In this document: piece by piece, positions 1-64,000 of the stretch
How positions within the stretch are numbered: position 1 is the first letter of the stretch
Layout: every line of letters starts with the position of its first letter
From: Mytilus trossulus
Taxonomy: Eukaryota
Direction: 5' to 3'
NCBI RefSeq assembly: GCF_036588685.1
Contig: NC_086377.1
Coordinates: 45,942,001 to 46,006,000, forward strand
DNA length: 64,000 bases
The notes under the pieces: generated by a model
Databases searched by the model: none
What the model was told of the DNA's origin: nothing
Seen by the model: the letters and a program-made list of their open reading frames with translations, nothing else
Translations under genes and position numbers: made by a program

Positions 1-156
1 TAAAAAGAGGAGAGGCGTTGTATTTGAAAGGATGTCATCAAATGAATTTGTTTTTACGTGAATTACCAGCAATGCCCATTATATATCCGTGGATGATACG
101 ATTATGTGTCGCGAATTCCACCGTCCTCTTAATCAATTGAAAACCTTGAAAGAGTC

Positions 157-166
157 AAAAAAGAAA
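157..166 (-). terminator. Pol III terminator of tRNA-Gly (present in every unit)
   Basis: Minus strand TTTCTTTTTT directly after the gene. Confidence 0.85.
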
Positions 167-237
167 TGCATCGGCCGGGAATCGAACCCGGGCCGCCCGC
201 GTGGCAGGCGAGCATTCTACCACTGAACCACCGATGC
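167..237 (-). tRNA. tRNA-Gly(GCC)
   Basis: 71 nt GCATCGGTGGTTCAGTGGTAGAATGCTCGCCTGCCACGCGGGCGGCCCGGGTTCGATTCCCGGCCGATGCA; full cloverleaf, A and B boxes, anticodon GCC. Confidence 0.97.
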
Positions 238-261
238 TTATGACTACCTCATGTTAAACTT

Positions 262-276
262 GATCATATAAGGACA
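262..276 (-). promoter_or_regulatory. TATA-like upstream element of tRNA-Gly (-39 to -25), in all units
   Basis: gatcatataaggaca is conserved exactly between A/B/C and the diverged D spacer, at the expected TBP/TFIIIB position. Confidence 0.65.
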
Positions 277-866
277 CATGTTACCTGATATGTATGGTAT
301 AAATGCATGTTAATATGATACTGAAATTGTCGGTAGAAACACGTACGGCACAAATACATTTGAAAAGAGGAAATCGGCGATAATTTAGATCTCATTTGTT
401 CAGCTGCAGCATATCATTGAATATCAACTGGAGGTTGAAATATAATGACCAGAAAAAACGCTACTGTCGGCTTCGTGTATAATTTGAAACTTAAATATAA
501 GCTTATACCCGCGTAGTTAAAAAAAAAAATCGTGATCTTAAAGGGATAACTAACCTCAAGTCTTTCAAAGAAGACCTAATCGCAAAACGAAAAGTTCTGT
601 AATTTGACATGATTTCTGTTGCGGTTTCCATGACAGACAACTAGAACTCGGTAAAGTCGACATATGGTACATGCTAATTTTCATACTCCATGTAATTATA
701 AGCTAAATGCATAACTTCGCCCTTTACCAATTGTACGTTTCTGCATCTAATATTTACCGACTGGTCTAGTTTTGTGAGCTTTGAATACTATCCTGTCATT
801 CTGTCAGCTAAATCACAGTTATCATATGTTGACACAATCATAAATGTATTAGGCTGGGTAAGGACT

Positions 867-891
867 CTTTTATATATAGCTTAAATTAAGC
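867..891 (+). promoter_or_regulatory. TATA-like element plus palindrome upstream of tRNA-Glu, in all units
   Basis: TTATATATA at about -35 to -27 followed by GCTTAAATTAAGC; D keeps ttatatgtagcttaaattaagc. Confidence 0.65.
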
Positions 892-904
892 AAGTTATAC
901 TAAG

Positions 905-976
905 TCCGATGTGGTCTAGTGGTTAGGATTTCTGGTTTTCACCCAGACGGCCCGGGTTCGATTCCCGGCATCGGAG
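905..976 (+). tRNA. tRNA-Glu(TTC)
   Basis: 72 nt; acceptor TCCGATG/CATCGGA, anticodon arm TCTGG-TTTTCAC-CCAGA, T arm CCGGG-TTCGATT-CCCGG. Confidence 0.97.
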
Positions 977-982
977 CTTTAA

Positions 983-988
983 TTTTTT
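983..988 (+). terminator. Pol III terminator of tRNA-Glu (present in every unit; T5 in block D)
   Basis: T6 run 6 nt downstream of the gene. Confidence 0.85.
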
Positions 989-1607
989 GTGATTGGAGGA
1001 AACAAATGTCAAAAGTCACGAAAACGATATGCAGGATTCACATACTCATCAGAGCGAACAAATTGCAATTGTTCCTCGCAACGTATGTTATCTAGCAGTT
1101 TGCATCTGCCGCTGTTTTGTGCCTTAACATGATTAGGTCTTTAAATGACACTGACTGAAATGAGATGGGTAACCATCACACCTGCAAAAGAATGTACTTT
1201 AACAAATAATGACTTTGTGTTTAAGAGTCATGTTTATGTTTTATGCATTTCTTGTCATTTAGTCAGTTGTTATGACATTATCCCCTCTTAGATACGATCA
1301 CGTAATTCCTGTGTTTGCCACTCTCTCTACGATTCCCCTCAATTGCTAAAAATGGTAGCACCGGAGCCATTCACTCCTGGCACACTTATAAAAGGCGTTC
1401 TCGACAATTTATTTGTATCTTATTCAAGATTGACCTCTACGTAAAAAGAGGAGAGGCGTTGTATTTGAAAGGATGTCATCAAATGAATTTGTTTTTACGT
1501 GAATTACCAGCAATGCCCATTATATATCCGTGGATGATACGATTATGTGTCGCGAATTCCACCGTCCTCTTAATCAATTGAAAACCTTGAAAGAGTCAAA
1601 AAAGAAA

Positions 1608-1678
1608 TGCATCGGCCGGGAATCGAACCCGGGCCGCCCGCGTGGCAGGCGAGCATTCTACCACTGAACCACCGATGC
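1608..1678 (-). tRNA. tRNA-Gly(GCC)
   Basis: Copy of 167-237. Confidence 0.96.
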
Positions 1679-2345
1679 TTATGACTACCTCATGTTAAAC
1701 TTGATCATATAAGGACACATGTTACCTGATATGTATGGTATAAATGCATGTTAATATGATACTGAAATTGTCGGTAGAAACACGTACGGCACAAATACAT
1801 TTGAAAAGAGGAAATCGGCGATAATTTAGATCTCATTTGTTCAGCTGCAGCATATCATTGAATATCAACTGGAGGTTGAAATATAATGACCAGAAAAAAC
1901 GCTACTGTCGGCTTCGTGTATAATTTGAAACTTAAATATAAGCTTATACCCGCGTAGTTAAAAAAAAAAATCGTGATCTTAAAGGGATAACTAACCTCAA
2001 GTCTTTCAAAGAAGACCTAATCGCAAAACGAAAAGTTCTGTAATTTGACATGATTTCTGTTGCGGTTTCCATGACAGACAACTAGAACTCGGTAAAGTCG
2101 ACATATGGTACATGCTAATTTTCATACTCCATGTAATTATAAGCTAAATGCATAACTTCGCCCTTTACCAATTGTACGTTTCTGCATCTAATATTTACCG
2201 ACTGGTCTAGTTTTGTGAGCTTTGAATACTATCCTGTCATTCTGTCAGCTAAATCACAGTTATCATATGTTGACACAATCATAAATGTATTAGGCTGGGT
2301 AAGGACTCTTTTATATATAGCTTAAATTAAGCAAGTTATACTAAG

Positions 2346-2417
2346 TCCGATGTGGTCTAGTGGTTAGGATTTCTGGTTTTCACCCAGACGGCCCGGGTTC
2401 GATTCCCGGCATCGGAG
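2346..2417 (+). tRNA. tRNA-Glu(TTC)
   Basis: Copy of 905-976. Confidence 0.96.
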
Positions 2418-3048
2418 CTTTAATTTTTTGTGATTGGAGGAAACAAATGTCAAAAGTCACGAAAACGATATGCAGGATTCACATACTCATCAGAGCGAAC
2501 AAATTGCAATTGTTCCTCGCAACGTATGTTATCTAGCAGTTTGCATCTGCCGCTGTTTTGTGCCTTAACATGATTAGGTCTTTAAATGACACTGACTGAA
2601 ATGAGATGGGTAACCATCACACCTGCAAAAGAATGTACTTTAACAAATAATGACTTTATGTTTAAGAGTCATGTTTATGTTTTATGCATTTCTTGTCATT
2701 TAGTCAGTTGTTATGACATTATCCCCTCTTAGATACGATCACGTAATTCCTGTGTTTGCCACTCTCTCTACGATTCCCCTCAATTGCTAAAAATGGTAGC
2801 ACCGGAGCCATTCACTCCTGGCACACTTATAAAAGGCGTTCTCGACAATTTATTTGTATCTTATTCAAGATTGACCTCTACGTAAAAAGAGGAGAGGCGT
2901 TGTATTTGAAAGGATGTCATCAAATGAATTTGTTTTTACGTGAATTACCAGCAATGCCCATTATATATCCGTGGATGATACGATTATGTGTCGCGAATTC
3001 CACCGTCCTCTTAATCAATTGAAAACCTTGAAAGAGTCAAAAAAGAAA

Positions 3049-3119
3049 TGCATCGGCCGGGAATCGAACCCGGGCCGCCCGCGTGGCAGGCGAGCATTCT
3101 ACCACTGAACCACCGATGC
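3049..3119 (-). tRNA. tRNA-Gly(GCC)
   Basis: Copy of 167-237. Confidence 0.96.
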
Positions 3120-3786
3120 TTATGACTACCTCATGTTAAACTTGATCATATAAGGACACATGTTACCTGATATGTATGGTATAAATGCATGTTAATATGA
3201 TACTGAAATTGTCGGTAGAAACACGTACGGCACAAATACATTTGAAAAGAGGAAATCGGCGATAATTTAGATCTCATTTGTTCAGCTGCAGCATATCATT
3301 GAATATCAACTGGAGGTTGAAATATAATGACCAGAAAAAACGCTACTGTCGGCTTCGTGTATAATTTGAAACTTAAATATAAGCTTATACCCGCGTAGTT
3401 AAAAAAAAAAATCGTGATCTTAAAGGGATAACTAACCTCAAGTCTTTCAAAGAAGACCTAATCGCAAAACGAAAAGTTCTGTAATTTGACATGATTTCTG
3501 TTGCGGTTTCCATGACAGACAACTAGAACTCGGTAAAGTCGACATATGGTACATGCTAATTTTCATACTCCATGTAATTATAAGCTAAATGCATAACTTC
3601 GCCCTTTACCAATTGTACGTTTCTGCATCTAATATTTACCGACTGGTCTAGTTTTGTGAGCTTTGAATACTATCCTGTCATTCTGTCAGCTAAATCACAG
3701 TTATCATATGTTGACACAATCATAAATGTATTAGGCTGGGTAAGGACTCTTTTATATATAGCTTAAATTAAGCAAGTTATACTAAG

Positions 3787-3858
3787 TCCGATGTGGTCTA
3801 GTGGTTAGGATTTCTGGTTTTCACCCAGACGGCCCGGGTTCGATTCCCGGCATCGGAG
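3787..3858 (+). tRNA. tRNA-Glu(TTC)
   Basis: Copy of 905-976. Confidence 0.96.
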
Positions 3859-4489
3859 CTTTAATTTTTTGTGATTGGAGGAAACAAATGTCAAAAGTCA
3901 CGAAAACGATATGCAGGATTCACATACTCATCAGAGCGAACAAATTGCAATTGTTCCTCGCAACGTATGTTATCTAGCAGTTTGCATCTGCCGCTGTTTT
4001 GTGCCTTAACATGATTAGGTCTTTAAATGACACTGACTGAAATGAGATGGGTAACCATCACACCTGCAAAAGAATGTACTTTAACAAATAATGACTTTAT
4101 GTTTAAGAGTCATGTTTATGTTTTATGCATTTCTTGTCATTTAGTCAGTTGTTATGACATTATCCCCTCTTAGATACGATCACGTAATTCCTGTGTTTGC
4201 CACTCTCTCTACGATTCCCCTCAATTGCTAAAAATGGTAGCACCGGAGCCATTCACTCCTGGCACACTTATAAAAGGCGTTCTCGACAATTTATTTGTAT
4301 CTTATTCAAGATTGACCTCTACGTAAAAAGAGGAGAGGCGTTGTATTTGAAAGGATGTCATCAAATGAATTTGTTTTTACGTGAATTACCAGCAATGCCC
4401 ATTATATATCCGTGGATGATACGATTATGTGTCGCGAATTCCACCGTCCTCTTAATCAATTGAAAACCTTGAAAGAGTCAAAAAAGAAA

Positions 4490-4560
4490 TGCATCGGCCG
4501 GGAATCGAACCCGGGCCGCCCGCGTGGCAGGCGAGCATTCTACCACTGAACCACCGATGC
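4490..4560 (-). tRNA. tRNA-Gly(GCC)
   Basis: Copy of 167-237. Confidence 0.96.
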
Positions 4561-5227
4561 TTATGACTACCTCATGTTAAACTTGATCATATAAGGACAC
4601 ATGTTACCTGATATGTATGGTATAAATGCATGTTAATATGATACTGAAATTGTCGGTAGAAACACGTACGGCACAAATACATTTGAAAAGAGGAAATCGG
4701 CGATAATTTAGATCTCATTTGTTCAGCTGCAGCATATCATTGAATATCAACTGGAGGTTGAAATATAATGACCAGAAAAAACGCTACTGTCGGCTTCGTG
4801 TATAATTTGAAACTTAAATATAAGCTTATACCCGCGTAGTTAAAAAAAAAAATCGTGATCTTAAAGGGATAACTAACCTCAAGTCTTTCAAAGAAGACCT
4901 AATCGCAAAACGAAAAGTTCTGTAATTTGACATGATTTCTGTTGCGGTTTCCATGACAGACAACTAGAACTCGGTAAAGTCGACATATGGTACATGCTAA
5001 TTTTCATACTCCATGTAATTATAAGCTAAATGCATAACTTCGCCCTTTACCAATTGTACGTTTCTGCATCTAATATTTACCGACTGGTCTAGTTTTGTGA
5101 GCTTTGAATACTATCCTGTCATTCTGTCAGCTAAATCACAGTTATCATATGTTGACACAATCATAAATGTATTAGGCTGGGTAAGGACTCTTTTATATAT
5201 AGCTTAAATTAAGCAAGTTATACTAAG

Positions 5228-5299
5228 TCCGATGTGGTCTAGTGGTTAGGATTTCTGGTTTTCACCCAGACGGCCCGGGTTCGATTCCCGGCATCGGAG
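5228..5299 (+). tRNA. tRNA-Glu(TTC)
   Basis: Copy of 905-976. Confidence 0.96.
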
Positions 5300-5930
5300 C
5301 TTTAATTTTTTGTGATTGGAGGAAACAAATGTCAAAAGTCACGAAAACGATATGCAGGATTCACATACTCATCAGAGCGAACAAATTGCAATTGTTCCTC
5401 GCAACGTATGTTATCTAGCAGTTTGCATCTGCCGCTGTTTTGTGCCTTAACATGATTAGGTCTTTAAATGACACTGACTGAAATGAGATGGGTAACCATC
5501 ACACCTGCAAAAGAATGTACTTTAACAAATAATGACTTTATGTTTAAGAGTCATGTTTATGTTTTATGCATTTCTTGTCATTTAGTCAGTTGTTATGACA
5601 TTATCCCCTCTTAGATACGATCACGTAATTCCTGTGTTTGCCACTCTCTCTACGATTCCCCTCAATTGCTAAAAATGGTAGCACCGGAGCCATTCACTCC
5701 TGGCACACTTATAAAAGGCGTTCTCGACAATTTATTTGTATCTTATTCAAGATTGACCTCTACGTAAAAAGAGGAGAGGCGTTGTATTTGAAAGGATGTC
5801 ATCAAATGAATTTGTTTTTACGTGAATTACCAGCAATGCCCATTATATATCCGTGGATGATACGATTATGTGTCGCGAATTCCACCGTCCTCTTAATCAA
5901 TTGAAAACCTTGAAAGAGTCAAAAAAGAAA

Positions 5931-6001
5931 TGCATCGGCCGGGAATCGAACCCGGGCCGCCCGCGTGGCAGGCGAGCATTCTACCACTGAACCACCGATG
6001 C
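5931..6001 (-). tRNA. tRNA-Gly(GCC)
   Basis: Copy of 167-237. Confidence 0.96.
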
Positions 6002-6667
6002 TTATGACTACCTCATGTTAAACTTGATCATATAAGGACACATGTTACCTGATATGTATGGTATAAATGCATGTTAATATGATACTGAAATTGTCGGTAG
6101 AAACACGTACGGCACAAATACATTTGAAAAGAGGAAATCGGCGATAATTTAGATCTCATTTGTTCAGCTGCAGCATATCATTGAATATCAACTGGAGGTT
6201 GAAATATAATGACCAGAAAAAACGCTACTGTCGGCTTCGTGTATAATTTGAAACTTAAATATAAGCTTATACCCGCGTAGTTAAAAAAAAAATCGTGATC
6301 TTAAAGGGATAACTAACCTCAAGTCTTTCAAAGAAGACCTAATCGCAAAACGAAAAGTTCTGTAATTTGACATGATTTCTGTTGCGGTTTCCATGACAGA
6401 CAACTAGAACTCGGTAAAGTCGACATATGGTACATGCTAATTTTCATACTCCATGTAATTATAAGCTAAATGCATAACTTCGCCCTTTACCAATTGTACG
6501 TTTCTGCATCTAATATTTACCGACTGGTCTAGTTTTGTGAGCTTTGAATACTATCCTGTCATTCTGTCAGCTAAATCACAGTTATCATATGTTGACACAA
6601 TCATAAATGTATTAGGCTGGGTAAGGACTCTTTTATATATAGCTTAAATTAAGCAAGTTATACTAAG

Positions 6668-6739
6668 TCCGATGTGGTCTAGTGGTTAGGATTTCTGGTT
6701 TTCACCCAGACGGCCCGGGTTCGATTCCCGGCATCGGAG
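6668..6739 (+). tRNA. tRNA-Glu(TTC)
   Basis: Copy of 905-976. Confidence 0.96.
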
Positions 6740-7370
6740 CTTTAATTTTTTGTGATTGGAGGAAACAAATGTCAAAAGTCACGAAAACGATATGCAGGAT
6801 TCACATACTCATCAGAGCGAACAAATTGCAATTGTTCCTCGCAACGTATGTTATCTAGCAGTTTGCATCTGCCGCTGTTTTGTGCCTTAACATGATTAGG
6901 TCTTTAAATGACACTGACTGAAATGAGATGGGTAACCATCACACCTGCAAAAGAATGTACTTTAACAAATAATGACTTTATGTTTAAGAGTCATGTTTAT
7001 GTTTTATGCATTTCTTGTCATTTAGTCAGTTGTTATGACATTATCCCCTCTTAGATACGATCACGTAATTCCTGTGTTTGCCACTCTCTCTACGATTCCC
7101 CTCAATTGCTAAAAATGGTAGCACCGGAGCCATTCACTCCTGGCACACTTATAAAAGGCGTTCTCGACAATTTATTTGTATCTTATTCAAGATTGACCTC
7201 TACGTAAAAAGAGGAGAGGCGTTGTATTTGAAAGGATGTCATCAAATGAATTTGTTTTTACGTGAATTACCAGCAATGCCCATTATATATCCGTGGATGA
7301 TACGATTATGTGTCGCGAATTCCACCGTCCTCTTAATCAATTGAAAACCTTGAAAGAGTCAAAAAAGAAA

Positions 7371-7441
7371 TGCATCGGCCGGGAATCGAACCCGGGCCGC
7401 CCGCGTGGCAGGCGAGCATTCTACCACTGAACCACCGATGC
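7371..7441 (-). tRNA. tRNA-Gly(GCC)
   Basis: Copy of 167-237. Confidence 0.96.
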
Positions 7442-8108
7442 TTATGACTACCTCATGTTAAACTTGATCATATAAGGACACATGTTACCTGATATGTATG
7501 GTATAAATGCATGTTAATATGATACTGAAATTGTCGGTAGAAACACGTACGGCACAAATACATTTGAAAAGAGGAAATCGGCGATAATTTAGATCTCATT
7601 TGTTCAGCTGCAGCATATCATTGAATATCAACTGGAGGTTGAAATATAATGACCAGAAAAAACGCTACTGTCGGCTTCGTGTATAATTTGAAACTTAAAT
7701 ATAAGCTTATACCCGCGTAGTTAAAAAAAAAAATCGTGATCTTAAAGGGATAACTAACCTCAAGTCTTTCAAAGAAGACCTAATCGCAAAACGAAAAGTT
7801 CTGTAATTTGACATGATTTCTGTTGCGGTTTCCATGACAGACAACTAGAACTCGGTAAAGTCGACATATGGTACATGCTAATTTTCATACTCCATGTAAT
7901 TATAAGCTAAATGCATAACTTCGCCCTTTACCAATTGTACGTTTCTGCATCTAATATTTACCGACTGGTCTAGTTTTGTGAGCTTTGAATACTATCCTGT
8001 CATTCTGTCAGCTAAATCACAGTTATCATATGTTGACACAATCATAAATGTATTAGGCTGGGTAAGGACTCTTTTATATATAGCTTAAATTAAGCAAGTT
8101 ATACTAAG

Positions 8109-8180
8109 TCCGATGTGGTCTAGTGGTTAGGATTTCTGGTTTTCACCCAGACGGCCCGGGTTCGATTCCCGGCATCGGAG
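8109..8180 (+). tRNA. tRNA-Glu(TTC)
   Basis: Copy of 905-976. Confidence 0.96.
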
Positions 8181-8811
8181 CTTTAATTTTTTGTGATTGG
8201 AGGAAACAAATGTCAAAAGTCACGAAAACGATATGCAGGATTCACATACTCATCAGAGCGAACAAATTGCAATTGTTCCTCGCAACGTATGTTATCTAGC
8301 AGTTTGCATCTGCCGCTGTTTTGTGCCTTAACATGATTAGGTCTTTAAATGACACTGACTGAAATGAGATGGGTAACCATCACACCTGCAAAAGAATGTA
8401 CTTTAACAAATAATGACTTTATGTTTAAGAGTCATGTTTATGTTTTATGCATTTCTTGTCATTTAGTCAGTTGTTATGACATTATCCCCTCTTAGATACG
8501 ATCACGTAATTCCTGTGTTTGCCACTCTCTCTACGATTCCCCTCAATTGCTAAAAATGGTAGCACCGGAGCCATTCACTCCTGGCACACTTATAAAAGGC
8601 GTTCTCGACAATTTATTTGTATCTTATTCAAGATTGACCTCTACGTAAAAAGAGGAGAGGCGTTGTATTTGAAAGGATGTCATCAAATGAATTTGTTTTT
8701 ACGTGAATTACCAGCAATGCCCATTATATATCCGTGGATGATACGATTATGTGTCGCGAATTCCACCGTCCTCTTAATCAATTGAAAACCTTGAAAGAGT
8801 CAAAAAAGAAA

Positions 8812-8882
8812 TGCATCGGCCGGGAATCGAACCCGGGCCGCCCGCGTGGCAGGCGAGCATTCTACCACTGAACCACCGATGC
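8812..8882 (-). tRNA. tRNA-Gly(GCC)
   Basis: Copy of 167-237. Confidence 0.96.
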
Positions 8883-9549
8883 TTATGACTACCTCATGTT
8901 AAACTTGATCATATAAGGACACATGTTACCTGATATGTATGGTATAAATGCATGTTAATATGATACTGAAATTGTCGGTAGAAACACGTACGGCACAAAT
9001 ACATTTGAAAAGAGGAAATCGGCGATAATTTAGATCTCATTTGTTCAGCTGCAGCATATCATTGAATATCAACTGGAGGTTGAAATATAATGACCAGAAA
9101 AAACGCTACTGTCGGCTTCGTGTATAATTTGAAACTTAAATATAAGCTTATACCCGCGTAGTTAAAAAAAAAAATCGTGATCTTAAAGGGATAACTAACC
9201 TCAAGTCTTTCAAAGAAGACCTAATCGCAAAACGAAAAGTTCTGTAATTTGACATGATTTCTGTTGCGGTTTCCATGACAGACAACTAGAACTCGGTAAA
9301 GTCGACATATGGTACATGCTAATTTTCATACTCCATGTAATTATAAGCTAAATGCATAACTTCGCCCTTTACCAATTGTACGTTTCTGCATCTAATATTT
9401 ACCGACTGGTCTAGTTTTGTGAGCTTTGAATACTATCCTGTCATTCTGTCAGCTAAATCACAGTTATCATATGTTGACACAATCATAAATGTATTAGGCT
9501 GGGTAAGGACTCTTTTATATATAGCTTAAATTAAGCAAGTTATACTAAG

Positions 9550-9621
9550 TCCGATGTGGTCTAGTGGTTAGGATTTCTGGTTTTCACCCAGACGGCCCGG
9601 GTTCGATTCCCGGCATCGGAG
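9550..9621 (+). tRNA. tRNA-Glu(TTC)
   Basis: Copy of 905-976. Confidence 0.96.
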
Positions 9622-10252
9622 CTTTAATTTTTTGTGATTGGAGGAAACAAATGTCAAAAGTCACGAAAACGATATGCAGGATTCACATACTCATCAGAGC
9701 GAACAAATTGCAATTGTTCCTCGCAACGTATGTTATCTAGCAGTTTGCATCTGCCGCTGTTTTGTGCCTTAACATGATTAGGTCTTTAAATGACACTGAC
9801 TGAAATGAGATGGGTAACCATCACACCTGCAAAAGAATGTACTTTAACAAATAATGACTTTATGTTTAAGAGTCATGTTTATGTTTTATGCATTTCTTGT
9901 CATTTAGTCAGTTGTTATGACATTATCCCCTCTTAGATACGATCACGTAATTCCTGTGTTTGCCACTCTCTCTACGATTCCCCTCAATTGCTAAAAATGG
10001 TAGCACCGGAGCCATTCACTCCTGGCACACTTATAAAAGGCGTTCTCGACAATTTATTTGTATCTTATTCAAGATTGACCTCTACGTAAAAAGAGGAGAG
10101 GCGTTGTATTTGAAAGGATGTCATCAAATGAATTTGTTTTTACGTGAATTACCAGCAATGCCCATTATATATCCGTGGATGATACGATTATGTGTCGCGA
10201 ATTCCACCGTCCTCTTAATCAATTGAAAACCTTGAAAGAGTCAAAAAAGAAA

Positions 10253-10323
10253 TGCATCGGCCGGGAATCGAACCCGGGCCGCCCGCGTGGCAGGCGAGCA
10301 TTCTACCACTGAACCACCGATGC
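10253..10323 (-). tRNA. tRNA-Gly(GCC)
   Basis: Copy of 167-237. Confidence 0.96.
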
Positions 10324-10990
10324 TTATGACTACCTCATGTTAAACTTGATCATATAAGGACACATGTTACCTGATATGTATGGTATAAATGCATGTTAAT
10401 ATGATACTGAAATTGTCGGTAGAAACACGTACGGCACAAATACATTTGAAAAGAGGAAATCGGCGATAATTTAGATCTCATTTGTTCAGCTGCAGCATAT
10501 CATTGAATATCAACTGGAGGTTGAAATATAATGACCAGAAAAAACGCTACTGTCGGCTTCGTGTATAATTTGAAACTTAAATATAAGCTTATACCCGCGT
10601 AGTTAAAAAAAAAAATCGTGATCTTAAAGGGATAACTAACCTCAAGTCTTTCAAAGAAGACCTAATCGCAAAACGAAAAGTTCTGTAATTTGACATGATT
10701 TCTGTTGCGGTTTCCATGACAGACAACTAGAACTCGGTAAAGTCGACATATGGTACATGCTAATTTTCATACTCCATGTAATTATAAGCTAAATGCATAA
10801 CTTCGCCCTTTACCAATTGTACGTTTCTGCATCTAATATTTACCGACTGGTCTAGTTTTGTGAGCTTTGAATACTATCCTGTCATTCTGTCAGCTAAATC
10901 ACAGTTATCATATGTTGACACAATCATAAATGTATTAGGCTGGGTAAGGACTCTTTTATATATAGCTTAAATTAAGCAAGTTATACTAAG

Positions 10991-11062
10991 TCCGATGTGG
11001 TCTAGTGGTTAGGATTTCTGGTTTTCACCCAGACGGCCCGGGTTCGATTCCCGGCATCGGAG
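10991..11062 (+). tRNA. tRNA-Glu(TTC)
   Basis: Copy of 905-976. Confidence 0.96.
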
Positions 11063-11693
11063 CTTTAATTTTTTGTGATTGGAGGAAACAAATGTCAAAA
11101 GTCACGAAAACGATATGCAGGATTCACATACTCATCAGAGCGAACAAATTGCAATTGTTCCTCGCAACGTATGTTATCTAGCAGTTTGCATCTGCCGCTG
11201 TTTTGTGCCTTAACATGATTAGGTCTTTAAATGACACTGACTGAAATGAGATGGGTAACCATCACACCTGCAAAAGAATGTACTTTAACAAATAATGACT
11301 TTATGTTTAAGAGTCATGTTTATGTTTTATGCATTTCTTGTCATTTAGTCAGTTGTTATGACATTATCCCCTCTTAGATACGATCACGTAATTCCTGTGT
11401 TTGCCACTCTCTCTACGATTCCCCTCAATTGCTAAAAATGGTAGCACCGGAGCCATTCACTCCTGGCACACTTATAAAAGGCGTTCTCGACAATTTATTT
11501 GTATCTTATTCAAGATTGACCTCTACGTAAAAAGAGGAGAGGCGTTGTATTTGAAAGGATGTCATCAAATGAATTTGTTTTTACGTGAATTACCAGCAAT
11601 GCCCATTATATATCCGTGGATGATACGATTATGTGTCGCGAATTCCACCGTCCTCTTAATCAATTGAAAACCTTGAAAGAGTCAAAAAAGAAA

Positions 11694-11764
11694 TGCATCG
11701 GCCGGGAATCGAACCCGGGCCGCCCGCGTGGCAGGCGAGCATTCTACCACTGAACCACCGATGC
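11694..11764 (-). tRNA. tRNA-Gly(GCC)
   Basis: Copy of 167-237. Confidence 0.96.
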
Positions 11765-12431
11765 TTATGACTACCTCATGTTAAACTTGATCATATAAGG
11801 ACACATGTTACCTGATATGTATGGTATAAATGCATGTTAATATGATACTGAAATTGTCGGTAGAAACACGTACGGCACAAATACATTTGAAAAGAGGAAA
11901 TCGGCGATAATTTAGATCTCATTTGTTCAGCTGCAGCATATCATTGAATATCAACTGGAGGTTGAAATATAATGACCAGAAAAAACGCTACTGTCGGCTT
12001 CGTGTATAATTTGAAACTTAAATATAAGCTTATACCCGCGTAGTTAAAAAAAAAAATCGTGATCTTAAAGGGATAACTAACCTCAAGTCTTTCAAAGAAG
12101 ACCTAATCGCAAAACGAAAAGTTCTGTAATTTGACATGATTTCTGTTGCGGTTTCCATGACAGACAACTAGAACTCGGTAAAGTCGACATATGGTACATG
12201 CTAATTTTCATACTCCATGTAATTATAAGCTAAATGCATAACTTCGCCCTTTACCAATTGTACGTTTCTGCATCTAATATTTACCGACTGGTCTAGTTTT
12301 GTGAGCTTTGAATACTATCCTGTCATTCTGTCAGCTAAATCACAGTTATCATATGTTGACACAATCATAAATGTATTAGGCTGGGTAAGGACTCTTTTAT
12401 ATATAGCTTAAATTAAGCAAGTTATACTAAG

Positions 12432-12502
12432 TCCGATGTGGTCTAGTGGTTAGGATTTCTGGTTTTCACCCAGACGGCCCGGGTTCGATTCCGGCATCGG
12501 AG
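12432..12502 (+). tRNA. tRNA-Glu(TTC) with 1-bp deletion in T arm (defective copy or sequencing error)
   Basis: GATTCCGGC instead of GATTCCCGGC; 71 nt. Confidence 0.8.
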
Positions 12503-13133
12503 CTTTAATTTTTTGTGATTGGAGGAAACAAATGTCAAAAGTCACGAAAACGATATGCAGGATTCACATACTCATCAGAGCGAACAAATTGCAATTGTTC
12601 CTCGCAACGTATGTTATCTAGCAGTTTGCATCTGCCGCTGTTTTGTGCCTTAACATGATTAGGTCTTTAAATGACACTGACTGAAATGAGATGGGTAACC
12701 ATCACACCTGCAAAAGAATGTACTTTAACAAATAATGACTTTATGTTTAAGAGTCATGTTTATGTTTTATGCATTTCTTGTCATTTAGTCAGTTGTTATG
12801 ACATTATCCCCTCTTAGATACGATCACGTAATTCCTGTGTTTGCCACTCTCTCTACGATTCCCCTCAATTGCTAAAAATGGTAGCACCGGAGCCATTCAC
12901 TCCTGGCACACTTATAAAAGGCGTTCTCGACAATTTATTTGTATCTTATTCAAGATTGACCTCTACGTAAAAAGAGGAGAGGCGTTGTATTTGAAAGGAT
13001 GTCATCAAATGAATTTGTTTTTACGTGAATTACCAGCAATGCCCATTATATATCCGTGGATGATACGATTATGTGTCGCGAATTCCACCGTCCTCTTAAT
13101 CAATTGAAAACCTTGAAAGAGTCAAAAAAGAAA

Positions 13134-13204
13134 TGCATCGGCCGGGAATCGAACCCGGGCCGCCCGCGTGGCAGGCGAGCATTCTACCACTGAACCACCG
13201 ATGC
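13134..13204 (-). tRNA. tRNA-Gly(GCC)
   Basis: Copy of 167-237. Confidence 0.96.
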
Positions 13205-13523
13205 TTATGACTACCTCATGTTAAACTTGATCATATAAGGACACATGTTACCTGATATGTATGGTATAAATGCATGTTAATATGATACTGAAATTGTCGG
13301 TAGAAACACGTACGGCACAAATACATTTGAAAAGAGGAAATCGGCGATAATTTAGATCTCATTTGTTCAGCTGCAGCATATCATTGAATATCAACTGGAG
13401 GTTGAAATATAATGACCAGAAAAAACGCTACTGTCGGCTTCGTGTATAATTTGAAACTTAAATATAAGCTTATACCCGCGTAGTTAAAAAAAAAATCGTG
13501 ATCTTAAAGGGATAACTAACCTC

Positions 13524-13623
13524 NNNNNNNNNNNNNNNNNNNNNNNNNNNNNNNNNNNNNNNNNNNNNNNNNNNNNNNNNNNNNNNNNNNNNNNNNNNNN
13601 NNNNNNNNNNNNNNNNNNNNNNN
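13524..13623. other. Assembly gap (100 N)
   Basis: Run of exactly 100 n; repeat phase and spacer type change across it. Confidence 0.99.
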
Positions 13624-13628
13624 CTAAG

Positions 13629-13700
13629 TCCGATGTGGTCTAGTGGTTAGGATTTCTGGTTTTCACCCAGACGGCCCGGGTTCGATTCCCGGCATCGGAG
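13629..13700 (+). tRNA. tRNA-Glu(TTC)
   Basis: Copy of 905-976. Confidence 0.96.
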
Positions 13701-14323
13701 CTTTAATTTTTTGTGATTGGAGGAGACAAATGTAAAAAGTCACGAAAAAGATATGCAGGATTCGACATACTCCTCAGAGCGAATTCATTGCAATTGTTTC
13801 TCGCAACGTTCGTATGTTATCTTGCAGTTTGCATCTGTCGCTGATGATTATGTCTTTACATGAGACTGACTGACTGAATGAGATGGGTTACCATCACACC
13901 TGCAAAAGAATGTACTTTAGCAAATAATGACTCTATGTTTAAGAGTCATGTTGATGTTTTATGCATTTCTTGTCATTTAGTCAGTTGTTATGACATTATC
14001 CCCTCGGGATATAAGTTAGATACGATAACGTAATTCCCTGTGTTTGCCACTCTCTACGATTCCACTCAATTGCTAAAAATGGTCGCACCGGAGCCTTTCA
14101 CTCCTGGCACACGTATAAAGCGCGTTCTCAACAATTTATTTGTATCTTATTCAAGATTGACCTCTACGTAAAGAGAGGAGACGCGTTACATTTGAAATTA
14201 TGTCATCAAATGAATTTGTTTTTACAGCAATGCCCACTATATATACGTGGATGATATGATTATGTGTCGCGAATTCCACTGTCCTCTTATCAATTGAAAA
14301 CCTTGAATGAGGCAAAAAAGAAA

Positions 14324-14394
14324 TGCATCGGCCGGGAATCGAACCCGGGCCGCCCGCGTGGCAGGCGAGCATTCTACCACTGAACCACCGATGC
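14324..14394 (-). tRNA. tRNA-Gly(GCC)
   Basis: Copy of 167-237. Confidence 0.96.
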
Positions 14395-15053
14395 TTATGA
14401 CTACCTCATGTTAAACTTGATCATATAAGGACACATGTTACCTGATATGTATGGTATAAATGCATGTTAATATGATACTGAAATTGTCGGTAGAAACCCG
14501 GCACAAATAAATGTGAAAAGAGGAAATCGGCGATAATGTAGATCCCATTTGTTCAGCTGCAGCATAATCTCAGCTCGAGGTTGAAATATAGTGACCAGAA
14601 AAACGCTGTATAATTTGAAACTTAGATATATATATAAGCTTAAACCCGCGTAGTTAAAACAAAAAAATAATCGTGATCTTAAAGGGGGAGGGATAAGTAA
14701 CCTCAAGTCTTTCAAAGAAGACCTAATCGCAAAACGAAAAGTTCTGTAATTTGACACAATTTCTGTTGTGGTTTCCATGACAGACAACTTGAACTCGGTA
14801 AAGTCGACATATGGTACATGCTAATTTTCATACTCCATATGTAATTATAAGCTAAATGCATAACTTTGCCCTTTACCAATTGTACGTTTCTGCATCTAAT
14901 ATTTACCGACTGGTATAGTTTTGTGAGCTTTGAATACTCTCCTTTCATGCTGTCAGCTGAATCACAGTTATCATATGTTGACACAATCATAAATGTATTA
15001 GGCTCGGTAAGGACTCTTTTATATATAGCTTAAATTAAGCAAGTTATACTAAG

Positions 15054-15125
15054 TCCGATGTGGTCTAGTGGTTAGGATTTCTGGTTTTCACCCAGACGGC
15101 CCGGGTTCGATTCCCGGCATCGGAG
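15054..15125 (+). tRNA. tRNA-Glu(TTC)
   Basis: Copy of 905-976. Confidence 0.96.
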
Positions 15126-15748
15126 CTTTAATTTTTTGTGATTGGAGGAGACAAATGTAAAAAGTCACGAAAAAGATATGCAGGATTCGACATACTCCTC
15201 AGAGCGAATTCATTGCAATTGTTTCTCGCAACGTTCGTATGTTATCTTGCAGTTTGCATCTGTCGCTGATGATTATGTCTTTACATGAGACTGACTGACT
15301 GAATGAGATGGGTTACCATCACACCTGCAAAAGAATGTACTTTAGCAAATAATGACTCTATGTTTAAGAGTCATGTTGATGTTTTATGCATTTCTTGTCA
15401 TTTAGTCAGTTGTTATGACATTATCCCCTCGGGATATAAGTTAGATACGATAACGTAATTCCCTGTGTTTGCCACTCTCTACGATTCCACTCAATTGCTA
15501 AAAATGGTCGCACCGGAGCCTTTCACTCCTGGCACACGTATAAAGCGCGTTCTCAACAATTTATTTGTATCTTATTCAAGATTGACCTCTACGTAAAGAG
15601 AGGAGACGCGTTACATTTGAAATTATGTCATCAAATGAATTTGTTTTTACAGCAATGCCCACTATATATACGTGGATGATATGATTATGTGTCGCGAATT
15701 CCACTGTCCTCTTATCAATTGAAAACCTTGAATGAGGCAAAAAAGAAA

Positions 15749-15819
15749 TGCATCGGCCGGGAATCGAACCCGGGCCGCCCGCGTGGCAGGCGAGCATTCT
15801 ACCACTGAACCACCGATGC
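15749..15819 (-). tRNA. tRNA-Gly(GCC)
   Basis: Copy of 167-237. Confidence 0.96.
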
Positions 15820-16478
15820 TTATGACTACCTCATGTTAAACTTGATCATATAAGGACACATGTTACCTGATATGTATGGTATAAATGCATGTTAATATGA
15901 TACTGAAATTGTCGGTAGAAACCCGGCACAAATAAATGTGAAAAGAGGAAATCGGCGATAATGTAGATCCCATTTGTTCAGCTGCAGCATAATCTCAGCT
16001 CGAGGTTGAAATATAGTGACCAGAAAAACGCTGTATAATTTGAAACTTAGATATATATATAAGCTTAAACCCGCGTAGTTAAAACAAAAAAATAATCGTG
16101 ATCTTAAAGGGGGAGGGATAAGTAACCTCAAGTCTTTCAAAGAAGACCTAATCGCAAAACGAAAAGTTCTGTAATTTGACACAATTTCTGTTGTGGTTTC
16201 CATGACAGACAACTTGAACTCGGTAAAGTCGACATATGGTACATGCTAATTTTCATACTCCATATGTAATTATAAGCTAAATGCATAACTTTGCCCTTTA
16301 CCAATTGTACGTTTCTGCATCTAATATTTACCGACTGGTATAGTTTTGTGAGCTTTGAATACTCTCCTTTCATGCTGTCAGCTGAATCACAGTTATCATA
16401 TGTTGACACAATCATAAATGTATTAGGCTCGGTAAGGACTCTTTTATATATAGCTTAAATTAAGCAAGTTATACTAAG

Positions 16479-16550
16479 TCCGATGTGGTCTAGTGGTTAG
16501 GATTTCTGGTTTTCACCCAGACGGCCCGGGTTCGATTCCCGGCATCGGAG
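16479..16550 (+). tRNA. tRNA-Glu(TTC)
   Basis: Copy of 905-976. Confidence 0.96.
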
Positions 16551-17173
16551 CTTTAATTTTTTGTGATTGGAGGAGACAAATGTAAAAAGTCACGAAAAAG
16601 ATATGCAGGATTCGACATACTCCTCAGAGCGAATTCATTGCAATTGTTTCTCGCAACGTTCGTATGTTATCTTGCAGTTTGCATCTGTCGCTGATGATTA
16701 TGTCTTTACATGAGACTGACTGACTGAATGAGATGGGTTACCATCACACCTGCAAAAGAATGTACTTTAGCAAATAATGACTCTATGTTTAAGAGTCATG
16801 TTGATGTTTTATGCATTTCTTGTCATTTAGTCAGTTGTTATGACATTATCCCCTCGGGATATAAGTTAGATACGATAACGTAATTCCCTGTGTTTGCCAC
16901 TCTCTACGATTCCACTCAATTGCTAAAAATGGTCGCACCGGAGCCTTTCACTCCTGGCACACGTATAAAGCGCGTTCTCAACAATTTATTTGTATCTTAT
17001 TCAAGATTGACCTCTACGTAAAGAGAGGAGACGCGTTACATTTGAAATTATGTCATCAAATGAATTTGTTTTTACAGCAATGCCCACTATATATACGTGG
17101 ATGATATGATTATGTGTCGCGAATTCCACTGTCCTCTTATCAATTGAAAACCTTGAATGAGGCAAAAAAGAAA

Positions 17174-17244
17174 TGCATCGGCCGGGAATCGAACCCGGGC
17201 CGCCCGCGTGGCAGGCGAGCATTCTACCACTGAACCACCGATGC
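17174..17244 (-). tRNA. tRNA-Gly(GCC)
   Basis: Copy of 167-237. Confidence 0.96.
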
Positions 17245-17903
17245 TTATGACTACCTCATGTTAAACTTGATCATATAAGGACACATGTTACCTGATATGT
17301 ATGGTATAAATGCATGTTAATATGATACTGAAATTGTCGGTAGAAACCCGGCACAAATAAATGTGAAAAGAGGAAATCGGCGATAATGTAGATCCCATTT
17401 GTTCAGCTGCAGCATAATCTCAGCTCGAGGTTGAAATATAGTGACCAGAAAAACGCTGTATAATTTGAAACTTAGATATATATATAAGCTTAAACCCGCG
17501 TAGTTAAAACAAAAAAATAATCGTGATCTTAAAGGGGGAGGGATAAGTAACCTCAAGTCTTTCAAAGAAGACCTAATCGCAAAACGAAAAGTTCTGTAAT
17601 TTGACACAATTTCTGTTGTGGTTTCCATGACAGACAACTTGAACTCGGTAAAGTCGACATATGGTACATGCTAATTTTCATACTCCATATGTAATTATAA
17701 GCTAAATGCATAACTTTGCCCTTTACCAATTGTACGTTTCTGCATCTAATATTTACCGACTGGTATAGTTTTGTGAGCTTTGAATACTCTCCTTTCATGC
17801 TGTCAGCTGAATCACAGTTATCATATGTTGACACAATCATAAATGTATTAGGCTCGGTAAGGACTCTTTTATATATAGCTTAAATTAAGCAAGTTATACT
17901 AAG

Positions 17904-17975
17904 TCCGATGTGGTCTAGTGGTTAGGATTTCTGGTTTTCACCCAGACGGCCCGGGTTCGATTCCCGGCATCGGAG
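17904..17975 (+). tRNA. tRNA-Glu(TTC)
   Basis: Copy of 905-976. Confidence 0.96.
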
Positions 17976-18598
17976 CTTTAATTTTTTGTGATTGGAGGAG
18001 ACAAATGTAAAAAGTCACGAAAAAGATATGCAGGATTCGACATACTCCTCAGAGCGAATTCATTGCAATTGTTTCTCGCAACGTTCGTATGTTATCTTGC
18101 AGTTTGCATCTGTCGCTGATGATTATGTCTTTACATGAGACTGACTGACTGAATGAGATGGGTTACCATCACACCTGCAAAAGAATGTACTTTAGCAAAT
18201 AATGACTCTATGTTTAAGAGTCATGTTGATGTTTTATGCATTTCTTGTCATTTAGTCAGTTGTTATGACATTATCCCCTCGGGATATAAGTTAGATACGA
18301 TAACGTAATTCCCTGTGTTTGCCACTCTCTACGATTCCACTCAATTGCTAAAAATGGTCGCACCGGAGCCTTTCACTCCTGGCACACGTATAAAGCGCGT
18401 TCTCAACAATTTATTTGTATCTTATTCAAGATTGACCTCTACGTAAAGAGAGGAGACGCGTTACATTTGAAATTATGTCATCAAATGAATTTGTTTTTAC
18501 AGCAATGCCCACTATATATACGTGGATGATATGATTATGTGTCGCGAATTCCACTGTCCTCTTATCAATTGAAAACCTTGAATGAGGCAAAAAAGAAA

Positions 18599-18669
18599 TG
18601 CATCGGCCGGGAATCGAACCCGGGCCGCCCGCGTGGCAGGCGAGCATTCTACCACTGAACCACCGATGC
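18599..18669 (-). tRNA. tRNA-Gly(GCC)
   Basis: Copy of 167-237. Confidence 0.96.
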
Positions 18670-19328
18670 TTATGACTACCTCATGTTAAACTTGATCATA
18701 TAAGGACACATGTTACCTGATATGTATGGTATAAATGCATGTTAATATGATACTGAAATTGTCGGTAGAAACCCGGCACAAATAAATGTGAAAAGAGGAA
18801 ATCGGCGATAATGTAGATCCCATTTGTTCAGCTGCAGCATAATCTCAGCTCGAGGTTGAAATATAGTGACCAGAAAAACGCTGTATAATTTGAAACTTAG
18901 ATATATATATAAGCTTAAACCCGCGTAGTTAAAACAAAAAAATAATCGTGATCTTAAAGGGGGAGGGATAAGTAACCTCAAGTCTTTCAAAGAAGACCTA
19001 ATCGCAAAACGAAAAGTTCTGTAATTTGACACAATTTCTGTTGTGGTTTCCATGACAGACAACTTGAACTCGGTAAAGTCGACATATGGTACATGCTAAT
19101 TTTCATACTCCATATGTAATTATAAGCTAAATGCATAACTTTGCCCTTTACCAATTGTACGTTTCTGCATCTAATATTTACCGACTGGTATAGTTTTGTG
19201 AGCTTTGAATACTCTCCTTTCATGCTGTCAGCTGAATCACAGTTATCATATGTTGACACAATCATAAATGTATTAGGCTCGGTAAGGACTCTTTTATATA
19301 TAGCTTAAATTAAGCAAGTTATACTAAG

Positions 19329-19400
19329 TCCGATGTGGTCTAGTGGTTAGGATTTCTGGTTTTCACCCAGACGGCCCGGGTTCGATTCCCGGCATCGGAG
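19329..19400 (+). tRNA. tRNA-Glu(TTC)
   Basis: Copy of 905-976. Confidence 0.96.
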
Positions 19401-20023
19401 CTTTAATTTTTTGTGATTGGAGGAGACAAATGTAAAAAGTCACGAAAAAGATATGCAGGATTCGACATACTCCTCAGAGCGAATTCATTGCAATTGTTTC
19501 TCGCAACGTTCGTATGTTATCTTGCAGTTTGCATCTGTCGCTGATGATTATGTCTTTACATGAGACTGACTGACTGAATGAGATGGGTTACCATCACACC
19601 TGCAAAAGAATGTACTTTAGCAAATAATGACTCTATGTTTAAGAGTCATGTTGATGTTTTATGCATTTCTTGTCATTTAGTCAGTTGTTATGACATTATC
19701 CCCTCGGGATATAAGTTAGATACGATAACGTAATTCCCTGTGTTTGCCACTCTCTACGATTCCACTCAATTGCTAAAAATGGTCGCACCGGAGCCTTTCA
19801 CTCCTGGCACACGTATAAAGCGCGTTCTCAACAATTTATTTGTATCTTATTCAAGATTGACCTCTACGTAAAGAGAGGAGACGCGTTACATTTGAAATTA
19901 TGTCATCAAATGAATTTGTTTTTACAGCAATGCCCACTATATATACGTGGATGATATGATTATGTGTCGCGAATTCCACTGTCCTCTTATCAATTGAAAA
20001 CCTTGAATGAGGCAAAAAAGAAA

Positions 20024-20094
20024 TGCATCGGCCGGGAATCGAACCCGGGCCGCCCGCGTGGCAGGCGAGCATTCTACCACTGAACCACCGATGC
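20024..20094 (-). tRNA. tRNA-Gly(GCC)
   Basis: Copy of 167-237. Confidence 0.96.
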
Positions 20095-20753
20095 TTATGA
20101 CTACCTCATGTTAAACTTGATCATATAAGGACACATGTTACCTGATATGTATGGTATAAATGCATGTTAATATGATACTGAAATTGTCGGTAGAAACCCG
20201 GCACAAATAAATGTGAAAAGAGGAAATCGGCGATAATGTAGATCCCATTTGTTCAGCTGCAGCATAATCTCAGCTCGAGGTTGAAATATAGTGACCAGAA
20301 AAACGCTGTATAATTTGAAACTTAGATATATATATAAGCTTAAACCCGCGTAGTTAAAACAAAAAAATAATCGTGATCTTAAAGGGGGAGGGATAAGTAA
20401 CCTCAAGTCTTTCAAAGAAGACCTAATCGCAAAACGAAAAGTTCTGTAATTTGACACAATTTCTGTTGTGGTTTCCATGACAGACAACTTGAACTCGGTA
20501 AAGTCGACATATGGTACATGCTAATTTTCATACTCCATATGTAATTATAAGCTAAATGCATAACTTTGCCCTTTACCAATTGTACGTTTCTGCATCTAAT
20601 ATTTACCGACTGGTATAGTTTTGTGAGCTTTGAATACTCTCCTTTCATGCTGTCAGCTGAATCACAGTTATCATATGTTGACACAATCATAAATGTATTA
20701 GGCTCGGTAAGGACTCTTTTATATATAGCTTAAATTAAGCAAGTTATACTAAG

Positions 20754-20825
20754 TCCGATGTGGTCTAGTGGTTAGGATTTCTGGTTTTCACCCAGACGGC
20801 CCGGGTTCGATTCCCGGCATCGGAG
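20754..20825 (+). tRNA. tRNA-Glu(TTC)
   Basis: Copy of 905-976. Confidence 0.96.
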
Positions 20826-21448
20826 CTTTAATTTTTTGTGATTGGAGGAGACAAATGTAAAAAGTCACGAAAAAGATATGCAGGATTCGACATACTCCTC
20901 AGAGCGAATTCATTGCAATTGTTTCTCGCAACGTTCGTATGTTATCTTGCAGTTTGCATCTGTCGCTGATGATTATGTCTTTACATGAGACTGACTGACT
21001 GAATGAGATGGGTTACCATCACACCTGCAAAAGAATGTACTTTAGCAAATAATGACTCTATGTTTAAGAGTCATGTTGATGTTTTATGCATTTCTTGTCA
21101 TTAAGTCAGTTGTTATGACATTATCCCCTCGGGATATAAGTTAGATACGATAACGTAATTCCCTGTGTTTGCCACTCTCTACGATTCCACTCAATTGCTA
21201 AAAATGGTCGCACCGGAGCCTTTCACTCCTGGCACACGTATAAAGCGCGTTCTCAACAATTTATTTGTATCTTATTCAAGATTGACCTCTACGTAAAGAG
21301 AGGAGACGCGTTACATTTGAAATTATGTCATCAAATGAATTTGTTTTTACAGCAATGCCCACTATATATACGTGGATGATATGATTATGTGTCGCGAATT
21401 CCACTGTCCTCTTATCAATTGAAAACCTTGAATGAGGCAAAAAAGAAA

Positions 21449-21519
21449 TGCATCGGCCGGGAATCGAACCCGGGCCGCCCGCGTGGCAGGCGAGCATTCT
21501 ACCACTGAACCACCGATGC
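21449..21519 (-). tRNA. tRNA-Gly(GCC)
   Basis: Copy of 167-237. Confidence 0.96.
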
Positions 21520-22178
21520 TTATGACTACCTCATGTTAAACTTGATCATATAAGGACACATGTTACCTGATATGTATGGTATAAATGCATGTTAATATGA
21601 TACTGAAATTGTCGGTAGAAACCCGGCACAAATAAATGTGAAAAGAGGAAATCGGCGATAATGTAGATCCCATTTGTTCAGCTGCAGCATAATCTCAGCT
21701 CGAGGTTGAAATATAGTGACCAGAAAAACGCTGTATAATTTGAAACTTAGATATATATATAAGCTTAAACCCGCGTAGTTAAAACAAAAAAATAATCGTG
21801 ATCTTAAAGGGGGAGGGATAAGTAACCTCAAGTCTTTCAAAGAAGACCTAATCGCAAAACGAAAAGTTCTGTAATTTGACACAATTTCTGTTGTGGTTTC
21901 CATGACAGACAACTTGAACTCGGTAAAGTCGACATATGGTACATGCTAATTTTCATACTCCATATGTAATTATAAGCTAAATGCATAACTTTGCCCTTTA
22001 CCAATTGTACGTTTCTGCATCTAATATTTACCGACTGGTATAGTTTTGTGAGCTTTGAATACTCTCCTTTCATGCTGTCAGCTGAATCACAGTTATCATA
22101 TGTTGACACAATCATAAATGTATTAGGCTCGGTAAGGACTCTTTTATATATAGCTTAAATTAAGCAAGTTATACTAAG

Positions 22179-22250
22179 TCCGATGTGGTCTAGTGGTTAG
22201 GATTTCTGGTTTTCACCCAGACGGCCCGGGTTCGATTCCCGGCATCGGAG
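22179..22250 (+). tRNA. tRNA-Glu(TTC)
   Basis: Copy of 905-976. Confidence 0.96.
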
Positions 22251-22873
22251 CTTTAATTTTTTGTGATTGGAGGAGACAAATGTAAAAAGTCACGAAAAAG
22301 ATATGCAGGATTCGACATACTCCTCAGAGCGAATTCATTGCAATTGTTTCTCGCAACGTTCGTATGTTATCTTGCAGTTTGCATCTGTCGCTGATGATTA
22401 TGTCTTTACATGAGACTGACTGACTGAATGAGATGGGTTACCATCACACCTGCAAAAGAATGTACTTTAGCAAATAATGACTCTATGTTTAAGAGTCATG
22501 TTGATGTTTTATGCATTTCTTGTCATTTAGTCAGTTGTTATGACATTATCCCCTCGGGATATAAGTTAGATACGATAACGTAATTCCCTGTGTTTGCCAC
22601 TCTCTACGATTCCACTCAATTGCTAAAAATGGTCGCACCGGAGCCTTTCACTCCTGGCACACGTATAAAGCGCGTTCTCAACAATTTATTTGTATCTTAT
22701 TCAAGATTGACCTCTACGTAAAGAGAGGAGACGCGTTACATTTGAAATTATGTCATCAAATGAATTTGTTTTTACAGCAATGCCCACTATATATACGTGG
22801 ATGATATGATTATGTGTCGCGAATTCCACTGTCCTCTTATCAATTGAAAACCTTGAATGAGGCAAAAAAGAAA

Positions 22874-22944
22874 TGCATCGGCCGGGAATCGAACCCGGGC
22901 CGCCCGCGTGGCAGGCGAGCATTCTACCACTGAACCACCGATGC
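22874..22944 (-). tRNA. tRNA-Gly(GCC)
   Basis: Copy of 167-237. Confidence 0.96.
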
Positions 22945-23603
22945 TTATGACTACCTCATGTTAAACTTGATCATATAAGGACACATGTTACCTGATATGT
23001 ATGGTATAAATGCATGTTAATATGATACTGAAATTGTCGGTAGAAACCCGGCACAAATAAATGTGAAAAGAGGAAATCGGCGATAATGTAGATCCCATTT
23101 GTTCAGCTGCAGCATAATCTCAGCTCGAGGTTGAAATATAGTGACCAGAAAAACGCTGTATAATTTGAAACTTAGATATATATATAAGCTTAAACCCGCG
23201 TAGTTAAAACAAAAAAATAATCGTGATCTTAAAGGGGGAGGGATAAGTAACCTCAAGTCTTTCAAAGAAGACCTAATCGCAAAACGAAAAGTTCTGTAAT
23301 TTGACACAATTTCTGTTGTGGTTTCCATGACAGACAACTTGAACTCGGTAAAGTCGACATATGGTACATGCTAATTTTCATACTCCATATGTAATTATAA
23401 GCTAAATGCATAACTTTGCCCTTTACCAATTGTACGTTTCTGCATCTAATATTTACCGACTGGTATAGTTTTGTGAGCTTTGAATACTCTCCTTTCATGC
23501 TGTCAGCTGAATCACAGTTATCATATGTTGACACAATCATAAATGTATTAGGCTCGGTAAGGACTCTTTTATATATAGCTTAAATTAAGCAAGTTATACT
23601 AAG

Positions 23604-23675
23604 TCCGATGTGGTCTAGTGGTTAGGATTTCTGGTTTTCACCCAGACGGCCCGGGTTCGATTCCCGGCATCGGAG
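23604..23675 (+). tRNA. tRNA-Glu(TTC)
   Basis: Copy of 905-976. Confidence 0.96.
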
Positions 23676-24298
23676 CTTTAATTTTTTGTGATTGGAGGAG
23701 ACAAATGTAAAAAGTCACGAAAAAGATATGCAGGATTCGACATACTCCTCAGAGCGAATTCATTGCAATTGTTTCTCGCAACGTTCGTATGTTATCTTGC
23801 AGTTTGCATCTGTCGCTGATGATTATGTCTTTACATGAGACTGACTGACTGAATGAGATGGGTTACCATCACACCTGCAAAAGAATGTACTTTAGCAAAT
23901 AATGACTCTATGTTTAAGAGTCATGTTGATGTTTTATGCATTTCTTGTCATTTAGTCAGTTGTTATGACATTATCCCCTCGGGATATAAGTTAGATACGA
24001 TAACGTAATTCCCTGTGTTTGCCACTCTCTACGATTCCACTCAATTGCTAAAAATGGTCGCACCGGAGCCTTTCACTCCTGGCACACGTATAAAGCGCGT
24101 TCTCAACAATTTATTTGTATCTTATTCAAGATTGACCTCTACGTAAAGAGAGGAGACGCGTTACATTTGAAATTATGTCATCAAATGAATTTGTTTTTAC
24201 AGTAATGCCCACTATATATACGTGGATGATATGATTATGTGTCGCGAATTCCACTGTCCTCTTATCAATTGAAAACCTTGAATGAGGCAAAAAAGAAA

Positions 24299-24369
24299 TG
24301 CATCGGCCGGGAATCGAACCCGGGCCGCCCGCGTGGCAGGCGAGCATTCTACCACTGAACCACCGATGC
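24299..24369 (-). tRNA. tRNA-Gly(GCC)
   Basis: Copy of 167-237. Confidence 0.96.
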
Positions 24370-25028
24370 TTATGACTACCTCATGTTAAACTTGATCATA
24401 TAAGGACACATGTTACCTGATATGTATGGTATAAATGCATGTTAATATGATACTGAAATTGTCGGTAGAAACCCGGCACAAATAAATGTGAAAAGAGGAA
24501 ATCGGCGATAATGTAGATCCCATTTGTTCAGCTGCAGCATAATCTCAGCTCGAGGTTGAAATATAGTGACCAGAAAAACGCTGTATAATTTGAAACTTAG
24601 ATATATATATAAGCTTAAACCCGCGTAGTTAAAACAAAAAAATAATCGTGATCTTAAAGGGGGAGGGATAAGTAACCTCAAGTCTTTCAAAGAAGACCTA
24701 ATCGCAAAACGAAAAGTTCTGTAATTTGACACAATTTCTGTTGTGGTTTCCATGACAGACAACTTGAACTCGGTAAAGTCGACATATGGTACATGCTAAT
24801 TTTCATACTCCATATGTAATTATAAGCTAAATGCATAACTTTGCCCTTTACCAATTGTACGTTTCTGCATCTAATATTTACCGACTGGTATAGTTTTGTG
24901 AGCTTTGAATACTCTCCTTTCATGCTGTCAGCTGAATCACAGTTATCATATGTTGACACAATCATAAATGTATTAGGCTCGGTAAGGACTCTTTTATATA
25001 TAGCTTAAATTAAGCAAGTTATACTAAG

Positions 25029-25100
25029 TCCGGTGTGGTCTAGTGGTTAGGATTTCTGGTTTTCACCCAGACGGCCCGGGTTCGATTCCCGGCATCGGAG
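25029..25100 (+). tRNA. tRNA-Glu(TTC), A5G variant (G5-U68 wobble)
   Basis: Starts TCCGGTG instead of TCCGATG (position 25033). Confidence 0.9.
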
Positions 25101-25749
25101 CTTTAATTTTTTGTGATTGGAGGAGACAAATGTAAAAAGTCACGAAAAAGATATGCAGGATTCGACATACTCCTCAGAGCGAATTCATTGCAATTGTTTC
25201 TCGCAACGTTCGTATGTTATCTTGCAGTTTGCATCTGTCGCTGATGATTATGTCTTTACATGAGACTGACTGACTGAATGAGATGGGTTACCATCACACC
25301 TGCAAAAGAATGTACTTTAGCAAATAATGACTCTATGTTTAAGAGTCATGTTGATGTTTTATGCATTTCTTGTCATTTAGTCAGTTGTTATGACATTATC
25401 CCCTCGGGATATAAGTTAGATACGATAACGTAATTCCCTGTGTTTGCCACTCTCTACGATTCCACTCAATTGCTAAAAATGGTCGCACCGGAGCCTTTCA
25501 CTCCTGGCACACGTATAAAGCGCGTTCTCAACAATTTATTTGTATCTTATTCAAGATTGACCTCTACGTAAAAAGAGGAAAGGCGTTGTATTTGAAAGGA
25601 TGTCATCAAATGAATTTGTCATCAAATGAATTTGTTTTTACGTGAATTACCAGCAATGCCCATTATATATCCGTGGATGATACGATTATGTGTCGCGAAT
25701 TCCACTGTCCTCTAATCAATTGAAAACCTTGAAAGAGTCAAAAAAGAAA

Positions 25750-25820
25750 TGCATCGGCCGGGAATCGAACCCGGGCCGCCCGCGTGGCAGGCGAGCATTC
25801 TACCACTGAACCACCGATGC
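25750..25820 (-). tRNA. tRNA-Gly(GCC)
   Basis: Copy of 167-237. Confidence 0.96.
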
Positions 25821-26491
25821 TTATGACTACCTCATGTTAAACTTGATCATATAAGGACACATGTTACCTGATATGTATGGTATAAATGCATGTTAATATG
25901 ATACTGAAATTGTCGGTAGAAACACGTACGGCACAAATACATTTGAAAAGAGGAAATCGGCGATAATTTAGATCTCATTTGTTCAGCTGCAGCATATCAT
26001 TGAATATCAACTGGCGGTTGAAATATAATGACCAGAAAAAACGCTACTGTCGGCTTCGTGTATAATTTAAAACTTAAATATAAGCTTATACCTGCGTAGT
26101 TAAAAAAAAATCGTGATCTTAAAGGGATAACTAACCTCAAGTCTTTCAAAGAAGACCTAATCGCAAAACGAAAAGTTCTGTAATTTGACATGATTTCTGT
26201 TGTGGTTTCCATGACAGACAACTTGAACTCGGTAAAGTCGACATATGGTACATGCTAATTTTCATACTCCATGTAATTATAAGCTAAATGCATAACTTCG
26301 CCCTTTACCAATTGTACGTTTCTGCATCTAATATTTACCGACTGGTCTAGTTTTGTAAGCTTTGAATACTCTCCTGTGACAGTCATGCTGTCAGCTAAAT
26401 CACAGTTATCATATGTTGACACAATCATAAATGTATTAGGCTGGGTAAGGACTCTTTTATATATAGCTTAAATTAAGCTAGTTCTACTAAG

Positions 26492-26550
26492 TCCGGTTAG
26501 GATTTCTGGTTTTCACCCAGACGGCCCGGGTTCGATTCCCGGCATCGGAG
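26492..26550 (+). pseudogene. tRNA-Glu(TTC) pseudogene, 13-bp deletion
   Basis: TCCG[ATGTGGTCTAGTG]GTTAGG deleted: removes most of the A box, the 5' D stem and part of the acceptor stem. Confidence 0.92.
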
Positions 26551-27206
26551 CTTTAATTTTTTGTGATTGGAGGAAACAAATGTCAAAAGTCACGAAAACG
26601 ATATGCAGGATTCACATACTCCTCAGAGCGAACAAATTGCAATTGTTCCTCGCAACGTATGTTATCTTGCAGTTTGCATCTGCCGCTGTTTTGTGCCTTA
26701 ACATGATTAGGTCTTTAAATGGCACTGACTGAAATGAGATGGGTAACCATCACACCTGCAAAAGAATGTACTTTAGCAAATAATGACTTTATGTTTAAGA
26801 GTCATGTTTATGTTTTATGCATTTCTTGTCATTTAGTCAGTTGTTATGACATTATCCCCTCGGGATATTAGTTAGATACGATCACGTAATTCCTGTGTTT
26901 GCCACTCTCTCTACGATTCCCCTCAATTGCTAAAAATGGTAGCACCGGAGCCATTCACTCCTGGCACTCTTATAAAGGGCGTTCTCGACAATTTATTTGT
27001 ATCTTATTCAAGATTGACCTCTACGTAAAAAGAGGAAAGGCGTTGTATTTGAAAGGATGTCATCAAATGAATTTGTCATCAAATGAATTTGTTTTTACGT
27101 GAATTACCAGCAATGCCCATTATATATCCGTGGATGATACGATTATGTGTCGCGAATTCCACTGTCCTCTAATCAATTGAAAACCTTGAAAGAGTCAAAA
27201 AAGAAA

Positions 27207-27277
27207 TGCATCGGCCGGGAATCGAACCCGGGCCGCCCGCGTGGCAGGCGAGCATTCTACCACTGAACCACCGATGC
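27207..27277 (-). tRNA. tRNA-Gly(GCC)
   Basis: Copy of 167-237. Confidence 0.96.
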
Positions 27278-27948
27278 TTATGACTACCTCATGTTAAACT
27301 TGATCATATAAGGACACATGTTACCTGATATGTATGGTATAAATGCATGTTAATATGATACTGAAATTGTCGGTAGAAACACGTACGGCACAAATACATT
27401 TGAAAAGAGGAAATCGGCGATAATTTAGATCTCATTTGTTCAGCTGCAGCATATCATTGAATATCAACTGGCGGTTGAAATATAATGACCAGAAAAAACG
27501 CTACTGTCGGCTTCGTGTATAATTTAAAACTTAAATATAAGCTTATACCTGCGTAGTTAAAAAAAAATCGTGATCTTAAAGGGATAACTAACCTCAAGTC
27601 TTTCAAAGAAGACCTAATCGCAAAACGAAAAGTTCTGTAATTTGACATGATTTCTGTTGTGGTTTCCATGACAGACAACTTGAACTCGGTAAAGTCGACA
27701 TATGGTACATGCTAATTTTCATACTCCATGTAATTATAAGCTAAATGCATAACTTCGCCCTTTACCAATTGTACGTTTCTGCATCTAATATTTACCGACT
27801 GGTCTAGTTTTGTAAGCTTTGAATACTCTCCTGTGACAGTCATGCTGTCAGCTAAATCACAGTTATCATATGTTGACACAATCATAAATGTATTAGGCTG
27901 GGTAAGGACTCTTTTATATATAGCTTAAATTAAGCTAGTTCTACTAAG

Positions 27949-28007
27949 TCCGGTTAGGATTTCTGGTTTTCACCCAGACGGCCCGGGTTCGATTCCCGGC
28001 ATCGGAG
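27949..28007 (+). pseudogene. tRNA-Glu(TTC) pseudogene, 13-bp deletion
   Basis: Same deletion as 26492-26550. Confidence 0.92.
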
Positions 28008-28663
28008 CTTTAATTTTTTGTGATTGGAGGAAACAAATGTCAAAAGTCACGAAAACGATATGCAGGATTCACATACTCCTCAGAGCGAACAAATTGCAAT
28101 TGTTCCTCGCAACGTATGTTATCTTGCAGTTTGCATCTGCCGCTGTTTTGTGCCTTAACATGATTAGGTCTTTAAATGGCACTGACTGAAATGAGATGGG
28201 TAACCATCACACCTGCAAAAGAATGTACTTTAGCAAATAATGACTTTATGTTTAAGAGTCATGTTTATGTTTTATGCATTTCTTGTCATTTAGTCAGTTG
28301 TTATGACATTATCCCCTCGGGATATTAGTTAGATACGATCACGTAATTCCTGTGTTTGCCACTCTCTCTACGATTCCCCTCAATTGCTAAAAATGGTAGC
28401 ACCGGAGCCATTCACTCCTGGCACTCTTATAAAGGGCGTTCTCGACAATTTATTTGTATCTTATTCAAGATTGACCTCTACGTAAAAAGAGGAAAGGCGT
28501 TGTATTTGAAAGGATGTCATCAAATGAATTTGTCATCAAATGAATTTGTTTTTACGTGAATTACCAGCAATGCCCATTATATATCCGTGGATGATACGAT
28601 TATGTGTCGCGAATTCCACTGTCCTCTAATCAATTGAAAACCTTGAAAGAGTCAAAAAAGAAA

Positions 28664-28734
28664 TGCATCGGCCGGGAATCGAACCCGGGCCGCCCGCGTG
28701 GCAGGCGAGCATTCTACCACTGAACCACCGATGC
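28664..28734 (-). tRNA. tRNA-Gly(GCC)
   Basis: Copy of 167-237. Confidence 0.96.
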
Positions 28735-29405
28735 TTATGACTACCTCATGTTAAACTTGATCATATAAGGACACATGTTACCTGATATGTATGGTATAAA
28801 TGCATGTTAATATGATACTGAAATTGTCGGTAGAAACACGTACGGCACAAATACATTTGAAAAGAGGAAATCGGCGATAATTTAGATCTCATTTGTTCAG
28901 CTGCAGCATATCATTGAATATCAACTGGCGGTTGAAATATAATGACCAGAAAAAACGCTACTGTCGGCTTCGTGTATAATTTAAAACTTAAATATAAGCT
29001 TATACCTGCGTAGTTAAAAAAAAATCGTGATCTTAAAGGGATAACTAACCTCAAGTCTTTCAAAGAAGACCTAATCGCAAAACGAAAAGTTCTGTAATTT
29101 GACATGATTTCTGTTGTGGTTTCCATGACAGACAACTTGAACTCGGTAAAGTCGACATATGGTACATGCTAATTTTCATACTCCATGTAATTATAAGCTA
29201 AATGCATAACTTCGCCCTTTACCAATTGTACGTTTCTGCATCTAATATTTACCGACTGGTCTAGTTTTGTAAGCTTTGAATACTCTCCTGTGACAGTCAT
29301 GCTGTCAGCTAAATCACAGTTATCATATGTTGACACAATCATAAATGTATTAGGCTGGGTAAGGACTCTTTTATATATAGCTTAAATTAAGCTAGTTCTA
29401 CTAAG

Positions 29406-29477
29406 TCCGATGTGGTCTAGTGGTTAGGATTTCTGGTTTTCACCCAGACGGCCCGGGTTCGATTCCCGGCATCGGAG
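29406..29477 (+). tRNA. tRNA-Glu(TTC)
   Basis: Copy of 905-976. Confidence 0.96.
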
Positions 29478-30133
29478 CTTTAATTTTTTGTGATTGGAGG
29501 AAACAAATGTCAAAAGTCACGAAAACGATATGCAGGATTCACATACTCCTCAGAGCGAACAAATTGCAATTGTTCCTCGCAACGTATGTTATCTTGCAGT
29601 TTGCATCTGCCGCTGTTTTGTGCCTTAACATGATTAGGTCTTTAAATGGCACTGACTGAAATGAGATGGGTAACCATCACACCTGCAAAAGAATGTACTT
29701 TAGCAAATAATGACTTTATGTTTAAGAGTCATGTTTATGTTTTATGCATTTCTTGTCATTTAGTCAGTTGTTATGACATTATCCCCTCGGGATATTAGTT
29801 AGATACGATCACGTAATTCCTGTGTTTGCCACTCTCTCTACGATTCCCCTCAATTGCTAAAAATGGTAGCACCGGAGCCATTCACTCCTGGCACTCTTAT
29901 AAAGGGCGTTCTCGACAATTTATTTGTATCTTATTCAAGATTGACCTCTACGTAAAAAGAGGAAAGGCGTTGTATTTGAAAGGATGTCATCAAATGAATT
30001 TGTCATCAAATGAATTTGTTTTTACGTGAATTACCAGCAATGCCCATTATATATCCGTGGATGATACGATTATGTGTCGCGAATTCCACTGTCCTCTAAT
30101 CAATTGAAAACCTTGAAAGAGTCAAAAAAGAAA

Positions 30134-30204
30134 TGCATCGGCCGGGAATCGAACCCGGGCCGCCCGCGTGGCAGGCGAGCATTCTACCACTGAACCACCG
30201 ATGC
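30134..30204 (-). tRNA. tRNA-Gly(GCC)
   Basis: Copy of 167-237. Confidence 0.96.
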
Positions 30205-30875
30205 TTATAACTACCTCATGTTAAACTTGATCATATAAGGACACATGTTACCTGATATGTATGGTATAAATGCATGTTAATATGATACTGAAATTGTCGG
30301 TAGAAACACGTACGGCACAAATACATTTGAAAAGAGGAAATCGGCGATAATTTAGATCTCATTTGTTCAGCTGCAGCATATCATTGAATATCAACTGGCG
30401 GTTGAAATATAATGACCAGAAAAAACGCTACTGTCGGCTTCGTGTATAATTTAAAACTTAAATATAAGCTTATACCTGCGTAGTTAAAAAAAAATCGTGA
30501 TCTTAAAGGGATAACTAACCTCAAGTCTTTCAAAGAAGACCTAATCGCAAAACGAAAAGTTCTGTAATTTGACATGATTTCTGTTGTGGTTTCCATGACA
30601 GACAACTTGAACTCGGTAAAGTCGACATATGGTACATGCTAATTTTCATACTCCATGTAATTATAAGCTAAATGCATAACTTCGCCCTTTACCAATTGTA
30701 CGTTTCTGCATCTAATATTTACCGACTGGTCTAGTTTTGTAAGCTTTGAATACTCTCCTGTGACAGTCATGCTGTCAGCTAAATCACAGTTATCATATGT
30801 TGACACAATCATAAATGTATTAGGCTGGGTAAGGACTCTTTTATATATAGCTTAAATTAAGCTAGTTCTACTAAG

Positions 30876-30947
30876 TCCGATGTGGTCTAGTGGTTAGGAT
30901 TTCTGGTTTTCACCCAGACGGCCCGGGTTCGATTCCCGGCATCGGAG
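30876..30947 (+). tRNA. tRNA-Glu(TTC)
   Basis: Copy of 905-976. Confidence 0.96.
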
Positions 30948-31603
30948 CTTTAATTTTTTGTGATTGGAGGAAACAAATGTCAAAAGTCACGAAAACGATA
31001 TGCAGGATTCACATACTCCTCAGAGCGAACAAATTGCAATTGTTCCTCGCAACGTATGTTATCTTGCAGTTTGCATCTGCCGCTGTTTTGTGCCTTAACA
31101 TGATTAGGTCTTTAAATGGCACTGACTGAAATGAGATGGGTAACCATCACACCTGCAAAAGAATGTACTTTAGCAAATAATGACTTTATGTTTAAGAGTC
31201 ATGTTTATGTTTTATGCATTTCTTGTCATTTAGTCAGTTGTTATGACATTATCCCCTCGGGATATTAGTTAGATACGATCACGTAATTCCTGTGTTTGCC
31301 ACTCTCTCTACGATTCCCCTCAATTGCTAAAAATGGTAGCACCGGAGCCATTCACTCCTGGCACTCTTATAAAGGGCGTTCTCGACAATTTATTTGTATC
31401 TTATTCAAGATTGACCTCTACGTAAAAAGAGGAAAGGCGTTGTATTTGAAAGGATGTCATCAAATGAATTTGTCATCAAATGAATTTGTTTTTACGTGAA
31501 TTACCAGCAATGCCCATTATATATCCGTGGATGATACGATTATGTGTCGCGAATTCCACTGTCCTCTAATCAATTGAAAACCTTGAAAGAGTCAAAAAAG
31601 AAA

Positions 31604-31674
31604 TGCATCGGCCGGGAATCGAACCCGGGCCGCCCGCGTGGCAGGCGAGCATTCTACCACTGAACCACCGATGC
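31604..31674 (-). tRNA. tRNA-Gly(GCC)
   Basis: Copy of 167-237. Confidence 0.96.
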
Positions 31675-32345
31675 TTATAACTACCTCATGTTAAACTTGA
31701 TCATATAAGGACACATGTTACCTGATATGTATGGTATAAATGCATGTTAATATGATACTGAAATTGTCGGTAGAAACACGTACGGCACAAATACATTTGA
31801 AAAGAGGAAATCGGCGATAATTTAGATCTCATTTGTTCAGCTGCAGCATATCATTGAATATCAACTGGCGGTTGAAATATAATGACCAGAAAAAACGCTA
31901 CTGTCGGCTTCGTGTATAATTTAAAACTTAAATATAAGCTTATACCTGCGTAGTTAAAAAAAAATCGTGATCTTAAAGGGATAACTAACCTCAAGTCTTT
32001 CAAAGAAGACCTAATCGCAAAACGAAAAGTTCTGTAATTTGACATGATTTCTGTTGTGGTTTCCATGACAGACAACTTGAACTCGGTAAAGTCGACATAT
32101 GGTACATGCTAATTTTCATACTCCATGTAATTATAAGCTAAATGCATAACTTCGCCCTTTACCAATTGTACGTTTCTGCATCTAATATTTACCGACTGGT
32201 CTAGTTTTGTAAGCTTTGAATACTCTCCTGTGACAGTCATGCTGTCAGCTAAATCACAGTTATCATATGTTGACACAATCATAAATGTATTAGGCTGGGT
32301 AAGGACTCTTTTATATATAGCTTAAATTAAGCTAGTTCTACTAAG

Positions 32346-32417
32346 TCCGATGTGGTCTAGTGGTTAGGATTTCTGGTTTTCACCCAGACGGCCCGGGTTC
32401 GATTCCCGGCATCGGAG
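32346..32417 (+). tRNA. tRNA-Glu(TTC)
   Basis: Copy of 905-976. Confidence 0.96.
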
Positions 32418-33073
32418 CTTTAATTTTTTGTGATTGGAGGAAACAAATGTCAAAAGTCACGAAAACGATATGCAGGATTCACATACTCCTCAGAGCGAAC
32501 AAATTGCAATTGTTCCTCGCAACGTATGTTATCTTGCAGTTTGCATCTGCCGCTGTTTTGTGCCTTAACATGATTAGGTCTTTAAATGGCACTGACTGAA
32601 ATGAGATGGGTAACCATCACACCTGCAAAAGAATGTACTTTAGCAAATAATGACTTTATGTTTAAGAGTCATGTTTATGTTTTATGCATTTCTTGTCATT
32701 TAGTCAGTTGTTATGACATTATCCCCTCGGGATATTAGTTAGATACGATCACGTAATTCCTGTGTTTGCCACTCTCTCTACGATTCCCCTCAATTGCTAA
32801 AAATGGTAGCACCGGAGCCATTCACTCCTGGCACTCTTATAAAGGGCGTTCTCGACAATTTATTTGTATCTTATTCAAGATTGACCTCTACGTAAAAAGA
32901 GGAAAGGCGTTGTATTTGAAAGGATGTCATCAAATGAATTTGTCATCAAATGAATTTGTTTTTACGTGAATTACCAGCAATGCCCATTATATATCCGTGG
33001 ATGATACGATTATGTGTCGCGAATTCCACTGTCCTCTAATCAATTGAAAACATTGAAAGAGTCAAAAAAGAAA

Positions 33074-33144
33074 TGCATCGGCCGGGAATCGAACCCGGGC
33101 CGCCCGCGTGGCAGGCGAGCATTCTACCACTGAACCACCGATGC
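33074..33144 (-). tRNA. tRNA-Gly(GCC)
   Basis: Copy of 167-237. Confidence 0.96.
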
Positions 33145-33815
33145 TTATGACTACCTCATGTTAAACTTGATCATATAAGGACACATGTTACCTGATATGT
33201 ATGGTATAAATGCATGTTAATATGATACTGAAATTGTCGGTAGAAACACGTACGGCACAAATACATTTGAAAAGAGGAAATCGGCGATAATTTAGATCTC
33301 ATTTGTTCAGCTGCAGCATATCATTGAATATCAACTGGCGGTTGAAATATAATGACCAGAAAAAACGCTACTGTCGGCTTCGTGTATAATTTAAAACTTA
33401 AATATAAGCTTATACCTGCGTAGTTAAAAAAAAATCGTGATCTTAAAGGGATAACTAACCTCAAGTCTTTCAAAGAAGACCTAATCGCAAAACGAAAAGT
33501 TCTGTAATTTGACATGATTTCTGTTGTGGTTTCCATGACAGACAACTTGAACTCGGTAAAGTCGACATATGGTACATGCTAATTTTCATACTCCATGTAA
33601 TTATAAGCTAAATGCATAACTTCGCCCTTTACCAATTGTACGTTTCTGCATCTAATATTTACCGACTGGTCTAGTTTTGTAAGCTTTGAATACTCTCCTG
33701 TGACAGTCATGCTGTCAGCTAAATCACAGTTATCATATGTTGACACAATCATAAATGTATTAGGCTGGGTAAGGACTCTTTTATATATAGCTTAAATTAA
33801 GCTAGTTCTACTAAG

Positions 33816-33887
33816 TCCGATGTGGTCTAGTGGTTAGGATTTCTGGTTTTCACCCAGACGGCCCGGGTTCGATTCCCGGCATCGGAG
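33816..33887 (+). tRNA. tRNA-Glu(TTC)
   Basis: Copy of 905-976. Confidence 0.96.
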
Positions 33888-34544
33888 CTTTAATTTTTTG
33901 TGATTGGAGGAAACAAATGTCAAAAGTCACGAAAACGATATGCAGGATTCACATACTCCTCAGAGCGAACAAATTGCAATTGTTCCTCGCAACGTATGTT
34001 ATCTTGCAGTTTGCATCTGCCGCTGTTTTGTGCCTTAACATGATTAGGTCTTTAAATGGCACTGACTGAAATGAGATGGGTAACCATCACACCTGCAAAA
34101 GAATGTACTTTAGCAAATAATGACTTTATGTTTAAGAGTCATGTTTATGTTTTATGCATTTCTTGTCATTTAGTCAGTTGTTATGACATTATCCCCTCGG
34201 GATATTAGTTAGATACGATCACGTAATTCCCTGTGTTTGCCACTCTCTCTACGATTCCCCTCAATTGCTAAAAATGGTAGCACCGGAGCCATTCACTCCT
34301 GGCACTCTTATAAAGGGCGTTCTCGACAATTTATTTGTATCTTATTCAAGATTGACCTCTACGTAAAAAGAGGAAAGGCGTTGTATTTGAAAGGATGTCA
34401 TCAAATGAATTTGTCATCAAATGAATTTGTTTTTACGTGAATTACCAGCAATGCCCATTATATATCCGTGGATGATACGATTATGTGTCGCGAATTCCAC
34501 TGTCCTCTAATCAATTGAAAACCTTGAAAGAGTCAAAAAAGAAA

Positions 34545-34615
34545 TGCATCGGCCGGGAATCGAACCCGGGCCGCCCGCGTGGCAGGCGAGCATTCTACCA
34601 CTGAACCACCGATGC
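34545..34615 (-). tRNA. tRNA-Gly(GCC)
   Basis: Copy of 167-237. Confidence 0.96.
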
Positions 34616-35286
34616 TTATGACTACCTCATGTTAAACTTGATCATATAAGGACACATGTTACCTGATATGTATGGTATAAATGCATGTTAATATGATACT
34701 GAAATTGTCGGTAGAAACACGTACGGCACAAATACATTTGAAAAGAGGAAATCGGCGATAATTTAGATCTCATTTGTTCAGCTGCAGCATATCATTGAAT
34801 ATCAACTGGCGGTTGAAATATAATGACCAGAAAAAACGCTACTGTCGGCTTCGTGTATAATTTAAAACTTAAATATAAGCTTATACCTGCGTAGTTAAAA
34901 AAAAATCGTGATCTTAAAGGGATAACTAACCTCAAGTCTTTCAAAGAAGACCTAATCGCAAAACGAAAAGTTCTGTAATTTGACATGATTTCTGTTGTGG
35001 TTTCCATGACAGACAACTTGAACTCGGTAAAGTCGACATATGGTACATGCTAATTTTCATACTCCATGTAATTATAAGCTAAATGCATAACTTCGCCCTT
35101 TACCAATTGTACGTTTCTGCATCTAATATTTACCGACTGGTCTAGTTTTGTAAGCTTTGAATACTCTCCTGTGACAGTCATGCTGTCAGCTAAATCACAG
35201 TTATCATATGTTGACACAATCATAAATGTATTAGGCTGGGTAAGGACTCTTTTATATATAGCTTAAATTAAGCTAGTTCTACTAAG

Positions 35287-35358
35287 TCCGATGTGGTCTA
35301 GTGGTTAGGATTTCTGGTTTTCACCCAGACGGCCCGGGTTCGATTCCCGGCATCGGAG
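35287..35358 (+). tRNA. tRNA-Glu(TTC)
   Basis: Copy of 905-976. Confidence 0.96.
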
Positions 35359-36014
35359 CTTTAATTTTTTGTGATTGGAGGAAACAAATGTCAAAAGTCA
35401 CGAAAACGATATGCAGGATTCACATACTCCTCAGAGCGAACAAATTGCAATTGTTCCTCGCAACGTATGTTATCTTGCAGTTTGCATCTGCCGCTGTTTT
35501 GTGCCTTAACATGATTAGGTCTTTAAATGGCACTGACTGAAATGAGATGGGTAACCATCACACCTGCAAAAGAATGTACTTTAGCAAATAATGACTTTAT
35601 GTTTAAGAGTCATGTTTATGTTTTATGCATTTCTTGTCATTTAGTCAGTTGTTATGACATTATCCCCTCGGGATATTAGTTAGATACGATCACGTAATTC
35701 CTGTGTTTGCCACTCTCTCTACGATTCCCCTCAATTGCTAAAAATGGTAGCACCGGAGCCATTCACTCCTGGCACTCTTATAAAGGGCGTTCTCGACAAT
35801 TTATTTGTATCTTATTCAAGATTGACCTCTACGTAAAAAGAGGAAAGGCGTTGTATTTGAAAGGATGTCATCAAATGAATTTGTCATCAAATGAATTTGT
35901 TTTTACGTGAATTACCAGCAATGCCCATTATATATCCGTGGATGATACGATTATGTGTCGCGAATTCCACTGTCCTCTAATCAATTGAAAACCTTGAAAG
36001 AGTCAAAAAAGAAA

Positions 36015-36085
36015 TGCATCGGCCGGGAATCGAACCCGGGCCGCCCGCGTGGCAGGCGAGCATTCTACCACTGAACCACCGATGC
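36015..36085 (-). tRNA. tRNA-Gly(GCC)
   Basis: Copy of 167-237. Confidence 0.96.
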
Positions 36086-36683
36086 TTATGACTACCTCAT
36101 GTTAAACTTGATCATATAAGGACACATGTTACCTGATATGTATGGTATAAATGCATGTTAATATGATACTGAAATTGTCGGTAGAAACACGTACGGCACA
36201 AATACATTTGAAAAGAGGAAATCGGCGATAATTTAGATCTCATTTGTTCAGCTGCAGCATATCATTGAATATCAACTGGCGGTTGAAATATAATGACCAG
36301 AAAAAACGCTACTGTCGGCTTCGTGTATAATTTAAAACTTAAATATAAGCTTATACCTGCGTAGTTAAAAAAAAATCGTGATCTTAAAGGGATAACTAAC
36401 CTCAAGTCTTTCAAAGAAGACCTAATCGCAAAACGAAAAGTTCTGTAATTTGACATGATTTCTGTTGTGGTTTCCATGACAGACAACTTGAACTCGGTAA
36501 AGTCGACATATGGTACATGCTAATTTTCATACTCCATGTAATTATAAGCTAAATGCATAACTTCGCCCTTTACCAATTGTACGTTTCTGCATCTAATATT
36601 TACCGACTGGTCTAGTTTTGTAAGCTTTGAATACTCTCCTGTGACAGTCATGCTGTCAGCTAAATCACAGTTATCATATCACA

Positions 36684-38207
36684 TGTAGTAGGTGGTTTTC
36701 TATGCGTTAATAACACCAACAATGAGATCTAAGGTTCTGATGATTTATTTACCAGTATATAAAACAAGTCTGAAATAGCAATACAACATATATAAATAAC
36801 AAGCTATTTCTTATAACATAATATATATACTTTTACGAATATCACAGGTTATATAGTACAGGAATACAATTAATAATACATTTAACTGTTAATTACTAAT
36901 TAGCAAGTAAAATGTATTGCAAGTAGAAAATATTCATTGTTTACTTTTACTGAAATTGACATCGGGTGTCACGTGTACTTTTACAAATGTTTGACCTTTA
37001 ACTATACACTAAATCGGAATGTCATACGTAATTTATGTGTATCTGTGTATTTGTATTCAATACTGGTTTACCTTACAAACGGTATGTAATAAATGTTACA
37101 ACTACATTTATTAATAATGACTTCATTAAAATATATAACACGTATAATAATTAACTATATAATATCATACAACAATCATAAAGTCGCAAATATAATAATC
37201 ATAAAGACTTATGATGTCAATATTATCGATTCATTAAAAAGCTCCAAACTAACGGGAGATAACTCATGTTTACAATACAATATAAACAAAGCTTAACTAT
37301 AAATAAATATACTCTTACCACTTGTGGAGTGAGTTGTGCTGATACGGTTAACGGCACATCATATAAACATCACACAATCATGTGTTTTACATAATTACGT
37401 TACATGGATTCCTGAAACCAAAATACGAACATAAATACTCGGAATCGAATTATAAAAATATACAATGTACTAAATATTCTTTACTCATTCATATTTGTAC
37501 TTGATAAAAACTATTTACTACAAAACTATTACTTTATATAAATGGAAACACTTTTCCGTCTTTTACTTAATAAGCCGTCATTTATAAAATATAGACTATT
37601 CATGACAATAATCAAATAGTAATGTACGCAAATTAACAATACAATTCTACCGTGGCAAATAAACCGTAGATTATAAAATCATATACTTCTAGCTTAATAA
37701 AATACTATCATGTACATCTTGTGTACTTGTGTTACATACATGCGATATGAGGAGAACGTTACAAAACAAAATAGAAACTTTACTAGAATATCATTTACGT
37801 GAAAAATATGAATAATGTTAATAAAGAAGTAACTTACAGTATTCTATAATAATGTTGTCCAAAATATATAAGGTTTACAGGTAAACTATGTGGTCAAGAT
37901 AAACAGACATAAATTCAATGAACTGTCATGGCTATCGTCCGTGGAAATGTACAGGTACAAAACAAAGGAAATTAAACTTGACCGCGAAATATAAACAGCC
38001 AATCAGATACAATGATTTAAGTAAATCCCTAATGAATATTCATAAAATAACGTGAATATTACTATACATAAAAATAAGGTTTGCAAGTAATAATTTAAAC
38101 TGAATATACAATATTCAAAATATGTAATTAAGCTTTTTAATAAATATAGTAATTAAATAGATGATTTTTACAATATATAAAATTATCATAAAAATCACTC
38201 TGCTACA
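36684..38207 (-). repeat. 3' LTR (1524 bp)
   Basis: Matches 44553-46076 except two substitutions I could see (37139/45008 and 37912/45781); adjacent to the PPT. Confidence 0.95.
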
Positions 38208-38218
38208 TTCTCCCCGCT
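38208..38218 (-). promoter_or_regulatory. Polypurine tract
   Basis: Minus strand AGCGGGGAGAA immediately before the TG of the 3' LTR. Confidence 0.85.
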
Positions 38219-38290
38219 GTAGGAAAATGACTTCCACGTCATTCCCGTCTGTTTCCCCCTTCACTGAAGGTTGACGTCCTCGGCAAGCCA

Positions 38291-41200
38291 TTAACCAGTT
38301 CGCATGATGTCGAGGATGGTTCTTGACAACTCCATCTCTAAGCCTTTAAATCTTCCTTTTCTTGCTTCAGACTCCAACCAGTGAATCCTCATTAACCAAT
38401 CGGGCTGTTGGATAGTAGTAGCCTGCTTAGATAAAACATAGTCATCCAGGTATTTCGGTGGTTTCCTTTCTCTCTGAGGTCTAGTTGCTACTGGTGGGTC
38501 TCGTGGTGGTGTCGGTAGTATACGTCTCCTTCGTGGTTGTTGTTCCGGAGCTATGGTGGGTTCCTCTGCCTCTACTAGTGACAAGTCTGTTGGCGCACTC
38601 TCATCTTGATCAATAGAAGTGTTTTCTTCAATAGTCTGAGCAGTCGCTTCTTCAGGTTCCTCATCACTCACAGGGTTTGGTTCTGCAGCTGTAATAATGT
38701 CCACAGGAAGAGCGTCCCCTCCTAAACCAGTTCCCTGCTGATCATTACTCTCAGCTCCATCATGGCCGTCACCAGTGAAACCAAGAGTTCCTTCTTCTTG
38801 TAGGTCCACAACTGGTACATCACTGTTAGTGTTGTCCTGTGTATCCTTATCAAGTATCCAATATCCATACTCCTGCTCCGACTCCTCATCTGATACTTCA
38901 TCAGTGGTCCTGTTCTCACTGTTCCCTTCAGATTTCGTCGGTTCCTCGGGCTGCTTATTTCTTCTTTGTTGCCTGGGCGCAGGACGTTTCTTTTCTTTAT
39001 CAATATCTTTGGGCAGATCTCCAATAGGCAAGAACAGATTTCTATGCAAAGTCCTCTTTCTTCCTTCCTTGTTTTCTTTCTGAACCACGTACACTGGTAT
39101 TCCACAATTAGGCTGACTAATTATACGATACGGGTCATCTTCCCACCTATCTGCTAACTTGTGCTTTCCATCAAAGGCTAGTGTCTTAACTAAGACTCTA
39201 TCTCCAGGCTTCAGCACAGCTCCTTTTACTTTCTGATCGTAGTGTGTCTTTTGTCGTTTCTGGGCAGCAAAGATGTTTCTTGTTGCTGTGTCATATGCCT
39301 TACGAAGTCTTTCTTGCATTTCTTCTGCATACTTAGTTGTAGTAATAGGTTCAGCTTCATCTCCGATTCCAAAAGCGATGTCGATAGGTAGCTTTGGTTG
39401 TCTTCCGAACATCAGGAAGTATGGAGAGAATCCCGTTGATGTTTGACGAGTGCAATTGTAAGCATGGACAAGACCAGCAACATGCGACTTCCAATCTTTC
39501 TTCTGGACGTTCTCTAATGTTCCAAGCATACCAAGTAATGTTCTGTTGAATCTTTCAGTGACGCCATTTCCCATTGGATGATACGGTGTTGTTCTTGACT
39601 TAGTCATACCAGTGATGTTGCATAGTTCCTTGATGATTTTGGATCCGAAGTTGGCACCTTGATCGGAGTGAATTCTTTCTGGCAAACCATAGTGGACGAC
39701 AAAGTTGTTAAAGAATGCGTCTGCAGTTGTTTTCGCTGTCTGGTTTCTTGTTGGTATTGCCAATGCATATCGAGTGAAGTGGTCTGTTATTACAAGTATG
39801 TTCTCAAATCCACCTGTAGATCTTTCAAGTGAGAGATAGTCCATACATACTAACTCCAGTGGTTGTGTTGTCTCGATACTAATGAGTGGTGCTCTATGAC
39901 TTGCAGGTTGCTTTCGTCGAATACATCTGTCGCAATTCGATATCCAGTTGTCAACATCTCTATTCATTCCAAACCAAACAAAACGATCTCTAACCAATGA
40001 TACTGTTTTGTCTCTGCCTTGATGTCCCATCTCATCATGTAATGATGTAAGTACTTTGGAAATGCAGACTTCAGGTAGTACAAGTTGTTTATGTTGTTCC
40101 CCATTGTCGTGGATAATACGGTAGAGTACACCATCAACCATTTTCAATTTGTCGTAGTTGTTTATAAACCAAGTGTTCCATGGTGAACGTTCTAACTGTT
40201 CTTTTCGTGGCTTTCGATGTTCATCAACCCAATATATCCAATCTTTAAGGTAAGTATCTTGCTTCTGTTCCATCTTGATGTTGACTAGATGTTGTGATGG
40301 TAAGTATGGATCATCAGTGGCTTTAGATGCTGTCATCGATAACGTCTGAACATATGGTTGTGCATGCTGTAACTGACAAATGGCTTTCACAGAATCTGTA
40401 CTAATGTTGGAGGTGTTGGTACGACCAAGTAGTTCTGGAAGTCTGGAAAGTGCATCTGCATCAGCGTTGTTAGCACCAGGTCGATAGACGATGTTAAAGT
40501 TGTAAGATGACAAACTAGCTATCCAACGATGACCAGTGGCGTCTAGCTTTGCTGTTGTTAAAACGTAGGTAAGTGGGTTGTTGTCTGTAACCACGGTAAA
40601 TGTGTTGCCATAAAGGTAATCATGAAATTTCTCTGTTACTGACCATTTCAGAGCAAGGAATTCTAACTTGTGGACTGGATAGTTCCTCTCAGTCTTGCTA
40701 AGTCCTCTGCTGGCATAAGCTATGGCTCTTTTCTTTCCTTCTTGTGATTGGTACAGTATTGCTCCAAGACCAAGCATAGATGCGTCTGTATGTAATTCAA
40801 AAGGTTCCTTATAACGTGGATAACCAAGAACAGGTGGCATTGCAAGTTGACTTTTGAGCTTTTGGAAGGCATCTTCTTGTGGCTTGTCCCAAACCCATGA
40901 TGTAACTGTTGGCTTCTTAAGTTTTCGTTTACTGGACTTCTTTGGTGCAGGCATCAAGTCTGTGAGCGGTCTTGCTATCTTAGAGAAGTCTTTGACAAAC
41001 TTGCGGTAATAACCGACGAAACCAAGGAAGCGACGTACTTCTTCTGGCGTTGTGGGTCGAGGCCAGTTGATGACTTTCTCTAATTTATCTGGATCGGGTG
41101 AAATACCATCTTTAGAGACTATGTGACCGATGTACTTAACTTTGTCTTTGAAGAATGCACATTTCTTGGGCGAAAGTTTCAAGTTGTGTTCTCTTAGTCG

Positions 41201-43036
41201 TTGTAATACCATCTGTAACCTTTCAAGATGTTCTTCATACGTCTCTGAAAAGATGATCAAGTCGTCAAGGTATATAAAGCATATATCTAGGTGTAGATCT
41301 CCAAGTATCTGTTCCATGAGACGTTGGTAAGTTGCTGGACTGTTTACGAGGCCAAACGGAAGTCTGTTAAATTCATAGAAACCAAGAGGGCCGACTGTAA
41401 ATGCTGTTCTAGCCTTGTGTGTCTCTTCTACCTCTACTTGGTGATAACCACTCTTCATGTCCATGACGGTATAGTAGTTGTTTCCTCCTAATGCGTCAAG
41501 GATTTCCTCGCTTCTAGGAAGAGCATATGAGTCTTTAATTGTCAGCTGGTTCAGTTGTCTATAGTCTACACACATTCTGAGCTTGTTGTCTTTCTTTCTA
41601 ACCAATACAACATTCGATGACCAAGGCGAATGTGAACGACGAATGATCCCAGCAGTAAGAAGTTGTTGAAGGTGTGTTCTAACTTCGTCGAATAAGGCAG
41701 GTGGAATACGCCGGTGTCGTTGTTTGAATGGTGTTTCATCTATCAGTTCTATCTTATGCTGTACGGCGGTGATGTGGCCTATATCAGTATCTGATGTGCT
41801 GAATACGTCTCTGAATTGATGTAGTAATTCTCTGGCTTTATGTAGTTGATCATCACTAAGTGTGTCTGGAAATGTAGATTCATTCCATGCATCTTGTTCA
41901 TAGGTATCTGGTACATCAATGTCGGTGACTGAAACAGGTTGAAGTTCGCAAAGGATGGCATTTGGCGAAACTGTCACTGTTCTGGTAGTTACATTGCTGA
42001 TATGTACTGGTATGATGCTGTTGTTTCTATACTCATATGATACTAGTGATGGAGCTATATCTAAGTCAGATGGTATTGCTGCTCTATCAGTTGACTGTAG
42101 GAGTCCACAAACTGGATGGTATGGTAGTTCATGGTCCATGTATCCCTGTAGAATGACATCTCTGTTAGGCGGTATACGGATTGTCTTTCCTTCAGCACTC
42201 TTGATGATGGCAAGTCTGTTGCATCTCTTTTGTAATTCTTTATCTCTTAAAAGCAAACATCTAAATGTGATATACCAAGGTGTATGTAGATCTGCTGTTT
42301 GTAGAAAGCGTGATCCATATCGTTGCTTTACATCTGTCATAGCTGCTGTCAAGACGTTGGTTCCAAGTAGAAGTGGTACTAGCTGGTTGTAAGAGCTGTC
42401 TGGAACGACTAACAGTAAGCATTGTTGAGGATCTGCTGATGTAGATGTACCTGGTAATTGTAGATCTGCTGAGATGTAACCAAGGTATGGCATGTTCTGG
42501 CCATCTGCACATTCGATATGAAGTATCTGGTTGAGTGTCTGGATAGGACTGTCAGCAAGGTACTGTCGATGGAATGACTGGCTAACTGTACTAACTGTAG
42601 AACCAGTATCTAGTAGTGCTGCTGCTTGAAGTCCATTGATGACTACTGTGACTTCATTAGGGCTACCAAGTAATCCTTCTGTATCACCTGATGACTGTCG
42701 TTGTTGATACATCTTAGCTTCAGTGTTCATCTGCTGAAAGTTACAAGCTTTTCTAGTGTGATCCAGTCTAACACAGCAGGCAAAGGCATAGTGGCCTGGT
42801 TGTCCACATCTGTAGCATATAACAGGTTCTCTTGATGGTTGAGATACATAAGTCGGAGTAGGAGCAGGTTGGTATTCAGCTTCTATCTGGTCCCAGTATG
42901 GACGTTGTCTGTTGCGTCTTCGGTGACGACGACGTTTTCTGCGTGGTGGATAGTACTGTGGATCAAAGGTGTCGTTGGTATTGTAGTGTTGGTCATACAT
43001 GGCGTTGTAACATGGCTCATTCGGTTGTTCATACAT
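38291..43036 (-). CDS. pol: Gypsy polyprotein: CCHC zinc knuckle, aspartic protease, reverse transcriptase, RNase H, integrase (no evident capsid domain)
   Basis: 1581-aa open frame. Motifs: CYRCGQPGHYAFAC (CX2CX4HX4C), LLDTGS, LPFGL..YLDD, LHTDAS..LEF..TDN..DALSR, H-x4-H...CDRC, and DDE (MDY, SDQG, VTERFN). ACCATG start with an in-frame TAG just upstream. Confidence 0.96.
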   Translation of the reverse strand: MYEQPNEPCYNAMYDQHYNTNDTFDPQYYPPRRKRRRHRRRNRQRPYWDQIEAEYQPAPTPTYVSQPSREPVICYRCGQPGHYAFACCVRLDHTRKACNFQQMNTEAKMYQQRQSSGDTEGLLGSPNEVTVVINGLQAAALLDTGSTVSTVSQSFHRQYLADSPIQTLNQILHIECADGQNMPYLGYISADLQLPGTSTSADPQQCLLLVVPDSSYNQLVPLLLGTNVLTAAMTDVKQRYGSRFLQTADLHTPWYITFRCLLLRDKELQKRCNRLAIIKSAEGKTIRIPPNRDVILQGYMDHELPYHPVCGLLQSTDRAAIPSDLDIAPSLVSYEYRNNSIIPVHISNVTTRTVTVSPNAILCELQPVSVTDIDVPDTYEQDAWNESTFPDTLSDDQLHKARELLHQFRDVFSTSDTDIGHITAVQHKIELIDETPFKQRHRRIPPALFDEVRTHLQQLLTAGIIRRSHSPWSSNVVLVRKKDNKLRMCVDYRQLNQLTIKDSYALPRSEEILDALGGNNYYTVMDMKSGYHQVEVEETHKARTAFTVGPLGFYEFNRLPFGLVNSPATYQRLMEQILGDLHLDICFIYLDDLIIFSETYEEHLERLQMVLQRLREHNLKLSPKKCAFFKDKVKYIGHIVSKDGISPDPDKLEKVINWPRPTTPEEVRRFLGFVGYYRKFVKDFSKIARPLTDLMPAPKKSSKRKLKKPTVTSWVWDKPQEDAFQKLKSQLAMPPVLGYPRYKEPFELHTDASMLGLGAILYQSQEGKKRAIAYASRGLSKTERNYPVHKLEFLALKWSVTEKFHDYLYGNTFTVVTDNNPLTYVLTTAKLDATGHRWIASLSSYNFNIVYRPGANNADADALSRLPELLGRTNTSNISTDSVKAICQLQHAQPYVQTLSMTASKATDDPYLPSQHLVNIKMEQKQDTYLKDWIYWVDEHRKPRKEQLERSPWNTWFINNYDKLKMVDGVLYRIIHDNGEQHKQLVLPEVCISKVLTSLHDEMGHQGRDKTVSLVRDRFVWFGMNRDVDNWISNCDRCIRRKQPASHRAPLISIETTQPLELVCMDYLSLERSTGGFENILVITDHFTRYALAIPTRNQTAKTTADAFFNNFVVHYGLPERIHSDQGANFGSKIIKELCNITGMTKSRTTPYHPMGNGVTERFNRTLLGMLGTLENVQKKDWKSHVAGLVHAYNCTRQTSTGFSPYFLMFGRQPKLPIDIAFGIGDEAEPITTTKYAEEMQERLRKAYDTATRNIFAAQKRQKTHYDQKVKGAVLKPGDRVLVKTLAFDGKHKLADRWEDDPYRIISQPNCGIPVYVVQKENKEGRKRTLHRNLFLPIGDLPKDIDKEKKRPAPRQQRRNKQPEEPTKSEGNSENRTTDEVSDEESEQEYGYWILDKDTQDNTNSDVPVVDLQEEGTLGFTGDGHDGAESNDQQGTGLGGDALPVDIITAAEPNPVSDEEPEEATAQTIEENTSIDQDESAPTDLSLVEAEEPTIAPEQQPRRRRILPTPPRDPPVATRPQRERKPPKYLDDYVLSKQATTIQQPDWLMRIHWLESEARKGRFKGLEMELSRTILDIMRTG

Positions 43037-44215
43037 GGTAAACGGTGTAAACTAGTGTACCTATAAACATTCAATTCATTCACCCTAATTCAAGTTCAAT
43101 AATAATGCAAAATTCTAATAAGTGTCAACACCACCACACTAAATGCTAATGATCAAATGCAAATTTTTAATCAATATTAAAAAAAAAAACAATGTCTATC
43201 AACAATCTAAAAATCTAGGTACTATCTAACTCAGTGAATGTCTAATATGTAAATAATATGATAATAAATTTAATTCATATCAACTTAAGTACCAAGTCAC
43301 TATACAAAGTATATTTATAAAACGATATATGAAAACTATGTATCTAATATCAACTAGCAATGCTACACATAAAACATAATGTGTGTTATAATTGCTAAGT
43401 TCAACTGAGCATTGACCTATACCATGTGGGTTATAGTTCAATGTAAGTATAATACACTACAACTGTATACCGAAAAATAAATTTAAAATATAAAAGTGTA
43501 TGCTGTATACTATGTAGCTATGCTACTGTAATCTACAAAGTATGTTTATCACTATCAGTAATACATGTACACCATAAATGAATGCCTAAATAATATAAGT
43601 GTACATGTCCTCTGACAGACTAAGTCCAAATCCAAGTAAGCCTCGGAAAAAAAAAAATTTAATGTGTATAAATGTTTAAGTATGAAAAGGTCAAAATGAA
43701 GGACGTCAAAAAAAAAATTTAAAGTCAAAAAAGTGGATGCAAAATTTCAAAATTAAATTCGAAATGTGAAAATGTTTCAAGTGTATGCTAAGTTTCAATG
43801 TATCAAAGTGGTATACAGTATATAATGTAAATAAATAAATCCTACCTTAAACTAGAAAACTATTCCAATAATTACACTGTTCCACAAAAGTATAATTAAA
43901 TCACAATATTTCACAATGCAGAATAATACAAGTTCAGTTTTCCAAAGTGAAAAACAAAAAGTCAAGTTACTATAAGTAACATCCGGTACTATATTGTCAT
44001 CCGGTAAACTGTAAACAAACGCACGTGGACGATGATCACATGGGTCGGAATGTTAGTAAACATAAGCACGTGGTAAAGTTCATCACATGGTACCATAACG
44101 GAAGTAAACAAACACACATGGTCACTGCATACATGGACTAGAGACATCTAATGGTGGTCACTGACATCACATCTGGATCTCCACAAAAACTGGTATGTGC
44201 CATCAACCCAACGAA

Positions 44216-44227
44216 ACGTGGGCGCCA
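44216..44227 (-). promoter_or_regulatory. Primer binding site (internal, 12 nt), tRNA-Lys-like
   Basis: Minus strand TGGCGCCCACGT, 2 nt after the CA end of the partial LTR. TGGCGCCC is the start of canonical Lys PBSs. Confidence 0.85.
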
Positions 44228-44229
44228 TT

Positions 44230-44531
44230 TGTAGTAGGTGGTTTTCTATGCGTTAATAACACCAACAATGAGATCTAAGGTTCTGATGATTTATTTACCA
44301 GTATATAAAACAAGTCTGAAATAGCAATACAACATATATAAATAACAAGCTATTTCTTATAACATAATATATATACTTTTACGAATATCACAGGTTATAT
44401 AGTACAGGAATACAATTAATAATACATTTAACTGTTAATTACTAATTAGCAAGTAAAATGTATTGCAAGTAGAAAATATTCATTGTTTACTTTTACTGAA
44501 ATTGACATCGGGTGTCACGTGTACTTTTACA
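44230..44531 (-). repeat. Partial LTR copy (last 302 bp of the LTR in element orientation)
   Basis: Matches 36684-36985 and 44553-44854; contains minus-strand AATAAA at 44290-44295. Confidence 0.95.
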
Positions 44532-44532
44532 C

Positions 44533-44550
44533 GTCCCTACGTGGGCGCCA
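44533..44550 (-). other. Second PBS: 18-nt complement of a tRNA 3' end
   Basis: Plus strand GTCCCTACGTGGGCGCCA ends in CCA and fits tRNA positions 59-76. It resembles the Lys3 PBS TGGCGCCCGAACAGGGAC at both ends. Confidence 0.8.
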
Positions 44551-44552
44551 TT

Positions 44553-46076
44553 TGTAGTAGGTGGTTTTCTATGCGTTAATAACACCAACAATGAGATCTA
44601 AGGTTCTGATGATTTATTTACCAGTATATAAAACAAGTCTGAAATAGCAATACAACATATATAAATAACAAGCTATTTCTTATAACATAATATATATACT
44701 TTTACGAATATCACAGGTTATATAGTACAGGAATACAATTAATAATACATTTAACTGTTAATTACTAATTAGCAAGTAAAATGTATTGCAAGTAGAAAAT
44801 ATTCATTGTTTACTTTTACTGAAATTGACATCGGGTGTCACGTGTACTTTTACAAATGTTTGACCTTTAACTATACACTAAATCGGAATGTCATACGTAA
44901 TTTATGTGTATCTGTGTATTTGTATTCAATACTGGTTTACCTTACAAACGGTATGTAATAAATGTTACAACTACATTTATTAATAATGACTTCATTAAAA
45001 TATATAATACGTATAATAATTAACTATATAATATCATACAACAATCATAAAGTCGCAAATATAATAATCATAAAGACTTATGATGTCAATATTATCGATT
45101 CATTAAAAAGCTCCAAACTAACGGGAGATAACTCATGTTTACAATACAATATAAACAAAGCTTAACTATAAATAAATATACTCTTACCACTTGTGGAGTG
45201 AGTTGTGCTGATACGGTTAACGGCACATCATATAAACATCACACAATCATGTGTTTTACATAATTACGTTACATGGATTCCTGAAACCAAAATACGAACA
45301 TAAATACTCGGAATCGAATTATAAAAATATACAATGTACTAAATATTCTTTACTCATTCATATTTGTACTTGATAAAAACTATTTACTACAAAACTATTA
45401 CTTTATATAAATGGAAACACTTTTCCGTCTTTTACTTAATAAGCCGTCATTTATAAAATATAGACTATTCATGACAATAATCAAATAGTAATGTACGCAA
45501 ATTAACAATACAATTCTACCGTGGCAAATAAACCGTAGATTATAAAATCATATACTTCTAGCTTAATAAAATACTATCATGTACATCTTGTGTACTTGTG
45601 TTACATACATGCGATATGAGGAGAACGTTACAAAACAAAATAGAAACTTTACTAGAATATCATTTACGTGAAAAATATGAATAATGTTAATAAAGAAGTA
45701 ACTTACAGTATTCTATAATAATGTTGTCCAAAATATATAAGGTTTACAGGTAAACTATGTGGTCAAGATAAACAGACATACATTCAATGAACTGTCATGG
45801 CTATCGTCCGTGGAAATGTACAGGTACAAAACAAAGGAAATTAAACTTGACCGCGAAATATAAACAGCCAATCAGATACAATGATTTAAGTAAATCCCTA
45901 ATGAATATTCATAAAATAACGTGAATATTACTATACATAAAAATAAGGTTTGCAAGTAATAATTTAAACTGAATATACAATATTCAAAATATGTAATTAA
46001 GCTTTTTAATAAATATAGTAATTAAATAGATGATTTTTACAATATATAAAATTATCATAAAAATCACTCTGCTACA
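44553..46076 (-). repeat. 5' LTR (1524 bp)
   Basis: Direct repeat of 36684-38207; followed on the minus strand by AA + PBS. Confidence 0.95.
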
Positions 46077-46152
46077 TTGACACAATCATAAATGTATTAG
46101 GCTGGGTAAGGACTCTTTTATATATAGCTTAAATTAAGCTAGTTCTACTAAG

Positions 46153-46224
46153 TCCGATGTGGTCTAGTGGTTAGGATTTCTGGTTTTCACCCAGACGGCC
46201 CGGGTTCGATTCCCGGCATCGGAG
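46153..46224 (+). tRNA. tRNA-Glu(TTC), 76 bp from the 5' LTR end
   Basis: Copy of 905-976. Confidence 0.96.
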
Positions 46225-46880
46225 CTTTAATTTTTTGTGATTGGAGGAAACAAATGTCAAAAGTCACGAAAACGATATGCAGGATTCACATACTCCTCAG
46301 AGCGAACAAATTGCAATTGTTCCTCGCAACGTATGTTATCTTGCAGTTTGCATCTGCCGCTGTTTTGTGCCTTAACATGATTAGGTCTTTAAATGGCACT
46401 GACTGAAATGAGATGGGTAACCATCACACCTGCAAAAGAATGTACTTTAGCAAATAATGACTTTATGTTTAAGAGTCATGTTTATGTTTTATGCATTTCT
46501 TGTCATTTAGTCAGTTGTTATGACATTATCCCCTCGGGATATTAGTTAGATACGATCACGTAATTCCTGTGTTTGCCACTCTCTCTACGATTCCCCTCAA
46601 TTGCTAAAAATGGTAGCACCGGAGCCATTCACTCCTGGCACTCTTATAAAGGGCGTTCTCGACAATTTATTTGTATCTTATTCAAGATTGACCTCTACGT
46701 AAAAAGAGGAAAGGCGTTGTATTTGAAAGGATGTCATCAAATGAATTTGTCATCAAATGAATTTGTTTTTACGTGAATTACCAGCAATGCCCATTATATA
46801 TCCGTGGATGATACGATTATGTGTCGCGAATTCCACTGTCCTCTAATCAATTGAAAACCTTGAAAGAGTCAAAAAAGAAA

Positions 46881-46951
46881 TGCATCGGCCGGGAATCGAA
46901 CCCGGGCCGCCCGCGTGGCAGGCGAGCATTCTACCACTGAACCACCGATGC
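46881..46951 (-). tRNA. tRNA-Gly(GCC)
   Basis: Copy of 167-237. Confidence 0.96.
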
Positions 46952-47622
46952 TTATGACTACCTCATGTTAAACTTGATCATATAAGGACACATGTTACCT
47001 GATATGTATGGTATAAATGCATGTTAATATGATACTGAAATTGTCGGTAGAAACACGTACGGCACAAATACATTTGAAAAGAGGAAATCGGCGATAATTT
47101 AGATCTCATTTGTTCAGCTGCAGCATATCATTGAATATCAACTGGCGGTTGAAATATAATGACCAGAAAAAACGCTACTGTCGGCTTCGTGTATAATTTA
47201 AAACTTAAATATAAGCTTATACCTGCGTAGTTAAAAAAAAATCGTGATCTTAAAGGGATAACTAACCTCAAGTCTTTCAAAGAAGACCTAATCGCAAAAC
47301 GAAAAGTTCTGTAATTTGACATGATTTCTGTTGTGGTTTCCATGACAGACAACTTGAACTCGGTAAAGTCGACATATGGTACATGCTAATTTTCATACTC
47401 CATGTAATTATAAGCTAAATGCATAACTTCGCCCTTTACCAATTGTACGTTTCTGCATCTAATATTTACCGACTGGTCTAGTTTTGTAAGCTTTGAATAC
47501 TCTCCTGTGACAGTCATGCTGTCAGCTAAATCACAGTTATCATATGTTGACACAATCATAAATGTATTAGGCTGGGTAAGGACTCTTTTATATATAGCTT
47601 AAATTAAGCTAGTTCTACTAAG

Positions 47623-47694
47623 TCCGATGTGGTCTAGTGGTTAGGATTTCTGGTTTTCACCCAGACGGCCCGGGTTCGATTCCCGGCATCGGAG
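47623..47694 (+). tRNA. tRNA-Glu(TTC)
   Basis: Copy of 905-976. Confidence 0.96.
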
Positions 47695-48350
47695 CTTTAA
47701 TTTTTTGTGATTGGAGGAAACAAATGTCAAAAGTCACGAAAACGATATGCAGGATTCACATACTCCTCAGAGCGAACAAATTGCAATTGTTCCTCGCAAC
47801 GTATGTTATCTTGCAGTTTGCATCTGCCGCTGTTTTGTGCCTTAACATGATTAGGTCTTTAAATGGCACTGACTGAAATGAGATGGGTAACCATCACACC
47901 TGCAAAAGAATGTACTTTAGCAAATAATGACTTTATGTTTAAGAGTCATGTTTATGTTTTATGCATTTCTTGTCATTTAGTCAGTTGTTATGACATTATC
48001 CCCTCGGGATATTAGTTAGATACGATCACGTAATTCCTGTGTTTGCCACTCTCTCTACGATTCCCCTCAATTGCTAAAAATGGTAGCACCGGAGCCATTC
48101 ACTCCTGGCACTCTTATAAAGGGCGTTCTCGACAATTTATTTGTATCTTATTCAAGATTGACCTCTACGTAAAAAGAGGAAAGGCGTTGTATTTGAAAGG
48201 ATGTCATCAAATGAATTTGTCATCAAATGAATTTGTTTTTACGTGAATTACCAGCAATGCCCATTATATATCCGTGGATGATACGATTATGTGTCGCGAA
48301 TTCCACTGTCCTCTAATCAATTGAAAACCTTGAAAGAGTCAAAAAAGAAA

Positions 48351-48421
48351 TGCATCGGCCGGGAATCGAACCCGGGCCGCCCGCGTGGCAGGCGAGCATT
48401 CTACCACTGAACCACCGATGC
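48351..48421 (-). tRNA. tRNA-Gly(GCC)
   Basis: Copy of 167-237. Confidence 0.96.
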
Positions 48422-49092
48422 TTATGACTACCTCATGTTAAACTTGATCATATAAGGACACATGTTACCTGATATGTATGGTATAAATGCATGTTAATAT
48501 GATACTGAAATTGTCGGTAGAAACACGTACGGCACAAATACATTTGAAAAGAGGAAATCGGCGATAATTTAGATCTCATTTGTTCAGCTGCAGCATATCA
48601 TTGAATATCAACTGGCGGTTGAAATATAATGACCAGAAAAAACGCTACTGTCGGCTTCGTGTATAATTTAAAACTTAAATATAAGCTTATACCTGCGTAG
48701 TTAAAAAAAAATCGTGATCTTAAAGGGATAACTAACCTCAAGTCTTTCAAAGAAGACCCAATCGCAAAACGAAAAGTTCTGTAATTTGACATGATTTCTG
48801 TTGTGGTTTCCATGACAGACAACTTGAACTCGGTAAAGTCGACATATGGTACATGCTAATTTTCATACTCCATGTAATTATAAGCTAAATGCATAACTTC
48901 GCCCTTTACCAATTGTACGTTTCTGCATCTAATATTTACCGACTGGTCTAGTTTTGTAAGCTTTGAATACTCTCCTGTGACAGTCATGCTGTCAGCTAAA
49001 TCACAGTTATCATATGTTGACACAATCATAAATGTATTAGGCTGGGTAAGGACTCTTTTATATATAGCTTAAATTAAGCTAGTTCTACTAAG

Positions 49093-49164
49093 TCCGATGT
49101 GGTCTAGTGGTTAGGATTTCTGGTTTTCACCCAGACGGCCCGGGTTCGATTCCCGGCATCGGAG
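49093..49164 (+). tRNA. tRNA-Glu(TTC)
   Basis: Copy of 905-976. Confidence 0.96.
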
Positions 49165-49820
49165 CTTTAATTTTTTGTGATTGGAGGAAACAAATGTCAA
49201 AAGTCACGAAAACGATATGCAGGATTCACATACTCCTCAGAGCGAACAAATTGCAATTGTTCCTCGCAACGTATGTTATCTTGCAGTTTGCATCTGCCGC
49301 TGTTTTGTGCCTTAACATGATTAGGTCTTTAAATGGCACTGACTGAAATGAGATGGGTAACCATCACACCTGCAAAAGAATGTACTTTAGCAAATAATGA
49401 CTTTATGTTTAAGAGTCATGTTTATGTTTTATGCATTTCTTGTCATTTAGTCAGTTGTTATGACATTATCCCCTCAGGATATTAGTTAGATACGATCACG
49501 TAATTCCTGTGTTTGCCACTCTCTCTACGATTCCCCTCAATTGCTAAAAATGGTAGCACCGGAGCCATTCACTCCTGGCACTCTTATAAAGGGCGTTCTC
49601 GACAATTTATTTGTATCTTATTCAAGATTGACCTCTACGTAAAAAGAGGAAAGGCGTTGTATTTGAAAGGATGTCATCAAATGAATTTGTCATCAAATGA
49701 ATTTGTTTTTACGTGAATTACCAGCAATGCCCATTATATATCCGTGGATGATACGATTATGTGTCGCGAATTCCACTGTCCTCTAATCAATTGAAAACCT
49801 TGAAAGAGTCAAAAAAGAAA

Positions 49821-49891
49821 TGCATCGGCCGGGAATCGAACCCGGGCCGCCCGCGTGGCAGGCGAGCATTCTACCACTGAACCACCGATGC
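49821..49891 (-). tRNA. tRNA-Gly(GCC), at the C/D block junction
   Basis: Copy of 167-237; C-type 3' flank and D-type 5' flank. Confidence 0.96.
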
Positions 49892-50520
49892 TTATAACAC
49901 ATAATGTCTAACTCGATCATATAAGGACAGTACATGATTACCACGTGTTACATGGTATGTATGATAGATGGCATGTTTATTATTCAACATTGTCGGTACA
50001 ACGTGTAGGAACACGAAAAACATGATTGACAAGAGACAAACGATGTGCATTTAGTACTTACTTAATTGCCAATCTGCGACATAATCTCGTGATTCAAATT
50101 CTATGCTTAGTGTGTATATGCCGTCGGTTTCGCGTCAGTAATTTAATTGAAACCGCTTCACAATGGAAATCTAGATGTAAAAAGGGGGAGTGGTCGATTA
50201 ATCCATTTCGGTAAATGAACATTAATTACGGCCACTGTAACATGTGTAATAAAGTATTTAGTTTTGGCGATTTTGCCGACAAACTACCTGTACATTACAA
50301 TTACATTATTTCTTTACTTTTTTAAGATCGAACGAAATACACCTTCAGAACATTCCTGCTATATGTTTGTATAAGAAAGGTAGACAGGGTTAGCTTTGAA
50401 ATGATTTACTTTGATGCAGACTCACAATTATCATATGTTGACACACACATGGTTTAAGCACAGTGATCAAACAGTCGATTCCTGCTTATATGTAGCTTAA
50501 ATTAAGCTTGTTATAGTAAG

Positions 50521-50592
50521 TCCGATGTGGTCTAGTGGTTAGGATTTCTGGTTTTCACCCAGACGGCCCGGGTTCGATTCCCGGCATCGGAG
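50521..50592 (+). tRNA. tRNA-Glu(TTC)
   Basis: Copy of 905-976. Confidence 0.96.
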
Positions 50593-50924
50593 CTTTAGTT
50601 TTTGGTCATCTTTATCACATTACTGTTGTTGTAATACATGCCATTAGGAAAGAAAAAGTTACAGATGAGAAGTGTATTTAGTTTAGACTTTTCCGACTTT
50701 CAACTGACATGATAGGAAATAGTTACATCATTTGGTATTCCTACATTTGTAAAAGGACATTTTCAAAAAGACTGTAGTAGTTGTTTGAATGTTGTAACAT
50801 ATCACCACAATTAATTTCAAACAACGTCCATAATTGTTACGTATTGAAACTATAAAACTGTGCTATCCTCACTCTACATTGCCAGTTGGTACTTTAGAAA
50901 GTGGCAAAGATAAGAAAAAAGAAA

Positions 50925-50995
50925 TGCATCGGCCGGGAATCGAACCCGGGCCGCCCGCGTGGCAGGCGAGCATTCTACCACTGAACCACCGATGC
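50925..50995 (-). tRNA. tRNA-Gly(GCC)
   Basis: Copy of 167-237. Confidence 0.96.
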
Positions 50996-51624
50996 TTATA
51001 ACACATAATGTCTAACTCGATCATATAAGGACAGTACATGATTACCACGTGTTACATGGTATGTATGATAGATGGCATGTTTATTATTCAACATTGTCGG
51101 TACAACGTGTAGGAACACGAAAAACATGATTGACAAGAGACAAACGATGTGCATTTAGTACTTACTTAATTGCCAATCTGCGACATAATCTCGTGATTCA
51201 AATTCTATGCTTAGTGTGTATATGCCGTCGGTTTCGCGTCAGTAATTTAATTGAAACCGCTTCACAATGGAAATCTAGATGTAAAAAGGGGGAGTGGTCG
51301 ATTAATCCATTTCGGTAAATGAACATTAATTACGGCCACTGTAACATGTGTAATAAAGTATTTAGTTTTGGCGATTTTGCCGACAAACTACCTGTACATT
51401 ACAATTACATTATTTCTTTACTTTTTTAAGATCGAACGAAATACACCTTCAGAACATTCCTGCTATATGTTTGTATAAGAAAGGTAGACAGGGTTAGCTT
51501 TGAAATGATTTACTTTGATGCAGACTCACAATTATCATATGTTGACACAAACATGGTTTAAGCACAGTGATCAAACAGTCGATTCCTGCTTATATGTAGC
51601 TTAAATTAAGCTTGTTATAGTAAG

Positions 51625-51696
51625 TCCGATGTGGTCTAGTGGTTAGGATTTCTGGTTTTCACCCAGACGGCCCGGGTTCGATTCCCGGCATCGGAG
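51625..51696 (+). tRNA. tRNA-Glu(TTC)
   Basis: Copy of 905-976. Confidence 0.96.
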
Positions 51697-52028
51697 CTTT
51701 AGTTTTTGGTCATCTTTATCACATTACTGTTGTTGTAATACATGCCATTAGGAAAGAAAAAGTTACAGATGAGAAGTGTATTTAGTTTAGACTTTTCCGA
51801 CTTTCAACTGACATGATAGGAAATAGTTACATCATTTGGTATTCCTACATTTGTAAAAGGACATTTTCAAAAAGACTGTAGTAGTTGTTTGAATGTTGTA
51901 ACATATCACCACAATTAATTTCAAACAACGTCCATAATTGTTACGTATTGAAACTATAAAACTGTGCTATCCTCACTCTACATTGCCAGTTGGTACTTTA
52001 GAAAGTGGCAAAGATAAGAAAAAAGAAA

Positions 52029-52099
52029 TGCATCGGCCGGGAATCGAACCCGGGCCGCCCGCGTGGCAGGCGAGCATTCTACCACTGAACCACCGATGC
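52029..52099 (-). tRNA. tRNA-Gly(GCC)
   Basis: Copy of 167-237. Confidence 0.96.
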
Positions 52100-52728
52100 T
52101 TATAACACATAATGTCTAACTCGATCATATAAGGACAGTACATGATTACCACGTGTTACATGGTATGTATGATAGATGGCATGTTTATTATTCAACATTG
52201 TCGGTACAACGTGTAGGAACACGAAAAACATGATTGACAAGAGACAAACGATGTGCATTTAGTACTTACTTAATTGCCAATCTGCGACATAATCTCGTGA
52301 TTCAAATTCTATGCTTAGTGTGTATATGCCGTCGGTTTCGCGTCAGTAATTTAATTGAAACCGCTTCACAATGGAAATCTAGATGTAAAAAGGGGGAGTG
52401 GTCGATTAATCCATTTCGGTAAATGAACATTAATTACGGCCACTGTAACATGTGTAATAAAGTATTTAGTTTTGGCGATTTTGCCGACAAACTACCTGTA
52501 CATTACAATTACATTATTTCTTTACTTTTTTAAGATCGAACGAAATACACCTTCAGAACATTCCTGCTATATGTTTGTATAAGAAAGGTAGACAGGGTTA
52601 GCTTTGAAATGATTTACTTTGATGCAGACTCACAATTATCATATGTTGACACAAACATGGTTTAAGCACAGTGATCAAACAGTCGATTCCTGCTTATATG
52701 TAGCTTAAATTAAGCTTGTTATAGTAAG

Positions 52729-52800
52729 TCCGATGTGGTCTAGTGGTTAGGATTTCTGGTTTTCACCCAGACGGCCCGGGTTCGATTCCCGGCATCGGAG
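52729..52800 (+). tRNA. tRNA-Glu(TTC)
   Basis: Copy of 905-976. Confidence 0.96.
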
Positions 52801-53132
52801 CTTTAGTTTTTGGTCATCTTTATCACATTACTGTTGTTGTAATACATGCCATTAGGAAAGAAAAAGTTACAGATGAGAAGTGTATTTAGTTTAGACTTTT
52901 CCGACTTTCAACTGACATGATAGGAAATAGTTACATCATTTGGTATTCCTACATTTGTAAAAGGACATTTTCAAAAAGACTGTAGTAGTTGTTTGAATGT
53001 TGTAACATATCACCACAATTAATTTCAAACAACGTCCATAATTGTTACGTATTGAAACTATAAAACTGTGCTATCCTCACTCTACATTGCCAGTTGGTAC
53101 TTTAGAAAGTGGCAAAGATAAGAAAAAAGAAA

Positions 53133-53203
53133 TGCATCGGCCGGGAATCGAACCCGGGCCGCCCGCGTGGCAGGCGAGCATTCTACCACTGAACCACCGA
53201 TGC
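53133..53203 (-). tRNA. tRNA-Gly(GCC)
   Basis: Copy of 167-237. Confidence 0.96.
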
Positions 53204-53832
53204 TTATAACACATAATGTCTAACTCGATCATATAAGGACAGTACATGATTACCACGTGTTACATGGTATGTATGATAGATGGCATGTTTATTATTCAAC
53301 ATTGTCGGTACAACGTGTAGGAACACGAAAAACATGATTGACAAGAGACAAACGATGTGCATTTAGTACTTACTTAATTGCCAATCTGCGACATAATCTC
53401 GTGATTCAAATTCTATGCTTAGTGTGTATATGCCGTCGGTTTCGCGTCAGTAATTTAATTGAAACCGCTTCACAATGGAAATCTAGATGTAAAAAGGGGG
53501 AGTGGTCGATTAATCCATTTCGGTAAATGAACATTAATTACGGCCACTGTAACATGTGTAATAAAGTATTTAGTTTTGGCGATTTTGCCGACAAACTACC
53601 TGTACATTACAATTACATTATTTCTTTACTTTTTTAAGATCGAACGAAATACACCTTCAGAACATTCCTGCTATATGTTTGTATAAGAAAGGTAGACAGG
53701 GTTAGCTTTGAAATGATTTACTTTGATGCAGACTCACAATTATCATATGTTGACACACACATGGTTTAAGCACAGTGATCAAACAGTCGATTCCTGCTTA
53801 TATGTAGCTTAAATTAAGCTTGTTATAGTAAG

Positions 53833-53904
53833 TCCGATGTGGTCTAGTGGTTAGGATTTCTGGTTTTCACCCAGACGGCCCGGGTTCGATTCCCGGCATC
53901 GGAG
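53833..53904 (+). tRNA. tRNA-Glu(TTC)
   Basis: Copy of 905-976. Confidence 0.96.
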
Positions 53905-54236
53905 CTTTAGTTTTTGGTCATCTTTATCACATTACTGTTGTTGTAATACATGCCATTAGGAAAGAAAAAGTTACAGATGAGAAGTGTATTTAGTTTAGAC
54001 TTTTCCGACTTTCAACTGACATGATAGGAAATAGTTACATCATTTGGTATTCCTACATTTGTAAAAGGACATTTTCAAAAAGACTGTAGTAGTTGTTTGA
54101 ATGTTGTAACATATCACCACAATTAATTTCAAACAACGTCCATAATTGTTACGTATTGAAACTATAAAACTGTGCTATCCTCACTCTACATTGCCAGTTG
54201 GTACTTTAGAAAGTGGCAAAGATAAGAAAAAAGAAA

Positions 54237-54307
54237 TGCATCGGCCGGGAATCGAACCCGGGTCGCCCGCGTGGCAGGCGAGCATTCTACCACTGAACCA
54301 CCGATGC
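54237..54307 (-). tRNA. tRNA-Gly(GCC), variable-loop G46A variant
   Basis: Plus strand gggtcgccc instead of gggccgccc at 54263. Confidence 0.9.
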
Positions 54308-54936
54308 TTATAACACATAATGTCTAACTCGATCATATAAGGACAGTACATGATTACCACGTGTTACATGGTATGTATGATAGATGGCATGTTTATTATT
54401 CAACATTGTCGGTACAACGTGTAGGAACACGAAAAACATGATTGACAAGAGACAAACGATGTGCATTTAGTACTTACTTAATTGCCAATCTGCGACATAA
54501 TCTCGTGATTCAAATTCTATGCTTAGTGTGTATATGCCGTCGGTTTCGCGTCAGTAATTTAATTGAAACCGCTTCACAATGGAAATCTAGATGTAAAAAG
54601 GGGGAGTGGTCGATTAATCCATTTCGGTAAATGAACATTAATTACGGCCACTGTAACATGTGTAATAAAGTATTTAGTTTTGGCGATTTTGCCGACAAAC
54701 TACCTGTACATTACAATTACATTATTTCTTTACTTTTTTAAGATCGAACGAAATACACCTTCAGAACATTCCTGCTATATGTTTGTATAAGAAAGGTAGA
54801 CAGGGTTAGCTTTGAAATGATTTACTTTGATGCAGACTCACAATTATCATATGTTGACACACACATGGTTTAAGCACAGTGATCAAACAGTCGATTCCTG
54901 CTTATATGTAGCTTAAATTAAGCTTGTTATAGTAAG

Positions 54937-55008
54937 TCCGATGTGGTCTAGTGGTTAGGATTTCTGGTTTTCACCCAGACGGCCCGGGTTCGATTCCCGG
55001 CATCGGAG
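54937..55008 (+). tRNA. tRNA-Glu(TTC)
   Basis: Copy of 905-976. Confidence 0.96.
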
Positions 55009-55340
55009 CTTTAGTTTTTGGTCATCTTTATCACATTACTGTTGTTGTAATACATGCCATTAGGAAAGAAAAAGTTACAGATGAGAAGTGTATTTAGTTT
55101 AGACTTTTCCGACTTTCAACTGACATGATAGGAAATAGTTACATCATTTGGTATTCCTACATTTGTAAAAGGACATTTTCAAAAAGACTGTAGTAGTTGT
55201 TTGAATGTTGTAACATATCACCACAATTAATTTCAAACAACGTCCATAATTGTTACGTATTGAAACTATAAAACTGTGCTATCCTCACTCTACATTGCCA
55301 GTTGGTACTTTAGAAAGTGGCAAAGATAAGAAAAAAGAAA

Positions 55341-55411
55341 TGCATCGGCCGGGAATCGAACCCGGGCCGCCCGCGTGGCAGGCGAGCATTCTACCACTGA
55401 ACCACCGATGC
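55341..55411 (-). tRNA. tRNA-Gly(GCC)
   Basis: Copy of 167-237. Confidence 0.96.
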
Positions 55412-56040
55412 TTATAACACATAATGTCTAACTCGATCATATAAGGACAGTACATGATTACCACGTGTTACATGGTATGTATGATAGATGGCATGTTTAT
55501 TATTCAACATTGTCGGTACAACGTGTAGGAACACGAAAAACATGATTGACAAGAGACAAACGATGTGCATTTAGTACTTACTTAATTGCCAATCTGCGAC
55601 ATAATCTCGTGATTCAAATTCTATGCTTAGTGTGTATATGCCGTCGGTTTCGCGTCAGTAATTTAATTGAAACCGCTTCACAATGGAAATCTAGATGTAA
55701 AAAGGGGGAGTGGTCGATTAATCCATTTCGGTAAATGAACATTAATTACGGCCACTGTAACATGTGTAATAAAGTATTTAGTTTTGGCGATTTTGCCGAC
55801 AAACTACCTGTACATTACAATTACATTATTTCTTTACTTTTTTAAGATCGAACGAAATACACCTTCAGAACATTCCTGCTATATGTTTGTATAAGAAAGG
55901 TAGACAGGGTTAGCTTTGAAATGATTTACTTTGATGCAGACTCACAATTATCATATGTTGACACACACATGGTTTAAGCACAGTGATCAAACAGTCGATT
56001 CCTGCTTATATGTAGCTTAAATTAAGCTTGTTATAGTAAG

Positions 56041-56112
56041 TCCGATGTGGTCTAGTGGTTAGGATTTCTGGTTTTCACCCAGACGGCCCGGGTTCGATTC
56101 CCGGCATCGGAG
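56041..56112 (+). tRNA. tRNA-Glu(TTC)
   Basis: Copy of 905-976. Confidence 0.96.
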
Positions 56113-56444
56113 CTTTAGTTTTTGGTCATCTTTATCACATTACTGTTGTTGTAATACATGCCATTAGGAAAGAAAAAGTTACAGATGAGAAGTGTATTTA
56201 GTTTAGACTTTTCCGACTTTCAACTGACATGATAGGAAATAGTTACATCATTTGGTATTCCTACATTTGTAAAAGGACATTTTCAAAAAGACTGTAGTAG
56301 TTGTTTGAATGTTGTAACATATCACCACAATTAATTTCAAACAACGTCCATAATTGTTACGTATTGAAACTATAAAACTGTGCTATCCTCACTCTACATT
56401 GCCAGTTGGTACTTTAGAAAGTGGCAAAGATAAGAAAAAAGAAA

Positions 56445-56515
56445 TGCATCGGCCGGGAATCGAACCCGGGCCGCCCGCGTGGCAGGCGAGCATTCTACCA
56501 CTGAACCACCGATGC
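56445..56515 (-). tRNA. tRNA-Gly(GCC)
   Basis: Copy of 167-237. Confidence 0.96.
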
Positions 56516-57144
56516 TTATAACACATAATGTCTAACTCGATCATATAAGGACAGTACATGATTACCACGTGTTACATGGTATGTATGATAGATGGCATGT
56601 TTATTATTCAACATTGTCGGTACAACGTGTAGGAACACGAAAAACATGATTGACAAGAGACAAACGATGTGCATTTAGTACTTACTTAATTGCCAATCTG
56701 CGACATAATCTCGTGATTCAAATTCTATGCTTAGTGTGTATATGCCGTCGGTTTCGCGTCAGTAATTTAATTGAAACCGCTTCACAATGGAAATCTAGAT
56801 GTAAAAAGGGGGAGTGGTCGATTAATCCATTTCGGTAAATGAACATTAATTACGGCCACTGTAACATGTGTAATAAAGTATTTAGTTTTGGCGATTTTGC
56901 CGACAAACTACCTGTACATTACAATTACATTATTTCTTTACTTTTTTAAGATCGAACGAAATACACCTTCAGAACATTCCTGCTATATGTTTGTATAAGA
57001 AAGGTAGACAGGGTTAGCTTTGAAATGATTTACTTTGATGCAGACTCACAATTATCATATGTTGACACAAACATGGTTTAAGCACAGTGATCAAACAGTC
57101 GATTCCTGCTTATATGTAGCTTAAATTAAGCTTGTTATAGTAAG

Positions 57145-57216
57145 TCCGATGTGGTCTAGTGGTTAGGATTTCTGGTTTTCACCCAGACGGCCCGGGTTCG
57201 ATTCCCGGCATCGGAG
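57145..57216 (+). tRNA. tRNA-Glu(TTC)
   Basis: Copy of 905-976. Confidence 0.96.
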
Positions 57217-57548
57217 CTTTAGTTTTTGGTCATCTTTATCACATTACTGTTGTTGTAATACATGCCATTAGGAAAGAAAAAGTTACAGATGAGAAGTGTA
57301 TTTAGTTTAGACTTTTCCGACTTTCAACTGACATGATAGGAAATAGTTACATCATTTGGTATTCCTACATTTGTAAAAGGACATTTTCAAAAAGACTGTA
57401 GTAGTTGTTTGAATGTTGTAACATATCACCACAATTAATTTCAAACAACGTCCATAATTGTTACGTATTGAAACTATAAAACTGTGCTATCCTCACTCTA
57501 CATTGCCAGTTGGTACTTTAGAAAGTGGCAAAGATAAGAAAAAAGAAA

Positions 57549-57619
57549 TGCATCGGCCGGGAATCGAACCCGGGCCGCCCGCGTGGCAGGCGAGCATTCT
57601 ACCACTGAACCACCGATGC
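57549..57619 (-). tRNA. tRNA-Gly(GCC)
   Basis: Copy of 167-237. Confidence 0.96.
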
Positions 57620-58248
57620 TTATAACACATAATGTCTAACTCGATCATATAAGGACAGTACATGATTACCACGTGTTACATGGTATGTATGATAGATGGC
57701 ATGTTTATTATTCAACATTGTCGGTACAACGTGTAGGAACACGAAAAACATGATTGACAAGAGACAAACGATGTGCATTTAGTACTTACTTAATTGCCAA
57801 TCTGCGACATAATCTCGTGATTCAAATTCTATGCTTAGTGTGTATATGCCGTCGGTTTCGCGTCAGTAATTTAATTGAAACCGCTTCACAATGGAAATCT
57901 AGATGTAAAAAGGGGGAGTGGTCGATTAATCCATTTCGGTAAATGAACATTAATTACGGCCACTGTAACATGTGTAATAAAGTATTTAGTTTTGGCGATT
58001 TTGCCGACAAACTACCTGTACATTACAATTACATTATTTCTTTACTTTTTTAAGATCGAACGAAATACACCTTCAGAACATTCCTGCTATATGTTTGTAT
58101 AAGAAAGGTAGACAGGGTTAGCTTTGAAATGATTTACTTTGTTGCAGACTCACAATTATCATATGTTGACACACACATGGTTTAAGCACAGTGATCAAAC
58201 AGTCGATTCCTGCTTATATGTAGCTTAAATTAAGCTTGTTATAGTAAG

Positions 58249-58320
58249 TCCGATGTGGTCTAGTGGTTAGGATTTCTGGTTTTCACCCAGACGGCCCGGG
58301 TTCGATTCCCGGCATCGGAG
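58249..58320 (+). tRNA. tRNA-Glu(TTC)
   Basis: Copy of 905-976. Confidence 0.96.
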
Positions 58321-58652
58321 CTTTAGTTTTTGGTCATCTTTATCACATTACTGTTGTTGTAATACATGCCATTAGGAAAGAAAAAGTTACAGATGAGAAG
58401 TGTATTTAGTTTAGACTTTTCCGACTTTCAACTGACATGATAGGAAATAGTTACATCATTTGGTATTCCTACATTTGTAAAAGGACATTTTCAAAAAGAC
58501 TGTAGTAGTTGTTTGAATGTTGTAACATATCACCACAATTAATTTCAAACAACGTCCATAATTGTTACGTATTGAAACTATAAAACTGTGCTATCCTCAC
58601 TCTACATTGCCAGTTGGTACTTTAGAAAGTGGCAAAGATAAGAAAAAAGAAA

Positions 58653-58723
58653 TGCATCGGCCGGGAATCGAACCCGGGCCGCCCGCGTGGCAGGCGAGCA
58701 TTCTACCACTGAACCACCGATGC
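58653..58723 (-). tRNA. tRNA-Gly(GCC)
   Basis: Copy of 167-237. Confidence 0.96.
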
Positions 58724-59352
58724 TTATAACACATAATGTCTAACTCGATCATATAAGGACAGTACATGATTACCACGTGTTACATGGTATGTATGATAGA
58801 TGGCATGTTTATTATTCAACATTGTCGGTACAACGTGTAGGAACACGAAAAACATGATTGACAAGAGACAAACGATGTGCATTTAGTACTTACTTAATTG
58901 CCAATCTGCGACATAATCTCGTGATTCAAATTCTATGCTTAGTGTGTATATGCCGTCGGTTTCGCGTCAGTAATTTAATTGAAACCGCTTCACAATGGAA
59001 ATCTAGATGTAAAAAGGGGGAGTGGTCGATTAATCCATTTCGGTAAATGAACATTAATTACGGCCACTGTAACATGTGTAATAAAGTATTTAGTTTTGGC
59101 GATTTTGCCGACAAACTACCTGTACATTACAATTACATTATTTCTTTACTTTTTTAAGATCGAACGAAATACACCTTCAGAACATTCCTGCTATATGTTT
59201 GTATAAGAAAGGTAGACAGGGTTAGCTTTGAAATGATTTACTTTGTTGCAGACTCACAATTATCATATGTTGACACAAACATGGTTTAAGCACAGTGATC
59301 AAACAGTCGATTCCTGCTTATATGTAGCTTAAATTAAGCTTGTTATAGTAAG

Positions 59353-59424
59353 TCCGATGTGGTCTAGTGGTTAGGATTTCTGGTTTTCACCCAGACGGCC
59401 CGGGTTCGATTCCCGGCATCGGAG
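59353..59424 (+). tRNA. tRNA-Glu(TTC)
   Basis: Copy of 905-976. Confidence 0.96.
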
Positions 59425-59756
59425 CTTTAGTTTTTGGTCATCTTTATCACATTACTGTTGTTGTAATACATGCCATTAGGAAAGAAAAAGTTACAGATGA
59501 GAAGTGTATTTAGTTTAGACTTTTCCGACTTTCAACTGACATGATAGGAAATAGTTACATCATTTGGTATTCCTACATTTGTAAAAGGACATTTTCAAAA
59601 AGACTGTAGTAGTTGTTTGAATGTTGTAACATATCACCACAATTAATTTCAAACAACGTCCATAATTGTTACGTATTGAAACTATAAAACTGTGCTATCC
59701 TCACTCTACATTGCCAGTTGGTACTTTAGAAAGTGGCAAAGATAAGAAAAAAGAAA

Positions 59757-59827
59757 TGCATCGGCCGGGAATCGAACCCGGGCCGCCCGCGTGGCAGGCG
59801 AGCATTCTACCACTGAACCACCGATGC
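59757..59827 (-). tRNA. tRNA-Gly(GCC)
   Basis: Copy of 167-237. Confidence 0.96.
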
Positions 59828-60456
59828 TTATAACACATAATGTCTAACTCGATCATATAAGGACAGTACATGATTACCACGTGTTACATGGTATGTATGA
59901 TAGATGGCATGTTTATTATTCAACATTGTCGGTACAACGTGTAGGAACACGAAAAACATGATTGACAAGAGACAAACGATGTGCATTTAGTACTTACTTA
60001 ATTGCCAATCTGCGACATAATCTCGTGATTCAAATTCTATGCTTAGTGTGTATATGCCGTCGGTTTCGCGTCAGTAATTTAATTGAAACCGCTTCACAAT
60101 GGAAATCTAGATGTAAAAAGGGGGAGTGGTCGATTAATCCATTTCGGTAAATGAACATTAATTACGGCCACTGTAACATGTGTAATAAAGTATTTAGTTT
60201 TGGCGATTTTGCCGACAAACTACCTGTACATTACAATTACATTATTTCTTTACTTTTTTAAGATCGAACGAAATACACCTTCAGAACATTCCTGCTATAT
60301 GTTTGTATAAGAAAGGTAGACAGGGTTAGCTTTGAAATGATTTACTTTGATGCAGACTCACAATTATCATATGTTGACACAAACATGGTTTAAGCACAGT
60401 GATCAAACAGTCGATTCCTGCTTATATGTAGCTTAAATTAAGCTTGTTATAGTAAG

Positions 60457-60528
60457 TCCGATGTGGTCTAGTGGTTAGGATTTCTGGTTTTCACCCAGAC
60501 GGCCCGGGTTCGATTCCCGGCATCGGAG
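60457..60528 (+). tRNA. tRNA-Glu(TTC)
   Basis: Copy of 905-976. Confidence 0.96.
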
Positions 60529-60860
60529 CTTTAGTTTTTGGTCATCTTTATCACATTACTGTTGTTGTAATACATGCCATTAGGAAAGAAAAAGTTACAG
60601 ATGAGAAGTGTATTTAGTTTAGACTTTTCCGACTTTCAACTGACATGATAGGAAATAGTTACATCATTTGGTATTCCTACATTTGTAAAAGGACATTTTC
60701 AAAAAGACTGTAGTAGTTGTTTGAATGTTGTAACATATCACCACAATTAATTTCAAACAACGTCCATAATTGTTACGTATTGAAACTATAAAACTGTGCT
60801 ATCCTCACTCTACATTGCCAGTTGGTACTTTAGAAAGTGGCAAAGATAAGAAAAAAGAAA

Positions 60861-60931
60861 TGCATCGGCCGGGAATCGAACCCGGGCCGCCCGCGTGGCA
60901 GGCGAGCATTCTACCACTGAACCACCGATGC
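60861..60931 (-). tRNA. tRNA-Gly(GCC)
   Basis: Copy of 167-237. Confidence 0.96.
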
Positions 60932-61560
60932 TTATAACACATAATGTCTAACTCGATCATATAAGGACAGTACATGATTACCACGTGTTACATGGTATGT
61001 ATGATAGATGGCATGTTTATTATTCAACATTGTCGGTACAACGTGTAGGAACACGAAAAACATGATTGACAAGAGACAAACGATGTGCATTTAGTACTTA
61101 CTTAATTGCCAATCTGCGACATAATCTCGTGATTCAAATTCTATGCTTAGTGTGTATATGCCGTCGGTTTCGCGTCAGTAATTTAATTGAAACCGCTTCA
61201 CAATGGAAATCTAGATGTAAAAAGGGGGAGTGGTCGATTAATCCATTTCGGTAAATGAACATTAATTACGGCCACTGTAACATGTGTAATAAAGTATTTA
61301 GTTTTGGCGATTTTGCCGACAAACTACCTGTACATTACAATTACATTATTTCTTTACTTTTTTAAGATCGAACGAAATACACCTTCAGAACATTCCTGCT
61401 ATATGTTTGTATAAGAAAGGTAGACAGGGTTAGCTTTGAAATGATTTACTTTGATGCAGACTCACAATTATCATATGTTGACACAAACATGGTTTAAGCA
61501 CAGTGATCAAACAGTCGATTCCTGCTTATATGTAGCTTAAATTAAGCTTGTTATAGTAAG

Positions 61561-61632
61561 TCCGATGTGGTCTAGTGGTTAGGATTTCTGGTTTTCACCC
61601 AGACGGCCCGGGTTCGATTCCCGGCATCGGAG
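61561..61632 (+). tRNA. tRNA-Glu(TTC)
   Basis: Copy of 905-976. Confidence 0.96.
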
Positions 61633-61964
61633 CTTTAGTTTTTGGTCATCTTTATCACATTACTGTTGTTGTAATACATGCCATTAGGAAAGAAAAAGTT
61701 ACAGATGAGAAGTGTATTTAGTTTAGACTTTTCCGACTTTCAACTGACATGATAGGAAATAGTTACATCATTTGGTATTCCTACATTTGTAAAAGGACAT
61801 TTTCAAAAAGACTGTAGTAGTTGTTTGAATGTTGTAACATATCACCACAATTAATTTCAAACAACGTCCATAATTGTTACGTATTGAAACTATAAAACTG
61901 TGCTATCCTCACTCTACATTGCCAGTTGGTACTTTAGAAAGTGGCAAAGATAAGAAAAAAGAAA

Positions 61965-62035
61965 TGCATCGGCCGGGAATCGAACCCGGGCCGCCCGCGT
62001 GGCAGGCGAGCATTCTACCACTGAACCACCGATGC
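61965..62035 (-). tRNA. tRNA-Gly(GCC)
   Basis: Copy of 167-237. Confidence 0.96.
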
Positions 62036-62664
62036 TTATAACACATAATGTCTAACTCGATCATATAAGGACAGTACATGATTACCACGTGTTACATGGT
62101 ATGTATGATAGATGGCATGTTTATTATTCAACATTGTCGGTACAACGTGTAGGAACACGAAAAACATGATTGACAAGAGACAAACGATGTGCATTTAGTA
62201 CTTACTTAATTGCCAATCTGCGACATAATCTCGTGATTCAAATTCTATGCTTAGTGTGTATATGCCGTCGGTTTCGCGTCAGTAATTTAATTGAAACCGC
62301 TTCACAATGGAAATCTAGATGTAAAAAGGGGGAGTGGTCGATTAATCCATTTCGGTAAATGAACATTAATTACGGCCACTGTAACATGTGTAATAAAGTA
62401 TTTAGTTTTGGCGATTTTGCCGACAAACTACCTGTACATTACAATTACATTATTTCTTTACTTTTTTAAGATCGAACGAAATACACCTTCAGAACATTCC
62501 TGCTATATGTTTGTATAAGAAAGGTAGACAGGGTTAGCTTTGAAATGATTTACTTTGATGCAGACTCACAATTATCATATGTTGACACAAACATGGTTTA
62601 AGCACAGTGATCAAACAGTCGATTCCTGCTTATATGTAGCTTAAATTAAGCTTGTTATAGTAAG

Positions 62665-62736
62665 TCCGATGTGGTCTAGTGGTTAGGATTTCTGGTTTTC
62701 ACCCAGACGGCCCGGGTTCGATTCCCGGCATCGGAG
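62665..62736 (+). tRNA. tRNA-Glu(TTC)
   Basis: Copy of 905-976. Confidence 0.96.
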
Positions 62737-63068
62737 CTTTAGTTTTTGGTCATCTTTATCACATTACTGTTGTTGTAATACATGCCATTAGGAAAGAAAA
62801 AGTTACAGATGAGAAGTGTATTTAGTTTAGACTTTTCCGACTTTCAACTGACATGATAGGAAATAGTTACATCATTTGGTATTCCTACATTTGTAAAAGG
62901 ACATTTTCAAAAAGACTGTAGTAGTTGTTTGAATGTTGTAACATATCACCACAATTAATTTCAAACAACGTCCATAATTGTTACGTATTGAAACTATAAA
63001 ACTGTGCTATCCTCACTCTACATTGCCAGTTGGTACTTTAGAAAGTGGCAAAGATAAGAAAAAAGAAA

Positions 63069-63139
63069 TGCATCGGCCGGGAATCGAACCCGGGCCGCCC
63101 GCGTGGCAGGCGAGCATTCTACCACTGAACCACCGATGC
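63069..63139 (-). tRNA. tRNA-Gly(GCC)
   Basis: Copy of 167-237. Confidence 0.96.
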
Positions 63140-63768
63140 TTATAACACATAATGTCTAACTCGATCATATAAGGACAGTACATGATTACCACGTGTTACA
63201 TGGTATGTATGATAGATGGCATGTTTATTATTCAACATTGTCGGTACAACGTGTAGGAACACGAAAAACATGATTGACAAGAGACAAACGATGTGCATTT
63301 AGTACTTACTTAATTGCCAATCTGCGACATAATCTCGTGATTCAAATTCTATGCTTAGTGTGTATATGCCGTCGGTTTCGCGTCAGTAATTTAATTGAAA
63401 CCGCTTCACAATGGAAATCTAGATGTAAAAAGGGGGAGTGGTCGATTAATCCATTTCGGTAAATGAACATTAATTACGGCCACTGTAACATGTGTAATAA
63501 AGTATTTAGTTTTGGCGATTTTGCCGACAAACTACCTGTACATTACAATTACATTATTTCTTTACTTTTTTAAGATCGAACGAAATACACCTTCAGAACA
63601 TTCCTGCTATATGTTTGTATAAGAAAGGTAGACAGGGTTAGCTTTGAAATGATTTACTTTGATGCAGACTCACAATTATCATATGTTGACACAAACATGG
63701 TTTAAGCACAGTGATCAAACAGTCGATTCCTGCTTATATGTAGCTTAAATTAAGCTTGTTATAGTAAG

Positions 63769-63840
63769 TCCGATGTGGTCTAGTGGTTAGGATTTCTGGT
63801 TTTCACCCAGACGGCCCGGGTTCGATTCCCGGCATCGGAG
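63769..63840 (+). tRNA. tRNA-Glu(TTC)
   Basis: Copy of 905-976. Confidence 0.96.
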
Positions 63841-64000
63841 CTTTAGTTTTTGGTCATCTTTATCACATTACTGTTGTTGTAATACATGCCATTAGGAAAG
63901 AAAAAGTTACAGATGAGAAGTGTATTTAGTTTAGACTTTTCCGACTTTCAACTGACATGATAGGAAATAGTTACATCATTTGGTATTCCTACATTTGTAA

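Follow-up and report, generated by a model that had tools for sequence, protein, structure and literature searches.

The Gypsy element in the analysed window (64,000 nucleotides of the Mytilus trossulus contig NC_086377.1) is likely to be a recent copy of an old Gypsy family of Mytilus mussels. The form without a capsid (CA) domain is the normal form of this family and its pol is under strong purifying selection. The best reading, with a probability of roughly 0.6, is that the element belongs to an old helper-dependent clade that carries its own nucleocapsid (NC) and enzymes and replicates in particles whose capsid an autonomous relative supplies. The sequence-only reading had proposed that capsid is obtained in trans, possibly from a gag-only partner, or that assembly is capsid-free; of these, helper dependence stands as the best reading, and the packaging step and the identity of the helper are put forward below as proposals.

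Structure of the element

The element is 9.4 kb in length and lies on the minus strand, to which all of its coordinates refer. The 5' LTR (44553..46076) and 3' LTR (36684..38207) are each 1524 nt long and are mismatched at 2 of 1524 sites. Together with an 18 nt primer-binding site (PBS; 44533..44550) immediately 3' of the 5' LTR and a polypurine tract (PPT; 38208..38218), these paired direct repeats with TG...CA ends are the terminal features of a Ty3/Gypsy element. The PBS is of the TGGCGCCC type common to 14 relatives and is presumably of the tRNA-Lys class. An unbroken ORF of 1581 residues (38291..43036) encodes an N-terminal peptide (42818..43036), a CCHC zinc knuckle in the same frame as pol (NC; 42776..42817; Pfam PF00098), an aspartic protease (42347..42652; DTG motif at residue 143), a reverse transcriptase (RT; 41117..41602; PF00078, E = 8e-40; YLDD at residue 589), an RNase H (40502..40891; PF17919/PF17917) and an integrase with an H2C2 finger and core (39446..40075; PF17921 and PF00665), which is downstream of RNase H as in the Gypsy order. 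The PR-RT-RH-IN order and the catalytic motifs are those of Ty3/Gypsy pol. The near-identity of the LTRs and the unbroken ORF bear out the original description of a recently mobile Gypsy element with intact pol. The element is inserted within a tandem array, a setting that is difficult to assemble, and comparison of the flanks of the window copy (CACA and TTGA) with 26 intact array copies revealed no target-site duplication.

The leader (43037..44215) is non-coding and T-rich and contains no CA remnant. The interval from PBS to ATG, said to be about 1.2 kb, AT-rich and devoid of a Gag-sized ORF, measures 1191 nt with 30% GC, and its longest stop-free stretch in six frames is 66 codons; 24 ATGs are counted from the PBS. 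The 5' LTR, for which the same lack had been claimed, reaches 67 codons in six frames. The reported poly-A runs were mistaken, the coding strand having poly-T instead (three runs of at least eight). Long AT-rich leaders are common in CA-bearing relatives (13 of the 14 with a visible PBS have leaders of 0.8-3.4 kb and 27-46% GC); the window leader therefore needs no special explanation and was dropped as an anomaly. The AT-rich leader is a trait of the clade and not a decayed gag. An acceptor-like AG|G site is present at 43061/43060. Splicing to an upstream exon is unsupported, with no leader joint among the joints listed (15 of 19) and no CA upstream. Coverage of the leader by X14 is thin at 43236-43487 and was not counted as a finding.

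Absence of a capsid domain

A Pfam scan of the window element found zf-CCHC, protease, RT, RNase H and integrase and gave no match to a PNMA/Gag model; the same scan found PNMA in three of three CA-bearing relatives. A CA profile derived from six relatives had no match when all six frames of the window were scanned, and a tblastn search of the leader and LTR with the Gag regions of six relatives produced a best E value of 1.3. A decayed gag in the leader or LTR, which the sequence-only reading had named as counter-evidence, is rejected on these negative results. In a control set of 80 metagenome loci, the region upstream of the protease spans 900 nt or more in 54, and 53 of the 54 have a CA match within it, indicating that the test is sensitive and that the absence of CA in the window element is unusual. 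Of 22 candidates from a scan of IMG/VR, one was a distant locus, which is uninformative. The element thus lacks the CA domain of an autonomous Ty3/Gypsy element, a domain on which multimerization of Ty3 Gag3 critically depends (PMC4974528).

Conservation of the capsid-less form

The same start methionine is found in L002 and in ten M. galloprovincialis gene models (eight of the nine members of the P0090 cluster, P0091 and P0092), which lie on ten contigs, all of different length. In the same annotation set the P0105 gene model of the sister family includes CA. L002, which is 96.7% identical to the window element in nucleotide sequence, has an intact ORF of 1581 residues and agrees with it in the leader end, the TAG and the start ATG. 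In three of four runs, each from another organism, one contig spans both the ATG and the upstream stop (X1, 42426-43519; X14, 42261-43166; X5, 40917-43080), X5 and X14 being putative RNA runs; in X6 all 30 bins are covered and the bridge is absent among the pieces listed.

Comparison of L002 with the window element gives a dN/dS of 0.089 (105 synonymous and 35 replacement changes), well below 1, the value that the sequence-only reading had proposed to check. The ratio of synonymous to replacement changes is 30:0 in RT/RNase H, 16:3 in the protease region, 35:6 in the integrase and 5:5 in residues 1-73. Since the CA-less form is normal for the family and strong purifying selection acts on pol, neither of the findings named beforehand as counter-evidence, a gag trace in the leader or a one-off deletion from complete copies, is what the data contain.

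Relatives and the N-terminal peptide

A FastTree phylogeny of 132 sequences groups the window element, L002, P0002 and P0001 with a support of 1.0, with P0005 as sister at 0.889. In an IQ-TREE phylogeny of 42 sequences the CA-less group joins the CA-bearing P0108/P0196 at 97, and the CA-less group as a whole is monophyletic with a support of only 79, which rests in part on partial sequences. The subfamilies of the CA-less clade are 61-81% identical to the window element over the protease region. A single-ORF Mytilus family with CA (P0108/P0005/P0105, with relatives P0196 and P0176), recorded from M. galloprovincialis and M. edulis, forms the sister lineage; it shows 56% identity to the window element over 1532 aligned residues, and P0108 (1845 residues) is an intact autonomous relative. 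Both have an in-frame NC-PR junction and an acidic integrase tail, but the sister family has about 330 residues ahead of the knuckle, with a long helix in addition to a PNMA-like capsid, and lacks the Arg-tract and PYW motif described below. In a fold comparison its Gag matches the capsid of PNMA2 (E = 3e-6). L052/L078 represent a second CA-less lineage, independent of the first, and CA loss is seen by protein only in P0040/P0048, P0008 and P0009, which suggests that CA was lost more than once.

The window N-terminus agrees with its earlier description: the CCHC knuckle has its first Cys at residue 74 of the ORF, leaving 73 residues ahead of it; the peptide is rich in Pro, Arg, Tyr and Gln (11, 11, 9 and 7, respectively) and contains the quoted Arg tract; and an in-frame TAG (43052..43054) precedes the ACCATG start by six codons. 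The peptide is probably disordered, AlphaFold giving a low-confidence model of residues 1-124 without an alignment (mean pLDDT of 54.5). The Arg tract and a PYW motif occupy residues 32-48 (42943-42893) and are also found ahead of the knuckle in five more diverged N-termini. All six N-termini of the group have 9-11 basic residues in 12, compared with at most five in 11 CA-bearing Gags, a count that is partly built in because most of these N-termini were found using the window N-terminus as the query; five of the six are known as a protein start only, and the N-termini of P0002 and P0132 are incomplete. CA-less candidates outside this group have at most six basic residues in 12. A short helical stretch ahead of the Arg tract is kept by early-branching members (P0254/P0255) and not by later ones, and might be what is left of the post-CA helix. 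When the CA-less N-termini were compared with Gag, profile against profile, the match was confined to the knuckle region.

Comparison with known systems

The general architecture, gag-less with intact pol, is already described in plants, in the Copia elements Tos17 and BARE2. In Tos17 and RN304 of rice gag is gone and pol is intact, and Lullaby, with 64% protein identity, is the proposed helper of Tos17 (PMC3977881); the corresponding value for the window element and its sister family is 56%. Like these elements, the window element is an active or recent LTR element with a clean loss of gag and intact pol, LTR, PBS and PPT. Tos17, however, is a plant Copia element with no CCHC knuckle and two genomic copies, whereas the window element is an animal Gypsy element with NC and protease in frame, in a clade with several subfamilies and a new basic motif. 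BARE2 RNA of barley is packaged in BARE1 particles (PMC3735527); BARE2 resembles the window element in its single-ORF gag-pol ancestry, in making no Gag and in still translating pol, but its loss is confined to the gag start codon and its gag sequence is recognizable, whereas the CA region of the window element is gone without trace. Also unlike the BARE2 case, the nearest CA-bearing relative is only 56% identical. The window element combines the features of the Tos17/BARE2 type: it is a recent insertion that has lost the Gag capsid and retains its enzymes and cis signals intact.

LARD and Morgane are elements without intact pol, and a LARD/TRIM/Morgane-type assignment is excluded by the intact 1581-residue ORF and the dN/dS. 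Troyka elements have CG...CG termini and a CX2CX8-10HX4C finger (PMC12440569) and are likewise excluded, as the window element has TG...CA termini and CX2CX4HX4C. Named mollusc Gypsy clades include the C-clade and MolGy1-16 (PMC6238403). The literature searched describes a CA-less Gypsy clade in neither molluscs nor other animals. On the basis of HMM annotation, certain LTR families of fish are noted to 'often lack gag' (PMC11117352); this may reflect either a partial precedent or a gap in detection.

Proposed origin and alternatives

The CA half of a single-ORF gag-pol ancestor could have been lost with NC remaining in frame with pol, so that a downstream Met would have yielded a working polyprotein. 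As this polyprotein would have no CA with which to co-assemble, it might enter the particle through its own RNA, bound by the Arg tract and knuckle; the conserved Arg-tract and PYW peptide is a candidate for bringing enzymes without a capsid domain into the particle. The RNA would act as a scaffold for helper Gag, in the manner of the foamy-virus Gag-genome-Pol complex. Foamy-virus Pol is packaged via genomic RNA (PMC7828637); the likeness, enzymes without a capsid domain entering through the genome, is by analogy, and foamy viruses belong to an unrelated lineage with a Gag of their own. On the grounds of kinship and a common host genus only, the P0108/P0105 family is a candidate helper. A single-ORF helper supplies its own enzymes, so that selection on pol must be explained by assuming that the polyprotein works in cis, on the RNA and LTR ends of the element that encodes it.

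That assumption would be unnecessary in a true split genome, in which a gag-only partner, alike in LTR ends and PBS, gives capsid and receives enzymes in mutual dependence. Gag-only elements are known from plants, namely Sabrina_SA and WHAM (PMC9744471) and TR-GAG (PMC4350172), and LTR variants with skips of 549 and 428 nt might belong to such partners. This arrangement is nevertheless unlikely: protein searches and contig joints revealed no gag-only partner, no CA protein bearing the N-terminal motif of the family is present among 132 matches from 1.84 billion representatives or in three word-index searches, and the sole LTR-sharing derivative seen is non-coding. P0175 and P0176 of Mytilus, which resemble a Gag with a polyprotein tail, were rejected as partners; they are eukaryotic gene models, so the join of Gag to tail may be a prediction artefact. 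Capsid-free replication, in which the basic disordered N-terminus and knuckle would condense RNA and polyprotein and allow processing and reverse transcription without CA, is suggested by the Arg tract in all six N-termini, the recurrence of CA loss in related lineages and the conserved protease. It is quite unlikely given the critical role of CA in Ty3, the absence of an Arg tract from the remaining CA-less candidates, the use of helper particles by known gag-less elements and the CA-bearing relatives in the same host genus, which place a helper at hand.

Instead of another element, a domesticated host gag gene of the PNMA/Arc type might also be the source of capsid. The domain that was lost is PNMA-like and co-opted gag genes are widespread (PMC8321522), but with intact autonomous relatives such as P0108 this source is very improbable. 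Scarcely credible is a one-off deletion, an assembly artefact or a gag hidden or decayed in the leader or LTR. The window copy is odd, with an LTR-end duplicate and no target-site duplication in a hard-to-assemble array, but the start recurs in the ten gene models, L002 and contigs of three organisms, and there is no CA trace in a leader of a kind that CA-bearing relatives normally have, which together largely refute this reading.

If helper dependence holds, capsid parasitism would extend beyond the two known cases, both plant Copia elements, to an old, diversified animal Gypsy clade, posing the questions of how enzymes made without a capsid domain enter a particle and why an element that borrows its shell keeps its own enzymes. 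An annotation pipeline based on RT/IN would place the clade among the autonomous elements, whereas one that demands Gag would reject it as broken. A bolder reading, possible but doubtful, is that marine-invertebrate Gypsy elements repeatedly shed capsid and persist as radiating NC-PR-RT-RH-IN lineages, either as split genomes or as capsid-free condensates driven by the Arg tract; if true, this would be an LTR retrotransposon life cycle so far undescribed.

Duplication at the 5' end

The window copy carries a 323 nt duplication (44230-44552), absent from the earlier description, that comprises the last 302 nt of the LTR and a second PBS. An extra G and the exact 302 nt duplicate of the LTR 3' end (44230..44532) are followed by the 12 nt second PBS, the first bases of the leader (44216..44227), to which the LTR end is joined in X5 and X14. 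This joint (44229 to 36684) is uninformative on the duplication because the duplicate has the same end as the LTR. The duplicate probably arose by aberrant strand transfer in this copy. At the matching LTR position an X14 contig (36833-37348) is continuous, a weak sign that the duplication is not the family norm. Shorter LTR variants, those with the 549 and 428 nt skips, occur in the runs examined.

Element architecture

The LTR retrotransposon occupies 46076-36684 on the minus strand (9393 nt), and its single ORF (43036-38291, minus strand, 1581 aa) encodes zf-CCHC, protease, RT, RNase H and integrase domains in Gypsy order with the catalytic motifs present. The 1524-nt LTRs differ from each other at just two sites and the insertion is therefore recent. 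Every sequence observation of the sequence-only reading stands: the N-terminus is short, with 73 residues ahead of the CCHC knuckle, an in-frame TAG lies six codons upstream of the ORF start and a Gag-sized ORF is absent, the longest stop-free run across the 1191-nt leader and the LTR being 67 codons.

Absence of capsid

Pfam identified no Gag model in the 1581-aa ORF; as a positive control, PNMA was detected in all three CA (capsid)-bearing relatives searched. The six-frame CA search envisaged in the sequence-only reading, run on the window with a profile made from the CA of six relatives, gave no match, and tblastn of the Gag regions of six relatives against the element's leader and LTR gave a best E of only 1.3. 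The control set consisted of 80 metagenome loci, the best among 104 that were confirmed. Of these, 54 extend 900 nt or more upstream of the protease, and 53 of the 54 contain CA in that stretch; its median position over all control loci with a CA match was 1017 nt upstream of the protease, and most of the set carry the usual CA-NC gag in a frame differing from pol (NC, nucleocapsid). The AlphaFold model of P0105, from the CA-bearing Mytilus sister family, has the PNMA2 capsid as its top match (E 3e-6), followed by dArc and Copia capsids; on this predicted fold, the sister-family domain is a genuine capsid. A decayed gag in the leader was considered and rejected, because similarly long AT-rich leaders (0.8-3.4 kb, 27-46% GC, 13-62 upstream ATGs) occur in 13 of the 14 CA-bearing relatives whose PBS is visible.

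Recurrence and ancestry

The CA-less form is not a one-off. The element's N-terminus matches M. galloprovincialis gene models at 89-98% identity, which points to a Mytilus host, and the same start Met is found in ten of them (8/9 P0090-cluster members, P0091 and P0092), on ten contigs of differing size, some of which may be alleles. L002, a close copy from another assembly (96.7% identity), retains the leader end, TAG, ATG and intact 1581-aa ORF. The two copies differ by 105 synonymous and 35 replacement changes, an ORF-wide dN/dS of 0.089, well below 1; by region the ratio is 30:0 in RT/RH, 16:3 in the protease region, 35:6 in integrase and 5:5 (dN/dS 0.25) in aa 1-73. At least half of the element's sequence words are present in 14 of the 24 sequencing runs listed. 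Contig-level comparison covered four runs (X1, X5, X6 and X14): in X1, X5 and X14, from three different organisms, individual contigs run across both the start codon and the stop that precedes it, whereas X6 covers all bins of the element yet has no bridge across the start among the pieces listed. The possibility of a one-off deletion is thus answered by ten gene models, L002 and three organisms, with a further five N-termini known from protein only.

These five (P0001, P0093, P0127, P0254 and P0255) begin 46-73 residues ahead of the knuckle and, like the window element, carry an Arg-rich tract followed by PYW. The tract contains 9-11 basic residues per 12 in all six N-termini, a count biased by the retrieval of most of them with the window N-terminus as query; CA-bearing Gags (n = 11) reach at most 5 in 12, with PYW in one, and four other CA-less candidates at most 6. 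P0001 is a full 1583-aa ORF with 70% identity across the N-terminal query. Two single-contig loose ends in X1, at window 38436 and 38894, match the P0001 tail, suggesting that this subfamily is present in the same host.

The window element, L002, P0002 and P0001 group together (support 1.0) beside Mytilus P0005 (0.889), and the wider CA-less group (79) lies beside CA-bearing P0108/P0196 (97) in a second tree, which includes several partial sequences. P0108 (M. galloprovincialis) is a complete 1845-aa CA-NC-PR-RT-RH-IN ORF with 56% identity to the window element, so the ancestor of the CA-less group was likely a single-ORF element; removal of its CA half would leave NC in frame with pol.

L052 (1-3372), the sole exception among the 54 control loci, and its relative L078 (88% identity) form a lineage far from the window group in the tree, and CA therefore seems to have been lost at least twice. 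They have a T-rich 2.3-kb leader, an N-terminus of about 100 aa, acidic then basic (Arg/Tyr-rich), and an NC in frame with the protease; L052 has a stop codon ahead of the protease. At the protein level only, three further groups (P0040/P0111/P0048, P0008/P0264/P0265 and P0009/P0267/P0269) are full-length polyproteins lacking CA that start 13-88 aa before the knuckle, each start being found on more than one contig.

Proposed replication mode

Gag-less, pol-intact mobile elements are known from plants, so the kind itself is not new. Tos17, the most active rice element, cleanly lacks gag; a relative with 64% protein identity, Lullaby, has been proposed to provide its particle (PMC3977881). BARE2 cannot make Gag but still associates with polyribosomes, and BARE1 particles package its RNA (PMC3735527, in part). 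Given this precedent, the capsid is most likely supplied by an autonomous relative (probability roughly 0.6). The P0108 family is a candidate helper on kinship and host genus, at 56% identity compared with 64% for Tos17/Lullaby. In Ty3, CA is critical for Gag3 multimerization and RNA is bound by the NC basic region and finger (PMC4974528, in part). Without CA, the polyprotein would be unable to co-assemble through CA contacts; the Arg tract and knuckle could keep it bound to the RNA that encodes it, so that helper Gag would package this RNA with the polyprotein attached, and such cis action would keep the element's pol under selection. A comparable route is used by foamy-virus Pol, which enters the particle by binding genomic RNA (PMC7828637, in part).

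A split genome, in which a gag-only partner provides the capsid, would account more directly for the selection seen on pol, and wheat does have gag-only elements (PMC9744471, in part), but this reading is unlikely: protein searches and the contig joints of X1, X5, X6 and X14, short of a whole-genome scan, yielded no such partner, and the sole LTR-sharing derivative seen is non-coding. This internal-deletion derivative (X1 joint 38292-44159, one of four runs) has about 155 nt of internal sequence, of which roughly 70 nt follow the PBS and 85 nt precede the 3' LTR. Shorter LTR variants skip 549 nt at window 36769-37319 (X6, X5 and X14) or 428 nt at 37408-37837 (X1 and X14), and the internal sequence that they flank could include a gag-only partner. 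Capsid-free assembly is a slightly weaker contender, consistent with the new basic motif and with recurrent CA loss but with no precedent found in the literature. Capsid from a domesticated host gene is improbable, and an artefact or hidden gag, largely refuted, still more so.

L003, a CA-bearing relative of frameshift type, has 25 nt over the LTR end and PBS (L003:137-161) in common with the window element, 14 of them within the 18-nt PBS.

Full-text literature searches revealed no molluscan Gypsy clade that lacks CA but retains NC, though Repbase, GyDB and survey supplements may list the family uncommented. The portions seen of a mollusc survey (PMC6238403), the Troyka (PMC12440569) and Helenus/Ajax (PMC10886601) reports and a fish survey (PMC11117352) do not describe the window family; the last states that some families 'often lack gag'.

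Insertion site and 5' duplication

The element is inserted among tandemly arrayed tRNA-Gly/tRNA-Glu genes, with 80 tRNA genes within the 64-kb window, and its 5' LTR starts 76 nt upstream of a tRNA-Glu gene, a single insertion that is insufficient to show targeting. The array genes are tRNA-Gly(GCC) and tRNA-Glu(TTC), in blocks with unit lengths of 1441, 1425, 1457/1470 and 1104 nt (window 1-64000); ARAGORN called no tRNA-Glu in three units near 25750-28734.

At 44230-44552 (minus strand) the 18-nt PBS that comes after the 5' LTR is followed by one G, then by the last 302 nt of the LTR repeated exactly, and then by a 12-nt PBS. Judging from its sequence, this duplication is likely the product of a mis-joined plus-strand (second) transfer; its junction would place the RNA start 302 nt inside the LTR's 3' end, and the lone G may derive from copying of the cap. 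This copy has no target-site duplication (36670-36683 versus 46077-46090), and at the left junction five array bases are missing, their place being taken by four that derive from sequence past the right junction.

Follow-up and report, generated by a model that had tools for sequence, protein, structure and literature searches.

A probable failed plus-strand transfer behind an 18-nt tRNA-Lys copy and a duplicated LTR segment in a Gypsy retrotransposon

A single retrotransposon copy inside a tRNA gene array raises the question of how its primer-binding region came to hold two tRNA complements of different length, separated by a piece of its own long terminal repeat (LTR). The window analysed here, a 64-kb stretch of DNA on contig C5 of a 1.3-Gb genome, contains a tandem array of tRNA-Glu(TTC) and tRNA-Gly(GCC) genes (80 tRNA genes), whose sole interruption is the element at 36684-46076 on the minus strand. 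This insertion is young and has the structure of Ty3/Gypsy LTR retrotransposons: two direct LTRs with TG...CA ends, a primer-binding site (PBS), a polypurine tract, and a pol region in the order protease, reverse transcriptase (RT), RNase H, and integrase. Its features are as follows.

44553..46076, minus strand: 5' LTR of 1524 bp, TG...CA, with two differences from the 3' LTR
45810..45830, minus strand: likely main transcription start, at about LTR position 257, from a step in RNA depth and clipped read ends (related-sample reads of family copies)
45281..45706, minus strand: LTR intron 1 (LTR 371-796, GT-AG), spliced in RNA
44639..45187, minus strand: LTR intron 2 (LTR 890-1438, GT-AG), spliced in RNA
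44551..44552, minus strand: AA spacer between LTR and PBS, present in all family copies
44533..44550, minus strand: copy of the last 18 nt of the host tRNA-Lys(UUU) (nt 59-76, with CCA), sequence TGGCGCCCACGTAGGGAC
44532..44532, minus strand: extra G, where tRNA and LTR would both give T; completes a 7-bp fold-back stem with 44515-44521
44230..44531, minus strand: duplicated LTR positions 1223-1524 (302 bp), identical to both LTRs, starting within LTR intron 2
44216..44229, minus strand: AA and the normal 12-nt family PBS (12-mer TGGCGCCCACGT at 44227-44216), followed by TTCGTT and the leader
43052..44215, minus strand: leader, roughly 1.2 kb and AT-rich, in which no gag open reading frame reaches 90 aa
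38291..43051, minus strand: single open frame of 1586 aa from stop to stop, with zinc knuckle, protease, RT, RNase H, and integrase, without a capsid domain
38208..38222, minus strand: polypurine tract with the terminal sequence GGGGAGAA, adjoining the 3' LTR
36684..38207, minus strand: 3' LTR of 1524 bp
36680..36683, no strand: 4-bp filler (CACA on the plus strand) that replaces one target base, without target-site duplication

Re-reading of the sequence reproduced to the base the layout given in the original prediction, LTR-AA-18-mer-G-302-bp LTR-AA-12-mer-TTCGTT. Self-comparison of the window yields a repeat of 316 bp with 100% identity at the duplication, and the ectopic resumption at LTR position 1223 lies within the same element (no differences over 302 bp). 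The partial LTR is identical to the copy's own LTRs, whereas other family copies differ by about 6-12% across the 302 bp; it therefore derives from the same molecule or lineage. Both the 18-nt tRNA complement and the LTR duplication probably go back to a failed plus-strand transfer that was fixed in one round of reverse transcription. The duplication is an accident, not a device, and the single copy in the window has no evident function.

The outer 18-mer had been predicted to record the 3' end of the real primer tRNA, including CCA, and a search of the host tRNA set bears this out. The 15-mer GTCCCTACGTGGGCG has 475 matches in the genome (reversed control: 0); in the array loci that were read, it forms the 3' end of tRNA-Lys(TTT) genes, in which CCA is not encoded. 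The 18-mer with CCA has seven genome matches (control: 0). The sequence that follows the LTR is thus the exact complement of host tRNA-Lys(UUU) plus CCA and extends beyond the family PBS; the junction thereby identifies tRNA-Lys(UUU) as the actual primer. In the array loci, the T-loop motif GTTCGA directly precedes the 15-mer, so that the 18-mer corresponds to nt 59-76 of the mature tRNA and the predicted stop at exactly 18 nt equals the distance to A58. Copies end at or near A58 both in the window (18 nt) and in the parallels described below (16-20 nt), with m1A58 presumed by analogy. The predicted pairing with the last 18 nt of the tRNA is -42.1 kcal/mol at the outer site and -27.3 kcal/mol at the inner site. 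Arrays of Lys and Met tRNA genes with hundreds of copies are located on contig C10 (G000:C10:51.27-51.49 Mb). The array in the window is likewise large and homogenised, with Glu/Gly units of 1441, 1425, 1457, 1470, and 1104 bp, and the array units at 26-28 kb give no tRNA-Glu call.

A DNA search for the family returned 41 matches, 30 of which were fetched and compared. An LTR-PBS junction together with internal sequence is present in nine copies, including the one in the window. The expectation that the others carry only the 12-nt PBS holds for seven of eight (C3, C7, C8, C10, C11, C12, and C13), and the 35 RNA reads that exit at the PBS (18 and 17 in two runs) all show the 12-nt site. The exception is C1, which has lost 1.8 kb, so that its 18-mer (one change) leads straight into pol; the junction has a 2-nt AC overlap (GGGAC-ATTG, compared with ATGAAC-A[C/T]TG in the reference). 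Because only these two copies carry the 18-mer, it is not the PBS of the family and was written in twice independently. Mis-transferred plus-strand strong-stop DNA is the likely source, since the 18-mer is an exact tRNA-Lys complement and seven of the eight other copies have only 12 nt.

The survey of parallels covered every one of the 35 genome matches of the 12-mer (reversed control: three matches), together with all 12 hits of an LTR-end/PBS pattern that allowed mismatches. Nine of the 35 (L092, L096-L098, L100, L103, and L105-L107), which have 12-13 nt and no recognisable LTR or pol, were excluded from the counts. Copies of 16-20 nt of the tRNA occur at L091, L095, L108/109, L111, L112, L124, L126, and L127/128; a copy of more than 20 nt was found at none of 27 loci and four further loci. 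The individual cases, including shorter copies with unusual flanks, are listed here.

L111: 18 nt and T, joined into pol; the sister L102 has 12 nt; overlap AC or ACT
L091: 17 nt, joined into pol
L108/L109: 16 nt, joined into pol; one event, duplicated
L127/L128: LTR, 17 nt with one change, 111-bp partial LTR, decayed short PBS; tandem pair, one event
L090 (G000:C1:61518861 region): 13-nt tRNA match, then a 229-bp inverted copy of its own polypurine tract-U3, then pol; normal 4-bp duplication
L095: LTR tail, 17-nt tRNA copy, unrelated DNA
L112: LTR tail, 19-nt tRNA copy, unrelated DNA; LTR end uncertain
L124: LTR tail, 20-nt tRNA copy, unrelated DNA
L126: LTR tail, 18-nt tRNA copy, then G, unrelated DNA
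L093 and L101: LTR tail, 13-nt tRNA copy, unrelated DNA

The pair L127/L128 repeats the layout of the window copy (LTR, long PBS, partial LTR, short PBS), and its sister L104 has 12 nt. L090 appears to be a more complex strand-transfer accident. At their junctions, tRNA copies in other tRNA-Lys families abut pol, LTR, or host DNA, and slips of the kind seen in the window recur in this genome.

The proposed course of events starts from the family PBS, which pairs with just 12 nt of the tRNA. In retroviruses, synthesis of plus-strand strong-stop DNA continues into the attached tRNA as far as m1A58, which amounts to 18 nt. If the same applies here, a copy to m1A58 would leave a 6-nt 3' tail that lacks a complement in the minus strand. 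The minus strand would have passed the PBS into the LTR, with unspliced RNA or the strong-stop DNA as template, and come to a halt at LTR position 1223. Its end may then have folded back on the hairpin TGTA-AAAG-TACA and gained three templated bases, two of which would pair with the terminal AC of the tRNA copy; extension of both strands from this clamp would produce LTR-PBS18-G-partial LTR-PBS12. Self-priming of the plus strand followed by a switch yields the same letters, and the sequence alone gives no order for the minus-strand stop, the fold-back, and the clamp.

The extra G fits a templated fold-back that leaves a 2-nt AC overlap. It completes a 7-bp stem with the LTR sequence just downstream; the predicted junction hairpin ACGTGTA/TACACGT is real, and only 7 of 4453 combinations of position and base along the LTR would give a stem of at least 7 bp. 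Of the three ideas initially offered for this base, snap-back synthesis is therefore the best. The AC overlap recurs at two further junctions, those of C1 and of L111 relative to its sister L102 (AC or ACT), and the junction of L127/128 has no clear AC overlap. In vitro, HIV-1 and other retroviral RTs are able to initiate from overlaps of 2 nt, which favours the clamp, but they need a second strand annealed next to it (PMC3035444); by analogy, this need for an adjacent strand would count against the clamp. Misincorporation of G opposite m1A58, another of the three ideas, is disfavoured, on in vitro data only, because tRNA-Lys has a G 3' of A58 and m1A followed by G shows a low C signal in the in vitro contexts reported (PMC4787781).

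The third idea, a copied cap, depends on where transcription starts. RNA reads came from two runs dated 2026 under another organism label; they are mostly 90-99% alike and pool all copies of the family. Both runs show element-sense transcription, with depths of 24.4 and 18.8 at 45794-45847 versus 5.2 and 3.9 at 45848-45901, and reads clipped at 45809 (24 and 14; median clip 11 nt); the main transcription start is likely near 45820, at about LTR position 257. Splicing removes the introns at LTR 371-796 and 890-1438 from the RNA; the two are absent from both C1 LTRs and the C14 LTR, and the intron-2 joint is found also in DNA contigs of two other samples. Spliced RNA was evidently reverse-transcribed into the short-LTR copies C1 and C14. 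A start near LTR position 1437, suggested by LTR "deletions" common to C1 and C14, was rejected, as these are GT-AG introns that are spliced in RNA. At 45188, 32 reads of one run (X22) exit LTR exon 2 at the splice donor into dissimilar sequence (agreement 0.68), possibly from a chimeric transcript driven by the LTR or from a copy that has diverged. Many RNA molecules end at 44206, 10 nt downstream of the 12-nt PBS (18/71 and 12/41 in the two runs); possible causes are an RT stop at the bound primer, cleavage, or a second start.

These data bear on the suggestion that the 302 bp are a complete R-U5 with a start at 44854, in which case the minus strand would have reached the 5' end of the RNA and copied the cap as G before the strong-stop DNA was joined end-on. 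Copying of the cap by RT is known from work on Ty1 and retroviruses, G is the expected letter, and L126 likewise has a G after 18 nt. Neither the start nor the cap is supported, however: with a start near 45820, position 44854 (LTR 1223) lies inside the spliced intron 2 at near-zero RNA depth (element-sense depth over 44660-44821 of 0, 0, and 0 in one run and 0, 0.6, and 4.7 in the other), which for these related-sample reads rules out transcription from LTR 1223, and the G also completes the rare hairpin. Because the 302 bp cover no more than the distal portion of a long transcribed stretch of the LTR, a cap origin is very unlikely. What remains of the original prediction is an aberrant strand transfer, which is the best explanation and has genomic parallels in C1, L111, and L127/128; its cap-G/R-U5 option falls away. 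Hardly plausible is also a recombination with a family whose normal PBS has 18 nt, or a nested insertion. Such families exist (L094/L115/L116 and L113/L114, with 17-18 nt as the norm), but they are distant (pol about 31% identical), their LTR ends differ from those of the window family, and their PBS continues with CCCTCTC. Since their flanks differ, they do not refute the strand-transfer reading, and the 18-mer is not the normal PBS of a sister subfamily. The 18-mer is flanked on both sides by LTR sequence of its own family, and searches with the 12-mer, the pattern, and the family revealed neither a close relative with an 18-nt PBS as the norm nor a nested target-site duplication; judged by these flanks, this explanation appears largely refuted.

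An assembly artefact has to be considered because the site lies in a tandem array, and no read spanning the junction is present in the other-sample runs compared. Two DNA contig sets and two RNA runs were compared over 44498-46110, leaving out six RNA rows with a word share of 0.09-0.13; among the best-supported loose ends, joints, and contigs of these four runs, all from other samples, the PBS18-G-LTR junction was not seen. Both DNA runs show the empty site, and the RNA rows listed show the 12-nt PBS. With a best word share of 0.63, none of the runs derives from the assembled individual, and because they represent other samples, the reads neither confirm nor refute the junction. An artefact is nevertheless extremely improbable, as the seven letters after the shared 12-mer are absent from the normal element and the junction therefore cannot result from a collapse or mis-joining of copies; moreover, the 5' LTR has private differences, and parallels occur at other loci. 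Later chromosomal repair would give letters identical to those of a reverse-transcription slip. A normal copy would have been inserted first, and a dead-end strong-stop cDNA of the same lineage (LTR plus 18-nt tRNA copy) would later have repaired a break in the 5' LTR, using homology at one edge and end-joining, with a templated G, at the other. LTR tails with tRNA copies of 13-20 nt beside unrelated DNA at six loci (L093, L095, L101, L112, L124, and L126) suggest that such fragments are captured, and host end-joining typically leaves short fold-back insertions. Such a repair is unlikely, however, because it needs a near-identical donor, whereas the closest other family copy among the matches compared is about 96% identical; it also leaves the missing target-site duplication unexplained, and the jumps of C1 and L111 into pol better suit reverse transcription.

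The integration site is itself irregular. Compared with empty array units, the filled site has lost one base, gained four, and shows no target-site duplication; a variant array unit that hides a duplication is ruled out by the identical sequence of all 26 other units that match the site motif. A 4-bp duplication is present in all six normal-PBS sisters with both ends and in C1. Its absence from the window copy makes a normal integration less probable but does not affect membership in Ty3/Gypsy. It also counts against an origin of the junction in one round of reverse transcription, for which normal ends are expected. In the strand-transfer reading, the product would have entered the tRNA array without the 4-bp duplication, likely by half-site integration or host end-joining. 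Six events with long tRNA copies have both ends, of which three are normal (C1, L090, and L091) and three abnormal (the window copy; L111, whose 3' LTR is 21 bp short; and L108/109, with a 102-bp duplication and no terminal CA). The association between long copies and odd ends (3/6 versus 0/6) is not significant (Fisher p = 0.12 against 0/5, before C10 was added). Host deletions, insertions, and duplications at the LTR junction have been described for aberrant HIV integrations (PMC5041404). The half-site integrations among them resemble the window copy in having an irregular LTR junction instead of a normal target-site duplication; those described were due to drugs or integrase mutants (PMC5041404).

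The class of error is already known from HIV and Ty3; the window layout is a variant, and the missing target-site duplication is newly noted here. Among HIV-1 proviruses, 44 cases have been reported in which a delayed second-strand jump left a copy of tRNA-Lys3 (Hardy et al. 2025, PMC12657518). They share with the window copy the presence of tRNA-Lys on the plus strand at the junction, a wrong resumption on the minus strand, and integration of the product. The PBS of HIV-1, however, already has 18 nt, so that inserts require read-through past m1A58; those described have 7-54 extra nt, and all jumps lead downstream into deletions (PMC12657518). In the window copy, by contrast, a stop at A58 overshoots the 12-nt PBS, and the jump leads upstream, so that the LTR is duplicated and the open reading frame kept. 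Dead-end plus-strand strong-stop DNA and recycling of the polypurine tract have been described for Ty1 and Ty3 (Lauermann and Boeke, via PMC5371799); the strong-stop DNA of Ty3 carries 12 nt of the tRNA and is a dead end that is not inherited (PMC5371799, PMC7472051). These elements and the window family have in common a short PBS, a strong-stop DNA that copies more tRNA than the PBS holds, and the retention of the short PBS in most copies, and the window copy differs from the Ty3 product described (PMC5371799) in that its tail has 18 nt and was fixed in an animal germ line. A retrotransposon with the layout LTR-18-nt tRNA copy-partial LTR-short PBS was not found in the literature searched, in which older virology is thinly covered. 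In MLV vectors, Mikkelsen and Pedersen reportedly observed second-strand transfer that was mediated by R-U5 and used an extended minus strand, and Pulsinelli and Temin are said to have described PBS-anchored deletions. As in the proposed origin of the window copy, the minus strand reportedly extends past the PBS into U5-R, with junctions at the 3' end of the tRNA copy; these were retroviral vector experiments, however, and transfer by homology is said to give no LTR duplication there.

The window copy documents the in vivo extent of tRNA copying for an animal Gypsy element in which the copy exceeds the PBS in length. Trimming and a Ty3-like second priming are two candidate routes for disposing of the extra six bases. 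As a tentative generalization, animal Gypsy elements with a 12-nt PBS may routinely make untransferable strong-stop DNA with an 18-nt tRNA tail, and its rescue via a 2-nt AC overlap, often with faulty integration, may account for a considerable fraction of the germ-line insertions (two of the nine PBS-bearing copies here, with cases in at least four other tRNA-Lys families). If so, genome assemblies would provide a fossil assay of germ-line m1A58 and of second-strand transfer in metazoan Gypsy elements, a step so far worked out mainly in yeast. Independently of this generalization, the failures preserved in assemblies can be tallied from genome to genome, with no experiment needed. Annotators should note that the longest tRNA match beside an LTR can be the product of an error and not the PBS of the family. 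The normal layout would be regained if the 316-bp repeats recombined with each other.

The coding capacity of the family is also unusual. In the window copy and three sisters, the open reading frame begins with a brief Arg-rich segment plus a zinc knuckle, both in frame with pol, and a capsid gag frame was detected neither in the window copy (38291-44215) nor in the three sisters checked (among L068, L070, L072, and L099). The relatives L102 and L110 encode a PNMA-type Gag of 428-440 aa; they share with the window family the order protease, RT, RNase H, and integrase (pol 52-56% identical), a 12-nt tRNA-Lys PBS, and a 4-bp target-site duplication. The window family differs from them in the loss of the capsid part of gag and in its spliced LTR, and the window copy in its two PBSs. 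A lineage that lacks capsid but is enzyme-complete and recently transposed would need Gag in trans. Other rearrangements were seen in further copies: C7 carries a 1.24-kb segment (element 2641-3884) three times in tandem (L076, 2878-6442), and the LTRs of C8 (L081/L080) have shrunk to about 104 bp at both ends, within a 4-bp duplication. The LTR of L101 has shrunk to about 45 bp, in both cases via short shared T/A-rich words.
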